The notes under the pieces: model-generated
Seen by the model: the letters and a program-made list of their open reading frames with translations, nothing else
Told to the model about the DNA's origin: nothing
Databases searched by the model: none
Origin: an uncultured Bacilli bacterium
Lineage (GTDB): Bacteria; Bacillota_I; Bacilli_A; RF39; UBA660
DNA length: 53,374 bases
Assembly: GCA_944332695.1 (NCBI GenBank)
Contig: CALVKL010000001.1
Coordinates: 1 to 53,374 of the forward strand
Reading direction: 5' to 3'
Shown here: positions 1-53,374 of the stretch, one piece after another
Position numbering within the stretch: position 1 is the first letter of the stretch
Layout: every line of letters begins with the position of its first letter
Translations under genes and position numbers: made by a program

Positions 1-414
1 ATAAGAAGTAAAGAAGTAACTAGTATTGTTTCACCAATTTCAAGTATTGTTGAAGTAAGAAAAAATATGGTTGATTTGCAAAGAAAAATGGCCAGTAATT
101 ATGATGTTGTTATGGAAGGAAGAGATATAACAACCGTTGTTTTTCCTAATGCCCAATATAAATTTTATTTAGATGCTTCATTGGAAGAAAGAGTAAAAAG
201 AAGAATTAAACAAAATAAAGAAAAAGGTATCGATATGAGTTATGATGAAGTTTATGAAAATATTAAAGCTCGTGATTATAATGATTCACATAAAGAAGTG
301 GGTTCATTAACGAGAACTGATGATCAAGTTTATATCGATTCTACCAATTTAACTATTGATGAGGTAGTTAATAAATTTATTGAAGTAATAGAAGGTGATA
401 AAAATGAATCTTAA
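1..414 (+). CDS. cmk: cytidylate kinase, C-terminal part (5' end lies upstream of the window)
   Basis: Frame 1 is open from nt 1 (IRSKEVTSIVSPISSIVEVRKNMVDLQRKMA..MEGRDITTVVFPNA..YKFYLDASLEERVKRR), typical of the Cmk C-terminal half. Stop at 412-414. Confidence 0.85.
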   Translation: MRSKEVTSIVSPISSIVEVRKNMVDLQRKMASNYDVVMEGRDITTVVFPNAQYKFYLDASLEERVKRRIKQNKEKGIDMSYDEVYENIKARDYNDSHKEVGSLTRTDDQVYIDSTNLTIDEVVNKFIEVIEGDKNES

Positions 415-2152
415 AGATTTATATATTGATTTTTTTATAAGTAAAGGACATAAACAAATACCATCAGCTCCAGTTGTACCGGAAAACGATCCTTCCGTTT
501 TATTTAATACAGCGGGAATGCAACCTTTAATTCCATATTTGATGGGTCAACCTCATCCTTACGGAACAAGATTAGTTGATTATCAAAAATGTATCAGAAC
601 TAACGATTTAGATAGTATTGGTGATAAAACACATCATACCTTTTTTGAAATGTTAGGTAATTGGTCATTGGGAGATTATTTTAAAGAAGAAAGTATTAAT
701 TATAGTTTTGAGTTTTTAACTAAAGTATTAAATATACCCATTAATAAATTAGCTGTAACTGTTTTTAAAGGAGAAGGAAATATACCGCGTGATGATGTTT
801 CAGCTAAAGTTTGGAAAAGTTTAGGTATTAAAGAAGATAGAATTGCTTACTTAGGTAAAGAAGATAATTTTTGGATTGCTGGAGATTCCGGACCATGTGG
901 ACCAGATACAGAAATATTTTATTTTAGAAGTGATGATGAAATACCTCAAAAATTTGATCCAAAAGATGATAGATGGGTTGAAATATGGAATAATGTTTTT
1001 ATGGAATTTTATAAAGATAACAATGGTAAAATAACAGAATTACCTAAAAAAAATGTTGATACTGGTATGGGCTATGAACGAGTAGTTGCCGTTTTAGAAG
1101 GTGTTACTGATAATTATTTATCAAGTGTATGGATTGATATTGTTAGAAAAATCGAGGAATTATCTAATTATTCATATGAAGAAAATCCCGCTAGTATTAG
1201 AATAATTGCTGATCATATAAGAACTGCAATCTTCATATTAGGAGATGAAGCTGGTATAAAACCATCTAATACTGATCAAGGATATATTTTAAGAAGATTA
1301 ATTAGGAGAGCAATAAGACATGCTAAAAAACTTGAAATCACAGATAATAATTGGGAAGTTATTATTGCCAATATGATAATTGAAAAATATCAAAAATATT
1401 ATCCTGAATTAGTTAAAAATAAAAATGTAATTTTAGATGAATTGACTAAAGAAAAAAACAAATTTGATAAAACTTTAGCTAAAGGATTAAAAGAATTTGA
1501 AAAAATTACTAATCATTTAGACGATAATGTTTTAAATAAAGATTTAGCTTTTAAATTGTATGATACATATGGATTTCCTATCGAATTAACAGTTGAACTT
1601 GCAAAAGAAAAAGGAATTGAAGTTGATCAATTAGGTTTTAAAGAAAAATTTAAAGCGCATCAAGAGTTATCAAGAACTGCTTCAAGTGGTAAATTTAAAG
1701 GTGGTTTAGCTGGTGATTCAGAAAAAGAAATAAAATATCATACAGCGACTCATTTGTTGAATGCCGCTTTAAAAGTAGTTGTCAATAAAAATATTCATCA
1801 AAAAGGAAGTAATATTACTAGTGAAAGAATGCGTTTCGATTTTTCATGTGATCATAAATTGACTGATGAAGAAAAGCAAAAAACAGAACAATTAGTTAAT
1901 AAATGGATTAGTGAAGGATTAAATGTAACTGTTATGGAAATGAGTAAAGAACAAGCTCTAAAATCAGGAGCAGAATGTATGTTCATTGAAAAATATCCAG
2001 ATATTGTAACAGTTTATAGCATTGGTGATATCTCTAAAGAACTATGTGGTGGACCACATGTTAAAAATACTAAAGAGTTAGGTAATTTTAAAATCATCAA
2101 AGAAGAGGCAAGCAGTGCGGGGGTAAGAAGAATAAAAGCTATTTTAGAATAG
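404..2152 (+). CDS. alaS: alanine--tRNA ligase, unusually short form (~582 aa)
   Basis: AlaRS core motifs are present (FNTAGMQP, FFEMLGNWSLGDYFK, GPCGPDTEIF, DTGMGYERV), as is the editing core HTATHLL...CGGPHV. ATG 404 follows GAAGGTG and overlaps the cmk stop. The locus is syntenic with Bacillus alaS-yrzL-yrrK. Confidence 0.9.
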   Translation: MNLKDLYIDFFISKGHKQIPSAPVVPENDPSVLFNTAGMQPLIPYLMGQPHPYGTRLVDYQKCIRTNDLDSIGDKTHHTFFEMLGNWSLGDYFKEESINYSFEFLTKVLNIPINKLAVTVFKGEGNIPRDDVSAKVWKSLGIKEDRIAYLGKEDNFWIAGDSGPCGPDTEIFYFRSDDEIPQKFDPKDDRWVEIWNNVFMEFYKDNNGKITELPKKNVDTGMGYERVVAVLEGVTDNYLSSVWIDIVRKIEELSNYSYEENPASIRIIADHIRTAIFILGDEAGIKPSNTDQGYILRRLIRRAIRHAKKLEITDNNWEVIIANMIIEKYQKYYPELVKNKNVILDELTKEKNKFDKTLAKGLKEFEKITNHLDDNVLNKDLAFKLYDTYGFPIELTVELAKEKGIEVDQLGFKEKFKAHQELSRTASSGKFKGGLAGDSEKEIKYHTATHLLNAALKVVVNKNIHQKGSNITSERMRFDFSCDHKLTDEEKQKTEQLVNKWISEGLNVTVMEMSKEQALKSGAECMFIEKYPDIVTVYSIGDISKELCGGPHVKNTKELGNFKIIKEEASSAGVRRIKAILE

Positions 2153-2267
2153 CTTTTATTATTAAAAAAATAGTAATTGTAATCAATATTATGTAAAAAA
2201 ATATATATTATTGTTGTAAAATAGTAATTTTTTTGATAAAATTAAGTTGTAATAGGGTGGTGTTAAT

Positions 2268-2507
2268 ATGGGCGAAACAAAAATATTCACAACTGATGAG
2301 ATAGAAGCTGAGCTAATTACTGAAACAATAAAAGAGGTAGTTGAAATACTAGAAGAAAGAGGTTATAATGCTAAAAATCAATTAGTCGGTTATCTTATGA
2401 GTGGTGATCCAGGATATATATCAAGTCATAAAGAAGCTCGAAATAAATTGACTAAATTTGAAAGAACTAGAGTTTTAGAAGTTTTAGTCGATAAATTTAT
2501 TAAATGA
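2268..2507 (+). CDS. IreB-family regulatory phosphoprotein (UPF0297, YrzL-like)
   Basis: 79 aa with LEERGYNAKNQLVGYLMSGDPGYISSHKEARN, typical of UPF0297. SD GGGTGG lies upstream, and its position after alaS matches Bacillus. Confidence 0.8.
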   Translation: MGETKIFTTDEIEAELITETIKEVVEILEERGYNAKNQLVGYLMSGDPGYISSHKEARNKLTKFERTRVLEVLVDKFIK

Positions 2508-2908
2508 AATATTTAGGTTTAGATTTAGGAACTAAGACGTTAGGATTGGCTATTTCTAACGGAACAATTGCATCTTCTTTAAAAACCATTCATTATAATA
2601 ATTTAGATGCATTGATTGAAGAACTTAAACAAATTATCGAGGAAGAAAAAATTGACTTGCTAGTTTTGGGTTTGCCCAAAAATATGAACAACACGATTGG
2701 ATCAAGAGCTAACGAAACATTAGAATTTAAAAAAAAATTAGAGCAATTAAATTATAAAGTAGTTTTACAAGACGAAAGATTATCGACAGTTTCGGCTCAT
2801 AATTATATGATTGAAGGTAATTTATCAAGAAAAAAAAGAAAAGAAAAAGTTGATAGTTTAGCTGCCACTATTATATTACAAACATATTTAGATAAGAGAG
2901 GAAATTAA
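2504..2908 (+). CDS. ruvX: putative pre-16S rRNA nuclease / Holliday junction resolvase-like YqgF
   Basis: MKYLGLDLGTKTLGLAIS... DERLSTVSA: YqgF/RuvX signature. Start overlaps the upstream stop (ATGA). Confidence 0.9.
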   Translation: MKYLGLDLGTKTLGLAISNGTIASSLKTIHYNNLDALIEELKQIIEEEKIDLLVLGLPKNMNNTIGSRANETLEFKKKLEQLNYKVVLQDERLSTVSAHNYMIEGNLSRKKRKEKVDSLAATIILQTYLDKRGN

Positions 2909-2910
2909 TT

Positions 2911-3201
2911 ATGAAAGAAGAACAAATGAAATTTAAAGTAATAGATGATAAAGGTAAGGAAATTGAATGTGAAGTTTTATTTACATTCGAATCAGATGAA
3001 ACAAAAAATAACTATATTGTATATACCGATAATACAACTGATGAACAAGGAAATACTAAAGTATATGCTTCAATTTACACACCAGGGGAAGAAGATTTGA
3101 ATTTAAAACCAATTGAAACAGAAAAGGAGTGGAAAATAATTGAAACTATCTTAAATGAGCTACAAGAAGAAGTAAAATCTAATATGGAGGATAGCGAGTA
3201 A
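2911..3201 (+). CDS. DUF1292 family protein (YrzB-like)
   Basis: 96 aa acidic protein (ECEVLFTFESDETKNNYIVYTD) in the conserved position between ruvX and mltG. Confidence 0.75.
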   Translation: MKEEQMKFKVIDDKGKEIECEVLFTFESDETKNNYIVYTDNTTDEQGNTKVYASIYTPGEEDLNLKPIETEKEWKIIETILNELQEEVKSNMEDSE

Positions 3202-3220
3202 CAATTACTCGTTTTATGCT

Positions 3221-4273
3221 ATGAAGAAGTATGTTAATATATATATTTTTGTAATAACTTTTTTGGTTATTGTTATTACTGTTAGTTGTGTTTCATATAA
3301 CATTGGAATTAGTCCAGTTAGCAAAGAAGATAAAGAAGTAATTCTTGAAGTTAAAGAAGGTAGTAGCTATTTATCGATTGCTAATGAATTAAAAGAAAAT
3401 AATTTAATTAGATCAGAGACATTTTATAAAATATATATTAAAATTTTTAACCCTAGTAAATTAGAAAAGGGTACTTATACTTTAAACGAAAACATGGGAG
3501 TAAAAAAAATAGTCGAAACTTTAGAAAAAGGTACTTTCGCAGAAACAATTTCTTTTGTTATTCCCGAGGGAAAACATATAACTGATGTTGCTAGTTATGT
3601 AAGCAAGGTAACCAATTATACTGCTGATGAATTACTTTCTTATTGGCAAAATCAAGAATTTTTAAATACTTTAATTAATAAATATTGGTTTATTACTGAT
3701 GAAATTAAAAACGATAATTTAAGATATAGTTTAGAGGGTTATTTTTTCCCAGCAACTTATGAAATTTTTAAAGATAGTAGTATAGAAGATTTAACTTATA
3801 AAATGTTAGATAAAATGGATGAAGTTTTATCAAAATATAAAAAAGAAATTGAAAGTAGTAAATATACAGTTCATGAATTATTGACATTAGCTTCAATAGT
3901 TGAACATGAAGCAATATTAGATGAGGATCGTCCAATGATTGCCCAAGTTTTTTATAATAGATTAAATAAAGGAATGAAATTAGAAAGTTGTGCAACTATT
4001 GGTTATGCAATAAATGAATGGAAATTAACTTATACTAATAATGATTTAGCTGTTGATTCACCATACAATACTTATTTTTATTATGGACTACCAGTGGGTC
4101 CTGGAGGACTACCTGGTGAGGCAAGCATCAAAGCTGTTTTATATCCTAAGTCAAATAATTATTTATTCTTTTTAGCAGATGTATTTGATAGTAGTTCAAC
4201 TAAAACATACTATTCTGAAACTTATAGTGAACATCAACAAAAATGCTTAATTTATTTGGGGTACGAATGTTAG
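3221..4273 (+). CDS. mltG: endolytic murein transglycosylase MltG (YceG family)
   Basis: N-terminal TM helix followed by a YceG domain (LASIVEHEA, VFYNRL, LESCATIGY, SPYNTY..GLPVGPG). Confidence 0.9.
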   Translation: MKKYVNIYIFVITFLVIVITVSCVSYNIGISPVSKEDKEVILEVKEGSSYLSIANELKENNLIRSETFYKIYIKIFNPSKLEKGTYTLNENMGVKKIVETLEKGTFAETISFVIPEGKHITDVASYVSKVTNYTADELLSYWQNQEFLNTLINKYWFITDEIKNDNLRYSLEGYFFPATYEIFKDSSIEDLTYKMLDKMDEVLSKYKKEIESSKYTVHELLTLASIVEHEAILDEDRPMIAQVFYNRLNKGMKLESCATIGYAINEWKLTYTNNDLAVDSPYNTYFYYGLPVGPGGLPGEASIKAVLYPKSNNYLFFLADVFDSSSTKTYYSETYSEHQQKCLIYLGYEC

Positions 4274-4836
4274 AAAATATTGAAAAATACGCTAAAGAAA
4301 ATAATATTCCAATTATGCAAAAAGAAGGAATCGAATTTTTAATAGAATTTATTAAAAAAAATAAAATAAAAAAAATCTTAGAAATCGGAACAGCAATTGG
4401 TTATTCTGCTATCAAAATGGCTTTAGTTGACGATGATATTGAAATTATATCAATTGAACGAGATAAAGAAAGATATATAGAGGCAGTTAGAAATGTTAAT
4501 TTATTCAATTTACAAAATAGAATTAAATTAATTAATCAAGATGCATTTGATGTCGAATTAACTGATAAATTTGATCTGATTTTTATTGATGCAGCTAAAG
4601 CTCAAAGTATTAAATTTTTTACGAAATTTGAAAAAAATTTAAATGATAATAAGTTTATTATAACTGATAATATCAATTTTCATGGCCTAGTTAACAGTAA
4701 CGAAAATATGAGTCGTAATTTAAAGCAATTAATTAAAAAAATAAAAAATTATATTGAATTTTTAAAAGAAAATAATCAATATATAACAACTTTTCATGAT
4801 ATTGGTGATGGTATTAGCGTAAGTGTTAAGAGGTGA
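4267..4836 (+). CDS. trmR: class I SAM-dependent O-methyltransferase, YrrM/TrmR-like
   Basis: ILEIGTAIGYSAIKMA, IFIDAAKAQ and ITDNINFHGLV align closely with my recollection of B. subtilis YrrM. Syntenic position after mltG. ATG 4267 preferred over 4243. Confidence 0.75.
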   Translation: MLENIEKYAKENNIPIMQKEGIEFLIEFIKKNKIKKILEIGTAIGYSAIKMALVDDDIEIISIERDKERYIEAVRNVNLFNLQNRIKLINQDAFDVELTDKFDLIFIDAAKAQSIKFFTKFEKNLNDNKFIITDNINFHGLVNSNENMSRNLKQLIKKIKNYIEFLKENNQYITTFHDIGDGISVSVKR

Positions 4837-4841
4837 TTAAA

Positions 4842-6209
4842 GTGCAAATAACAGTTGAAAAAACTAATAATGGTTATCGGAAAACTATGGTAGATATTAT
4901 TAATGGTCGCAAGGTTACTAGAAGAACTAACAATCGAACTAAAATAGATGAAGAAATCTTAAGTTTGTCTGGAAAAGAAGTTAAATTTGTAGTAGTTGAT
5001 AAAAGTAATATTAAAATATGTTATAAAAACGGTATTACCTTAACTTTAAAACAATATGCTAAAAATTTAGATGATTTAATTTTTAAACAAATTTTATGTA
5101 GTATTGACGATCAAACACCAATTGTTAAAAATTTAAATATAAATAAAGAAAGATTGATTCCATTACTACTTTCGGCCTCTATTTTAATTACTTCATTGAT
5201 TGGATTTGTTAACTCAGAAAGAAAATTAGACTCTAGATTTTCTAAATCTAATTCCATTATTTCTACCACATATAATCCTGTTGAGACAACTGAACCTACT
5301 GAAACTGTAGTTACAATACCTAAAGAAAATCAAACATCGGAAAAGATTGATGATATTAATTTTGATTTAGAAACGCGAATTATGCAATCAAGACAATTAT
5401 TTAATAATGTTATTGAAAATAATCAAAGTATACCATTATCTACCAATATGAATGATTATACGCTTAGAAAAATAATTAATTTTATCAATTCTGATATTGG
5501 CAAATACACTTTTGAAGTTGCTGAAGATTTCGGTGTTGATCCATATACATTTATTAGTTTAATGATGTGCGAATCAAGTTTGAATCATAAAGAAACTATC
5601 CCCGGCGGTACTATGTATAATGGTTATGGTGTTGGAATTTGTCAATTAGAAACGCCAAATGGACAAGAAATAACAGCTTTTAATTATCGTGATGGTGAAG
5701 AAGAAACAATTTATGAAACAATGGAAAATGCTTGTGATGTAAAAACAAATATAAGAATGGGCATTATGCGTTATCAAAACTCTTTACAACATTATCATGG
5801 TAATGAAAAATTAGCTTTACAATCACATAATTTTGGATGTGGTATGGTTGATTTGATTGTTGCAGTATATGCTGATGAATTAGGCGTATCCGTTTTAGAT
5901 GTAGTAAATAATATTGAAGATACTGGCTGGTTAAAATATGTAAAACAAGTTAGCGAAAACCCACATTTATTTGTTGAAACATTGGATAAAGCTAAATATA
6001 GTGATTATAGTTTAACTATTAATTATCTAGAAAACTGGCAACATAATAATTATGGTAATGGTGATTATTTAAAAGACGTTTATAGTTATTATTTAGGACT
6101 TTATAGTAGTAATATTGTTGGTAATAATATTATTCAAACTAATTTAACTAATAATGAAGTTATTAAAGTAGCACTTAGTGATGTAAAAGAAAATAATCAT
6201 ATTATTTAA
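4842..6209 (+). CDS. membrane-anchored protein with C-terminal lytic transglycosylase (SLT-like) domain
   Basis: A ~105-aa N-terminal cytoplasmic region, one TM helix (LIPLLLSASILITSLIGFV) and an extracellular domain with the catalytic-Glu context LMMCESSLNH...GVGICQLE. Start could be GTG 4833 or GTG 4842 (AAGAGG SD). Confidence 0.6.
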   Translation: MQITVEKTNNGYRKTMVDIINGRKVTRRTNNRTKIDEEILSLSGKEVKFVVVDKSNIKICYKNGITLTLKQYAKNLDDLIFKQILCSIDDQTPIVKNLNINKERLIPLLLSASILITSLIGFVNSERKLDSRFSKSNSIISTTYNPVETTEPTETVVTIPKENQTSEKIDDINFDLETRIMQSRQLFNNVIENNQSIPLSTNMNDYTLRKIINFINSDIGKYTFEVAEDFGVDPYTFISLMMCESSLNHKETIPGGTMYNGYGVGICQLETPNGQEITAFNYRDGEEETIYETMENACDVKTNIRMGIMRYQNSLQHYHGNEKLALQSHNFGCGMVDLIVAVYADELGVSVLDVVNNIEDTGWLKYVKQVSENPHLFVETLDKAKYSDYSLTINYLENWQHNNYGNGDYLKDVYSYYLGLYSSNIVGNNIIQTNLTNNEVIKVALSDVKENNHII

Positions 6210-6238
6210 ACTGATATTAATTTATCAGTTTTTTTTTT
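6208..6238 (+). terminator. rho-independent terminator
   Basis: CTGATA-ttaatt-TATCAG hairpin followed by T10. Confidence 0.8.
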
Positions 6239-6272
6239 AATTAATTTAATGTATAATAATTGTGTGATGTTT

Positions 6273-7034
6273 ATGGAATTAAAAGAAATCGAAAGAAGTA
6301 TTATCAAAAAATATCGAAAGAAAATATTTGTTCCTTTTGTTAAAGCAATCAAAGAGTTTAATTTAATAGAGGAAAACGATAAAATTGCAGTTTGTATTAG
6401 TGGTGGTAAAGATTCATTTTTATTAGCTAAATGTATGCAAGAAATAAAAAAACACGGTAAATTTAATTTTGATTTGGAATTTATTGTGATGAATCCTGGA
6501 TATAGTGAAGAAAACATCAATAAGATAAAAGAAAATTTAAATCATTTAAATATTGATGCTCATATATTTGAAACACCAATTTTTGAATTTGCTGATACAA
6601 CGGACAATCCATGTTATATGTGTGCGAAAATGCGTAGAGGTTATTTATATAGTTATGCTAAAAGTATCGGTTGTAATAAAATAGCTTTAGGACATCATTT
6701 TAATGATGTTATTGAAACAGTTTTATTAAATATGATTTTTAACGGTAATTTTAGTAGTATGGTTCCAAAAATAAAAAGTACTAATTTTGAAGGAATGACT
6801 TTGATTAGACCTCTTTATTATGTTAAAGAAGAAGATATTATCAAGTGGAGTAAATCTAATGAATTAGAATTTTTAGATTGTGCGTGCAAAGTTACTAAAA
6901 AGAACAGTGGTCAAAGAATAGTTATTAAAAACTTAGTTAATGAATTAAATAAAATATATAGTAAAGCTGATATTAACATTATGACCAGTACAAAAAATGT
7001 CAATTTAAATACTATTTTGGGGTATAAAAAATGA
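6273..7034 (+). CDS. PP-loop ATPase, TtcA-family tRNA thiolation protein
   Basis: PP-loop CISGGKDS, cysteine motifs CYMC and CAC, and GHHFND. Start is uncertain (ATG 6249, 6267 or 6273). Confidence 0.75.
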   Translation: MELKEIERSIIKKYRKKIFVPFVKAIKEFNLIEENDKIAVCISGGKDSFLLAKCMQEIKKHGKFNFDLEFIVMNPGYSEENINKIKENLNHLNIDAHIFETPIFEFADTTDNPCYMCAKMRRGYLYSYAKSIGCNKIALGHHFNDVIETVLLNMIFNGNFSSMVPKIKSTNFEGMTLIRPLYYVKEEDIIKWSKSNELEFLDCACKVTKKNSGQRIVIKNLVNELNKIYSKADINIMTSTKNVNLNTILGYKK

Positions 7035-7186
7035 TTAAAGATTTATGTTTTGAAATAATTGAAACTTGTCCTAATAACTGTATGTTTTGTTCATCTTGTT
7101 CTTCGATCGACAAAAGAAAAATAATTGATTTTGATCTATTTAAAAGAACTATCGATTATTTATTAGAAAAAGGCGCTTACGTATAA
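7031..7186 (+). pseudogene. N-terminal fragment (51 codons) of a radical SAM protein
   Basis: MIKDLCFEIIETCPNNCMFCSS carries the CxxxCxxC radical-SAM cluster motif but stops after 51 codons. ATG overlaps the ttcA-like stop (ATGA). Confidence 0.55.
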
Positions 7187-7265
7187 CAAACAATTAACAT
7201 TTTGGGAAAGTATGAAATTTTAATTATGACTAGTATATTTAGTAAAAGTATGGTATAATATAAAT

Positions 7266-7447
7266 GTCTAGGGATAGCGACAAGCTCATTTAGAAAAACC
7301 GACTAATTAACGAATATTGGGAGTCTAATTCATTAACGGTGTTGAATGCTCAATTAATTTTGAGAATCCTAAAATTGATGATGTGATGCCCACCTGGTAG
7401 AGACTAGGTTTTATCGTTAAGAGCCCGCATTCTTGGACTTTTTTTTT
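7266..7447 (+). ncRNA. candidate ~180-nt transcript or structured RNA of unknown class (alternatively decayed coding DNA)
   Basis: Extended -10 TGgTATAAT at 7251-7259. The stretch has higher GC than other spacers and ends in T10 at 7438-7447. It sits just before an independent tkt promoter (TGaTATAAT, 7459-7467). No ORF. Confidence 0.25.
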
Positions 7448-7492
7448 AGTATAAAATGTGATATAATAAAAAAAATAAAAGAGGTGATGATA

Positions 7493-9421
7493 ATGGACCG
7501 CGAAATAGTTAATAATATTAAAAGTTTAGGAATTGATATGATTGATAAAGCTGGCAGTGGTCATCCCGGAATTGTTTTAGGAGCTGCTCCAATTATTTAT
7601 ACTCTTTATGCGAAACATATGAATGTAAAACAAGATGATCCATTATGGGAAAATAGAGATCGTTTTGTTTTATCAGCAGGGCACGGATCTGCTTTATTAT
7701 ACGCTACTTTGTATATGGCTGGGTACAATTTAACTATTGATGATTTAAAACAATTTAGACATATTCATTCTAAAACACCAGGACATCCGGAATATGGTAT
7801 AACTGAAGGTGTAGATATGTCAACAGGACCATTGGGTCAAGGAATTGCTTCAGCAGTTGGAATGGCTTTAGCTGGTAAAATATTAAATAAAAAATATGAA
7901 ATCCCTAAAAAGAGTAAACTAGGTAAAGAACAAAGTTTATTTGATTATAATGTTTATGTTTTATGTGGCGATGGCGATTTAATGGAAGGAATCAGTTATG
8001 AAGCCACATCTTTAGCTGGAAGTTTAAAACTAAATAATTTAATTGTTTTATATGATTCTAATGATGTAAGCTTAGATGGGTCAACTAATAATGTTTTTGA
8101 TGACAATGTTATTGAAAGATTCAAGGCTTTAAATTGGAATACAATACAGGTTAAGGATGGAACAATTATATCTAACATTGATAAAGCTATTGAGTTAGCT
8201 AAAAAAAGTGATAAACCAACCTTAATTGAAATAAAAACGATTATTGGAGAAGGATCAGTTAATGAAAATACTAATAAAGTTCATGGTTCACCTTTAGATA
8301 AAGATGACATTATGAGATTAAAATTGAAATTAAAAATAAAACCAGAAGAATTTTATGTTAATAATGAAGCTCGAGAAAATTTTATTGACCAAATTAATGA
8401 AAGATGTTTAAAAAAATATGAAATATTTACTAAACAAGCTAATGAAATTAATTATCAAAGGGAAAATGTCAGAATTGATTTAAGTAATTTAATATTTGAC
8501 TATACGCAAAAAGAATCTTTAAGAGTTAGTAATGGTAAAATAATGCACGAAATAGCTAAAAGAATTTCTAATTTTATTGGTGGTAATGCTGATGTTGGAT
8601 CTTCGACTAAGGCAGTTTTACCTAATATTTTAACTGATTTTGTTGGTAATAATATCAATTTTGGTGTAAGAGAGCATGCAATGGGAGCTATTTTAAATGG
8701 TTTAGCTTTATGTGGCTTTTACAGTTTTGGTTCGACCTTTTTAGTCTTTTCTGATTATTTAAAACCAGCAATTAGAATGAGTGCATTGATGAATTTACCA
8801 GTTACTTATATATTTACTCACGATTCTATTAATATTGGTCAAGATGGACCTACTCATCAACCGATTGAACAATTATCATCTTTAAGAAGTATTCCTAATT
8901 TAGCTGTGTTCAGGCCAGCTGATGCCAAAGAAATAACTGGTTGTTGGGAATATATTATAAATAATAAAAAACCTAGTTGTCTAGTCTTATCAAGAAATGA
9001 GGTAAGTTTGTTAGACAAAACCGATCGTAATTCTATTAGTTATGGTGGCTATATTGTAAGAAAAGAAAATAATCTACATGCAATCATCATAAGTACAGGT
9101 AGTGAAGTTGAGTTAAGTATAAAAATAGCTAATAGTTTATATGAAATGTATAAATTAGATATTCGGGTTATAAGTATGCCTAATCGCAATTTATTTTTAA
9201 AGCAAAGTAAAGAATATCAAGAAAAAATTTTACCAAAAGGTTATCGTACTATAGTTATTGAAGCGGGTTCTAAACAAGGTTGGGAAGGTTTTGTTTATAA
9301 TGATAAATATTTAATTACTTTAGATAATTTTGGTTACAGTGGTACAAAAGAAGAAGTGGCAGATAAAATGAATTTTAGTTATGAAAGAATATTACAAAAA
9401 ATAATTAAACTTCTAAAATAA
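7493..9421 (+). CDS. tkt: transketolase
   Basis: GSGHPG, a TPP-binding GDGDLMEG motif, and a full-length alignment-like pattern. ATG 7493 sits behind AAAGAGGTGA. Confidence 0.95.
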   Translation: MDREIVNNIKSLGIDMIDKAGSGHPGIVLGAAPIIYTLYAKHMNVKQDDPLWENRDRFVLSAGHGSALLYATLYMAGYNLTIDDLKQFRHIHSKTPGHPEYGITEGVDMSTGPLGQGIASAVGMALAGKILNKKYEIPKKSKLGKEQSLFDYNVYVLCGDGDLMEGISYEATSLAGSLKLNNLIVLYDSNDVSLDGSTNNVFDDNVIERFKALNWNTIQVKDGTIISNIDKAIELAKKSDKPTLIEIKTIIGEGSVNENTNKVHGSPLDKDDIMRLKLKLKIKPEEFYVNNEARENFIDQINERCLKKYEIFTKQANEINYQRENVRIDLSNLIFDYTQKESLRVSNGKIMHEIAKRISNFIGGNADVGSSTKAVLPNILTDFVGNNINFGVREHAMGAILNGLALCGFYSFGSTFLVFSDYLKPAIRMSALMNLPVTYIFTHDSINIGQDGPTHQPIEQLSSLRSIPNLAVFRPADAKEITGCWEYIINNKKPSCLVLSRNEVSLLDKTDRNSISYGGYIVRKENNLHAIIISTGSEVELSIKIANSLYEMYKLDIRVISMPNRNLFLKQSKEYQEKILPKGYRTIVIEAGSKQGWEGFVYNDKYLITLDNFGYSGTKEEVADKMNFSYERILQKIIKLLK

Positions 9422-9468
9422 GACAAATTTTTCAAATTAGAGATTATATAATTTTATTGGTGATGCTA

Positions 9469-9858
9469 ATGAAAGAATATAATCTTTTTGTTATTAAAAA
9501 AGAATATTATGATTATTATCAAAAAAAACCTTTATTTTTGTTTGATATTTTAAAAAAATTATATTATATGCAGGATGATTTAAATTATGGAGTATCTTTA
9601 TATAGTCAATTATGTGAAAGAATAAACACCTTTAATTTAAAATATTATTTAAATAAAAAATATCATTTAGATAATGAAAAAACATTTTATATTAATAAGT
9701 CATTTGTTGAGCTAAAGTATACTAGAATAATTATTAGAACTAAACATATTAATATTATTAATGAATTTATTAATTATAGCAAATATATTTTTGTTTGTGA
9801 TTTTATTAATAATGATTACTTTTGGTTAAGTAGAAACAATTTAATGCAAATATCTTAA
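9469..9858 (+). CDS. sirA: SirA-like protein (YneE family, sporulation inhibitor of replication)
   Basis: The position tkt-X-yneF is identical to B. subtilis tkt-sirA-yneF. The N-terminus YNLFVIKKEYYDYYQKKPLFLFDIL and C-terminus IFVCDFINNDYFWL resemble my recollection of SirA. Confidence 0.5.
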   Translation: MKEYNLFVIKKEYYDYYQKKPLFLFDILKKLYYMQDDLNYGVSLYSQLCERINTFNLKYYLNKKYHLDNEKTFYINKSFVELKYTRIIIRTKHINIINEFINYSKYIFVCDFINNDYFWLSRNNLMQIS

Positions 9859-9912
9859 AAATGTTGAAAAAATAAACAAAAAATAGTAAAATATATTAAG
9901 GAGTTGATGACA

Positions 9913-10122
9913 ATGTTATGGAATTTAGTATATTTATTAATTGGTTTAATAATTGGTGGTGTGGCAGGTTTCTTTATAGCTCGTCATATTATTCAAAAAC
10001 AAATAAAAAATAATCCGCCAATTAACGAACAAATGATTAAAGCGATGATGACACAAATGGGTAGAACACCGAGTCAAAAGCAAGTTAATCAAATGATGAA
10101 GTCTATGACTAAATATATGTAA
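9913..10122 (+). CDS. yneF: UPF0154 membrane protein YneF
   Basis: TM helix plus NPPINEQMIKAMMTQMGRTPSQKQVNQMMKSM, a near-canonical YneF signature. AAGGAG SD. Confidence 0.85.
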   Translation: MLWNLVYLLIGLIIGGVAGFFIARHIIQKQIKNNPPINEQMIKAMMTQMGRTPSQKQVNQMMKSMTKYM

Positions 10123-10166
10123 AAGTATTAAATATACTTTTTTTATGAAATAATAGGAGTGTTTAT

Positions 10167-11795
10167 ATGACAAATAAAGATTTAGCGGATTTATTATATC
10201 CTGATGTAACAAAAACTATTGAAGACTTAGAAAAAATGTTTCCTCCTAGGAATTTGCAAGATAATCAAGAAGTATGCCGTTTTGCGCCAAGTCCAACAGG
10301 AAGAATGCATATGGGAAATTTATATGCTTCATTTGTTCCAGAAGTTTTTGCTAATCAATCAAATGGCGTATTTATTTTAAGAATTGAAGATACTGATAAT
10401 AAAAGAGCAATCGCAAATGGAATTCAACTAATTATAGATGATTTAGAAAATTATCACTATATAGTAAAAGAAGATCCTATTAAAGGAGGATTGTATGGCC
10501 CCTATATTCAAACTGAAAGAAAAGAAATTTATCACACTGTTGCTAAATACTTAGTATCAATAGGAAGAGCTTATCCTTGTTTTTGCTCAGAAGAAGACTT
10601 AACTAAAATGAGAGAACAACAAGAACAAATAAAAGATCGAATTGGTTATTATGGTAAATATGCCAAATGTCGTAATTTAAGTTATGACGAAGTAAAAAAA
10701 CATATTGAAAAAGGCGATAAATGGGTTTTGAGATTAAAATCAGAAGGAGATTTTAATAAAAAAATTATCTTTAAAGATTTAGTCAAAGGAACTATTCAAT
10801 TACCAGAAAATGATATTGATCAAGTTTTAATTAAATCTGATGGTATACCACCTTATGCTTTTGCTCATGTTTGTGATGATCATTTTATGAGAGTTACAAT
10901 TGTAACTAGAGATGATTCCTATATTTCTTCAGTGCCATATCATTTAGAATTATGGAATGCTTGCGGATTTAAAGAACCTAAATTTGCGCATTTATTACCA
11001 CTTAATAAAAAAGAAGGAAATACAGTTAGAAAAATAAGCAAAAGAAAAGATCCTGAAGCAGCAGTTTCTTTTTATCACGAAAAGGGAATTCCTGTCGAAG
11101 CAATTAAACTTTATTTTGCTACATTAATGAACTCTAATTTTGAAGGGTGGTTTTTACAAAATCCAGATAAATCATATCGTGATTTTAAATTTACATTTGA
11201 TAAAATGAGTAAGAGTGGCCCTTTATTTGATTTAGATAAATTAATTAATATTTCTAAAAATTATATAAGCAAATTAAAAGCAACAGAAGTATATGAAACG
11301 TTATTAAATTGGTCTTATGAGTTTGATTTGGAATTTTATAATTTATTAACCAAATATAAAAATTATACAATCAATATTTTAAATATTGAAAGAGAACAGA
11401 AAAAACCACGCAAAGATTTTAGTTGTTATTCTGAAATAAAAAAATATATTTGGTATATGTATGATGAATTGTTTACTAATTTAGAATATGAATGGCAAAA
11501 TATAACTGATCAAGATGAAATAAGAAAAATATTAAAATCTTATATTTTAAAGTATGATATCAATGATGATAAAGATAATTGGTTTAATAAAATGAAAGAA
11601 GTATGTTCAGAATTGGGATATGCTTCTGATATGAAACAATACAAAGAAAACCCTGGCAATTATAAAGGAAATATTGCTGATATTAGTAATGTTTTGCGGG
11701 TAGCTTTGACTACTAAAGCAATGACTCCCGATTTATATGAGATTATGAAATTATTAGGTAGGGATAAAATAGAAGAAAGATTTAATATGATTTAA
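10167..11795 (+). CDS. gltX: glutamate--tRNA ligase family protein (542 aa)
   Basis: Class I GlxRS motifs: RFAPSPTGRMHMGN (HIGH-like), RIEDTD, and KISKRK (KMSKS-like). Confidence 0.8.
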   Translation: MTNKDLADLLYPDVTKTIEDLEKMFPPRNLQDNQEVCRFAPSPTGRMHMGNLYASFVPEVFANQSNGVFILRIEDTDNKRAIANGIQLIIDDLENYHYIVKEDPIKGGLYGPYIQTERKEIYHTVAKYLVSIGRAYPCFCSEEDLTKMREQQEQIKDRIGYYGKYAKCRNLSYDEVKKHIEKGDKWVLRLKSEGDFNKKIIFKDLVKGTIQLPENDIDQVLIKSDGIPPYAFAHVCDDHFMRVTIVTRDDSYISSVPYHLELWNACGFKEPKFAHLLPLNKKEGNTVRKISKRKDPEAAVSFYHEKGIPVEAIKLYFATLMNSNFEGWFLQNPDKSYRDFKFTFDKMSKSGPLFDLDKLINISKNYISKLKATEVYETLLNWSYEFDLEFYNLLTKYKNYTINILNIEREQKKPRKDFSCYSEIKKYIWYMYDELFTNLEYEWQNITDQDEIRKILKSYILKYDINDDKDNWFNKMKEVCSELGYASDMKQYKENPGNYKGNIADISNVLRVALTTKAMTPDLYEIMKLLGRDKIEERFNMI

Positions 11796-11871
11796 TTCTT
11801 TTTTTTTATAGTTTATATTTTCCTTGATAAATAGATTATTTTATATTATAATAAGCTAAGTGGTGAAATGT

Positions 11872-12669
11872 ATGATAAGTATTAAAAATCTTAATTTTAA
11901 ATATCATGACAAAGAAATATTTAATGATTTAAATTTAGAGATAGATAGAGGTAAGATTGTTTCTATAATCGGCCCAAATGGTAGTGGCAAATCAACCTTA
12001 GTAAAAATTTTAGTCGGCTTATATAAATATAATGGAAGTATTATTATTGATGATACACAATTATTAAAAGATAATATTAAAGATATTCGAAAAAAAATAG
12101 GCGTCGTATTTAGTAATCCTGACAATCAGTTTGTTGCCGAAACAGTAATGGATGATATTGCTTTTACCTTAGAAAATATGAATTATAAAAAAAATGACAT
12201 AAGAAGTAAAATTGAGGAAACTACTAAATATTTAGGAATATATGATATTTTAGAACAAAATCCTCATAATTTAAACAACAATCAAAAACAATTAGTTAGT
12301 TTAGCTAGTGCTTTAGTACACGACCCTAAAATATTAATATTAGATGAAGCGCTAACTATGTTAGATCCATTTGATAAAGAAAAGATGTTAAAAATATTGC
12401 AAGAACTTAATAATAATGGTTTAACAATTATAAACATTAGTCATGATATTGAAGATACTTTAATAAGTGATGAAATATATGTGATGAATGAAGGCAAAAT
12501 AGTTTTACAAGGAACAAAAGAAGAAGTTTATAATGAAGAAAAATTATTACATAATTTAGGATTTGACTTACCATTTATGGTAGAATTATCTAATCGTTTA
12601 AAATTCTACGATTTAATTGATCATACAATATATAATATTGAAGAAATGGTGGATACATTATGGAAGTAA
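11872..12669 (+). CDS. ecfA1: ECF transporter energy-coupling ATPase EcfA1
   Basis: Walker A GPNGSGKST, Q-loop, ABC signature and Walker B ILILDEA. Part of the ecfA1-ecfA2-ecfT-truA order. Confidence 0.85.
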   Translation: MISIKNLNFKYHDKEIFNDLNLEIDRGKIVSIIGPNGSGKSTLVKILVGLYKYNGSIIIDDTQLLKDNIKDIRKKIGVVFSNPDNQFVAETVMDDIAFTLENMNYKKNDIRSKIEETTKYLGIYDILEQNPHNLNNNQKQLVSLASALVHDPKILILDEALTMLDPFDKEKMLKILQELNNNGLTIINISHDIEDTLISDEIYVMNEGKIVLQGTKEEVYNEEKLLHNLGFDLPFMVELSNRLKFYDLIDHTIYNIEEMVDTLWK

Positions 12670-13505
12670 AATTTAATGATGTTTATTATATCTATAATGA
12701 AAAAACTCCTCTTGCAAAAATGGTATTAGGTAATATTAATACTACTTTTAAAGAAGGAACAATAAGTGGTATTATTGGTAAAAGTGGAAGTGGTAAAACA
12801 ACTTTAATCGAATTAATAAATGCTTTATTACTTCCAACTAAAGGTAGCGTTGAAGTTGGAAGCAAAGTTATAAGTAAAACTAGAAAAATAAAAAATATCA
12901 ATAATTTAAGATATAAAATAGGTTTAGTATTTCAAATTCCAGAAGAACAATTTTTTTGCCAAACAGTAAAGGAAGAAATTGAATTTGGTATGAAATATTT
13001 TAAAAAAACAGTAAAAAACATTGAAAAACATATATTAGATGCTTTATTAATGGTTGGTTTAGATGCTACATATTTAAATAGAAATCCTTTTACTTTAAGT
13101 AGTGGGGAAATGCGCAAAGTAGCCATAGCTTCTATTTTAGCCTTTAATCCTAAAGTAATAATATTAGATGAACCAACAATTGGCTTAGATAATCAAAGTA
13201 AAAAGAATTTAATTAAAATAATAAAATTATTAAAAACAAGGTATAAAAAAACAATTATAATTGTTAGTAATGATACTGATTTATTACTTCAAATAGCAGA
13301 ACATATAATTTTATTAGATAAAGGTAAAATTATCTATGATGGCAATAAATATGAAGTATTTAAACAAGATTTAGAAAAATATGGTTTAAAAAAACCAAAA
13401 ATAATTGAGTTTGAACAATTGGTTTTAGAAAAAAAACATATCAAAATTGGTTATCGTGATGATATTAACGATTTAATGAAGGATGTGTATCGCCATGTTA
13501 AATAA
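12660..13505 (+). CDS. ecfA2: ECF transporter energy-coupling ATPase EcfA2
   Basis: Walker A GKSGSGKTT, LSSGEMRKV signature and IILDEPT. Confidence 0.85.
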   Translation: MEVKFNDVYYIYNEKTPLAKMVLGNINTTFKEGTISGIIGKSGSGKTTLIELINALLLPTKGSVEVGSKVISKTRKIKNINNLRYKIGLVFQIPEEQFFCQTVKEEIEFGMKYFKKTVKNIEKHILDALLMVGLDATYLNRNPFTLSSGEMRKVAIASILAFNPKVIILDEPTIGLDNQSKKNLIKIIKLLKTRYKKTIIIVSNDTDLLLQIAEHIILLDKGKIIYDGNKYEVFKQDLEKYGLKKPKIIEFEQLVLEKKHIKIGYRDDINDLMKDVYRHVK

Positions 13506-14247
13506 AGTAATGATAGGTAGATATTATTCTATTGGGTCACTAATTCATGAAATGAATCCTTTAGCTAAGATAATTTGTGTTTTATTATTTATTATTATGT
13601 CATTTTTAACTTTTGATTTAAGATTTAATATTATTTTAGGATTGCTATTAATCTTAATGCTATTTAATACTAAAGTGCCTTTAAATATTTATCTAAAAAC
13701 AATTTTAAGTATTAAATGGCTATTAATATTTATTTTAATAATTAATATTATTATTAATAATAGTTTACAAATAACTTTTATTACTATGTTAAGACTTATT
13801 TATGTTGTTTTATATACTTCCATTTTAACCTTAACCACACCACCAACAGAAATAACTTACGGATTAGAAAAATTATTTTTACCCTTAAGATTAATAGGAA
13901 TTCCTGTTAATAAAATGGCATTATCAATAAGTTTAGCTTTAAGATTTATTCCTACTATCATTGACCAAGGAAATAAAATAATAAAATCACAAGCTAGTCG
14001 CGGTATAGATTACTACAATTCTAATTTAAAAGGTAAATTATTGGCTATTAAAGCCTTAATAATTCCAATGTTTATTTTAAGTTTTAAAAAAGCAGATGAT
14101 TTAGCTGACGCGATGGAAGTAAGATTATATAATATAGATAATAAAAGGACAAATTTTAGACAAAATAAATGGGGATTTTATGATACTTTTATTGTCCTTA
14201 TGCATTTAGGATTATTTATTTTAATTATGAAGGAAGTTGTGTTATGA
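13495..14247 (+). CDS. ecfT: ECF transporter transmembrane component EcfT
   Basis: Polytopic membrane protein with the conserved ALRFIP...SRG region. Syntenic position. Confidence 0.85.
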   Translation: MLNKVMIGRYYSIGSLIHEMNPLAKIICVLLFIIMSFLTFDLRFNIILGLLLILMLFNTKVPLNIYLKTILSIKWLLIFILIINIIINNSLQITFITMLRLIYVVLYTSILTLTTPPTEITYGLEKLFLPLRLIGIPVNKMALSISLALRFIPTIIDQGNKIIKSQASRGIDYYNSNLKGKLLAIKALIIPMFILSFKKADDLADAMEVRLYNIDNKRTNFRQNKWGFYDTFIVLMHLGLFILIMKEVVL

Positions 14248-14984
14248 GATATTTAATTACATTTAGTTATGATGGAAGTAAATTTAAAGGTTATCAAAAG
14301 CAGCCAAGATTAAAAACTGTGCAAGGTGAAATTGAGAAAGCTTTAAAAGAATTAGCTAATAAAGATATACCTATTTTTGGATCGGGTAGAACTGATGCTT
14401 CAGTTCACGCGTTAAATCAAAAAGCTCATTTTGATCTCGATATGGATATAACAAAAGAAAAACTACAAAAAGCTTTGAACAGCTTGTTAAATAATTATAT
14501 TTATATAAAAAAAATAGAGGAAGTTAATGATACTTTTCATGCGAGATTTAATGTTTCAGCTAAAGAATATATTTATAAAATTAATATGGGGGAATATGAT
14601 CCAATTGAAAAAGATTATGTTTATCAATATAATAAAAAATTAGATTTAGCTGAAATGGAAAGAGCCTTAAAATATTTAGAAGGAACTCATGATTTTAAAT
14701 CTTTTTCTAAAGCTGATGAAGAAAAAGATAATTTTACTAGAACTATTATTCAGACTAACTTAATTCGAAATATTAAAAATGTTAATAAATTTACGATATC
14801 ATTTCTAGGAACTGGGTTTTTAAGATATCAAGTAAGAAATATGGTAGGTGTTTTAATAGAAATTGGTGAAGGCAAAAGAAAAAGCGAGGATATATTGAAT
14901 ATTTTAGAAGCAAAAGATCGAAGAAAAGCTGGTATTACAGCGCCACCAGAAGGATTATATTTAAATGATGTATATTATCGTTAA
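14244..14984 (+). CDS. truA: tRNA pseudouridine(38-40) synthase
   Basis: FSYDGSKFKGYQKQ and GSGRTDASVHA (catalytic Asp). Confidence 0.92.
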   Translation: MRYLITFSYDGSKFKGYQKQPRLKTVQGEIEKALKELANKDIPIFGSGRTDASVHALNQKAHFDLDMDITKEKLQKALNSLLNNYIYIKKIEEVNDTFHARFNVSAKEYIYKINMGEYDPIEKDYVYQYNKKLDLAEMERALKYLEGTHDFKSFSKADEEKDNFTRTIIQTNLIRNIKNVNKFTISFLGTGFLRYQVRNMVGVLIEIGEGKRKSEDILNILEAKDRRKAGITAPPEGLYLNDVYYR

Positions 14985-15014
14985 AAAATATTAATAAAAA
15001 AGCATATATTTTCA

Positions 15015-15120
15015 TTGACAAATATATGTTTTTTTTATATAATTAATAGCGGTACATTTATTTATTCCCACATTTAATGAATCTTGGGACAATTCATTAT
15101 TTGGAAGAAAGGAAAAGATT
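15015..15120 (+). promoter_or_regulatory. sigmaA-type promoter plus rplM 5' leader with alternative hairpins (L13-leader-like)
   Basis: TTGACA(15015)-17 nt-TATAAT(15038). The leader contains TCCCA...TGGGA and an overlapping perfect TAATGAAT/ATTCATTA pairing. Confidence 0.45.
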
Positions 15121-15549
15121 ATGAAAAATTCTTATATGCAAAGAAAAGAAGATGTAGTGAGAGATTGGTGGGTAATCGATGCTACTGATGTCAATTTAGG
15201 TCGTTTAGCTACTAAAGTTGCTACAGTATTACGTGGCAAACATAAACCAACTTATACTCCACATATCGATGGTGGTGATAATGTTATCGTAATTAATGCT
15301 AGTAAAGTAAATTTAACTGGTAATAAGTTAGATGACAAAATTTATTATAATCATAGTGGTTATACAGGTGGTTTAAGAGAAAGAACTGCAAGAACAATGC
15401 GTGATAATTATCCAGTTGAAATGGTTGAAAGAGCTGTAAAAGGGATGTTGCCTAAAGGAAGATTAGGTCGTCAAATGTATAAAAAATTATTTGTTTATGC
15501 TGGAAGCGAACATCCACATATGGCTCAACAACCAAAGGAAATGAAATAG
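15121..15549 (+). CDS. rplM: 50S ribosomal protein L13
   Basis: Strong L13 sequence ([28 protein letters not shown]). Confidence 0.97.
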
Positions 15550-15558
15550 GAGGAATTT

Positions 15559-15972
15559 ATGGAAAAGAAAATATATCTTGGAACTGGTAGAAGAAAATCT
15601 TCTGTCGCACAAGTTAAAATGACTTCAGGTAGTGGTAAAATTACTGTTAATGGTCGAGATGTTAGAGAATTCTTCCCTTATGAAACAAATGTAATGGATT
15701 TAATGCAACCATTAGTAGCTACTAATAATGAAAAAACTTTTGATATTGAAGTTAAAGTTAATGGTGGCGGTTTTACAGGACAAACTGGAGCAATTAGATT
15801 AGGTATCACTAGAGCATTACTAGAGTATGATAAAGTAAATGAAGCAAGTGAAGATAGTTATCGTAAAGTTTTAAAAAGAGCTGGTTTTGTAACTAGAGAT
15901 GCAAGAATTAAAGAACGCAAAAAACCAGGATTAAAAGCAGCTCGTCGTGCACCACAATTTTCAAAAAGATAA
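15559..15972 (+). CDS. rpsI: 30S ribosomal protein S9
   Basis: [10 protein letters not shown]...[35 protein letters not shown]. Confidence 0.97.
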
Positions 15973-15985
15973 TATATTGCATATA

Positions 15986-16011
15986 CCTTGGAAATATTTC
16001 CAAGGTTTTTT
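15986..16011 (+). terminator. rho-independent terminator
   Basis: CCTTGGAAATATTTCCAAGG palindrome followed by T6. Confidence 0.85.
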
Positions 16012-16067
16012 GTTAATTATTTACTTCATTTTTTTAATATGCTAAAATTAGTATGAGGGTGATGACA

Positions 16068-16496
16068 ATGGATATAATAGTAACTAAAGATATTAAAATA
16101 ACAGATTATAAAAAATTAATCAAATCAGCTGGTTGGAAAGAATTAAGTGAAAAACAGCTAAAAAAAGCACTTGAAAATTCAATGTGTGTAGTAATTGCAA
16201 AAGAAAAAGAAGAAGTAATAGGTATGGCAAGACTTATTGGTGATTATGGTACACATGGATTGATTGTCGATGTTGTTGTTTTACCTGATCATCAAAACAA
16301 GCAAATTGGAAGTCAGTTAGTTTTAAAAATAAAAGACTATGTTTTTGATTTTTTAGAAGAAGATGAACAATTTTTAATCGAACTATGTCCCGCTTATGGA
16401 AAAAGAAACTTTTATCAAAGATTAGGATTTAAATATAAACCAACTAATATGGATGGAATGTATTTATGGATAAAGAAAGGAAAAGAAAATGAATAA
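16068..16496 (+). CDS. GNAT family N-acetyltransferase
   Basis: VVLPDHQNKQIGSQL and YQRLGF motifs (acetyl-CoA binding region). ATG 16068 sits behind GAGGGTGA. Confidence 0.7.
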   Translation: MDIIVTKDIKITDYKKLIKSAGWKELSEKQLKKALENSMCVVIAKEKEEVIGMARLIGDYGTHGLIVDVVVLPDHQNKQIGSQLVLKIKDYVFDFLEEDEQFLIELCPAYGKRNFYQRLGFKYKPTNMDGMYLWIKKGKENE

Positions 16497-17391
16497 AATT
16501 GTTTTAATTGGATGTGGTAATGTAGGAATGAGTTATGCTTATGCATTACTTAACCAAAGTACAAGTGTTAATGAATTGGTATTGGTAGATTTAAATAAAG
16601 AAAGAATTATAGGAGAAGTAATGGATTTAAATCATTGTTTAGCTTTTGCTCCTAATAAAATAGATATTAAAGCTGGCGACTATGACGATTGTAAAGATGC
16701 GACTATTGTTGTAATTGCTGCTGGAGCTAACCAAGAAAAAGGCGAAACAAGAATGGATTTAATTGAAAAAAATAGTAAAATATTTAAAAATATTGTAAAT
16801 AAAGTTATGAAAAGTGGTTTTAATGGCATTTTTTTAGTTGCTACTAATCCTTTAGATGTGATGACTTATTTAACTTATAAATATTCTAATTTATCACCAA
16901 ACAAAATCATTGGGACAGGAACTAGTTTAGATACAGCAAGATTAAGGTATATGATTGCTGAAAAAATAAAAATAAGTCCTAAAAATGTCCATGCTTATGT
17001 TATTGGTGAACACGGCGATTCTGAATTTGTTCCATGGAGTAACGCTAATATAGGGTTACAAAATATTAAAGATTTTTTAACTGATGAAGAATTAGAAAAA
17101 ATATATCTTGACGTTAAAAATGCCGCTTATGAAATAATTAATCGTAAGGGTGCTACATACTATGGAATAGGAATGTGTTTAGTTAGAATTACTAATGCTA
17201 TTTTAAATAATGAAAATAGTGTTATAACAGTTTCGACGTATGATAAAGATAATGATATTTTTATAGGACTTCCAGCTATTATTAATAAAAAAGGAATTAA
17301 AGATAAAATATATGTTAATTTAAATGAAGAAGAAACAAAAAAATTACAAAATTCTATCGATGTAATAAAAGAAGCTATATCTAGAATATAA
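16489..17391 (+). CDS. ldh: L-lactate dehydrogenase
   Basis: IGCGNVGMSYAYAL Rossmann motif, VIAAGANQEKGETRMDL and GEHGDSE. Confidence 0.9.
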   Translation: MNKIVLIGCGNVGMSYAYALLNQSTSVNELVLVDLNKERIIGEVMDLNHCLAFAPNKIDIKAGDYDDCKDATIVVIAAGANQEKGETRMDLIEKNSKIFKNIVNKVMKSGFNGIFLVATNPLDVMTYLTYKYSNLSPNKIIGTGTSLDTARLRYMIAEKIKISPKNVHAYVIGEHGDSEFVPWSNANIGLQNIKDFLTDEELEKIYLDVKNAAYEIINRKGATYYGIGMCLVRITNAILNNENSVITVSTYDKDNDIFIGLPAIINKKGIKDKIYVNLNEEETKKLQNSIDVIKEAISRI

Positions 17392-17535
17392 ACTACTATA
17401 TAAAAATGAATTACAATGCTAATTTTAAATTGAGTGATTCACAAACGTGGCTAAATCATTAATTTTATCTATAAAATTGTAATAGTGAATTTAAAATCTC
17501 CTTTTATTTATGATATAATTAATAAAGGTGGTCGT

Positions 17536-18408
17536 ATGTTATTAAGTAATGAATGGGTTGATTATGAATGTTTAAGTGCGGGAAATGGTGAAAAGTTAGA
17601 AAGATGGGGCAATGTTATTTTAAGAAGACCTGATCCCCAAGCAATGTGGCCTATTAAAAATGATAAGTTATGGAATAATATCGATGCTTTTTACCATCGT
17701 TCTAATAAAGGTGGCGGTTATTGGGAGTATAAAAAACAATTGCCTAATTATTGGATAATAAAATATAAGGATTTAAAATTTAAAGTAAGTCCTACTAGTT
17801 TTAAACATACTGGTTTATTTCCAGAACAATCAGTAAATTGGGATTTTTCAATCAATAAAATTAAAAATAGTAAAAGAAAGATTAAAGTTTTAAATTTATT
17901 TGCTTATACGGGAGGGGCAACGATGGCTGCAAGTTTTGCGGGTGCTGATGTTGTTCATGTTGATGCTTCAAAAGGAATGATTGAATGGGCAAAAGAAAAC
18001 ATGAGATTATGTGGTTTAGAAAATAACAAAATTAGATTCATTGTCGATGATTGTTTGAAATTTGTTAAAAGGGAAGCAAGAAGAGGAAATAAATATGATG
18101 CAATTATCATGGATCCACCTAGTTATGGAAGAGGACCTAATGGTGAAATGTGGAAATTTGAAGATAATTTAACTAATTTGATTAATGAATGTATGAATAT
18201 TTTAAGTGATAAACCGTTATTTTTCTTAATTAATTCTTATACAACGGGTATTTCTAGTACTGTTTTATATAATATTTTAAAAATGACTTTACAAAATAAA
18301 TATAGCGGAAAGATAACTGCTGATGAAATAGGATTACCAATAACAGATAATAGTTTAGTATTACCATGTGGAATTTGCGGAAGATGGGAAAATGAAGATA
18401 TTATATGA
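17536..18408 (+). CDS. class I SAM-dependent (rRNA) methyltransferase, RlmI/RlmK-like
   Basis: VLNLFAYTGGATMAA and IIMDPPSYG motifs. ATG 17536 sits behind AAAGGTGG. Confidence 0.7.
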   Translation: MLLSNEWVDYECLSAGNGEKLERWGNVILRRPDPQAMWPIKNDKLWNNIDAFYHRSNKGGGYWEYKKQLPNYWIIKYKDLKFKVSPTSFKHTGLFPEQSVNWDFSINKIKNSKRKIKVLNLFAYTGGATMAASFAGADVVHVDASKGMIEWAKENMRLCGLENNKIRFIVDDCLKFVKREARRGNKYDAIIMDPPSYGRGPNGEMWKFEDNLTNLINECMNILSDKPLFFLINSYTTGISSTVLYNILKMTLQNKYSGKITADEIGLPITDNSLVLPCGICGRWENEDII

Positions 18409-19048
18409 AGATAATCATTTGTTAGTAGTTGTAAAAGAAATTAATATTCCGGTATGTGCAGATGATAGTCATGATTTAGATTTATTAAATATGTTAAAAC
18501 AATATTTGAAAGAAAAATACCATAAACCAGGTAATGTTTATCTTGGATTGGTTCATAGATTAGATCGCCCAGTAAGCGGGGTAATGGTTTTTGCTAAAAC
18601 AAGTAAAGCAGCATCTCGATTAAGTGAACAAATAAGAACTAATAAATTAGAAAAACAATATCATGCTGTTGTATTAGGTAAAGTAGATGATAATGGAAAA
18701 TATGAAGATAAATTATTAAAAGACAGTAAAGATAATACAACAAAAGTTGATAAAAATGGCAAATTATCTATCTTAGAATATCAATTAATAAAATATGATG
18801 AGAAAACAAATTATTCGTTAGTTAAAATAAATTTAAAAACAGGAAGATCACATCAAATAAGAGTTCAATTTGCTAGCCGAAAACATTATTTATATGGTGA
18901 TCAAAGATATAATCCTTTTGTTAAAGAAAAGCAACAAATTGCTTTATGCGCAACTAAACTATCTTTTTTTCACCCTATAAGTAAAGAAAAGGTAACTTTT
19001 GAAATACCTTTACCAAACATTTATCCATGGAATATTTTTAAGTCCTAG
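18392..19048 (+). CDS. RluA-family pseudouridine synthase
   Basis: HRLDRPVSGVMVFAKT (catalytic Asp) and GRSHQIRVQ. Overlaps the upstream gene by 17 nt. Confidence 0.85.
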   Translation: MKILYEDNHLLVVVKEINIPVCADDSHDLDLLNMLKQYLKEKYHKPGNVYLGLVHRLDRPVSGVMVFAKTSKAASRLSEQIRTNKLEKQYHAVVLGKVDDNGKYEDKLLKDSKDNTTKVDKNGKLSILEYQLIKYDEKTNYSLVKINLKTGRSHQIRVQFASRKHYLYGDQRYNPFVKEKQQIALCATKLSFFHPISKEKVTFEIPLPNIYPWNIFKS

Positions 19049-19228
19049 GTCTTTTGATAAGACCTTCATTAATGTAAAGTATTTAAAAACAATCTAAAAA
19101 ATATAACATAAAAAAAAAGAATGTGATATTATATTTATAGTATATAGACTATTAATTTTTATTATGAAGGTTGACAAAAATGAAAATTAATGATATATTG
19201 CATGGAACAAAGGGGATAGGAGATAAAT

Positions 19229-20365
19229 ATGGGAAACATTATTTTAACAGGAGATAGACCAACAGGAAGACTTCATTTAGGTCATTTAGTTGGTTCATTG
19301 GCGCAAAGAGTTCAAATGCAAAATTCTGGTTTGTATGATGAAATGTATATAGAGATAGCTGATTCACAAGCAACAACAGATAATTCGGGTAATATACAAA
19401 AAGTAAAAGATAATGTATTAGAAGTAGCGTTGGATTATTTAGCGTGTGGAATAGATCCAAAGAAATGTACAATTTTTTTACAATCTGAAATTCCTGAGTT
19501 AAGTGATTTGACATTTTATTATATGAATTTAGTAACTGTTGCAAGATTACAAAGGAATCCAACAGTAAAACAAGAAATAGAATATAGAGGATTTCAAAAT
19601 ACATTACCAGTTGGCTTTATGACATATCCAATTAGTCAAGCAGCAGATATTACTGCATTTAATGCCAATATAATTCCAGTAGGTGACGATCAATTACCAA
19701 TGATTGAACAAACTAGAGAAATTGTTAGAACGTTTAATAGATTATATGGCGAAACATTGGTTGAACCACAAGCCGTTTTACCACAAAATACTGCATGCCA
19801 TAGATTGCCAGGAACAGATGGTCAGGCAAAAATGAGTAAATCTATAGGAAATTGTATTTATTTAGCCGATAGTAAAGAAGAAGTAAAAAGAAAAGTAATG
19901 GGTATGTTTACAGATCCTAATCACTTAAGAGTTGAAGATCCGGGAGTTACAAAAGGAAATCCAGTATTTATTTATCTTTCAGCATTTTCTAAAGATAAAC
20001 ATTTTGAAGAATACTTTAAAAATGAAGAAACTGGCGAGCTTGAATATAAAAATTTAGATGAATTAAAAGCACATTATGAACGTGGCGGTTTAGGAGATAT
20101 GAAAGTAAAAAAATTTTTAAATTATGTTCTTGAAGATATTTTAGCCCCAATTAGAGCAAGAAGACATGAATTAGAAAAAAACATACCTGAAGTATATCAA
20201 ATACTATTTGCGGGTAGTGATAAAGCTAGAATTAAAGCTTCAGAAACTTTATCAAAAGTTAAGGCAGCGATTGGGCTAAATTATAGAACTGATTATGATT
20301 TAATAAATAAACAAGTTGAAAAATATGCTCAATTACATGCTTTAGAAGAATCAAAGAAAAACTAA
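19229..20365 (+). CDS. trpS: tryptophan--tRNA ligase (long, ~378 aa form)
   Basis: GDRPTGRLHLGHLVG (HIGH), GDDQLPMIE and KMSKS. Has its own promoter TTGACA...TATATT and terminators on both sides. Confidence 0.9.
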   Translation: MGNIILTGDRPTGRLHLGHLVGSLAQRVQMQNSGLYDEMYIEIADSQATTDNSGNIQKVKDNVLEVALDYLACGIDPKKCTIFLQSEIPELSDLTFYYMNLVTVARLQRNPTVKQEIEYRGFQNTLPVGFMTYPISQAADITAFNANIIPVGDDQLPMIEQTREIVRTFNRLYGETLVEPQAVLPQNTACHRLPGTDGQAKMSKSIGNCIYLADSKEEVKRKVMGMFTDPNHLRVEDPGVTKGNPVFIYLSAFSKDKHFEEYFKNEETGELEYKNLDELKAHYERGGLGDMKVKKFLNYVLEDILAPIRARRHELEKNIPEVYQILFAGSDKARIKASETLSKVKAAIGLNYRTDYDLINKQVEKYAQLHALEESKKN

Positions 20366-20414
20366 AAATAGATAAGTGTGTAAAGATTATAATAGTATAA
20401 AAATATCATTTTTA

Positions 20415-20435
20415 AGACCTAAGTAGGTCTTTTTA
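20415..20435 (+). terminator. rho-independent terminator
   Basis: AGACCT-aagt-AGGTCT followed by T5. Confidence 0.7.
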
Positions 20436-20484
20436 TTAAATCATAGCAGTTTTAATTAATTCATATTATTATAGTGGTGATAAT

Positions 20485-21138
20485 ATGAAAAACAAACTGT
20501 TTTTTTTAGTAATTTTTATAATTAGTTTGTATACTTTAGCAATAGTAAGAGCTAATAATTTACCTCTTTTAGGTAAAGTTATTTATTTAGATCCTGGTCA
20601 TGGGGGATTAGATCCTGGCGCTGTTTGGGATGATATTTATGAATCTGATATTAACTTAGAGATATGTTTAAAACTAGAAGAAGAGTTAGAAAAAAATGGC
20701 GCAATTGTTTATTTGACTAGATATGGTGATTATGATTTATCAGCTAATTATGCACAGTTACGAAAAAGAAGTGATTTATCCAGAAGAGCAAATATTATCA
20801 ATCGATCAAATGCCGATATTTATTTATCAATCCATTTAAATTCAGATATATCTACAACTTGGAAAGGAGCGCAAGTTTTTTATAATTCGATTAATGAAAA
20901 AAATGAAATAATAGCTAAAATTATGCAAGAACAATTAGGAAAAGATTTAAATTCAAAAAGAGAATACAAAAAATTAAATGATCATTATTTATACAATCGT
21001 GTTAAGATACCGGGTATTTTAATTGAAGTGGGATTTATTTCTAATTCTAATGAACGATATTTATTAAAACAAGAGAAATATCAAAAAAAAGTAGCTATAT
21101 CAATTAAAGAAGGACTTATTAAGTTTTTTAATGAATAA
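20485..21138 (+). CDS. cwlD: germination-specific N-acetylmuramoyl-L-alanine amidase CwlD
   Basis: Signal/TM segment plus LPLLGKVIYLDPGHGGLDPGAV, SIHLN and EVGFISN. Resembles B. subtilis CwlD and lies downstream of rplM-rpsI as in Bacillus. Confidence 0.8.
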   Translation: MKNKLFFLVIFIISLYTLAIVRANNLPLLGKVIYLDPGHGGLDPGAVWDDIYESDINLEICLKLEEELEKNGAIVYLTRYGDYDLSANYAQLRKRSDLSRRANIINRSNADIYLSIHLNSDISTTWKGAQVFYNSINEKNEIIAKIMQEQLGKDLNSKREYKKLNDHYLYNRVKIPGILIEVGFISNSNERYLLKQEKYQKKVAISIKEGLIKFFNE

Positions 21139-21200
21139 TATGTTGCGATTAGTTTCATTTTTATGAAAATATGGTATAATTAATTTGTTGAGGTGATTTT

Positions 21201-22886
21201 ATGCGCTTAAGTGACAGTTTTTTTTATACATTTCGAGAAGATGTTAAAGATGAAGAAACACTAAGTGGTAATTTATTAGTTAAAAGTAGCATGATTAAAA
21301 AAATCGGGAATGGTATTTATATGTACATGCCATTAGGTTTAAAAGTTTTAAAAAAAATTGAAAATATCATTAGAGAAGAGATGAATAATACTGGCGCTAA
21401 TGAATTGTTGATGCCTAATTTACTACCTGAAGATGTTTATATTAGTAGTGGAAGAAGAGATAATTTCGGTTCTTCTATGTTTAGCTTAAAAGATCGCTAT
21501 GATAGATCACTAGTTTTAGGACCTACTCATGAAGAATTTTTTGTAGAAGCTGCTAAAATGAAAGTAAAATCTTATAAAGATTTACCTTTTAATATTTATC
21601 AAATTGGTAATAAATATAGAGATGAACCTCGTCCTAGATTTGGTCTTATTAGAGTAAGAGAATTTTTTATGAAAGATGCTTATAGCTTTGATACTGATGC
21701 CAATAGTTTAGATAAATCTTATCGCAAAATGTTTGAGGCATATAAAAAAATATTTGATAGAATTGGAATCGATTATCGCATTGTTAAAGCTGATACAGGA
21801 GTTATGGGTGGATTATTAAGTGAAGAATTTCAAGCTGTAACAGATATTGGCGAAGATGTTTTGGTTTTATGTGATTGCAATTATGCGTCTAATATTGAAG
21901 TAAGTGAATGTGTTATTAATAAAGAAAAAGTAGAAAAACATAAAGAAAGAAAATTAGTTCATACACCAAATGCTAAAAGTATCGAAGAAATATCTAAATT
22001 TTTAAAAAAGGATAAAATAAAATTTGTTAAAACATTAATTTATAAAATTGATGAAGTTTTTTATGCCTGCTTAGTAAGTGGTGATAGAGAAATTAATGAA
22101 ACAAAATTAAGAAAATTAGTTAATGGAACAAAAATAGAATTAGCTAGTTTTGAAGAAGTAGAAAAAATTACAAATGCTAAAATCGGTTTTGCTGGCCCAA
22201 TTGATTTAGGTATTAAAATAATAATTGATAACGATATTTTATATAAATATAATTATATTGTTGGTGCAAATAAAACAGACTATCATTACATAAATGTTAA
22301 TACTTCCGATTTCATTTATGATTATGTGGGAGACATTAAAAATGTTAAAGAATTTGATATTTGTCCTAAATGTGGTAAAAAATTATATTTTAAAAATGGG
22401 ATTGAAATAGGTAATACCTTTAAATTAGGTACTAAATATTCAAAGGCTTTAGGATTAAATTATTTAGATGAAAAAAACACTTTAAAACCAGTAGCAATGG
22501 GATGTTATGGTATAGGTTTAGGCCGAATCATGGCTAGTGTTGTTGAACAAAACAATGATGATAATGGTATAATTTGGCCAATTAATATAGCTCCTTTTGA
22601 AGTTTGTATTGTTTTAATTGATAAAAATGATGATTTACAAAAATCTATAGCTAATGCTTTATATAATAACTTGATTAATAATAAGATAGACGTTATTTTA
22701 GATGATCGCGATTTAAGACCAGGAGTTAAATTTAACGACATGGATTTGATAGGAATTCCATATCGTATTACGATTGGTAAAAAAGTGAAAGACAATTTAG
22801 TAGAATTAAAAATAAGAAAAACTAGTCAGTGTTTTGATGTTCATGTTAATGATATTGTAACTAAAATAAATGAATTAATTAAATAA
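21201..22886 (+). CDS. proS: proline--tRNA ligase (bacterial type with INS editing domain)
   Basis: Class II motifs (FRDEPRPRFGLIRVREF, GCYGIGLGR). 561 aa. Confidence 0.95.
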   Translation: MRLSDSFFYTFREDVKDEETLSGNLLVKSSMIKKIGNGIYMYMPLGLKVLKKIENIIREEMNNTGANELLMPNLLPEDVYISSGRRDNFGSSMFSLKDRYDRSLVLGPTHEEFFVEAAKMKVKSYKDLPFNIYQIGNKYRDEPRPRFGLIRVREFFMKDAYSFDTDANSLDKSYRKMFEAYKKIFDRIGIDYRIVKADTGVMGGLLSEEFQAVTDIGEDVLVLCDCNYASNIEVSECVINKEKVEKHKERKLVHTPNAKSIEEISKFLKKDKIKFVKTLIYKIDEVFYACLVSGDREINETKLRKLVNGTKIELASFEEVEKITNAKIGFAGPIDLGIKIIIDNDILYKYNYIVGANKTDYHYINVNTSDFIYDYVGDIKNVKEFDICPKCGKKLYFKNGIEIGNTFKLGTKYSKALGLNYLDEKNTLKPVAMGCYGIGLGRIMASVVEQNNDDNGIIWPINIAPFEVCIVLIDKNDDLQKSIANALYNNLINNKIDVILDDRDLRPGVKFNDMDLIGIPYRITIGKKVKDNLVELKIRKTSQCFDVHVNDIVTKINELIK

Positions 22887-22938
22887 ATTCGACAAAATTT
22901 GACTGATTAATAGGGTATGATAATAATGGTGAATAAAT

Positions 22939-23379
22939 ATGAAAAAATATATATTAACTATCATTACCTCCTTATTAGTCGGTTTTTTATTATCTTTTTA
23001 TATGATAAAAGAATATGAAAATACAGATATCTTTCCCGTTTTTAATGAAAGTGTTACCGCTTATTTAATTCAACAAGGTGTCTATTCTAGTATGGAAAGT
23101 ATGCAAGAAAATACTAGTCATTTGTCAGATTATATATATAGTGTTATTGATAATATGTATTATGTATATATTGGCGTTTCTTTAGATGGTGAAAATGTTG
23201 CTAAAATTCAAAAATATTATAAGGATGAAGGAATTAATACAATTGTTAAAACAACAACATTAACCAATCAAGATTTTATACAATTATTAAGACAATATGA
23301 TATGGTATTAAAAAGTACAGTTGACGAATATACAATTAAAGAAATATGTAAACAAGTTTTAAGCAAATACCAAGAATAG
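22939..23379 (+). CDS. membrane-anchored protein with possible SPOR-like domain
   Basis: N-terminal TM helix, then a YLIQQGVYSS...YYVYIGVSLDGENVAKIQKYY pattern reminiscent of SPOR repeats. The domain assignment is inference only. Confidence 0.4.
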   Translation: MKKYILTIITSLLVGFLLSFYMIKEYENTDIFPVFNESVTAYLIQQGVYSSMESMQENTSHLSDYIYSVIDNMYYVYIGVSLDGENVAKIQKYYKDEGINTIVKTTTLTNQDFIQLLRQYDMVLKSTVDEYTIKEICKQVLSKYQE

Positions 23380-23387
23380 GAGGAATT

Positions 23388-24068
23388 ATGAATGTTTTAA
23401 TCAAAGATATGCCATTGAATGAAAGGCCCAGAGAAAGATTAATTAATCAAGGGGTTGAATATTTAAGTAATGAAGAATTATTAGCAATAATTTTAAAAAC
23501 AGGAACCAAAAATTATTCAGTTAAAGTTTTAGCTAGCAATATTTTAAAACAAATTGAAGATATCAATAATTTAAAAGAAATTAATTTAGAAAGTTTAATT
23601 AAAATTAAAGGTATTGGTAAAACTAAAGCTTGTGAATTATTAGCTAGTATTGAATTAGGGAAAAGAATTAATAATAAAATAAATAATATTAACCAAATTA
23701 AAATTTATTCTTCGCAAAGTATATTTGATTATTATAAAAATAAAATAGGTAATAAACAACAAGAATATTTTTATTGTGTTTATTTAGACACTAAAAATCA
23801 TATTATTAAAGATAAATTATTATTTGTGGGAACTATTAACGAAAGTTTAGTTCATCCAAGAGAAATATTTAAAGAAGCTTACTTATTAAGTGCTTCAAGC
23901 ATTATTTGTATTCACAATCATCCCACCGGTGATATTAATCCATCTAATAATGACATAATAATAACTAGACAGTTAAAAGAAGCAGGAATATTATTAGGAA
24001 TTAAAGTTTTAGATCATATAATTATAGGTAAAGATAACTATTTTAGTTTTAATGACAACAATTTTTGA
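23388..24068 (+). CDS. radC: RadC-family JAB-domain protein
   Basis: HhH region IKGIGKTKA and the JAMM motif HNHPTGDINPSNND. Confidence 0.9.
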   Translation: MNVLIKDMPLNERPRERLINQGVEYLSNEELLAIILKTGTKNYSVKVLASNILKQIEDINNLKEINLESLIKIKGIGKTKACELLASIELGKRINNKINNINQIKIYSSQSIFDYYKNKIGNKQQEYFYCVYLDTKNHIIKDKLLFVGTINESLVHPREIFKEAYLLSASSIICIHNHPTGDINPSNNDIIITRQLKEAGILLGIKVLDHIIIGKDNYFSFNDNNF

Positions 24069-24340
24069 TATCTAAAATTATTTGTAGTTAATGTGGTAAA
24101 GAAATTGATGGTAATTTAAAGGTATGTAGTAATTGCGGATTTTGTTTAAAAAAAGAAAAGAGAAAAAACTAAATAAAATTTTTTAGTTTTTTAGTAAGCG
24201 ATACTGATGAATAAAATTTTAATATATTCATTGTTTTTTGCCTATATCATTATCCAACATGAGTTTATTATATTTTTAATTTTAAAAGGTGATATTAGCA
24301 ATTTAAAATGGACAATTAATAACAAGTTTTTATCATAAAA
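24065..24340 (+). pseudogene. decayed zinc-ribbon membrane protein remnant
   Basis: ..IICS*CGKEIDGNLKVCSNCGFC.. has an in-frame TAA at 24089-24091 inside the first CxxC. A hydrophobic segment (MNKILIYSLFFAYIII, from 24207) lies in another frame. Confidence 0.35.
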
Positions 24341-24414
24341 AATGATATCATATATTTTATCATTAATGGTGGTATTGTTTTGAAGAAAAATAAAATATAT
24401 AATTAATTAAAATA

Positions 24415-24431
24415 TGTCAAATAATGTCAAA
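24415..24431 (+). promoter_or_regulatory. tandem heptad TGTCAAA-TAA-TGTCAAA (CtsR-operator-like) upstream of rpoZ promoter
   Basis: Matches RGTCAAA-NAN-RGTCAAA except for the first base of each heptad. Lies ~15 nt upstream of a TTGCTA-17-TATTAT promoter. Confidence 0.3.
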
Positions 24432-24496
24432 TTTTAGTATTTCAATTGCTAATAAACTAATTTTGCCTTATTATTAATATAGGGAAGGTGATTAAA

Positions 24497-24691
24497 ATGA
24501 TTTATCCATCTATTGATAAACTACTTAATCAAGTTGGTTCAAAATATTTATTGGTAAATATTGTTTCTAAAAGAGTTCATGAAATGGAAGAAACTAATTA
24601 TTATCAGTTAAAAGAGAATGAATATGTTTCTAAAAAACCAATTGGTCGAGCTCTAGAGGAAGTGGCTAATAATAAAATTAAATTAAAGTAG
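24497..24691 (+). CDS. rpoZ: DNA-directed RNA polymerase subunit omega
   Basis: MIYPSIDKLLNQVGSKYLLVNIVSKRVHEM is a canonical RpoZ N-terminus. ATG 24497 sits behind GGGAAGGTGA. Confidence 0.85.
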   Translation: MIYPSIDKLLNQVGSKYLLVNIVSKRVHEMEETNYYQLKENEYVSKKPIGRALEEVANNKIKLK

Positions 24692-24708
24692 TTGACATAT
24701 GTTGACAT
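24691..24708 (+). promoter_or_regulatory. tandem GTTGACAT repeats, 10-bp phased, inverted relative to the 24415 pair
   Basis: GTTGACATAT GTTGACAT lies directly after the rpoZ stop. Further TTGAC/GTCA half-sites occur at 24722-24745. Confidence 0.25.
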
Positions 24709-24782
24709 TATTACAAATAAAATGTCTTGACTTAATTGTTTGTCATATAATACAATGGAACTGTACAAGGATAAAAAGGTAC

Positions 24783-24816
24783 AAAAAAGAACTATTCCCC
24801 CCCTGAGGAATAGTTC
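24783..24816 (-). terminator. rho-independent terminator for sspI (minus strand)
   Basis: Perfect 10-bp stem GAACTATTCC/GGAATAGTTC with a C7-containing loop. The T6 tail is on the minus strand only. Confidence 0.65.
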
Positions 24817-24929
24817 GCATAAAAGAATAAAAAGGGGTTGGCTAGTGTGATACTAGCACCAATTCGCATACTTCCGAATTGGTACTATATATACTAATTG
24901 AAAAGATTGATTTTGTCAACCTTTTTTTG

Positions 24930-25136
24930 TTATTTTAATGAATTTTTTAAAGTATTGATAATATACTCTTTACTATTTTCGTCGCTATTTTCCCACAACA
25001 CTTCAAAAAAAACTCCTAATCCTGGTAAAGTAATTTCATCTTTTTTTTCAATTGAAGCTTCAATTGATGCCTTTATTTCACTCTTATTAGCATCTTTAAA
25101 ATTATTCAAAATATGTTGTCTAATATTAATATTCAT
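24930..25136 (-). CDS. sspI: small acid-soluble spore protein SspI
   Basis: MNINIRQHILNNF...LPGLGVFFEVLW matches my recollection of B. subtilis SspI (LPGLGVLFEVIW). Start is one of three clustered ATGs. Confidence 0.8.
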   Translation of the reverse strand: MNINIRQHILNNFKDANKSEIKASIEASIEKKDEITLPGLGVFFEVLWENSDENSKEYIINTLKNSLK

Positions 25137-25236
25137 AACCATCATTTCCTTTCGTTTTTATTTTGTCTAAAAAAAATAAAAATATGTATTTATTTTTATT
25201 TCAAGGTAGTGTATAATATAATTGGAGGTAAATAAT

Positions 25237-25800
25237 ATGCAAAGTTGGATGATTGTATTAATTATAATTGGTGTGATTGTATTATTAATATTATGGTTTG
25301 TTGTGGGAACTTATAATAGCTTAATTCACTTAAGAAACAAAGTAAAAGATCAATGGGCTCAAATTGATGTATTATTAAAAAGAAGAGTTGATTTAATTCC
25401 TAATTTAGTTGAAACAGTAAAAGGTTACGCTAGCCATGAAAGTAAAACCTTAGAAAATGTCGTTGCGGCTAGAAACAAATTTTTTGACGCTAAAACAATG
25501 GAAGAAGAAATTAAAGCTGATGGTGAATTAAGTAGAGCTTTAGGAAGACTTATGGCAGTTGCTGAAGCATATCCTGATTTAAAAGCAAATACTAATTTTA
25601 TGGATTTGCAAGCCAATTTAAAAGAATCAGAAGACAAAATTCAATATGCTCGCCAATTTTATAATGATGCTGTGCTTAATTATAAAAATAAATTAGAAGT
25701 TTTTCCTTCAAATATCATAGCTTCATTGTTTAATTTCAAACCAGAAGCTTTCTATGAAATAGATGAAGCTTCTAAAGAGGTACCTAAAGTACAATTTTAA
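25237..25800 (+). CDS. lemA: LemA family protein
   Basis: TM helix plus YNSLIHLRNKVKDQWAQIDVLLKRRVDLIPNLV and EAYPDLKAN. GGAGG SD. Confidence 0.9.
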   Translation: MQSWMIVLIIIGVIVLLILWFVVGTYNSLIHLRNKVKDQWAQIDVLLKRRVDLIPNLVETVKGYASHESKTLENVVAARNKFFDAKTMEEEIKADGELSRALGRLMAVAEAYPDLKANTNFMDLQANLKESEDKIQYARQFYNDAVLNYKNKLEVFPSNIIASLFNFKPEAFYEIDEASKEVPKVQF

Positions 25801-25834
25801 GCTTACATTAGTAAGCTTTTTTTGGAGGTAATCA

Positions 25835-27652
25835 ATGAAAAAAATGATTTATTTTTTAATTTGTTTTTTTATTTTTATGCCAATCGGTTTGGCGGAATAT
25901 AAAGTAGCTAATTATCGAGTTGATTTAACCGTTTTACAAAATGGTGATGTAAAGATTATTGAAGCATTTCAAATGACTGGTGTTTACAATGGTTATCAGA
26001 AAACTATTAATTATAAAAATAATTATATTGGCTATAAAGGTGATATGCTAGCTAGTAGTAATAAAGAATTATATAATGGAGCAGATTTAAAATTAAACGA
26101 AGTTTTAGCAATCAATTATTCTAGTGAAACGGAAATTAAAGATTTACAAGAAGAAGGAGATTTATTTAAATTGGTTGACGAAGCTGATAAAGGCGATCAT
26201 AGCATTTATACTGTCGAACATACTGAAAATGGTCAAATATATAAAATATATAATCCCAGTCGAATGAATAAAGACTTTTATCTGGATTACACTTTAGAAG
26301 ATATGGTTGTTAAACATCAAGATGTAGCGGAATTAGCCATGTATTTATTTACCGATATTAAAGAACCGATATCTAATTTAGAAATAACCATTCATATTCC
26401 TAAAAATAAGGAAAATTTAAAAATATGGACTCATGGTGTTGAAGCAAAAATAAAATATATTGATCAAGAAACTTTGCAAATTAATATAAAAAAAATAGAT
26501 AAAACTTTTGATTTTCGATTAATTTTTGACAATAATATTGTTTCGACAAATAAAAAAAATAATGAAAAAATTTTAGAAAAAATAAACGAATTAGAAGCCA
26601 ATTTGGATTTAGAAGCAATTGATCCCAAAGATGAAAAGTATAATCAATTAAGGGAAGAAGCTTATAATATTGTTGATAAAGTTGAAAACAACTATAATCG
26701 AAATGATTATAATATTGCTTTTGAAAAAGTTTCAAATTTAAAAGAAACTGATAGATTAAAAACAGAATTGATGGTAAAATTAATGAATATTGAACCTAAA
26801 ATAGAAAGAAAAGAAGAAATAACCAAAGTTATTTTAACTAGTATTATAACTATTTGGATAATAGGTTTAATTATTATTTTATATCAACTATATAAAAAGT
26901 ATAATTATAATTTAGTTGATAGTAATTTAGATAAGAAGAATCCTTTTAAAATTGGCTATTTATTAAGAAAAAGAATTACTAATAATGATTTAGTTTCTTC
27001 ACTATTATATTTAATTGAAAAAGATATTATTACTTTTGATACTAATAAACAACTTTTAAAGAAAAATAAAAAAAATAACTTGTCAGCAAGCGAAGAAAAA
27101 CTAATAAAAATGTTATTTGACGAGCAAAACAAGATAACTTTAAAAGAAATTTTATATAAAGCTCAAGAGGAATTTGACAAATTTTTGAAAAACTATTCTA
27201 ATTGGCTTAATTTTGCTACTTTAGAAGCGGAAAATGAAGAATATTATGAAGATGTTTTATTATTTAAATTAATTGGAAGTATTTATTGTATTGGCGGAAT
27301 AATTTTAGGCTGTTTTTTGATAAATAACGATACATATTACTCTTCTTTAATAATTATTGTTATGGCTATTATATTCTTAATTTATTTTATACTGTTAAGA
27401 AAAAGAACCGCCAAAGGAATAAGCGAGTATTATTTATGGACCGATTTAAAAGATGATGATATTGATGAAAATTGGTATTTAGTTTATGCCAATAGTTTAG
27501 GCTTTTTTAAGAAAAAATTTAAAAAGATAGATAGTCAAAAAAAATATTATGCTGACATGATAAAAGCGAATATTCTTTTAAGTATAAAAAAATCTTATGA
27601 GGCAAGAAAAAACGCTTATCATAAATATTCAAAAGTTAAATTAAAAAGATGA
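25835..27652 (+). CDS. DUF2207-like membrane protein (LemA partner)
   Basis: Signal peptide, a large extracellular N-domain and several C-terminal TM helices, in the usual position downstream of lemA. Confidence 0.7.
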   Translation: MKKMIYFLICFFIFMPIGLAEYKVANYRVDLTVLQNGDVKIIEAFQMTGVYNGYQKTINYKNNYIGYKGDMLASSNKELYNGADLKLNEVLAINYSSETEIKDLQEEGDLFKLVDEADKGDHSIYTVEHTENGQIYKIYNPSRMNKDFYLDYTLEDMVVKHQDVAELAMYLFTDIKEPISNLEITIHIPKNKENLKIWTHGVEAKIKYIDQETLQINIKKIDKTFDFRLIFDNNIVSTNKKNNEKILEKINELEANLDLEAIDPKDEKYNQLREEAYNIVDKVENNYNRNDYNIAFEKVSNLKETDRLKTELMVKLMNIEPKIERKEEITKVILTSIITIWIIGLIIILYQLYKKYNYNLVDSNLDKKNPFKIGYLLRKRITNNDLVSSLLYLIEKDIITFDTNKQLLKKNKKNNLSASEEKLIKMLFDEQNKITLKEILYKAQEEFDKFLKNYSNWLNFATLEAENEEYYEDVLLFKLIGSIYCIGGIILGCFLINNDTYYSSLIIIVMAIIFLIYFILLRKRTAKGISEYYLWTDLKDDDIDENWYLVYANSLGFFKKKFKKIDSQKKYYADMIKANILLSIKKSYEARKNAYHKYSKVKLKR

Positions 27653-27670
27653 ACAATCATCTTTTTAATA

Positions 27671-27919
27671 TTACATCATTTGATAATTTGATGTGTTGTA
27701 AGAATTATTAGAATTAATAATTCCTTCAAGGGTATTTACTCTTTTTTCTAAATTAGATATTCTAGTCATAATATCAGATTGATTATCAGTTTGATAATTC
27801 ATATTTTGATAGTTCATATTTTGGTAAGGCGTATTAGGTATTGGCATTAATGGCATAACAGGAAATTGTCCCATATTATAGATTGGCATATTACCCCCAC
27901 AATTGCGATCTTTTTTCAT
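27671..27919 (-). CDS. small Q/N/M/Y-rich protein with short coiled coil (possible spore-associated protein)
   Basis: AGGAGG SD. Low-complexity NMNYQNMNYQ repeat plus ISNLEKRVNTLEGII. A CATATAAT-type -10 lies upstream on the minus strand. Confidence 0.5.
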   Translation of the reverse strand: MKKDRNCGGNMPIYNMGQFPVMPLMPIPNTPYQNMNYQNMNYQTDNQSDIMTRISNLEKRVNTLEGIINSNNSYNTSNYQMM

Positions 27920-27990
27920 AATTACCTCCTTTTTCTAATTAATTATATGCTTTATTATAATTTTGGTGTATAATTAAGGTGGTGAAGTTT

Positions 27991-28638
27991 ATGAGATTAA
28001 GAAATATTAAAAATGCACAAGATATAATTAGTAAATGTAAATATGTAGTATTAAAGCCTAAAGAATATAAAGGTAAAACCCAACAACTCTTTAAGAACAA
28101 AAACAAAATTGAAATAGAAATAGGTATGGGCAAAGGCGACTTCATTATAAATAAAGCAAAATTAAATCCTGATATTAATTTTATCGGTATTGAGAAATAT
28201 GCAAGTGTATTGGTTAAGGCTGTTAAAAAACTGGAAAATATAGAATTAGATAATTTAAAAATTATCAATATTGATGCTAATATGATTGAAGAAATGTTTG
28301 ATAAAGAAATATCTAAAATATATTTAAATTTTTCTGATCCTTGGCCAAAGAAAAAACATGCTGATCGAAGATTAACTAGTCCTTTATTTTTAGATAAATA
28401 CTCTAAAATATTTAAAGACGATAATATTATTGAAATGAAAACAGATAACAAGTCATTATTTGAATATTCACTAGTAACTTTAAGTCAAAAAGATTACTTA
28501 TTTGATGAAATAAAATTGGACTTATATACTAATTTAGACGAGGATAATATTCCGACTGAATATGAAAAAAAATTTGTATCTTTAGGTATGCCTATTTATA
28601 AATTAAAAGCTCATTGTAAAGTAAATAAAAAAAAATAA
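27991..28638 (+). CDS. trmB: tRNA (guanine46-N7)-methyltransferase
   Basis: EIGMGKGDF and FSDPWPKKKHADRRL motifs. Confidence 0.9.
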   Translation: MRLRNIKNAQDIISKCKYVVLKPKEYKGKTQQLFKNKNKIEIEIGMGKGDFIINKAKLNPDINFIGIEKYASVLVKAVKKLENIELDNLKIINIDANMIEEMFDKEISKIYLNFSDPWPKKKHADRRLTSPLFLDKYSKIFKDDNIIEMKTDNKSLFEYSLVTLSQKDYLFDEIKLDLYTNLDEDNIPTEYEKKFVSLGMPIYKLKAHCKVNKKK

Positions 28639-28696
28639 AATAAAATTGCCAAAATATTGTAAAATTTGTTATAATATATACAAGTAGGTGAATCGA

Positions 28697-29296
28697 ATGA
28701 AGAAAATATTACTGCTTTGTTGTCTACTTTTATTAGCTGGATGTTCTGTTGTAAGAATTGATACCAGTGATGTTGATAATATTGTAAGTGTTGTTTTGTC
28801 AAAAAACAATGATTTATATAATCAAATTGGTAATGGGTATAAATATTATGTACCAAGAGGTGTAACTTACATTGATACAAATAGTTACAATGATGTATTA
28901 TATTCTAATGGTAATTATTATTATTTATACATTGATATAATTAGTTATTATTATAAAGTAACAAAAGATTATAAAGAAAATTCGGAAGCATATTATTCAA
29001 AAAAAATAGACATAAATGGGAAACAAGGTTATTTGGAAATAAATAAACAAGATAATGGCCGATATTTTATTGAATTTATGTATAACTATTCTAAAATAGA
29101 AGTTGAAGCTGATTATGAAGATATTAATGATATAATTTTAAATACTTCGTACATTCTATCAACTGTTAAATTTAATGATAACATTGTAAGAATTGTTTTA
29201 GATGAACAGTTTTTAGTAAGTGAAGAAAAATATGATATATTTACATCTAAAAAAGAAACAAATGGCTTTTTGAAATTGGAACCGGAGGGAGAATAA
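28697..29296 (+). CDS. lipoprotein, unknown function
   Basis: Lipobox LLLLAGC|S after MKKILLLCC. AGGTGA SD. Confidence 0.6.
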   Translation: MKKILLLCCLLLLAGCSVVRIDTSDVDNIVSVVLSKNNDLYNQIGNGYKYYVPRGVTYIDTNSYNDVLYSNGNYYYLYIDIISYYYKVTKDYKENSEAYYSKKIDINGKQGYLEINKQDNGRYFIEFMYNYSKIEVEADYEDINDIILNTSYILSTVKFNDNIVRIVLDEQFLVSEEKYDIFTSKKETNGFLKLEPEGE

Positions 29297-29297
29297 A

Positions 29298-29927
29298 ATG
29301 GGATTACTTGATAAAATGATGAATTTTTTTACTGATGAATCAGAAGAACCAATAAAAAGTGAAGTGATTAAAGTAGAAATACCAGCGCCAACTAAAGTAG
29401 AAGAGGTTCCGAATCAGGAAGAAAAACCTAAAGAAGAAAAAAACACACCGATATTTTTTGATGATGAATATTTTAAAGAATTAGAAAAACCTAAAAAAGA
29501 AGTTAAATCTAGTTATTTGAAGGAACAAACTAAAGTAAAAGAAGAAAAGAAACAATTTAAACCAACACCAATTATTTCACCGGTGTATGGAGTTTTAGAT
29601 AAAAATTATAACAAAGAGGATATAACTCCTAAAAAAGAAGAACGAATTACTTTTACAAGTACTAGTATTTCAATCGATGAAGTGAGAAAAAAAGCGTATG
29701 GTACTTTAGAAGATGAGTTAGAAAGGACACTAAATACCAACGATTTGCTTTTTAATAGACAAGACAAAGAAGACTTATTTGATGAATTGGTTGAAGAACC
29801 TAAAGAAGAAATAAATATTATCGATGATGTCAATATGGTTGAAGAAGAAATGACATCAAAAACCGAACCAATTACCGAAAGTGAATTGTTTGATTTAATT
29901 GATAGTATGTATGAGAAGGGAGAATAA
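29298..29927 (+). CDS. acidic K/E-rich hypothetical protein
   Basis: ORF with a GGAGGGAG SD and tight coupling to its neighbours. No recognisable domain. Confidence 0.5.
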   Translation: MGLLDKMMNFFTDESEEPIKSEVIKVEIPAPTKVEEVPNQEEKPKEEKNTPIFFDDEYFKELEKPKKEVKSSYLKEQTKVKEEKKQFKPTPIISPVYGVLDKNYNKEDITPKKEERITFTSTSISIDEVRKKAYGTLEDELERTLNTNDLLFNRQDKEDLFDELVEEPKEEINIIDDVNMVEEEMTSKTEPITESELFDLIDSMYEKGE

Positions 29928-29929
29928 AA

Positions 29930-30217
29930 ATGCTAATTGACGTAAAAGAATTATTTGTGTTAATATTATTTTTAACTTTGATTATACTAATAGTAGTAGC
30001 TATTGTTGCAATAATTAAACTTATTAAAACTTTAAATAAAGTTAATAAAATTATGGATAATGTTGATAATAAAGTTAATAAGTTAAATGGGTTATTTGAT
30101 ATGATTGATAACACAACAGATGTAATTAATTCTTTTAGTGACCGTATTGCATCATCTATAGCTAGCGGTATTAATTGGTTAATAAATAGAAAGAAGAAAG
30201 GTGATAACAATGAGTAA
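29930..30217 (+). CDS. DUF948 (YtxG-like) membrane protein
   Basis: N-terminal TM helix plus a coiled coil, directly upstream of the ytxH-like gene as in Bacillus ytxG-ytxH. Confidence 0.6.
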   Translation: MLIDVKELFVLILFLTLIILIVVAIVAIIKLIKTLNKVNKIMDNVDNKVNKLNGLFDMIDNTTDVINSFSDRIASSIASGINWLINRKKKGDNNE

Positions 30218-30617
30218 GAAAAAAAATGGATTTGGGAAGTTTTTAACTGGAGCTTTAGTAGGTGCTGGATTAGGAGTTTTGTTTGCCCCTAAGAAAGGTG
30301 CTGAAACAAGAAAAGAATTAAAACAAAAATTTGATGAATTATTAGCAAAAGCTAAAGAAATAGACGTTGATGAAGTAAAGGATACTGTCGAAAATAAAAT
30401 CGAAGAAATTAAAGCTGAATTAGAAGACTTGGATAAAGAAAAAGTAATGAAAGTTGCTAAACAAAAAGCTAAACAAATAGAAGAAAAGTGTAATGAATTA
30501 TTAAATTATGCTATTGAAAAAGGAACACCAGTTTTAGAAAAAACAGCTGATTCTGTTAGAGTAAAAACTATCGAAGTTATTAAACAAATATTAAATAAAT
30601 TAGAAAAAGAAAATTAA
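30210..30617 (+). CDS. YtxH-like general stress protein
   Basis: GKFLTGALVGAGLGVLFAPKKGAETRKELK is a canonical YtxH N-terminus. Confidence 0.8.
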   Translation: MSKKKNGFGKFLTGALVGAGLGVLFAPKKGAETRKELKQKFDELLAKAKEIDVDEVKDTVENKIEEIKAELEDLDKEKVMKVAKQKAKQIEEKCNELLNYAIEKGTPVLEKTADSVRVKTIEVIKQILNKLEKEN

Positions 30618-30623
30618 TTATTT

Positions 30624-30655
30624 ACAAATAAGTAATATACTTATTTGTTTTTTTA
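30624..30655 (+). terminator. rho-independent terminator
   Basis: 10-bp stem ACAAATAAGT/ACTTATTTGT followed by T7. Confidence 0.85.
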
Positions 30656-30756
30656 ATCATTTTAAATTACAATTGATTAATTGATAATTGCCTTGTTTTT
30701 GTTGTATACTTTAAATACAATATAACGAGTTAATTTAAAGATAGGAGAGATAAAAA

Positions 30757-31889
30757 ATGAAAAAATTAACGATATACAAAAATGGGGGGGCAATTTACTA
30801 AATAAAGCATTTACGTTAATAGAGTTATTGGCTGTAATAATCATATTAGCAATAGTAGCATTAATAGCCACCCCAATCATATTAGATGTAGTAGATGATG
30901 CTAGGATTTCCGCAGGTAAGTCAGAATCTAATATGATTTTAAATGGTATAAATAATTATTGTGCAACAAGTGAAATGAAAAAACAAATGGGAACATTAAC
31001 AAGTGATGATATTGATTGTTCTAATAAAACATCATTTACTGAAGAAGAGATAAAGAAAATGGTTAATTTAGGAAATGCTGAAATATTAGAAATAATATAT
31101 AAAGCTGAATTATTATGGCTAAAAGTAAAAAGTAATGATCATATATATTCATTACAAGATAATCAAATGATTGAAGGAGATTTAGAAAAACCAAAACTGG
31201 ATTATAGTGGAGCTAATAAACCAGAGTTATTAGATAATATGATACCAGTTAAATATGATGGAACAAATTGGGTATATACAACAGATGATCAGAAATCATG
31301 GTATAATTATGATTCTAAAGAATGGGCTAATGCCGTTATATTAAATAGTGGCGTAAGTAAAAATGTTGGCGATACTATAAGTGAAGATGATATTGCGCTA
31401 TGGTATGTATGGATACCGAGATATAAATATCAACTATTTAATGCTGATAATGGAAGTATAGAACCATTAGAAATACAAATAACTTTTGAAAATGGAACCT
31501 CTTCAGCCGGAACAGTAAGTTGCGTTGATGCCGTAAGTGGTTCAGGAGATAGTAGTGAAACGTGTACTAATGCTACTAATGGAAATTGGTATACCCATCC
31601 AGCATTTACTTTTGGTACTCAAGAATTGACTGGAATATGGGTAGGCAAGTTTGAAATAAGTACAACAGATAGTACTTGCAATAGTAGCCCAAATAGTGCG
31701 AATTGTAATAAATCAGAGCATACAATAACAATAAAACCCAATGTAAGTAGTTTAAGATATACAACAATATCAAATTTATTTACAGCAATTCAAGGAATAA
31801 GTACAACATATAATTTAAATGGTGATAGCCATATGATGAAAAATAGAAATTATATTTGCAGTATCTTATTTAGATACTGTTTTTTTTAA
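30757..31889 (+). CDS. type IV pilin-like protein (prepilin N-terminal methylation motif), out of frame at a G7 tract
   Basis: AGGAGA SD plus ATG 30757. The KAFTLIELLAVIIILAIVALIATP motif is in the +2 frame, reachable only by a +1/-2 change in GGGGGGG (30784-30790). The large C-terminal domain has WYVWIPRYKY and THPAFTFG..LTGIWVGKFE. Confidence 0.65.
30784..30790 (+). repeat. G7 homopolymer (candidate slipped-strand switch)
   Basis: Directly read from the sequence: aaaaatGGGGGGGcaat. Confidence 0.95.
31859..31887 (+). terminator. rho-independent terminator overlapping the last codons of the pilin-like ORF
   Basis: CAGTATCT-tattt-AGATACTG followed by T8. Confidence 0.75.
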
Positions 31890-32160
31890 AGAAGATGGTC
31901 TTGTGAGTAAATTATATAATGATATAACCTTAAAGATTATTATAAATTGTAAAACAAAAAGTCATAAATGTTAAAGTAAAAGCCAACAAATTACAACTTT
32001 TAACTTTGAAATTTTTGTCAATTTTCATTTTAACATTTATAGAGTATATTAACTATAATAAAAATGGAATTCCAAATGAAAATTAACAATCTAAAAAAGC
32101 AAACTGAATTTAGTTTTTTTTTTATCTAAAATATGATATAATTGATAGTAGGTGGTATGA

Positions 32161-33408
32161 TTGAAAAAGGTTAGTAAATTATTATTTGTTGCTTGTTTAT
32201 TAATTGCTAATTTAAATATCCCTGTTGCGTCTGCTGAAACATTAGGGGATTTAAAAAAAGAATTAGCTGAGTTTAAGGAAAAATATGAAAAAAACAAACA
32301 AGAACAACAGTTATCGGAAGAAGAATTAAAAAAGGCTAAAAGCGAAATAAATGATATTGAGTTAAATATTGCTAATACGCAAAAACAAATTCTCGATTTG
32401 GATAATGAAATAAAGCAATTAAATATTGAAATAGAAAATAAAGAAGAAGAAATAGAAGATATATTAGTATTTTTTCAAGTTTCAAGTGGCGAAAATTCAT
32501 ATTTAGAATATGCTTTTGGAGCTAAAGATTTTACGGATTTTATTTATCGTTTGGCTGTTTCTGAACAACTTACATCGTATAATGAACAATTAGTAGCTGA
32601 ATATCGTCAAAATATTATAGATAATAAAAAGAAAACGGAAGAACTATCAAAAAAACAAATTGAATTATCTAATCAAAGAGATGAATTAGAAGATAAAATA
32701 GTAGAAATTTCTTTACGAGTTGATAAACTAGATGATTATGCATTAAGTATAGAAGAAGAAATAAAAGCGCAAGAAAATGAAATAAAAATTTATGAAGCTG
32801 CGGGGTGTAAGGATACTGATGATTTAGATGCATGTATAGCTTCAAGTACGCCTTATGATACTAGTTTTTGGTACCCTTTAGCAATAGGAGAGGTGACAGG
32901 ATGGGCCGGACCACGTTATAATCCAGTCACTGGTATTTACAGTATGCATCATGGAATAGATTTATCAAGAAGTGGGGCTAATTATACTGACTATGATGTT
33001 TATCCAATTGCTAATGGTGTTGTAACAAACATTATAGATTTAGAAAAAGATTCTTCTGGTTTATATAAACGTAATTGTGGAGGTAGAAAAATCTTTATTC
33101 AACATAATGTTAATGGAAAAATATATACAAGTGCTTATTGGCATTTGAGAAAAATAAATGTAAAAATAGGTCAAGTAGTAAGTAAGACAACTAAAATAGC
33201 TATTATGGGTGGTAATCCAGCTACTGATTATTGGGATAAAGATGCTTATGGAAATTTTTGTACAACTGGTGCTCATCTTCATTTAGAGATATCTACTAAA
33301 AAAGTAAATGCTGGTGATGGTTATGGTAGTTATCGTGCCGGATTTATTTATCCACAATATGTTATAAATTTTCCTGATTTATATGTGACGTGGTACTCTA
33401 GATATTAA
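32161..33408 (+). CDS. secreted coiled-coil M23 family metallopeptidase
   Basis: TTG start behind AGGTGG, signal peptide ..NIPVASA, a long coiled coil, then HHGIDL ... GAHLHLEI (M23 zinc ligands). Confidence 0.85.
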   Translation: MKKVSKLLFVACLLIANLNIPVASAETLGDLKKELAEFKEKYEKNKQEQQLSEEELKKAKSEINDIELNIANTQKQILDLDNEIKQLNIEIENKEEEIEDILVFFQVSSGENSYLEYAFGAKDFTDFIYRLAVSEQLTSYNEQLVAEYRQNIIDNKKKTEELSKKQIELSNQRDELEDKIVEISLRVDKLDDYALSIEEEIKAQENEIKIYEAAGCKDTDDLDACIASSTPYDTSFWYPLAIGEVTGWAGPRYNPVTGIYSMHHGIDLSRSGANYTDYDVYPIANGVVTNIIDLEKDSSGLYKRNCGGRKIFIQHNVNGKIYTSAYWHLRKINVKIGQVVSKTTKIAIMGGNPATDYWDKDAYGNFCTTGAHLHLEISTKKVNAGDGYGSYRAGFIYPQYVINFPDLYVTWYSRY

Positions 33409-33416
33409 TAATATTC

Positions 33417-33445
33417 AAAAAAGATACCTTATTCGGTATCTTTTT
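33417..33445. terminator. bidirectional terminator between convergent genes
   Basis: AAAAAGATACC-ttattc-GGTATCTTTTT, with A/T runs on both sides. Confidence 0.8.
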
Positions 33446-34418
33446 GATATTGTTTTAATAAAGATTCGTAGTTGTTTTTGATTGTATCATCATGAATAGT
33501 CATATTATATTTTTCTCTTAAGCCAGCCCAATAAATGATAGAAGCATTATTTTCACTTAACATCTCATCTACTAAGTTGTTTAATATTGTTTCTCTTACT
33601 TCGTCAATAGATGGCTTATCTTTTTGACTAACTTTATAAATTATATGATAACCAAACTCTGTTTCAATTGGAGTAGTTGTATATTTTCCTGTTTCTAGAT
33701 CTTTAACTGCTTCCCAGAATTCTTCAGCTAAATCACTGTTATTATTAACATTTTCTAGTAAGCCACCCTCGCTAGCTGTTCCAGTATCATCAGATTGTAA
33801 TTTAGCAATGCTAATAAAATCTTCTTCAAAATTTTCACTATTTTGTAATTTTGTAATAATTTCATTCGCTTCCTCTAAAGCTTTTTCTTCTTCTTCTGTT
33901 ACTTCAGCAGAATCCATATCATCATCAACATCAGGAATAATTAATATGTGTCTAATTGTTGAATCACCGTAAATACTATTATCATAGTATTCTTGAATTT
34001 CTTCTTCCGTAATAACACTTTCTTTAAGATATTTTTCTAAAACTAAACTTTGACGATAGTTATTTGTGATATCTTCTAAAAGTTGTTTACCACTAGAATA
34101 ACCACTACTAGCTAAAACCTCATTCCAATTACTACTGTAATAAGCATACATTGTATTATATTCAGTTTGAGCTTTTTCTTCAGCTTCTTCGGCTAATTCT
34201 TCAGTTATTTCTTTGTCAGTAATATAATTACTAACTAAATTAACTAAAGCTGTAGTACCATAGCCATCTTTCAATTCGTCAAAAAATTCTTCGGCTGTAA
34301 ATTGTTTGCCATCTAATTCAACCACGACTTGTTGCCCGTTTTGTAATTCAGGTACTTTTCCGCAACCTGTTACTAAAAGAGGCACACACAATAATAGTAA
34401 TAAATATTTTCTTTTCAT
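33429..34418 (-). CDS. prsA: PrsA-like foldase lipoprotein (parvulin PPIase)
   Basis: Lipobox LLVTGC|G and a parvulin region IRHILI...FGYHIIYK. Confidence 0.85.
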   Translation of the reverse strand: MKRKYLLLLLCVPLLVTGCGKVPELQNGQQVVVELDGKQFTAEEFFDELKDGYGTTALVNLVSNYITDKEITEELAEEAEEKAQTEYNTMYAYYSSNWNEVLASSGYSSGKQLLEDITNNYRQSLVLEKYLKESVITEEEIQEYYDNSIYGDSTIRHILIIPDVDDDMDSAEVTEEEEKALEEANEIITKLQNSENFEEDFISIAKLQSDDTGTASEGGLLENVNNNSDLAEEFWEAVKDLETGKYTTTPIETEFGYHIIYKVSQKDKPSIDEVRETILNNLVDEMLSENNASIIYWAGLREKYNMTIHDDTIKNNYESLLKQYQKDTE

Positions 34419-34560
34419 AAAACCTTAATCCTTTCCTTTATTACATGCAAATCAATTATAACAAAAATAAATAAAAAAAACAATATTTTTTCATTATCTA
34501 TCACAAAACTTTCAAATTACCATACAATAATGTGAAAAGACAAAAAGGAGGATGATTTAT

Positions 34561-34647
34561 ATGTGTTGTAACAATGGTATATCTGGAGCTGCTATCGTAT
34601 TAGTACTTTTTATTCTTTTAATAATTATACTTGGAGCTTATATTTAA
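34561..34647 (+). CDS. tiny transmembrane peptide, YjcZ / tiny_TM_bacill family (28 aa)
   Basis: AGGAGG SD. MCCNNGISGAAIVLVLFILLIIILGAYI matches the GGFALIVVLFILLIIVG core. Not in the ORF track because it is under 60 aa. Confidence 0.7.
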   Translation: MCCNNGISGAAIVLVLFILLIIILGAYI

Positions 34648-34659
34648 AGGAGTGATAAT

Positions 34660-34764
34660 ATGAATTGCGAAACAGGTAATAAGGCATGTAACCATAATAA
34701 TTATCTTATTATAGTTGTTTTATATATTTTGTTAGCTATAATTTTAGGATCATGTCTATTTTAA
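34660..34764 (+). CDS. tiny transmembrane peptide, YjcZ-like paralogue (34 aa)
   Basis: AAAGGAG SD. MNCETGNKACNHNNYLIIVVLYILLAIILGSCLF. Tandem to the previous gene. Confidence 0.6.
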   Translation: MNCETGNKACNHNNYLIIVVLYILLAIILGSCLF

Positions 34765-34788
34765 AGAGGAGAATTCCTCTTTTATTTT
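34764..34788 (+). terminator. rho-independent terminator
   Basis: AAGAGGA-gaat-TCCTCTT followed by TTTATTTT. Confidence 0.65.
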
Positions 34789-34809
34789 GTAAAAATTTAC
34801 AAAAATATC

Positions 34810-34873
34810 TTTACAAAAGTATCAAAAGAGAGTAAAATTATGGTAAACGGTGGTTATGAGTGGTTAAAAGTGG
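34810..34873 (+). promoter_or_regulatory. Pmra promoter plus three 10-bp-phased GTGG boxes (MraZ operator-like)
   Basis: TTTACA(34810)-17 nt-TAAAAT(34833). GTGG occurs at 34850, 34860 and 34870 (cGGTGGttatgaGTGGttaaaaGTGGGt). Confidence 0.6.
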
Positions 34874-34881
34874 GTGATTTT

Positions 34882-35310
34882 ATGTTTATGGGTGAATATC
34901 ATCACGCTATTGATGATAAAGGAAGAATTATTATTCCAGCTAAATTAAGATATGATTTAGGTGAACAATTTATCGTAGCTAAAGGTTTAGATGGTTGTTT
35001 ATTTATTTATTCAAAAGAAGAGTGGAATAATATTACATTAAAATATAAACAATTACCAAATACCAAAGACGCTCGTAATTATTTAAGGTTCTTTTTATCA
35101 GGCGCTACTGTTTGCGAGTTTGATAAACAAGGAAGATTAAATATAAGTCAACCATTGATTAAATATGCTAATTTAAAAAAAGATTGCATTATTATTGGCG
35201 TTAATGACCGTTTAGAAATATGGGCAAAAGAAAATTGGGACAAATTCTTATTGGAAAACGAGGATTCTATTTCTGATATTGCTGATAGTTTGTTTGCTCC
35301 TAACATTTAA
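34882..35310 (+). CDS. mraZ: transcriptional regulator MraZ
   Basis: MFMGEYHHAIDDKGRIIIPAKLR plus a second DxxGR repeat (FDKQGRLNI). Confidence 0.95.
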   Translation: MFMGEYHHAIDDKGRIIIPAKLRYDLGEQFIVAKGLDGCLFIYSKEEWNNITLKYKQLPNTKDARNYLRFFLSGATVCEFDKQGRLNISQPLIKYANLKKDCIIIGVNDRLEIWAKENWDKFLLENEDSISDIADSLFAPNI

Positions 35311-35319
35311 GGTGAAAGT

Positions 35320-36228
35320 ATGCATATAAGTGTCTTGTTGAAAGAATGTATCGATAGTTTAAATTTAAAGGAAGATAGTATAATTGTTGATTGCACATTA
35401 GGTTATGCTGGTCATAGTAGTGAAATATTAAAAAAAATAAAAAAAGGATATTTATATGCGTTTGACCAAGATAAAGATGCAATTATATCTGCCGATGAAA
35501 AATTAAAACAAATTGGTTCTAATTATAAAATAATCAATAGTAATTTTGTTAATTTGAAAGAAGAATTAAAAAAAGAAAATATTACGAAAGTTAATGGAAT
35601 ATTATATGATTTAGGAGTTTCTAGTCCACAATTAGATGAAAAAGATCGTGGTTTTAGTTTTCAAAAAAATGCTAGATTAGATATGAGAATGAATCAAAAT
35701 CAAGAGTTAGATGCTTATTATGTTGTTAATAATTATAGTGTTGAACAATTAATCGATATCTTTAGAAAATATGGCGAAGAAAAGTATGCCGTTAGTATTG
35801 CTAAGGGAATAGTTAAAAATAGGCCGATAACAACTACTTTGGAATTAGCTAATATAATTAAAGATAATGTCCCTTTCCGCTACAAAAAAGAAAAACATCC
35901 CGCAAGAAAAGTATTTCAAGCTATTAGAATTGAAGTTAACGATGAATTAAATGTTTTTGAAAAAAGTTTGAGACAAGCTTTAGAGTTGATTGATAAAAAT
36001 GGTCGAATTGCAGTTATTACATTTCATTCATTAGAAGATAAAATTTGTAAAAAGATATTTGATGAAGTTAGTAAAATTGACAATAATTTAAGTAAGTTAC
36101 CAATTATTCCTATAGAATATCAACCTAAATATAAAATAATTGATAATATTACACCAAAAAATGAAGAAATAAATAATAATAATCGCGCACGAAGTGCTAA
36201 ATTAAGAATAATTGAAAGGATTAGATAA
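35320..36228 (+). CDS. rsmH: 16S rRNA (cytosine1402-N4)-methyltransferase
   Basis: HISVLLKECI, DCTLGYAGHS, DLGVSSPQLD and FHSLEDK. Confidence 0.95.
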   Translation: MHISVLLKECIDSLNLKEDSIIVDCTLGYAGHSSEILKKIKKGYLYAFDQDKDAIISADEKLKQIGSNYKIINSNFVNLKEELKKENITKVNGILYDLGVSSPQLDEKDRGFSFQKNARLDMRMNQNQELDAYYVVNNYSVEQLIDIFRKYGEEKYAVSIAKGIVKNRPITTTLELANIIKDNVPFRYKKEKHPARKVFQAIRIEVNDELNVFEKSLRQALELIDKNGRIAVITFHSLEDKICKKIFDEVSKIDNNLSKLPIIPIEYQPKYKIIDNITPKNEEINNNNRARSAKLRIIERIR

Positions 36229-36229
36229 T

Positions 36230-36514
36230 ATGGCAAAAAAGAATAAAAAGTTAAGTAAATGTGAAAAATTATTATATTTTAGTGGAGCTTTATGTTTTAT
36301 TTTATCTATTGTTATTAAAATCTTTTTTGGTGCTAGTATTGGAAATTATAAAATGAGTAATGAAAAAGTTAAATATGAAATCGCTAGTGAAGAAAAAACA
36401 GTAGAAAGTTTAACTATGCAAATTAGTGAATTAACATCTTTCGATAATGTTTCTAAAGTTGTCAAAGATTTAGGTTTAGCGTATAATAATGATAATATTG
36501 TTGTTATTGATTAA
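36230..36514 (+). CDS. ftsL: cell division protein FtsL
   Basis: Small bitopic protein (TM helix plus coiled coil) in the conserved mraZ-rsmH-ftsL-pbp position. Confidence 0.75.
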   Translation: MAKKNKKLSKCEKLLYFSGALCFILSIVIKIFFGASIGNYKMSNEKVKYEIASEEKTVESLTMQISELTSFDNVSKVVKDLGLAYNNDNIVVID

Positions 36515-36525
36515 GAGGTGATTTA

Positions 36526-38679
36526 ATGAAAACAGGAAATGCAAAATGGAAAGCCCCAATGGTTGTTTTTGGTATATTTCTTGTTTTTATTTTGCTTTTG
36601 TTTTTTCAGTATCTTTATTTAGCAATATTTCCTAATGTTTATGGTATTAATATGAAAGAATTTGCCGAAAATAGAAATACTTACTCATCTTTATTACAAG
36701 CAAAAAGAGGAACTATTTATGATAAAGATGGAGATATTTTAGCGCAAGATTTTTCTAGTTATACTGTTATAGCTTATTTAGATGAAAGTAGAACAGGATC
36801 ATCTAAAAAATTATACCATGTAGCTGATAAACAAATGACTGCAACCGCATTATCTCCTTTAATTAATATGGAAGTAGATGAAATATTAGAACTCTTAAAT
36901 CGTGATGCTTATCAAGTTGAGTTAGGGCCTGGGGGTAGGGGTATTAGTGAAATTTTAAAAAATAAAATTGAAGAGTTAAATTTACCAGGAATTGATTTTA
37001 TTGAAAGTTATAAAAGATATTATCCGAATGGAGACTTTGCTTCTTACATTGTTGGTTATACTAAAAAGAAAAGTATTGAAATTGAATTAGATAACAAAAT
37101 TACTTATGAAGAAGTTTTAGTTGGCGAATTGGGAATTGAAGTAAAATATGACGAATTATTAAAAGGAATGAATGGTTATATTAGTTATCAACAAGATCGC
37201 TATGGTTATAAGATACCTGATACTCCTGAAACAAATCAACCAGCGGTTGATGGTAGTGATATATATTTAACTATCGATGCTAATATACAAAGAATTTTAG
37301 AAGCAGTAGTTGATGAAAATGCTTCGTTATATAATCCAGAATGGATAACTATTAATGTTATGGATGCTAAAACTGGTGATATTTTAGGTTCTGCTTCTAG
37401 TCCTTCATTTGATCCTAATAAATTAAATATAGTTAATTATGAAAATCCATTGACATCTTTTGCTTATGAACCAGGTAGCGTTATGAAAATTTATACTTAT
37501 ATGTGTGCAATTGAAAAACAAACATATCAAGGTGATCAATTATATGAATCTGGATACATTGATGTTGAAGGAACAAAGATATATGATTGGAACAAAAAAG
37601 GTTGGGGTAAAATAACTTATGATCAAGGTTTTATTTTATCAAGTAATGTTGCTACTTCATATATTGTTCAAAATTTTATAACAAAAGATGATTTAAATTC
37701 TTGTCTTAAAAAATATGGTTTTGGTAGTAAGACAGAAATTAATTTGCCACGTGAATTATCAGGCAGTTTAGTTTTTAACTATCCTGTGGAAGTGGCTGCC
37801 GCTTCTTATGGTCAAGGAATTACTACTACACCGATACAACATTTACAAGCTTTAAGTATTATTGCTAATAACGGTTATATGGTAAAACCTAATATAATAA
37901 GTAAAATAGTAAATAATGGTGAAGTAACTTATGAACGACAAATACAAAAAAGTGAAAGAATTGTTAGTCAATCGACCGTTGATAAAATAAAAGAATTAAT
38001 GTATGCAGCGGTTAACGATGAAGAAGGAGGCGCGCTAGGTTTAGCTTACCGTGTTGAAGGATTAGATATTCTTGGAAAAACGGGAACAGCAGAAATATAC
38101 GATTCAGAAAATGGCGGTTATTTAACAGGCTGGTTAGATAATATATATTCTTTTTCAGGAATGTTTCCCGCTGATGATCCTGAAATAATTATTTTTGCTT
38201 CTGTTAAACGACCTAATAATGGTAGTAATATAGGACTTAAAACTATGACTCAATCAGCAATTGAATCAATCGCTAAGTATAAAGGATATATCAATAGTAA
38301 TAATAATGATGATAAAATAAATAGTTATCAAATTACCAATTATATTAATTTAAATATTAAAGAAGTAACTAACGATTTAAAAGAAAAAGGATTAGATGTA
38401 GTTACTATTGGTAGTGGTGATATAATAACTAAGCAATACCCAAGTGTCGGCACAACTGTTTTAACTGGTGATAAAGTATTTTTAGTAACTAATTCTAAAG
38501 AAATATTAATGCCTAATTTACTTGGATATTCTAAAATCGACGCCATCGCTTTATTAAATTTATTAGATATTGATTATGAATTAGATGGCTATGGTTTTGT
38601 TGTTGATCAAAGTATAAAAGCTGGCGGACAAATTAAAGATAAATTAAAGTTAACTTTAAAACAAAAATACATTGAATAA
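36526..38679 (+). CDS. class B penicillin-binding protein (PBP2B/FtsI/SpoVD type) with two PASTA domains
   Basis: TM helix, PBP dimerisation domain, transpeptidase motifs SVMK, SSN and KTGT, and two C-terminal PASTA repeats. Confidence 0.9.
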   Translation: MKTGNAKWKAPMVVFGIFLVFILLLFFQYLYLAIFPNVYGINMKEFAENRNTYSSLLQAKRGTIYDKDGDILAQDFSSYTVIAYLDESRTGSSKKLYHVADKQMTATALSPLINMEVDEILELLNRDAYQVELGPGGRGISEILKNKIEELNLPGIDFIESYKRYYPNGDFASYIVGYTKKKSIEIELDNKITYEEVLVGELGIEVKYDELLKGMNGYISYQQDRYGYKIPDTPETNQPAVDGSDIYLTIDANIQRILEAVVDENASLYNPEWITINVMDAKTGDILGSASSPSFDPNKLNIVNYENPLTSFAYEPGSVMKIYTYMCAIEKQTYQGDQLYESGYIDVEGTKIYDWNKKGWGKITYDQGFILSSNVATSYIVQNFITKDDLNSCLKKYGFGSKTEINLPRELSGSLVFNYPVEVAAASYGQGITTTPIQHLQALSIIANNGYMVKPNIISKIVNNGEVTYERQIQKSERIVSQSTVDKIKELMYAAVNDEEGGALGLAYRVEGLDILGKTGTAEIYDSENGGYLTGWLDNIYSFSGMFPADDPEIIIFASVKRPNNGSNIGLKTMTQSAIESIAKYKGYINSNNNDDKINSYQITNYINLNIKEVTNDLKEKGLDVVTIGSGDIITKQYPSVGTTVLTGDKVFLVTNSKEILMPNLLGYSKIDAIALLNLLDIDYELDGYGFVVDQSIKAGGQIKDKLKLTLKQKYIE

Positions 38680-38708
38680 AATGCGAAAAAAGAACTTCGC
38701 ATTTTTTG
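38679..38708 (+). terminator. rho-independent terminator
   Basis: AATGCGAA-aaaagaac-TTCGCATT followed by T6. Confidence 0.8.
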
Positions 38709-38768
38709 TTGTATAAAAAACATTAAATATTATCAATATTATCATAGAATATTATAAAGGAGGAAAAT

Positions 38769-41057
38769 ATGTTTGGACAATTTACTGAAGAAGCAAGAAA
38801 AATACTTATTAATGCTAAAATGGAAATGACAGAATTAAAACATCCTTATGTTGGAAGTGAGCATTTCTTATTAGCTGTTTTAAAAAATGATAATAATGTC
38901 TCAAAAAAATTAAAACAATATAATCTAAATTATGATAAATTTAAAAATAAAATCATCGAAACTATTGGCGTTGGTAGTAAACCAAGTGAATGGTTTTTAT
39001 ATACACCGTTATTAAAAAGAGTAATGGAAAATGCAATGATTGATTGTAAAGAAAATAATACTGATGTCACAATAGAATCATTATTTTCAAATCTTTTGGA
39101 AGAAGGTGAAGGAGTAGCTATTAGAATTTTAATTAGTTTAGATATTGATTTAGATAGTTTATATAATGAATTTAGCTATAAAATATTTAAAAAGAAAAAG
39201 AATAAAAAATTATTATTAGAAGAGTTAGGAACAGATTTAACTAAAAAAGCTGATGAATTAGATCCTGTTATTGGAAGAGATGAGGAAATAAAACGAATAA
39301 TTGAAATATTATTAAGGAGGACAAAAAATAATCCTTTATTAATTGGTGAAGCAGGAGTCGGAAAGACAGCAATTGTAGAACAATTAAGTAAATTAATAGC
39401 AACTGGTAATGTTCCTAATGTTTTAAAAAATAAAAGAATTATCAATCTTGATATGGCAACATTAGTAGCCGGTACAAAATATCGAGGAGAATTTGAAGAA
39501 CGAGTAAAAAAAATCCTAAAAGAAGTAGAAGAAAATGAAGAAATAATTTTATTTATAGATGAAATTCATACATTAGTAGGAGCTGGTGGCGCAGAAGGTG
39601 CTATTGATGCTTCAAACATTTTTAAACCAGCTTTGGCGCGAAATAAATTAAGATGTATTGGCGCAACAACAATTGATGAATATAAGCAATTTATCGAAAA
39701 AGACAAAGCTTTAGAAAGAAGATTTCAAAAAGTATTTATCGAAGCTCCTAATTCTAAAACAGTTAAACAGATATTATTAAAACTAAAGCCAATTTATGAA
39801 AAACATCATAATGTTTGTATTTCTGATGATATTATTGATAAAATAATTGAATTAAGTGATAAATACATTTATGACCGAAATCAGCCTGATAAAGCAATTG
39901 ATGTTTTAGATGAAGTATGTGCGTTAGCAAGTTTAAAAGAAAGCAAAGAGTTAATTTTATATAATAATTTAAATTGTGAATTACAAAATTTAATCAAAAA
40001 TAAAAATGAAGCAGTAAGTAATAACGATTTTAAAAAAGCTAGCAGTTATAAACAGAGTGAATTTGAATTAATGGATAAAATTAATAATTTAGAGTTAGTA
40101 TTATGTAAGAATAATAAAAATGTGGTAATTATAAATGATGTTGCTAATGTTATAAACAATAAAACCCAAATACCAATCTATGAAATTTTAAACGAAAATG
40201 AAAAAATTATCACTGAGATGAAAAAAGAATTATCAAGTAAAATAATTGGTCAAGATAAAGCTTTAAAAGAAGTTATTAATATTGCCAAAAAAATAAAATT
40301 GGGATTTAAAGATAATAAATGTTATTCTTTAATGTTTGTTGGACCATCTGGTGTGGGTAAAACAGAATTAGCTTTAAATTTTGGCTCATCTTTAGCTGGC
40401 AAAAATGTTATTAGATTAGATATGAGTGAATTTAGTGAAGCCCATAGTGTCAGTCGATTTATCGGATCTCCTCCTGGCTATATTGGATATAATGATAATA
40501 AAACAATATTAGAAGAAATAAAAAACAAACCCTTTTCTGTTTTAATTTTAGATGAGATTGAAAGGGCTAATAATAGTATAATTAATTTATTGTTTCAAAT
40601 ATTAGATAATGGCAAAATTAAGGACGCTAAAGGAAATGAAATTTATTTTAACAATATCGTAATAGTGATGACATCTAATGTTGGCTTTGATGAAATTAAT
40701 GTTGGATTTAACAAAAATAATGCTACAAATTCAAAATTAAAAGAATATTTTAGCTTACCTTTTATTAACCGTATTGATAATATTATTAACTTTAACAATT
40801 TAGATGAAAAAGATATTATAAGATTAATTGAAATTAAATTAAATAAATTAATTGCTAAATATAAAAATAAAATAAAAATTAAAATAGATAAAAATGTAAT
40901 TGATGAAATATTAAATTTAACTTGTTATCAAGAATTTGGCGCTCGTAAAATTGATAAGATAATTAAAAATAGATTAGAAAATATTATTCTAGACAAAATA
41001 ATACTAGGAAGAAAAAGCCTTAAAATAAAAACGGTTGATTATCAATATACAATTTGA
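38769..41057 (+). CDS. clpC: ClpC-like AAA+ ATPase (two nucleotide-binding domains)
   Basis: Clp_N repeats, Walker A GEAGVGKTA (D1) and GPSGVGKTE (D2), a short M-domain and a VGF loop. Confidence 0.8.
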   Translation: MFGQFTEEARKILINAKMEMTELKHPYVGSEHFLLAVLKNDNNVSKKLKQYNLNYDKFKNKIIETIGVGSKPSEWFLYTPLLKRVMENAMIDCKENNTDVTIESLFSNLLEEGEGVAIRILISLDIDLDSLYNEFSYKIFKKKKNKKLLLEELGTDLTKKADELDPVIGRDEEIKRIIEILLRRTKNNPLLIGEAGVGKTAIVEQLSKLIATGNVPNVLKNKRIINLDMATLVAGTKYRGEFEERVKKILKEVEENEEIILFIDEIHTLVGAGGAEGAIDASNIFKPALARNKLRCIGATTIDEYKQFIEKDKALERRFQKVFIEAPNSKTVKQILLKLKPIYEKHHNVCISDDIIDKIIELSDKYIYDRNQPDKAIDVLDEVCALASLKESKELILYNNLNCELQNLIKNKNEAVSNNDFKKASSYKQSEFELMDKINNLELVLCKNNKNVVIINDVANVINNKTQIPIYEILNENEKIITEMKKELSSKIIGQDKALKEVINIAKKIKLGFKDNKCYSLMFVGPSGVGKTELALNFGSSLAGKNVIRLDMSEFSEAHSVSRFIGSPPGYIGYNDNKTILEEIKNKPFSVLILDEIERANNSIINLLFQILDNGKIKDAKGNEIYFNNIVIVMTSNVGFDEINVGFNKNNATNSKLKEYFSLPFINRIDNIINFNNLDEKDIIRLIEIKLNKLIAKYKNKIKIKIDKNVIDEILNLTCYQEFGARKIDKIIKNRLENIILDKIILGRKSLKIKTVDYQYTI

Positions 41058-41101
41058 CAAAATAAAATTGTTATGTTAGAATATTGGTCAAATTAGGGGG
41101 T

Positions 41102-41803
41102 ATGAATGTGGAAAAAAAAACACCTAAAAAATATCCATTGACGCAATTATATTTAGACACTTCTCAAAGAAAAATTAAAGTTGGTTTATATGATGAAGAA
41201 CAAAATAAATATTTTGATTTAGCAAATAATAACATTACTAATACATTTCAACCGACGATATCTTTTTTAGAAGCTTTAGAAAAAAATAAATTAGACATTT
41301 TGATTACTGATATTGATGGTAATCAAATGGGGCAATTAAGTGCTTCTAAAATAGAGGATTTAATAAAAATTTTGGAACGAAAAAGAAATATGAAACAAAA
41401 TATAAAATCAAAAAGTGATGTAATTAGTAGCATTGTTGTTGATGTTGTTTCTGATTTGTTAGGATTAAATATTAGTATTTCAAAAACAAGATTTAATTTT
41501 AAAGATAGATTAAAGACGGTAGAAGTTATTGTTCCAGCAAAAAAACTACAACTTTTTAAAGAATATTTATTAGAATATCTCGAAGCTTCGTGGCTGACAG
41601 ATTTTGGTATATATTTGATTTATGAAACAAGTGCTTATGATTATCGAATTAGTCGCTCATTAAATAAAGCTAAAATCAAACAAGATAGAATACGTGAAAA
41701 CAATTTTACGGTCTATGCTAATCAAAACGGCGAAATAAGAGTTAATAATGTTCCGATTAATGGTTATAGCGAAAGAGAAAAACAAAAAATTATTAAATTC
41801 TAA
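41102..41803 (+). CDS. hypothetical protein (233 aa)
   Basis: AGGGGG SD and a clean ORF. No domain recognised. Confidence 0.5.
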   Translation: MNVEKKTPKKYPLTQLYLDTSQRKIKVGLYDEEQNKYFDLANNNITNTFQPTISFLEALEKNKLDILITDIDGNQMGQLSASKIEDLIKILERKRNMKQNIKSKSDVISSIVVDVVSDLLGLNISISKTRFNFKDRLKTVEVIVPAKKLQLFKEYLLEYLEASWLTDFGIYLIYETSAYDYRISRSLNKAKIKQDRIRENNFTVYANQNGEIRVNNVPINGYSEREKQKIIKF

Positions 41804-41880
41804 AGCAAATAATTTTTTGTTTTTTTTGTATTGAAAATAAATTATAAATATGCTATTATCTATAACTAGGAAGTGATTGT

Positions 41881-43299
41881 ATGAATTTACCTAATTTAAA
41901 CGAAGCAAGAAAAAGAACTAATAAAAAAGTTGAAATAAGAGAAGATAAATACAAATTAAGTAATACCCAAAAAGCGATAGGTATAAATAAGAACTATTTT
42001 ATTAAAACTTATGGTTGTCAAATGAATGAGCATGATTCAGAAAATATCAAAGCTATTTTAAACGATATGAATTTTAATGAAACCGATACATTAGAACAAG
42101 CTGATTTAATTATTTTAAATACTTGTGCTATAAGAGAAAACGCTCATAATAAAGTGTTTGGTTTATTAGGAAGAATTAAACATTTAAAACAAACCAAAGA
42201 GGTAATGGTTGGTTTTGGTGGTTGTATGGCACAAGAAGAAGTTATTGTTGATGAAATTTTAAATAAATATAAATGGATTGATTTTGTATTTGGAACTCAT
42301 AATATTGTCAATTTGCCTAATATTATTGAAAATGCAACTAATAATAAAAAACAAGAAATCGAAGTTTTTTCTGGTGAAGGAGAAGTAATAGAAAATATTC
42401 CGGTTAAACGAGATAATAAATATAAAGCTTGGGTTAATATAATGTATGGTTGTGATAAATTTTGTACGTATTGTATAGTCCCTTACACTAGAGGAAAACA
42501 AAGAAGTCGCTTGCCTAAACATATAATTGATGAAGTTAATAGTTTAATTAAAGAAGGATATAAGGAAGTGACTTTATTAGGACAAAATGTTAACGCTTAT
42601 GGTAAAGATTTAGAAATAGATTATACCATGGCAAATTTATTAGAAGATGTTGCTAAAACAAAAATAGATCGAATTAGATTTGTAACTAGTCATCCTTGGG
42701 ATTTTAATGATGAAATGATTGATATAATTAGTAAATATGATAATATTATGCCTTATATTCATCTTCCATTACAATCAGGATCAAGCAAAATTTTAAAATT
42801 AATGGGTAGACGTTATACGAAAGAACAATATTTAGAACTGTTTAAAAAATTAAAATCTAAAATATCTAATGTCGCTATAACAACTGATATCATTGTTGGA
42901 TTTCCAAATGAAACCGAAGAAGATTTTAATGATACTTTAGATATAGTTAATACTTGTAAATATGATTCAGCTTTTACTTTTATCTTTTCACCAAGAGTAG
43001 GGACCCCAGCTAGTAAAATGTTAGATAGTATATCATTAGAAATAAAGGAAGCAAGATTACAAAAATTAAACCAATTAATCAACAAATATTCTAAAGAAAA
43101 CAATGATAAATATTTAAATAAAACTGTTTCAGTTTTATTAGATGATTATAGTAGTAAAAAGAAAGACTGTTTAAAAGGATATACCGATACGATGAAGTTA
43201 GTTAATGTTAAAGCTGATAGTAGTTATTTAGGAAAAATTGTAAATGTTAAAATAACAAGCATTAAAACGTGGAGTATGGATGGCGAAATTGTCGAATAA
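41881..43299 (+). CDS. miaB: tRNA-2-methylthio-N6-dimethylallyladenosine synthase
   Basis: UPF0004 N-domain (YGCQMNEHDSE), radical SAM CDKFCTYC motif and a TRAM domain. Confidence 0.95.
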   Translation: MNLPNLNEARKRTNKKVEIREDKYKLSNTQKAIGINKNYFIKTYGCQMNEHDSENIKAILNDMNFNETDTLEQADLIILNTCAIRENAHNKVFGLLGRIKHLKQTKEVMVGFGGCMAQEEVIVDEILNKYKWIDFVFGTHNIVNLPNIIENATNNKKQEIEVFSGEGEVIENIPVKRDNKYKAWVNIMYGCDKFCTYCIVPYTRGKQRSRLPKHIIDEVNSLIKEGYKEVTLLGQNVNAYGKDLEIDYTMANLLEDVAKTKIDRIRFVTSHPWDFNDEMIDIISKYDNIMPYIHLPLQSGSSKILKLMGRRYTKEQYLELFKKLKSKISNVAITTDIIVGFPNETEEDFNDTLDIVNTCKYDSAFTFIFSPRVGTPASKMLDSISLEIKEARLQKLNQLINKYSKENNDKYLNKTVSVLLDDYSSKKKDCLKGYTDTMKLVNVKADSSYLGKIVNVKITSIKTWSMDGEIVE

Positions 43300-43380
43300 G
43301 TGTCAAATGTGAAATTTATGTGAAAAATTAGTTGTAAAAAACTAATTTTTTTGTTAACATAATTATATAGAGGATGATTA

Positions 43381-44115
43381 ATGAAAAAGGTTAAATTATT
43401 ATTAGCTGTTTTGGTTATGGCTATAGTTTTTACGGGATGTGCAAAAAGTCCAGAAGAAGTTTTATCTAACGCTACTGATAAGATGAGCACTTTAGATAAT
43501 TATCACATGGTTTTAGACATGAAATATGAAATATCTTATCAAGATTCATCAATAGAAACAAGTGTAACAATGAATTCCGATGTTGATGAAAAAAATGGTA
43601 TATCTCATTCAACTGCAAGTACTTCAATTTTTGGAATGAAAATTGAAACTGAACTTTATACAATACTAAAAGATAACATTGTTACAACTTATACTAAAGA
43701 AGATGATGTTTGGTATAAAGAAGAAACCAAAAATGAAAACAACGATTTTAATTACGATGTTTTTAAAAATGCGACAAGTGTTGAAAAGTTAAAAGATGTT
43801 GACACAGAAACGTATAAAGTGGTTCTATCAGAAACACAAATTAAAGAAATTTTAAAAGATTTAGAATTAGATGCTGATGAAGATATGGACAAATTAAAGA
43901 TTAATTTGGATACAACTAATATTGAAATAACTATTGATGATAATTATATTACTAAAATGATGATGATAATTCCAATGACTTTTGAAGAAGATGGCGAAGT
44001 TAGCAATTCAAAATATACCTTAATTTATGATTTTTCTCAATTTAATGAAGTAGGAAATCTTACCATCCCTAATGAAATTATTGAAAATGCTGTTGACAAT
44101 ATGTTTTTAGAATAA
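43381..44115 (+). CDS. lipoprotein, unknown function
   Basis: Lipobox VFTGC|A. Confidence 0.6.
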   Translation: MKKVKLLLAVLVMAIVFTGCAKSPEEVLSNATDKMSTLDNYHMVLDMKYEISYQDSSIETSVTMNSDVDEKNGISHSTASTSIFGMKIETELYTILKDNIVTTYTKEDDVWYKEETKNENNDFNYDVFKNATSVEKLKDVDTETYKVVLSETQIKEILKDLELDADEDMDKLKINLDTTNIEITIDDNYITKMMMIIPMTFEEDGEVSNSKYTLIYDFSQFNEVGNLTIPNEIIENAVDNMFLE

Positions 44116-44125
44116 TTTGATTTAT

Positions 44126-44155
44126 AAAAAAATTCTTTAATTAGAATTTTTTTTG
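44126..44155 (+). terminator. rho-independent terminator
   Basis: AAAAAATTCT-ttaatt-AGAATTTTTT. Confidence 0.6.
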
Positions 44156-44219
44156 TTAATGCTAATTTTTTATGTACAAAAGATCATTAATCGCATATAT
44201 TAAAATGAGAGGTGATAAT

Positions 44220-44753
44220 ATGTCTTTATATAAAGAAATAGTCACTAAAGCAGTTATTGGTAAAGGTAAGAAATACTTTAAAAATAATTATAAAATAACT
44301 ACTAGTGACCAGCCAACGACAATATTAGGATGTTGGGTAATTAACCATAAATTTAAAGGATATAAATCGGGCGATAAAATAGGTGTTGATGGATCGTTTG
44401 ATGTTAACATTTGGTATTCTTATGAAAATGATTCTAAAACAACTGTTGTTAACCAAAAAATTGAATATAATGATTTATTCAATGTTAGATTAAAAGAAAA
44501 TGCTGATTTAAATAGTGAAACAGATATTATTGTTAGAACTTTAAGTCAACCAACTTGTATGGGGGTTAATATATTAGATAATAAACAAATTTCTTTTGAT
44601 ATTGAAAAAGAATTAGGTGTTGAAATAGTTGGCGAAACAAAGGTTAAAATTGCAATTGAAGAAGATGAAGAACCTTGGGATGAAATTGATGATGAAATAA
44701 CAGATGAAGATTTAAAAGAGATAGATAAAATTGATGAAAATTATATAAAATAA
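44220..44753 (+). CDS. cotE: outer spore coat morphogenetic protein CotE
   Basis: MSLYKEIVTKAVIGKGKKYF..ILGCWVINHKF..NIWYSYEND..VGETKV plus an acidic tail. Closely parallels B. subtilis CotE as I remember it, and it lies near miaB as in Bacillus. Confidence 0.8.
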   Translation: MSLYKEIVTKAVIGKGKKYFKNNYKITTSDQPTTILGCWVINHKFKGYKSGDKIGVDGSFDVNIWYSYENDSKTTVVNQKIEYNDLFNVRLKENADLNSETDIIVRTLSQPTCMGVNILDNKQISFDIEKELGVEIVGETKVKIAIEEDEEPWDEIDDEITDEDLKEIDKIDENYIK

Positions 44754-44800
44754 AGTGTCAACCAAAAATAGTTGACACTTCTTGTTTTGTATGTTATAAT
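44753..44800 (+). promoter_or_regulatory. cotE terminator hairpin whose 3' arm supplies the -35 of the rpsP promoter
   Basis: AAGTGTCAAC-caaaaata-GTTGACACTT. TTGACA(44772)-17 nt-TATAAT(44795). Confidence 0.6.
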
Positions 44801-44823
44801 GTTCCAAGAAAAGGAGTGAAAAT

Positions 44824-45102
44824 ATGGCAGTTAAATTAAGATTAAAAAGAATGGGCGCTAAAAAAAGACCATTTTATCGTATTGTTGCAGCTGATTCAAG
44901 AAGCCCAAGAGATGGTAAAGTTATTGAAGAAATTGGTTATTATAATCCAATTGTTGAACCCGCAGAAATTAAAATTGATGCTACTTTAGCTCAAAAATGG
45001 CTAAGTAATGGTGCAATCCCAACTGATACAGTAAGAGGATTATTTAAACAACAAGGAATTTTAAAACAATTTCACGAATCAAAAATGTCTAAGGATAAAT
45101 AA
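44824..45102 (+). CDS. rpsP: 30S ribosomal protein S16
   Basis: [31 protein letters not shown]. Confidence 0.97.
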
Positions 45103-45104
45103 TT

Positions 45105-45350
45105 ATGAATTTAGTTGAATTAACCGAATTCTTAGTAAAAAGTGTTGTTAGTGATCCTGATATGGTTTCAATTAAACAATTTGAAGATGATGAAGAATAT
45201 ATTACAATTCAAGTACTAGTTGATGAAAGCGTAATTGGAAGTGTAATTGGAAAAAAAGGAATTATTGCTAACGCAATTAGGACTATTATTCAGGCTTCAG
45301 CTTATGCTAATAATTTAAAAAAAGTTAAAATTAATATTGATTCGTTTTAG
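45105..45350 (+). CDS. khpA: KH-domain RNA-binding protein (YlqC/KhpA)
   Basis: GxxG motif VIGKKGIIANAIRTI. Conserved position after rpsP. Confidence 0.85.
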   Translation: MNLVELTEFLVKSVVSDPDMVSIKQFEDDEEYITIQVLVDESVIGSVIGKKGIIANAIRTIIQASAYANNLKKVKINIDSF

Positions 45351-45371
45351 GAAGATTTTATCTTCTTTTTT
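45349..45371 (+). terminator. rho-independent terminator
   Basis: GAAGA-tttta-TCTTC followed by T6. Confidence 0.65.
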
Positions 45372-45419
45372 CTTGTATTAAATAGCCATTTATATTATAA
45401 TATTAAATAGGGTGATTTA

Positions 45420-46124
45420 ATGAACGTACCTAATCATATTGGAATAATTGTTGATGGTAATGGCCGGTGGGCCGTTAAACGTGGTAAAAGTAGAAGCGAA
45501 GGCCATTTAGCTGGTTCAAAAAATTTAGATACTTTGTGTCAATACATATTTGATAAAGGTGTAAAAGTTGTAAGCTTATATGTTTTTTCGACAGAAAATT
45601 TCAAAAGAAGTGATGAAGAAGTAAATTATTTAATGGATTTATTTGTAAAAAAGTTTAAAGAAGATTTTAAAAAATTTAGTAAAAAAGGGATTAAAATTGT
45701 ATTTTCCGGAAGAAGACAACCGCTAAAAAAAGAAATATTAGATATAATTGACGATGTAACTTTACAAACTAAAGATAATAAAAATGGTATTTTAAATTTT
45801 TGCTTAAACTACGGATCTCATGCGGAAATTATTGACGCTTGTAAAAAAATGATTGAAGATAAAGTGGCTATTGATGACGTTAATGAAGCTTTATTCAACA
45901 AATATCTATACAATGATTTACCAAATTTGGACTTATTGATTAGAACCGGTGGGGAATTACGGTTAAGCAATTTTATGTTGTATCAAGCGGCTTATGCAGA
46001 GCTTTATTTTACTAATACTTTGTTTCCTGATTTTAATAAAGATGAATTTGATCAAGCATTAGACTCTTATAATAATCGTGATCGTAGATTTGGAGGTATC
46101 AATTATGAAAAAAAGAATTGTTAG
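45420..46124 (+). CDS. uppS: isoprenyl transferase (undecaprenyl diphosphate synthase)
   Basis: HIGIIVDGNGRWA, FSTENFKR and IRTGGELRLSNFMLYQ. Confidence 0.95.
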   Translation: MNVPNHIGIIVDGNGRWAVKRGKSRSEGHLAGSKNLDTLCQYIFDKGVKVVSLYVFSTENFKRSDEEVNYLMDLFVKKFKEDFKKFSKKGIKIVFSGRRQPLKKEILDIIDDVTLQTKDNKNGILNFCLNYGSHAEIIDACKKMIEDKVAIDDVNEALFNKYLYNDLPNLDLLIRTGGELRLSNFMLYQAAYAELYFTNTLFPDFNKDEFDQALDSYNNRDRRFGGINYEKKNC

Positions 46125-46893
46125 TGCGATTGTTGCTTTGCTTATAGTTATACCTTTAATATTTATAGGTGGTATTCCTTTTTATGTATTATCTTTGTTA
46201 GTAGGATTACTGGCTTTTAAAGAAATTCTTGATCTTATTATCAAAGATGATTATTGGTTAAGAGTAATTAGTTTTATATGCTTTTTGTTTTTAATTGGTA
46301 CAAGTATTACTCAAAATAGTTTTAATAATATCTTAGATTTTAAAGTTTTGGGTATTGTATTAATAATCAGTGGTTGCCTAGCATTAATAAAACATAAGAG
46401 TAATTTTAATGTTGAAAAATGTTTTTATATAATAGGAATAATGATTTTTTTAAGTGTAGCTTTTTCTAGTTTAATAATTTTAAGGAATATGAGTATAAAC
46501 TATTTTATTTATGTTTTATTAATTGCAATTATGAATGATACTTTTGCTCACTTAACGGGAACTTTATTTGGGAAAAACAAAATTAATGAAATTTCTCCCA
46601 ATAAAACTTTTGAAGGATGTTTGGGAGGACTATTTTTTGGAACATTAGTTAGCGTTTTATTTTACTTGATTGTAATAAATCAAGATGTTGATTTATTATT
46701 ACTTATTTTTATAACAATGTTTTTATCAATAGTTGGGCAATTAGGTGATTTGTTTTTTTCTTTAATTAAAAGGTATTATAAAATTAAGGATTTTTCTAAT
46801 ATTATGCCAGGTCATGGCGGAATTTTAGATAGATTAGATAGCATTATTTTTATTGCTCTAACTTTTATTTATTTTATTAATTATTTAATGTAA
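46105..46893 (+). CDS. cdsA: phosphatidate cytidylyltransferase
   Basis: Polytopic membrane protein with a CDS signature (SPNKTFEG..GD...S..KR....KD....PGHGG.LDR.DS). Confidence 0.9.
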   Translation: MKKRIVSAIVALLIVIPLIFIGGIPFYVLSLLVGLLAFKEILDLIIKDDYWLRVISFICFLFLIGTSITQNSFNNILDFKVLGIVLIISGCLALIKHKSNFNVEKCFYIIGIMIFLSVAFSSLIILRNMSINYFIYVLLIAIMNDTFAHLTGTLFGKNKINEISPNKTFEGCLGGLFFGTLVSVLFYLIVINQDVDLLLLIFITMFLSIVGQLGDLFFSLIKRYYKIKDFSNIMPGHGGILDRLDSIIFIALTFIYFINYLM

Positions 46894-46903
46894 AGGAGAT
46901 TAT

Positions 46904-47944
46904 ATGACATTTATATATTTTGTATTAATACTTAGTTTGATTATTTTTATTCATGAATTAGGACATTTTATTTTTGCTAAAAGAGCAGGTATCTATGTTT
47001 ATGAATTTTGTATTGGTATGGGGCCAAGAATATTTAAATTTAAAAGAAAAAATGATGAAACAGAGTATGGCATTCGTTTGTTTCCTATTGGTGGTTTTTG
47101 TGCTTTAGCTGGTGAGGATGTTGCGGATGATGAAAACGTACCTAATGATAAAAAATTGCAATCAAAAACATGGAAAGAAAGATTTTTAACTATGGTTGCG
47201 GGAGTTATGTTTAACTTCATTCTAGCTTTTGTCTTATTGTTTATTATTGGTTTAATTAACGGTAATCCTAATAGTAAGCCGATTGTTTCTAGCGTTCCTA
47301 ATGATGGCCCTAGTTACAAAGCTGGTTTAAGAATTGGGGATGAGATTATTAGATTAAATGGTGCTAGAACTGGTAATATCGATCGATTAATGATTGAATA
47401 TCAGATTAATTATGGTCAACCAATTGAATTAGAAATTTTAAGAGATGGTGAGAAAAAAAATATTACAATTGTTCCTAATGCTATTGAGACTGATGAAGGA
47501 ACAACTTATCAATATCGCTTTTCATTAGATTCTAGTGTTGAAAAAGGTTTTTTTGAGGCTATTATTTATGCAGTTACTAAATTCTTTAGTTTAATTGAAC
47601 AAATGGTTGTTACATTTATCTACTTATTTACAGGACAATTAGGTTTGTCTAATTTATCTGGACCAGTTGGTATATATAACATTGTGGGACAGTCAGTTGC
47701 TGCTGGATTTTTAAGTCTTATTTCTTTAACTAGTTTATTAAGCATTAATGTTGGATTTATAAATTTATTACCAATACCCGCTTTTGATGGTGGTAGAATT
47801 TTATTTTTGATAATTGAAAAAATAAGAAAGAAACCATTACCATCAAAAGTTGAAAATACTATTCATGGTATTGGTATGGCTTTACTTATTTTACTAATGA
47901 TAGTAGTTACTTATAATGATATCGTAAGATTTGTGATTAAATGA
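46904..47944 (+). CDS. rseP: site-2 zinc metalloprotease RseP/RasP (M50)
   Basis: HELGH, a single PDZ domain, and NLLPIPAFDGG. Confidence 0.9.
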   Translation: MTFIYFVLILSLIIFIHELGHFIFAKRAGIYVYEFCIGMGPRIFKFKRKNDETEYGIRLFPIGGFCALAGEDVADDENVPNDKKLQSKTWKERFLTMVAGVMFNFILAFVLLFIIGLINGNPNSKPIVSSVPNDGPSYKAGLRIGDEIIRLNGARTGNIDRLMIEYQINYGQPIELEILRDGEKKNITIVPNAIETDEGTTYQYRFSLDSSVEKGFFEAIIYAVTKFFSLIEQMVVTFIYLFTGQLGLSNLSGPVGIYNIVGQSVAAGFLSLISLTSLLSINVGFINLLPIPAFDGGRILFLIIEKIRKKPLPSKVENTIHGIGMALLILLMIVVTYNDIVRFVIK

Positions 47945-48270
47945 TAACAATTAATTGTTGCAAACATTATGATAAGATAGTAAATTTCTTATATGTCGAA
48001 AACGATATTATTTCTGAATTGTTAATTAATTATTATCAAGAATATGTTTTTAATATTAAAAGTGAAAAGAGTAAAGCAAAATTAGATGAAATAATGAGTT
48101 TATATACTGATAAAGATGATTTTTATAAATATGTTCAAAAATTTTTTACCTTAGAAAATAATAATTCTATATATGATAGTTATGATAAAGTAATTAGAAA
48201 ATTATTAAAAATTTATAAGCAATATGAAATTGATAAATTGGCTAGAATAGAAAATTCGAGGTGGTTATAA
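47941..48270 (+). CDS. hypothetical protein (109 aa)
   Basis: ORF translationally coupled on both sides (ATGA with rseP, TAATG with the ABC ATPase). No recognised domain. Confidence 0.45.
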   Translation: MITINCCKHYDKIVNFLYVENDIISELLINYYQEYVFNIKSEKSKAKLDEIMSLYTDKDDFYKYVQKFFTLENNNSIYDSYDKVIRKLLKIYKQYEIDKLARIENSRWL

Positions 48271-49169
48271 TGTTAAAAGTTGAAAATGTTACAAAATACT
48301 ATGGTGACTTTAAGGCTGTTGATAATTTATCGTTTGAAGTAAAACCAGGAGAAATTTTTGGGTTATTAGGAGTAAATGGTGCGGGGAAAACAACAACATT
48401 TAGAATGATTATGGGACTTCTTGATATGACAGAAGGAAGTATCACTTTAGATGGAGAAAAAATTAATTACGATGTTACTGATAAGATAGGTTTTTTAACT
48501 GAAGAAAGAAGTCTACTAACTAAATTAACAGTTAAAGAACAATGTCTTTATTATGGTGTCTTAAAGGGAATGAAAGAAGAAGAAATTATCAAAAGAACTA
48601 AAGAATTATTAGAAAAATTTGAAATTCCTGAGTATTTTGATAAAAAAATAAAAGAGTTATCTAAAGGTAATCAACAAAAAGTTCAGTTTATTACAGCTAT
48701 TATTAATGATCCTAAATTATTAATTTTAGATGAACCGTTTAGTGGTTTAGATCCATTTAATGTTGAATTGTTTAAAAAACAAATAGTTGAAATGTCAGAA
48801 AAAGGAAGCATGATTATTTTCTCATCACATCGAATGGAACACGTTGAATTATTTTGTAAGAAATTAGTTGTTCTTTTAAATGGTAAAGCTGTTTTAGCTG
48901 GTGAATTAAATAAAATAAAAAAACAATATCGCAAGAAAAATATTTTGATTAAAGGTGATATTGATTTAGATGAGATAAAAAAAATTAAAGGGGTTGTTTC
49001 AGTCGTTAATAAAGCTGACGAATATGAAGTTAAAATTGAAGATGAAAAAATTGTTGATGATGTTTTCAAATATGTTACAAAATGTGATAATGTAACTAAA
49101 TTTTCTGTCGAAGAGCCAAGTTTAAATGAAATCTTTGTAGCAAAAGTAGGTGAATCATATGAAAAATAA
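48270..49169 (+). CDS. ABC transporter ATP-binding protein (NatA-like)
   Basis: Walker A GVNGAGKTT, signature LSKGNQQKV and Walker B LILDEPFSGLD. Confidence 0.85.
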   Translation: MLKVENVTKYYGDFKAVDNLSFEVKPGEIFGLLGVNGAGKTTTFRMIMGLLDMTEGSITLDGEKINYDVTDKIGFLTEERSLLTKLTVKEQCLYYGVLKGMKEEEIIKRTKELLEKFEIPEYFDKKIKELSKGNQQKVQFITAIINDPKLLILDEPFSGLDPFNVELFKKQIVEMSEKGSMIIFSSHRMEHVELFCKKLVVLLNGKAVLAGELNKIKKQYRKKNILIKGDIDLDEIKKIKGVVSVVNKADEYEVKIEDEKIVDDVFKYVTKCDNVTKFSVEEPSLNEIFVAKVGESYEK

Positions 49170-50487
49170 ATTGAAGTTTTTAATTGGTGTTAGTTTAAAA
49201 AGAAAAGTTCAAACAAAATGGTTTTATATTGCTAATATATGTATTGCTTTAGTAATTATTGGTTTAGCTAATATCGATCATATCATTAAATTTTTTGGTG
49301 GTGACTTTGATCAAAAAACTAAAATTTATGTTATTGATAACACGGATGTTGCTTTTGATATTTTTAAATTGTCGGCTGATGCTAGTTTTAATTTAACTGG
49401 TAATGATGAAAATAACTACGAAATAATTAATTCGGATAATTCTAAAGATGAACTTATTGAAATGATTAAAACAAATGAAGAAGAAAAAAATTCTCTTGCT
49501 TTAGTTTTTGATTTGAGTGATGAAAATATTGTTAATGTTGAATTGATTAGCAATAATTTTGTCGATGCTTTAGATATGTCGATGATAAATAGTGCTGCTA
49601 ATAGTGTTAAAGTTTATTTGGCGATGGAAAAGTTTGATATAAGTGAAGAAGAAATGACAGCAATTAATTCGAGTGTAACTATTAATCGAACTGTTTTAGA
49701 TGAAAATAAAGATTCTGCAGAAGAAAATATGGAAATAATTACGTCAACAGTATTTCCAGTCTTTATCTTACCGTTTTTCATATTAGTAATTTTCTTAGTT
49801 CAGATGATTGGTGCGGAAATTAATGATGAAAAGACAACTAGAGGAATGGAAATAATAATTTCTAATGTTTCCCCACACGTTCATTTTTTCAGTAAATGTA
49901 TTGCTGGCAATTTATTTATTTTAATTCAAGGCGTATTATTGATTTTATATGCAGTTATTGGTTTTGCATCTAGAGGATTTTTTGATGATGTCAGCAGTGT
50001 GAATGATTTAGTTGGGCAATTAACTGGTATGTTATCTGGTCTTTTTACTCCGAGTTTTGTCGATTCATTAGTTTACATAATTCCTTTAGTTTTAGTTTTA
50101 ATGATTTTGACTTTTATAGGTTATTCTTTAGTAGCTGGTATTTTAGCTAGTATTACAACTAATACTGAAGATTTTCAACAATTACAAACTCCAATTATTT
50201 TAATCGTTTTGTTAGGTTACTATTTAGCGATGATGGCTGGTGCTTTTGAAGGATCAATTATTATTAATCTATTAGGTTATGTCCCTTTTATATCAGCTAT
50301 CTTAAGCCCTTCTTTGCTAGTTATGGGGGAATTTACTGTTATTGATGTATTAATTTCTATTGGATTAATGACTGTTACAATTTTTATTTTAATAAAATAT
50401 GGCTTAAAAATATATAAAGTAGGTATATTAAATTATTCTTCTAATGGTTTATGGAAGAAAATGTTTAAGGCTTTAAAGGAGAAATAA
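49159..50487 (+). CDS. ABC-2 type permease (NatB-like)
   Basis: N-terminal TM helix, a large extracytoplasmic loop and 5 C-terminal TM helices. Overlaps the ATPase gene. Confidence 0.7.
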   Translation: MKNKLKFLIGVSLKRKVQTKWFYIANICIALVIIGLANIDHIIKFFGGDFDQKTKIYVIDNTDVAFDIFKLSADASFNLTGNDENNYEIINSDNSKDELIEMIKTNEEEKNSLALVFDLSDENIVNVELISNNFVDALDMSMINSAANSVKVYLAMEKFDISEEEMTAINSSVTINRTVLDENKDSAEENMEIITSTVFPVFILPFFILVIFLVQMIGAEINDEKTTRGMEIIISNVSPHVHFFSKCIAGNLFILIQGVLLILYAVIGFASRGFFDDVSSVNDLVGQLTGMLSGLFTPSFVDSLVYIIPLVLVLMILTFIGYSLVAGILASITTNTEDFQQLQTPIILIVLLGYYLAMMAGAFEGSIIINLLGYVPFISAILSPSLLVMGEFTVIDVLISIGLMTVTIFILIKYGLKIYKVGILNYSSNGLWKKMFKALKEK

Positions 50488-50488
50488 T

Positions 50489-50908
50489 ATGTTAAAAGTA
50501 GTGGGAACAATGTTTTTTAAAGATGGTAAATTATTAATTGATAAACCTAGAAAAAGGCCAACATTTCAAATGATTGGCGGTAGTGTTGAAGAAGGAGAAA
50601 CTACTTTAGAAGCTGCAATTAAATAATGTCGTGAAGAATTAGGTGATAAGGCAATATTTGATGAGAATAAAATAATACCCGTTATGGATTTTGAAGAAAT
50701 TGCAACAAGTGATCCAACTAAAAAAATTCATATGCATATTTTCAAATATGATGGCGAGTTAGAAGGTGAGCTAACAACATCTTCAGAAATTGAAGATTTT
50801 ATGTGGTTTGGCCAAGATGACGATGTTAAGTTGTTATCTAATACTTTAAAAAACGAGATTCTTCCTTATTGTATTGAAAATAAATTAATATATAATAAAA
50901 CTAGATAA
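50489..50908 (+). pseudogene. NUDIX hydrolase with in-frame TAA at the Nudix-box Glu
   Basis: GGSVEEGETTLEAAIK*CREELG: TAA at 50624-50626 occupies the E of the R-E-U-x-E-E box. Both halves are in one frame. The downstream half is the 50684-50908 ORF. Confidence 0.7.
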
Positions 50909-50923
50909 GCTCTAGTTTTAATT

Positions 50924-51004
50924 GCATAGATGGTGGAATTGGTAGACACGCAGGCTTGAGGTGCTTGTGAAGTAATTCGTGAGGGTTCGAGTCCCTTTAT
51001 TAGA
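50924..51004 (+). tRNA. tRNA-Leu(GAG)-like sequence; acceptor stem does not pair (probable pseudo-tRNA)
   Basis: Class II cloverleaf from the D arm to the T arm (GGAATTGGTAGA D loop, anticodon loop TTGAGGT, variable arm, GAGGG-TTCGAGT-CCCTT). The 5' strand GCATAGA pairs with the 3' strand TATTAGA at only 3 of 7 positions. Confidence 0.5.
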
Positions 51005-51695
51005 ACCATTAAGTAAAATTTTAGATGTTTCCATAAATGAAATTTTTGCAGGTGAGAAAATAGATAATAAAAGAATAGAAGAAAAGACAAACGAAAATAT
51101 ATTAAATATAACAAAAAAAGAAATAGAAAATTTTAAAGCAATAAAAATGGGAATGTTAAGTATAATAATAGTTTCTTTAATACTTGTAATTTTTGGTATC
51201 ATAAATAATCTTAATATAAATGGTTATTTGATGTTATTAGCAAGTTATAATTGTGTGTATATGTATTATAAATATAAATATTGTAGAGATAAAAATAATT
51301 TAACATTAAGTATTGTATGGTTTGCTTGTAGTATTTTATTTTTTACAAGTTATGCCATATCAATAATAGATTTATCGTTAAAAGAAATAGTAAGTTATAT
51401 TATAATGATGTTATTTGGTATTTTAATTATCAGTTTAGGTATTATGAATTATAGAGGTAATATTTCTACTATTCACTGGTATAATCGTAGAAAAGAGTCT
51501 AAGGAAAATGAAAGTAAATATGGAAAATACATGGGGATAGGAACTATAATTATTGGTAGTAGTTTAACGATAACTTCTATATTACAAATGCTTTATTATT
51601 TAGAAATATTTTTTTATATCATTGTTATAGGAATTATAGTTGGTCTTATATTTATGTTGTATTCTCAAATAAAATATAATAAAGGAATTTTTTAG
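50995..51695 (+). pseudogene. 5'-truncated XRE-family membrane protein (paralogue of the 51798 gene)
   Basis: ..PLLEPLSKILDVSINEIFAGEK aligns with residues ~45-66 of the downstream paralogue. The HTH N-terminus, SD and start are missing. The ORF-track GTG start lies inside the tRNA-like T arm. The C-terminal part has 4-5 TM helices. Confidence 0.55.
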
Positions 51696-51797
51696 AATTG
51701 TTAATTATATACATAAAAAGTAAGAACTCAAGGTTTGTTTCGTGTTCAAAAAAACTTTTACATTATAAAATGTTAGTGTGAAAGGAGATGCTATTTT

Positions 51798-52508
51798 ATG
51801 AATCAAGAGCATATTGGTAAATTTATAGCAGAATGTAGAAAAAGAAAAAAGATAACTCAATCAGAATTAGCAGAAAAACTTGGAGTAACTGATCGTTCAG
51901 TTTCAAACTGGGAAAATGGTAAAAATATGCCTGATTTATCTTTATTTAAGCCTTTATGTAATATACTTGATATTACAATCAATGAACTATTAAGTGGTGA
52001 AAAATTAAGTAAAGATGAGTATCAAGAAAAGTTTGAAGAAAATATTGTAAATACAATTAATTACTCTACAAAAAAGATAAGTAAATATAATAAAGTTATT
52101 TCTTTATTTTTAATTATATTTGGCTTATTTATTTCAATATCAGCAATAATGATTTTCCCAAGTGAAAGTAGCTGGAGCTCAATTTATTCAGTTTTTGGCG
52201 TATTAGTTTTTATGGTTGGTATTTCAAAAATGATGAAATTGTTTAAATGGTATATTAGATTAGCATTTGTATCAATTGTTTTTATTCTTACAATGGGACT
52301 ATTATTATTTACGGACTATATAAACGTTAAAACTAATGATGAAGCTCCAATGTTTAGAACAACTACCACTACTACTGGTAATGTTATTTACTATGATACT
52401 TTATTTTATGATGTATATAGATGTAATTTTGATGAAGATGATGAATATTGGGTTATCGAGAAAAATAGTAAACCCACTATTAATGAATTGATAAACTATT
52501 GTGAATAG
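51798..52508 (+). CDS. XRE-family helix-turn-helix protein with C-terminal membrane/extracytoplasmic region
   Basis: IGKFIAECRKRKKITQSELAEKLGVTDRSVSNWENGKNMPD is a canonical HTH_3 domain, followed by 3 TM helices. AAAGGAG SD. Confidence 0.8.
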   Translation: MNQEHIGKFIAECRKRKKITQSELAEKLGVTDRSVSNWENGKNMPDLSLFKPLCNILDITINELLSGEKLSKDEYQEKFEENIVNTINYSTKKISKYNKVISLFLIIFGLFISISAIMIFPSESSWSSIYSVFGVLVFMVGISKMMKLFKWYIRLAFVSIVFILTMGLLLFTDYINVKTNDEAPMFRTTTTTTGNVIYYDTLFYDVYRCNFDEDDEYWVIEKNSKPTINELINYCE

Positions 52509-52537
52509 TGTTGTAATATGTATTTGGTTTTAATTAA

Positions 52538-52563
52538 AGTAGATGAAAAATCTACTTTTTTAA
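52538..52563 (+). terminator. rho-independent terminator
   Basis: AGTAGAT-gaaaa-ATCTACT followed by T6. Confidence 0.7.
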
Positions 52564-52740
52564 TAAAATTTCGAAATTGTAACTTTGACTATAATATAAT
52601 TAATTTGTAAGAACGAAAGGAGAATATTAATGGAGATATTAAAAGTTAAAAGTCTTACAAATATTTCTGAAAAAGTGACAACATTTATAAGAAAATACAA
52701 AAAAAGTAGAGATTAATACTAATAAAGATAACTACTTTTT

Positions 52741-53374
52741 TTATTTTTGGTTGAACTCATTAGACAAGAAACAAGAACGATTAAAACGATATTGTTTTCA
52801 TTTTTCTTTTAGCTTTATTAAAGTAGTATTAAAACTTGAATTTTTTTTAAAATTTTTCATCATCAAAATAACCTAAATAATGAAATCTTTTGCTAAGCCA
52901 TAATAATTAATATTTTCTTCAATAATGGTTGTTATAGCATTAATGTCGGTTAAAACGAGATTTTGATAATTTGAGTTAGTTAGTTCTTTCTTCTAATGTT
53001 TTACATTTTAAATTTATTTAAAAATATGTTTAGTTTTATATTTCTCTTTCTCATAATATTTTCTTTTTTTAAAATTTTAGGGTTTGGAATTTTCTCATAT
53101 GTGAAAATTTACAAGAGCAAATTTTCAGTGCTGGCTGTCGATAAAATTTGATTTTGTCCATACATATTTTTAGTCGTATATTAATTCTTTTAATTTTTCA
53201 GTTAAATTTTTATCATTTTTAACATAGCAATTTATAAAAAAATTACTTTTTCTTGTGCTTCATTACCAACCGAAAAAAGATAATCGTTAAGTTCATTAAC
53301 TATTAAAAGTCTATTATAAAAATGTTTCTTATTCTTTTTCAGATAGTCTATTTTAATAGATTGTAAGTTTTATA
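52741..53374 (-). pseudogene. multi-frame ORF debris, probably one decayed gene entering from beyond the window end
   Basis: On the minus strand, 25-45-codon open stretches switch between all three frames (..NELNDYLFSVGNEAQEKVIFL* / FINCYVKNDKNLTEKLKELIYD* / ..LVLTDINAITTIIEENINYYGLAKDFII* / LGYFDDEKF*). There is no ORF of 60 aa or more on either strand from 52509 to the end. Confidence 0.3.

Follow-up and report, generated by a model that had tools for sequence, protein, structure and literature searches.

A candidate poly-G contingency tract, here in the OFF phase, in the leader of a truncated prepilin-like gene from an uncultured Bacilli bacterium

Homopolymer contingency loci are textbook features of Neisseria, Haemophilus, Campylobacter, Helicobacter, and Mycoplasma; to our knowledge, they are hardly documented in Gram-positive spore-formers or in prepilin-led proteins. 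In Mycoplasma hominis, a poly-A tract in the 5' coding region of vaa is the frameshift switch of an adhesin. The Mollicutes are low-G+C relatives of the Bacilli and, as proposed here, place a homopolymer switch early in the ORF of an adhesin, but their tracts are poly-A and their adhesins are lipoproteins, without a prepilin leader or a DGR. Jonsson et al. reportedly located the pilC poly-G run of Neisseria in the signal-peptide coding region in 1991, which is also where the present tract lies. In Neisseria pilC1 and pilC2, the genic run spans G9-20 (PMC5953494) and, like the tract described here, sits close to the 5' end of an adhesin gene associated with type IV pili, where slippage toggles the frame between ON and OFF. 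PilC, however, is a Sec-exported tip adhesin/assembly factor, whereas the family considered here has a predicted class III prepilin leader, and Neisseria is a Gram-negative pathogen in which switching has been measured, whereas the present organisms are uncultured Gram-positive spore-formers in which switching is a proposal. Campylobacter jejuni, in which mismatch repair is absent, has an AT-rich genome whose rare G/C runs of about G8 to G11 mark phase-variable surface genes, although of different classes (glycosylation, capsule, and restriction-modification). Its poly-G genes are reported to switch at 1e-4 to 1.6e-3 per division and to favour G9 and G10 (PMC8355987); among the genes described below, G10 is likewise the commonest length.

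The same genes can be set beside a second kind of system. DGR variable proteins (Mtd of a Bordetella phage, TaqVP of Thermus, and TvpA of Treponema) have an adenine-specific C-terminal variable region, as do two homologues of the gene described here (L001 and L030). DGR diversification of pilus adhesins is known from the type V pili of Bacteroides (bioRxiv 10.1101/2024.11.15.621889), and one survey found GspG-type pilin domains with a variable region to be "scarcely represented" (PMC11661182). Unlike the known DGR proteins, those of the present family have a type IV prepilin-like N-terminus as carrier, and some of these targets also have a candidate 5' poly-G frame switch. An uncultured lineage of Bacilli appears, from the genes compared here, to carry a poly-G switch within the leader of type IV pilin-like DGR targets. 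If confirmed, this would bring together two diversity generators, independent of each other, in a single family of surface adhesins and would provide a search signature for metagenomes, K-N-GGG-x-LLNK-A/FTLIE encoded by pure G (slash, cleavage site).

The G run at the window locus

The window, that is, the whole stretch of DNA analyzed (53,374 nt), is an entire MAG contig with a G+C content of 25.8%. The 5' part of the locus has the following features.

30681..30710, + strand: promoter-like site, TTGATA, 18 nt, TATACT (10/12 matches in a consensus scan; a promoter function is predicted from the consensus match only)
30743..30748, + strand: Shine-Dalgarno (SD) sequence AGGAGA, 8 nt upstream of ATG 30757
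30757..30801, + strand: start ATG (30757-30759) and 14-codon OFF-phase frame (MKKLTIYKNGGAIY), with stop TAA at 30799-30801
30782..30784, + strand: second ATG, without SD, in the third frame; its G is the first base of the tract
30784..30790, + strand: G7 homopolymer that sets the frame, located between the start codon and the prepilin motif and at the same aligned position in homologues
30801..30869, + strand: prepilin cleavage/methylation motif and hydrophobic helix (N-K-A/F-T-L-I-E-L-L-A-V-I-I-I-L...; PF07963, TIGR02532)

A sequence-only reading of the window had proposed a slipped-strand ON/OFF switch at the G7 run, and its SD and the positions that it gave for ATG 30757, the run, and TAA 30799-30801 were all confirmed. 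Opening at 30726, after TAA 30723, the pilin frame extends to 31889 and, as that reading had also claimed, contains no ATG, GTG, or TTG ahead of the motif, the first being TTG 30828 within the hydrophobic helix. The run is an uninterrupted repeat inside the ORF whose length toggles the frame by single units: at G5 or G8 (ON) the SD-ATG is in frame with the pilin (MKKLTIYKNGGGNLLNKA/FTLIELL), the repaired reading from that ATG being MKKLTIYKNGG(G)NLLNKAFTLIELLAVIIIL, and at G7 it is OFF. At G6 or G9, the pilin is in frame solely with the SD-less ATG 30782-30784, and G7 is the single phase that is OFF for both ATGs. This second-ATG layout is also found in L015, L025, L027, and L028 and is absent from L014, L026, L029, and L030; gene callers chose the tract-abutting second ATG for P0086, P0249, and P0251 (MGGGH...). 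Farther upstream, a "(T)GTATACT" motif (TGTATACT) is shared with paralogues L014, L016 to L018, L020, and L025. Rfam and tRNA scans returned no match near the locus.

That a G7 run is very unlikely by chance in such AT-rich DNA was borne out in part. It is the sole + strand G run of at least six in the window, where one C7 is also present (24797-24803), and the two G7 runs on either strand compare with 0.30 expected from dinucleotide shuffles, but 5 of 100 shuffles reach two. Judged from the window alone, the run is no more than moderately rare; what makes the case strong is that homologues have the tract as well.

Tract length and phase among homologues

A poly-G tract of G7 to G13 occupies the same leader position in 11 homologous genes found in metagenomes and in MAGs of other uncultured Bacilli (loci L014, L015, and L025 to L032, with two tandem genes in L026), and its flanks are conserved in the alignment (AAATTARCAAATAGC...tract...ATTTACTAAATAAWGC).

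L025: G9, ON; 683-aa ORF
L026, first gene: G11, ON
L027: G12, ON
L029: G10, ON
L026, second tandem gene: G10, OFF
L014: G13, OFF; second frameshift near 6670
L028: G10, OFF
L030: G7 (A+G7), OFF
L031: G10, OFF
L032: G10, OFF
L015: G7, unphased; contig starts with TruSeq adapter and A9 just before the G7

Four of these homologues are ON, six are OFF, and one is unphased, with some of the relatives' calls uncertain because tracts of at least 10 in short-read assemblies can be off by one. The window included, the lengths are G7, 7, 7, 9, 10 (five times), 11, 12, and 13, so that the repeat number is polymorphic. The sequence-only reading had called for a comparison of tract length among relatives, and lengths do differ among the 11 tract-bearing homologues, at distances beyond strain level: the closest pair, L030 (A+G7) and L032 (G10), is 94.6% identical over 2.1 kb, and L031 (G10, OFF) and L026 (G11, ON) are 89.5% identical. 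The products of the latter two share one 90% protein cluster, which mixes full-leader and N-truncated calls. For the window locus itself, the searches gave no strain-level relative: its called product, P0001, is alone in its cluster, with the next match at 67% identity, and an exact look-up of P0001 and of its closest C-terminal relative, P0019, gave no contig on record. The predicted ON leader of the window is almost identical to the in-frame leader of L025 (MKKLTNCKNGGGHLLNKA/FTLIELL). Apart from the tract, the gene is intact in L025, L028, L030, and L032, and several OFF alleles retain otherwise intact ORFs of 510 to 527 codons (P0092, P0086).

Many further protein fragments with GGG or GGGG leaders were recovered by a leader-alignment protein search; most are short contig-end fragments, usable for leader peptides and not for phasing. 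A metagenome scan with the tract-flank pattern recovered one locus only, L025 (an ON allele), and a scan of viral contigs found nothing. The adapter at the start of L015 raised the possibility that the poly-G is an artefact of two-colour chemistry or adapter read-through, which was rejected because homologous leader codons flank the tract on both sides, the contigs are long, and different assemblers were used.

The tract is also unusual at the codon level. GGG is the rarest Gly codon in the window's genes (6.2% of 769), and none of their 38 Gly-Gly pairs is GGG-GGG; every leader tract is pure G, and the tracts stay so while the flanking columns average 62% identity. Some paralogues have the same leader without a Gly run (e.g., MKKNKNLLTNAFTLIE in L021 and MKKLTNCKVKNQGFTLIE in L005). 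Given that GGG is the rarest Gly codon (6%), this pattern points to selection on the DNA run and not on the peptide; selection for a poly-Gly peptide is ruled out by the codon usage and the tract-less paralogues, and the tract would be kept by selection, not by chance or protein need. In the 315 kb examined on both strands, 10 of the 12 G runs of at least seven fall in prepilin leaders, a proportion partly biased by the route by which the loci were found. The G7 of L004 proved to be the SD of efp.

Prepilin leader and DGR context of the family

The repaired window protein passes the curated cut-offs of both PF07963 N_methyl (24.1 bits against 21.2; residues 16-38) and TIGR02532 (26.8 bits against 16.3; residues 17-39), as expected if G8 or G5 restores a leader and pilin helix. 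It contains the class III signal peptide pattern, [AG]/F-x-x-x-E followed by about 20 hydrophobic residues, with F+1 at 30810 and E+5 at 30822. The [AG]/FTL[IV]E motif, Glu +5, and the N-terminal hydrophobic helix are common to ComGC, GspG, PilE, and the window family, and PilE1 (8pfb) matches residues 19-72 of homologue P0004 in sequence; scores against the ComGC and GspG equivalog models, however, are far below both cut-offs. Unlike type IV pilins and pseudopilins, proteins of this family have 500 to 800 aa with a large lectin-like or DUF6273-type head, an architecture closer to that of minor or tip pilins than to that of major pilins. Leaders have 18 to 23 residues in the tract-bearing genes versus 4 to 6 in tract-less paralogues. 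Neither a prepilin peptidase nor assembly ATPase/platform genes were found among the annotated ORFs of the 53-kb window.

The gene is not that of an ordinary pilin: the family to which it belongs is a multi-copy set of prepilin-leader DGR variable (target) proteins. In the variable-repeat/template-repeat pairs of two homologues, all mismatches fall at template adenines (10/10 in L001 and 19/19 in L030), and L001 has adjacent bAvd and RT (RVT_1) genes as well as a MutS_I-domain ORF. L030 has both a 5' poly-G tract and a 3' mutagenic variable region in one gene, and, because its 19 substitutions are all at template adenines, this OFF-phase gene has been under active diversification. A structural model of homologue P0004 (pLDDT 70.8) matched TaqVP (5vf4) with an E value of 5e-5 and a TM score of only 0.31-0.42, followed by Mtd. 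The variable repeat and template repeat are absent from the window, from which a deletion removed them, and neither a DGR reverse transcriptase nor Avd gave a tblastn match in its 53 kb.

Truncation of the window copy and its interpretation

The 3' part of the locus departs from that of its homologues.

30792..31844, + strand: coding part with homology to the family of 510-580 aa proteins (the tblastn alignments of P0004, P0006, and P0019 all break off precisely at 31844)
31844..31845, + strand: junction of a deletion of about 1 kb, with ATGATGAAAAAT joined to a formerly 3' element; microhomology ATG(A/G)TGAAAA(A)T
31845..31889, + strand: new 14-codon tail RNYICSILFRYCFF from formerly non-coding DNA, with stop TAA at 31887-31889
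31858..31888, + strand: terminator-like hairpin with a 9-bp stem, then T8; an equivalent hairpin and T-run follow the same element in L001

The frame to 31889 had been read as that of a normal gene, but homology stops at 31844, and the copy is truncated there. What remains comprises the pilin-like head, the middle domain, and, of the lectin-like domain, no more than the first part; the homologous sequence closes with ...NLNGDSHMMKN, whereas the homologues run on as MEWGAVAYLSHSKYG... for about 170-190 further residues past the equivalent of 31844. The element now found after the junction is separated from the DGR template repeat by about 130 nt in intact loci, where it stands on the 3' side of that repeat; it matches L006 3677-3713 (92%), L001 2590-2644 (81%), and L030 2924-2944. 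Lost with the deletion are 170-190 codons from the end of the gene, among them the variable region, together with the template repeat. Misassembly at 31844/31845 was considered unlikely because the two sides share about 12 nt, well below the k-mer lengths of assemblers. With the 3' end lost, an ON phase of the window copy would give a truncated protein only; the copy is probably defunct, and the window locus itself carries less weight because its gene is truncated. The proposed slipped-strand switch was partly supported: the conserved site, the G7-to-G13 range, the ON and OFF alleles, and the non-random use of GGG speak strongly for its core, with the reservations that the window copy is truncated and that its gene is not an ordinary pilin gene.

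The window G7 is, in our judgment, probably a hypermutable poly-G contingency tract typical of the family, here OFF, in a probably defunct truncated copy. The tract would be an established trait of one lineage in a multi-copy gene family of AT-rich, spore-forming, uncultured Bacilli, whose products are predicted to combine a prepilin leader and helix of type IV with a C-type-lectin-like head diversified by a DGR. It lies in the part of the gene that encodes the leader peptide, after the SD-ATG and before the A/FTLIE cleavage motif, so that a G gained or lost by slipped-strand mispairing at replication, presumably frequent and reversible, would set the reading frame. A microhomology deletion of about 1 kb accounts for the loss of the variable region and template repeat from the window copy. 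Given that deletion and the lack of a DGR RT match in the window, the switch is most likely inherited, a tract that can still slip but belongs to a defunct, truncated gene, whose product has presumably lost its function. With its 3' end deleted and the DGR genes absent, the copy is decaying, and its frameshift may not matter to the cell any more.

On a rival account, the window copy is a plain pseudogene in which the G7 frameshift and the 3' deletion are two fixed lesions, with the tract too short and the gene too damaged for switching to matter. G7 is the shortest tract class seen and stands at the low end of the lengths known for fast switching, L014 likewise pairs an OFF tract with its second frameshift near 6670, and the end of homology at 31844, the missing repeats, and the lack of RT and Avd matches in 53 kb all fit this account. 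The lesion, however, falls exactly in a tract that varies in length, with both ON and OFF alleles, across 11 homologues and is therefore not a random decay mutation, and the remaining 1.05 kb of frame has acquired no further stop or frameshift in DNA of 26% G+C. We consider a plain pseudogene unlikely. It overlaps with the favoured contingency tract on a probably defunct copy, the sole difference being whether the tract still slips.

Recoding, by RNA polymerase slippage or -1 tRNA-Gly slippage on GGG GGG G, would give some in-frame product at any DNA length and make the tract a means of tuning expression level instead of turning it OFF. It would accommodate the fact that 6 of the 10 phased relatives and the window are formally OFF and yet several retain intact long ORFs; a P-site slip from GGG 30787-30789 to GGG 30786-30788 is cognate, and the downstream RNA folds somewhat better than shuffles (z = -2.6). 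But the partner of the G run in the predicted stem, ACCCCA near 30868, is not conserved in homologues, and recoding predicts one conserved length and frame, whereas the lengths differ and some alleles are truly ON; a share of about two-thirds OFF is also what an unselected hypermutable tract would yield. Canonical -1 PRF was rejected for want of both an X XXY YYZ heptamer, the zero frame being T GGG GGG, and a conserved structure; tract length and phase also vary among homologues. Recoding of any kind therefore seems quite improbable to us. An assembly or sequencing error hiding a true G8, and thus an ordinary in-frame 5' end, has very little to commend it: homopolymers are error-prone, the window is a MAG contig, and the adapter and poly-A before the G7 of L015 betray imperfect read cleaning, but short-read consensus can normally be trusted at a 7-mer, assemblies made independently in different studies and with different assemblers are OFF at the same site (L014, L028, L030, L031, and L032), and pure-G tracts of 7 to 13 at this site would stay unexplained.

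Beyond the contingency tract itself, a two-tier system in gut Bacilli can be put forward tentatively. DGRs would hypermutate the 3' lectin-like tips, poly-G tracts would gate a subset of the genes stochastically ON or OFF, and the subset of adhesins displayed would change accordingly; truncated OFF copies such as that of the window would be left over as debris or might serve as recombination donors. Annotation of the family is systematically wrong because gene callers mis-start its genes, with P0001, P0086, and P0092 starting inside or after the leader. The spore-forming Firmicutes context assumed by the sequence-only reading is consistent with the window, which encodes CotE at 44172-44753.

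The G tract and leader of the window gene

The pilin-like gene was found to be laid out around a short G run in the window sequence that separates its start codon from its reading frame:

30743-30748, + strand, Shine-Dalgarno sequence AGGAGA
30757, + strand, start codon ATG, opening the OFF-phase frame MKKLTIYKNGGAIY, which stops at TAA 30799-30801
30784-30790, + strand, GGGGGGG tract
30726 to 31889, + strand, open pilin frame, whose earliest ATG, GTG or TTG is TTG 30828, inside the hydrophobic helix

A sequence-only reading had proposed this arrangement as a slipped-strand ON/OFF switch, and its anatomy (Shine-Dalgarno, ATG, G7, TAA and the open other frame) was exact on re-check, including the lack of any start codon before the prepilin motif. 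The 53,374-nt window spans one MAG contig from end to end, and the public call for this gene (product P0001) begins at TTG 30828. With G8 or G5, the ATG at 30757 would read MKKLTIYKNGG(G)NLLNKA followed by FTLIELLAVIIILAIVALIA, and this repaired protein passed the curated thresholds of both PF07963 (N_methyl) and TIGR02532, in keeping with the predicted restoration of a prepilin leader. A second ATG at 30782, overlooked in that reading and formed by the A-T of codon AAT and the first G of the tract, has no Shine-Dalgarno sequence and would place the pilin in frame at G6 or G9; only at G7 are both starts out of frame. The tract is the single + strand G run of at least 6 in the window (25.8% G+C). 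Counting either strand, G7 was observed twice versus 0.30 expected; because 5 of 100 shuffles also reached two, its rarity within the window alone is only moderately significant.

Tract length and phase among homologous genes

Among loci obtained via protein homology, one DNA-pattern scan, and look-up of homologous proteins (L001 to L032, from MAGs and metagenomes), eleven further genes had pure poly-G at the same aligned leader position with conserved flanks:

L025, G9, ON, leader MKKLTNCKNGGGHLLNKA followed by FTLIELL, intact 683-aa ORF
L026, G11, ON
L027, G12 then AGG, ON
L029, G10, ON
L014, G13, OFF, plus a second frameshift
L026, second tandem gene, G10, OFF
L028, G10, OFF
L030, A + G7, OFF
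L031, G10, OFF
L032, G10, OFF
L015, G7, phase not assignable, the upstream sequence being an adapter chimera

Tract length in relatives, proposed earlier as a check and the central result here, thus ranged from G7 to G13 with both ON and OFF alleles, and the real leader of L025 nearly equals the ON leader that had been predicted. The tally was 4 ON and 7 OFF, the window counted among the latter; about two-thirds OFF is the expectation for an unconstrained hypermutable tract and absurd for ordinary genes. Several OFF alleles retain ORFs of 510-527 codons that are faultless apart from the tract phase (P0092, P0086), and that of L030 has a heavily diversified variable region, so these are not decaying genes. 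Tract length differed between related pairs: L030 (A + G7) and L032 (G10) shared 94.6% identity over 2.1 kb, and L031 (OFF) and L026 (ON) shared 89.5%. The L031 and L026 products fall in a single 90% protein cluster that mixes full-leader and N-terminally truncated calls. A leader-profile search added numerous fragments whose leaders read ...GGG(G)....

Selection appears to act at the DNA level, because GGG is rare elsewhere (the rarest Gly codon in the window's 46 ORFs, 48/769 or 6.2%, with GGG-GGG encoding none of their 38 Gly-Gly pairs), homologous leaders exist that have no glycines at the tract position (L021 MKKNKNLLTNAFTLIE, L005 MKKLTNCKVKNQGFTLIE, P0004 MFKLTNGKIKEYDFSNKAFTLIE), and the tracts remain pure G while flanking columns of the leader alignment average 62% identity. 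A neutral G run in an AT-rich genome would soon be interrupted. Both strands of the 315 kb analysed together held 12 G runs of at least 7, of which 10 fell in prepilin leaders, a proportion inflated by some loci having been found through the tract itself; in the homology-only set (L001 to L024), the tract occurred at 2 of 20 prepilin motifs.

Several peculiarities of these records were noted. The tandem gene leader of L026 (2650-2760) has two G tracts: G10, a fairly GC-rich 36-nt insert (ATTTTATCCACCTTCCGATCAATTCTCGGACAGTCT) that may be real or an assembly artefact, G6, and the usual CATTTTACTAAATAA. The contig end of L015, in a public MAG, is chimeric, with an Illumina TruSeq adapter (GAACTCCAGTCAC-ATCACG-...CGTCTTCTGCTTG) and A9 fused just upstream of G7 (1-53). 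Public calls of OFF-phase genes start at an internal TTG or GTG or at a tract-abutting ATG (P0001, P0086, P0092, P0249-P0254), so that database proteins of the family often have neither the true leader nor the N_methyl annotation.

Diversifying relatives and a truncated copy

Among the candidates scored, 5,883 homologues had E <= 0.001; they are typically 510-580 aa, almost all have the prepilin motif, and several copies per genome occur in MAGs labelled "uncultured Bacilli bacterium." Diversity-generating retroelement (DGR) cassettes lay next to two homologues:

L001 1880-4469, variable/template repeat pair with MutS_I ORF, bAvd and reverse transcriptase (RT)
L030 2273-2795, variable/template repeat pair

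The L001 product P0004 is 65% identical to that of the window gene. Its gene ends in a 149-nt stretch (1880-2028) of which a second copy lies 434 nt downstream (2314-2462), and 10/10 differences between the two coincide with an adenine in the downstream one; in L030, 19/19 mismatches fall at template adenines. An AlphaFold model of P0004 (pLDDT 70.8) gave one significant PDB match, TaqVP, the variable protein of a Thermus DGR (E = 5e-5), with Mtd of a Bordetella phage next. Taken together, the adenine-only mismatches, the bAvd and RT genes 3' of the L001 repeats, and the modeled fold identify the family as prepilin-led proteins that bear a putatively lectin-like head and undergo DGR hypermutation at the C-terminal tip. 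The MutS domain I ORF of L001, between the template repeat and bAvd/RT, is an unusual accessory. Four proteins (P0019, P0059, P0063, and P0074) had another, non-prepilin hydrophobic N-terminus (MNNKGFAVSGIIYSILILFLIL...); since P0019 nonetheless shares 90% identity with the window gene over everything after residue ~149 (beginning SGANKPELL...), members of the family may have exchanged modules by recombination.

The window copy departs from its relatives at the 3' end. In tblastn with three homologues, homology stopped exactly at 31844 (...GDSHMMKN), whereas all homologues run on (MEWGAVAYL...) for 170-190 more residues; the following 45 nt are an unrelated tail ending at the stop at 31889, which overlaps a further feature:

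31858-31880, + strand, terminator-like hairpin followed by T8

The post-junction sequence (AGAAATTATATTTGCAGTATCTTAT...) matched an element that L001, L006, and L030 carry ~130 nt 3' of the template repeat, and the microhomology ATG(A/G)TGAAAA(A)T occurs on both sides of the junction. Most simply, a deletion of ~1 kb took the gene end including the variable region, along with the template repeat and a portion of the spacer; RT and Avd were not detectable anywhere in the 53-kb window. Because most of the lectin-like domain falls in the deleted part, we infer that the product could not be a working adhesin. In homologues, a G6 lies directly 3' of the equivalent break, inside the conserved ATG GAA TGG GGG GCA encoding MEWGA (L007 6983-6988, L012 6623-6628).

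The reading as a phase switch is thus supported in part: the proposed switch is strongly backed for the family, where the tract recurs in ON and OFF alleles, but the window copy itself appears to be a truncated relic. We consider it probable that the tract would slip by a slipped-strand mechanism, setting the frame of leader versus pilin, and that it was inherited from the family by a copy now in OFF phase that later lost its 3' functional end. A plain pseudogene, which would deny only that the tract still slips, gains from this second lesion but is unlikely: the first lesion coincides precisely with the tract that varies across the family, and no further stop occurs across 1.05 kb. Transcriptional or ribosomal slippage would account for the many alleles that look OFF; such recoding is nonetheless quite improbable, as a canonical heptamer is absent, the sequence that the tract would pair with in the modestly stable fold downstream (ACCCCA; z = -2.6 for the fold) varies among homologues, and neither tract length nor phase is conserved. 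An assembly error concealing a true G8 is least likely, leaving the family pattern unexplained.

Simple-sequence phase variation is a known kind of system; notable here is that DGRs target the very genes that carry the tract. The leader tract functionally resembles two poly-G systems: the switch of Neisseria pilC, whose tract lies within the gene and measures G9-20 (PMC5953494), and the contingency genes of Campylobacter, where, in an AT-rich genome without mismatch repair, G9-G10 is favoured and rates are 1e-4 to 1e-3 per division (PMC8355987). The protein family itself is akin to DGR variable proteins: pilus adhesins are DGR-diversified in Bacteroides type V pili (bioRxiv 10.1101/2024.11.15.621889), and GspG-type pilin domains were among the rare variable-region-holding domains of one survey (PMC11661182). 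Searches of an open-access subset of the literature turned up no account of a prepilin leader with a homopolymer switch, alone or combined with a DGR.

Genomic surroundings

The window is ordinary chromosome, with ORFs for aminoacyl-tRNA synthetases, TrmB, PrsA, MraZ/RsmH/PBP, Clp ATPase, MiaB, UppS, CdsA, and RseP. A YtxH-like protein is encoded directly upstream of the pilin-like gene and a PcsB-like M23 peptidase directly downstream; no pilus machinery was seen among the annotated window ORFs. Because the window encodes a homologue of the outer spore coat protein CotE (44172-44753, E = 3.5e-52), these uncultured Bacilli, at 26% G+C, probably form spores, as had been described.

Elsewhere, the window's only C7 (24797-24803) is part of a perfect hairpin (GAACTATTCC-CCCCCTGA-GGAATAGTTC), contributing to both its stem and its loop, within ~1.15 kb between RadC and LemA (24069-25221) that has no ORF of at least 120 aa. 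An 82-aa ORF (27671-27919, - strand) without a Pfam match is rich in N/Q/M/Y/P, with NMNYQ repeats (MPIYNMGQFPVMPLMPIPNTPYQNMNYQNMNYQ...). A 6S (SsrS) RNA at 7262-7443 (68 bits) shares ~10 nt with the transketolase ORF, whose start is annotated at TTG 7433.
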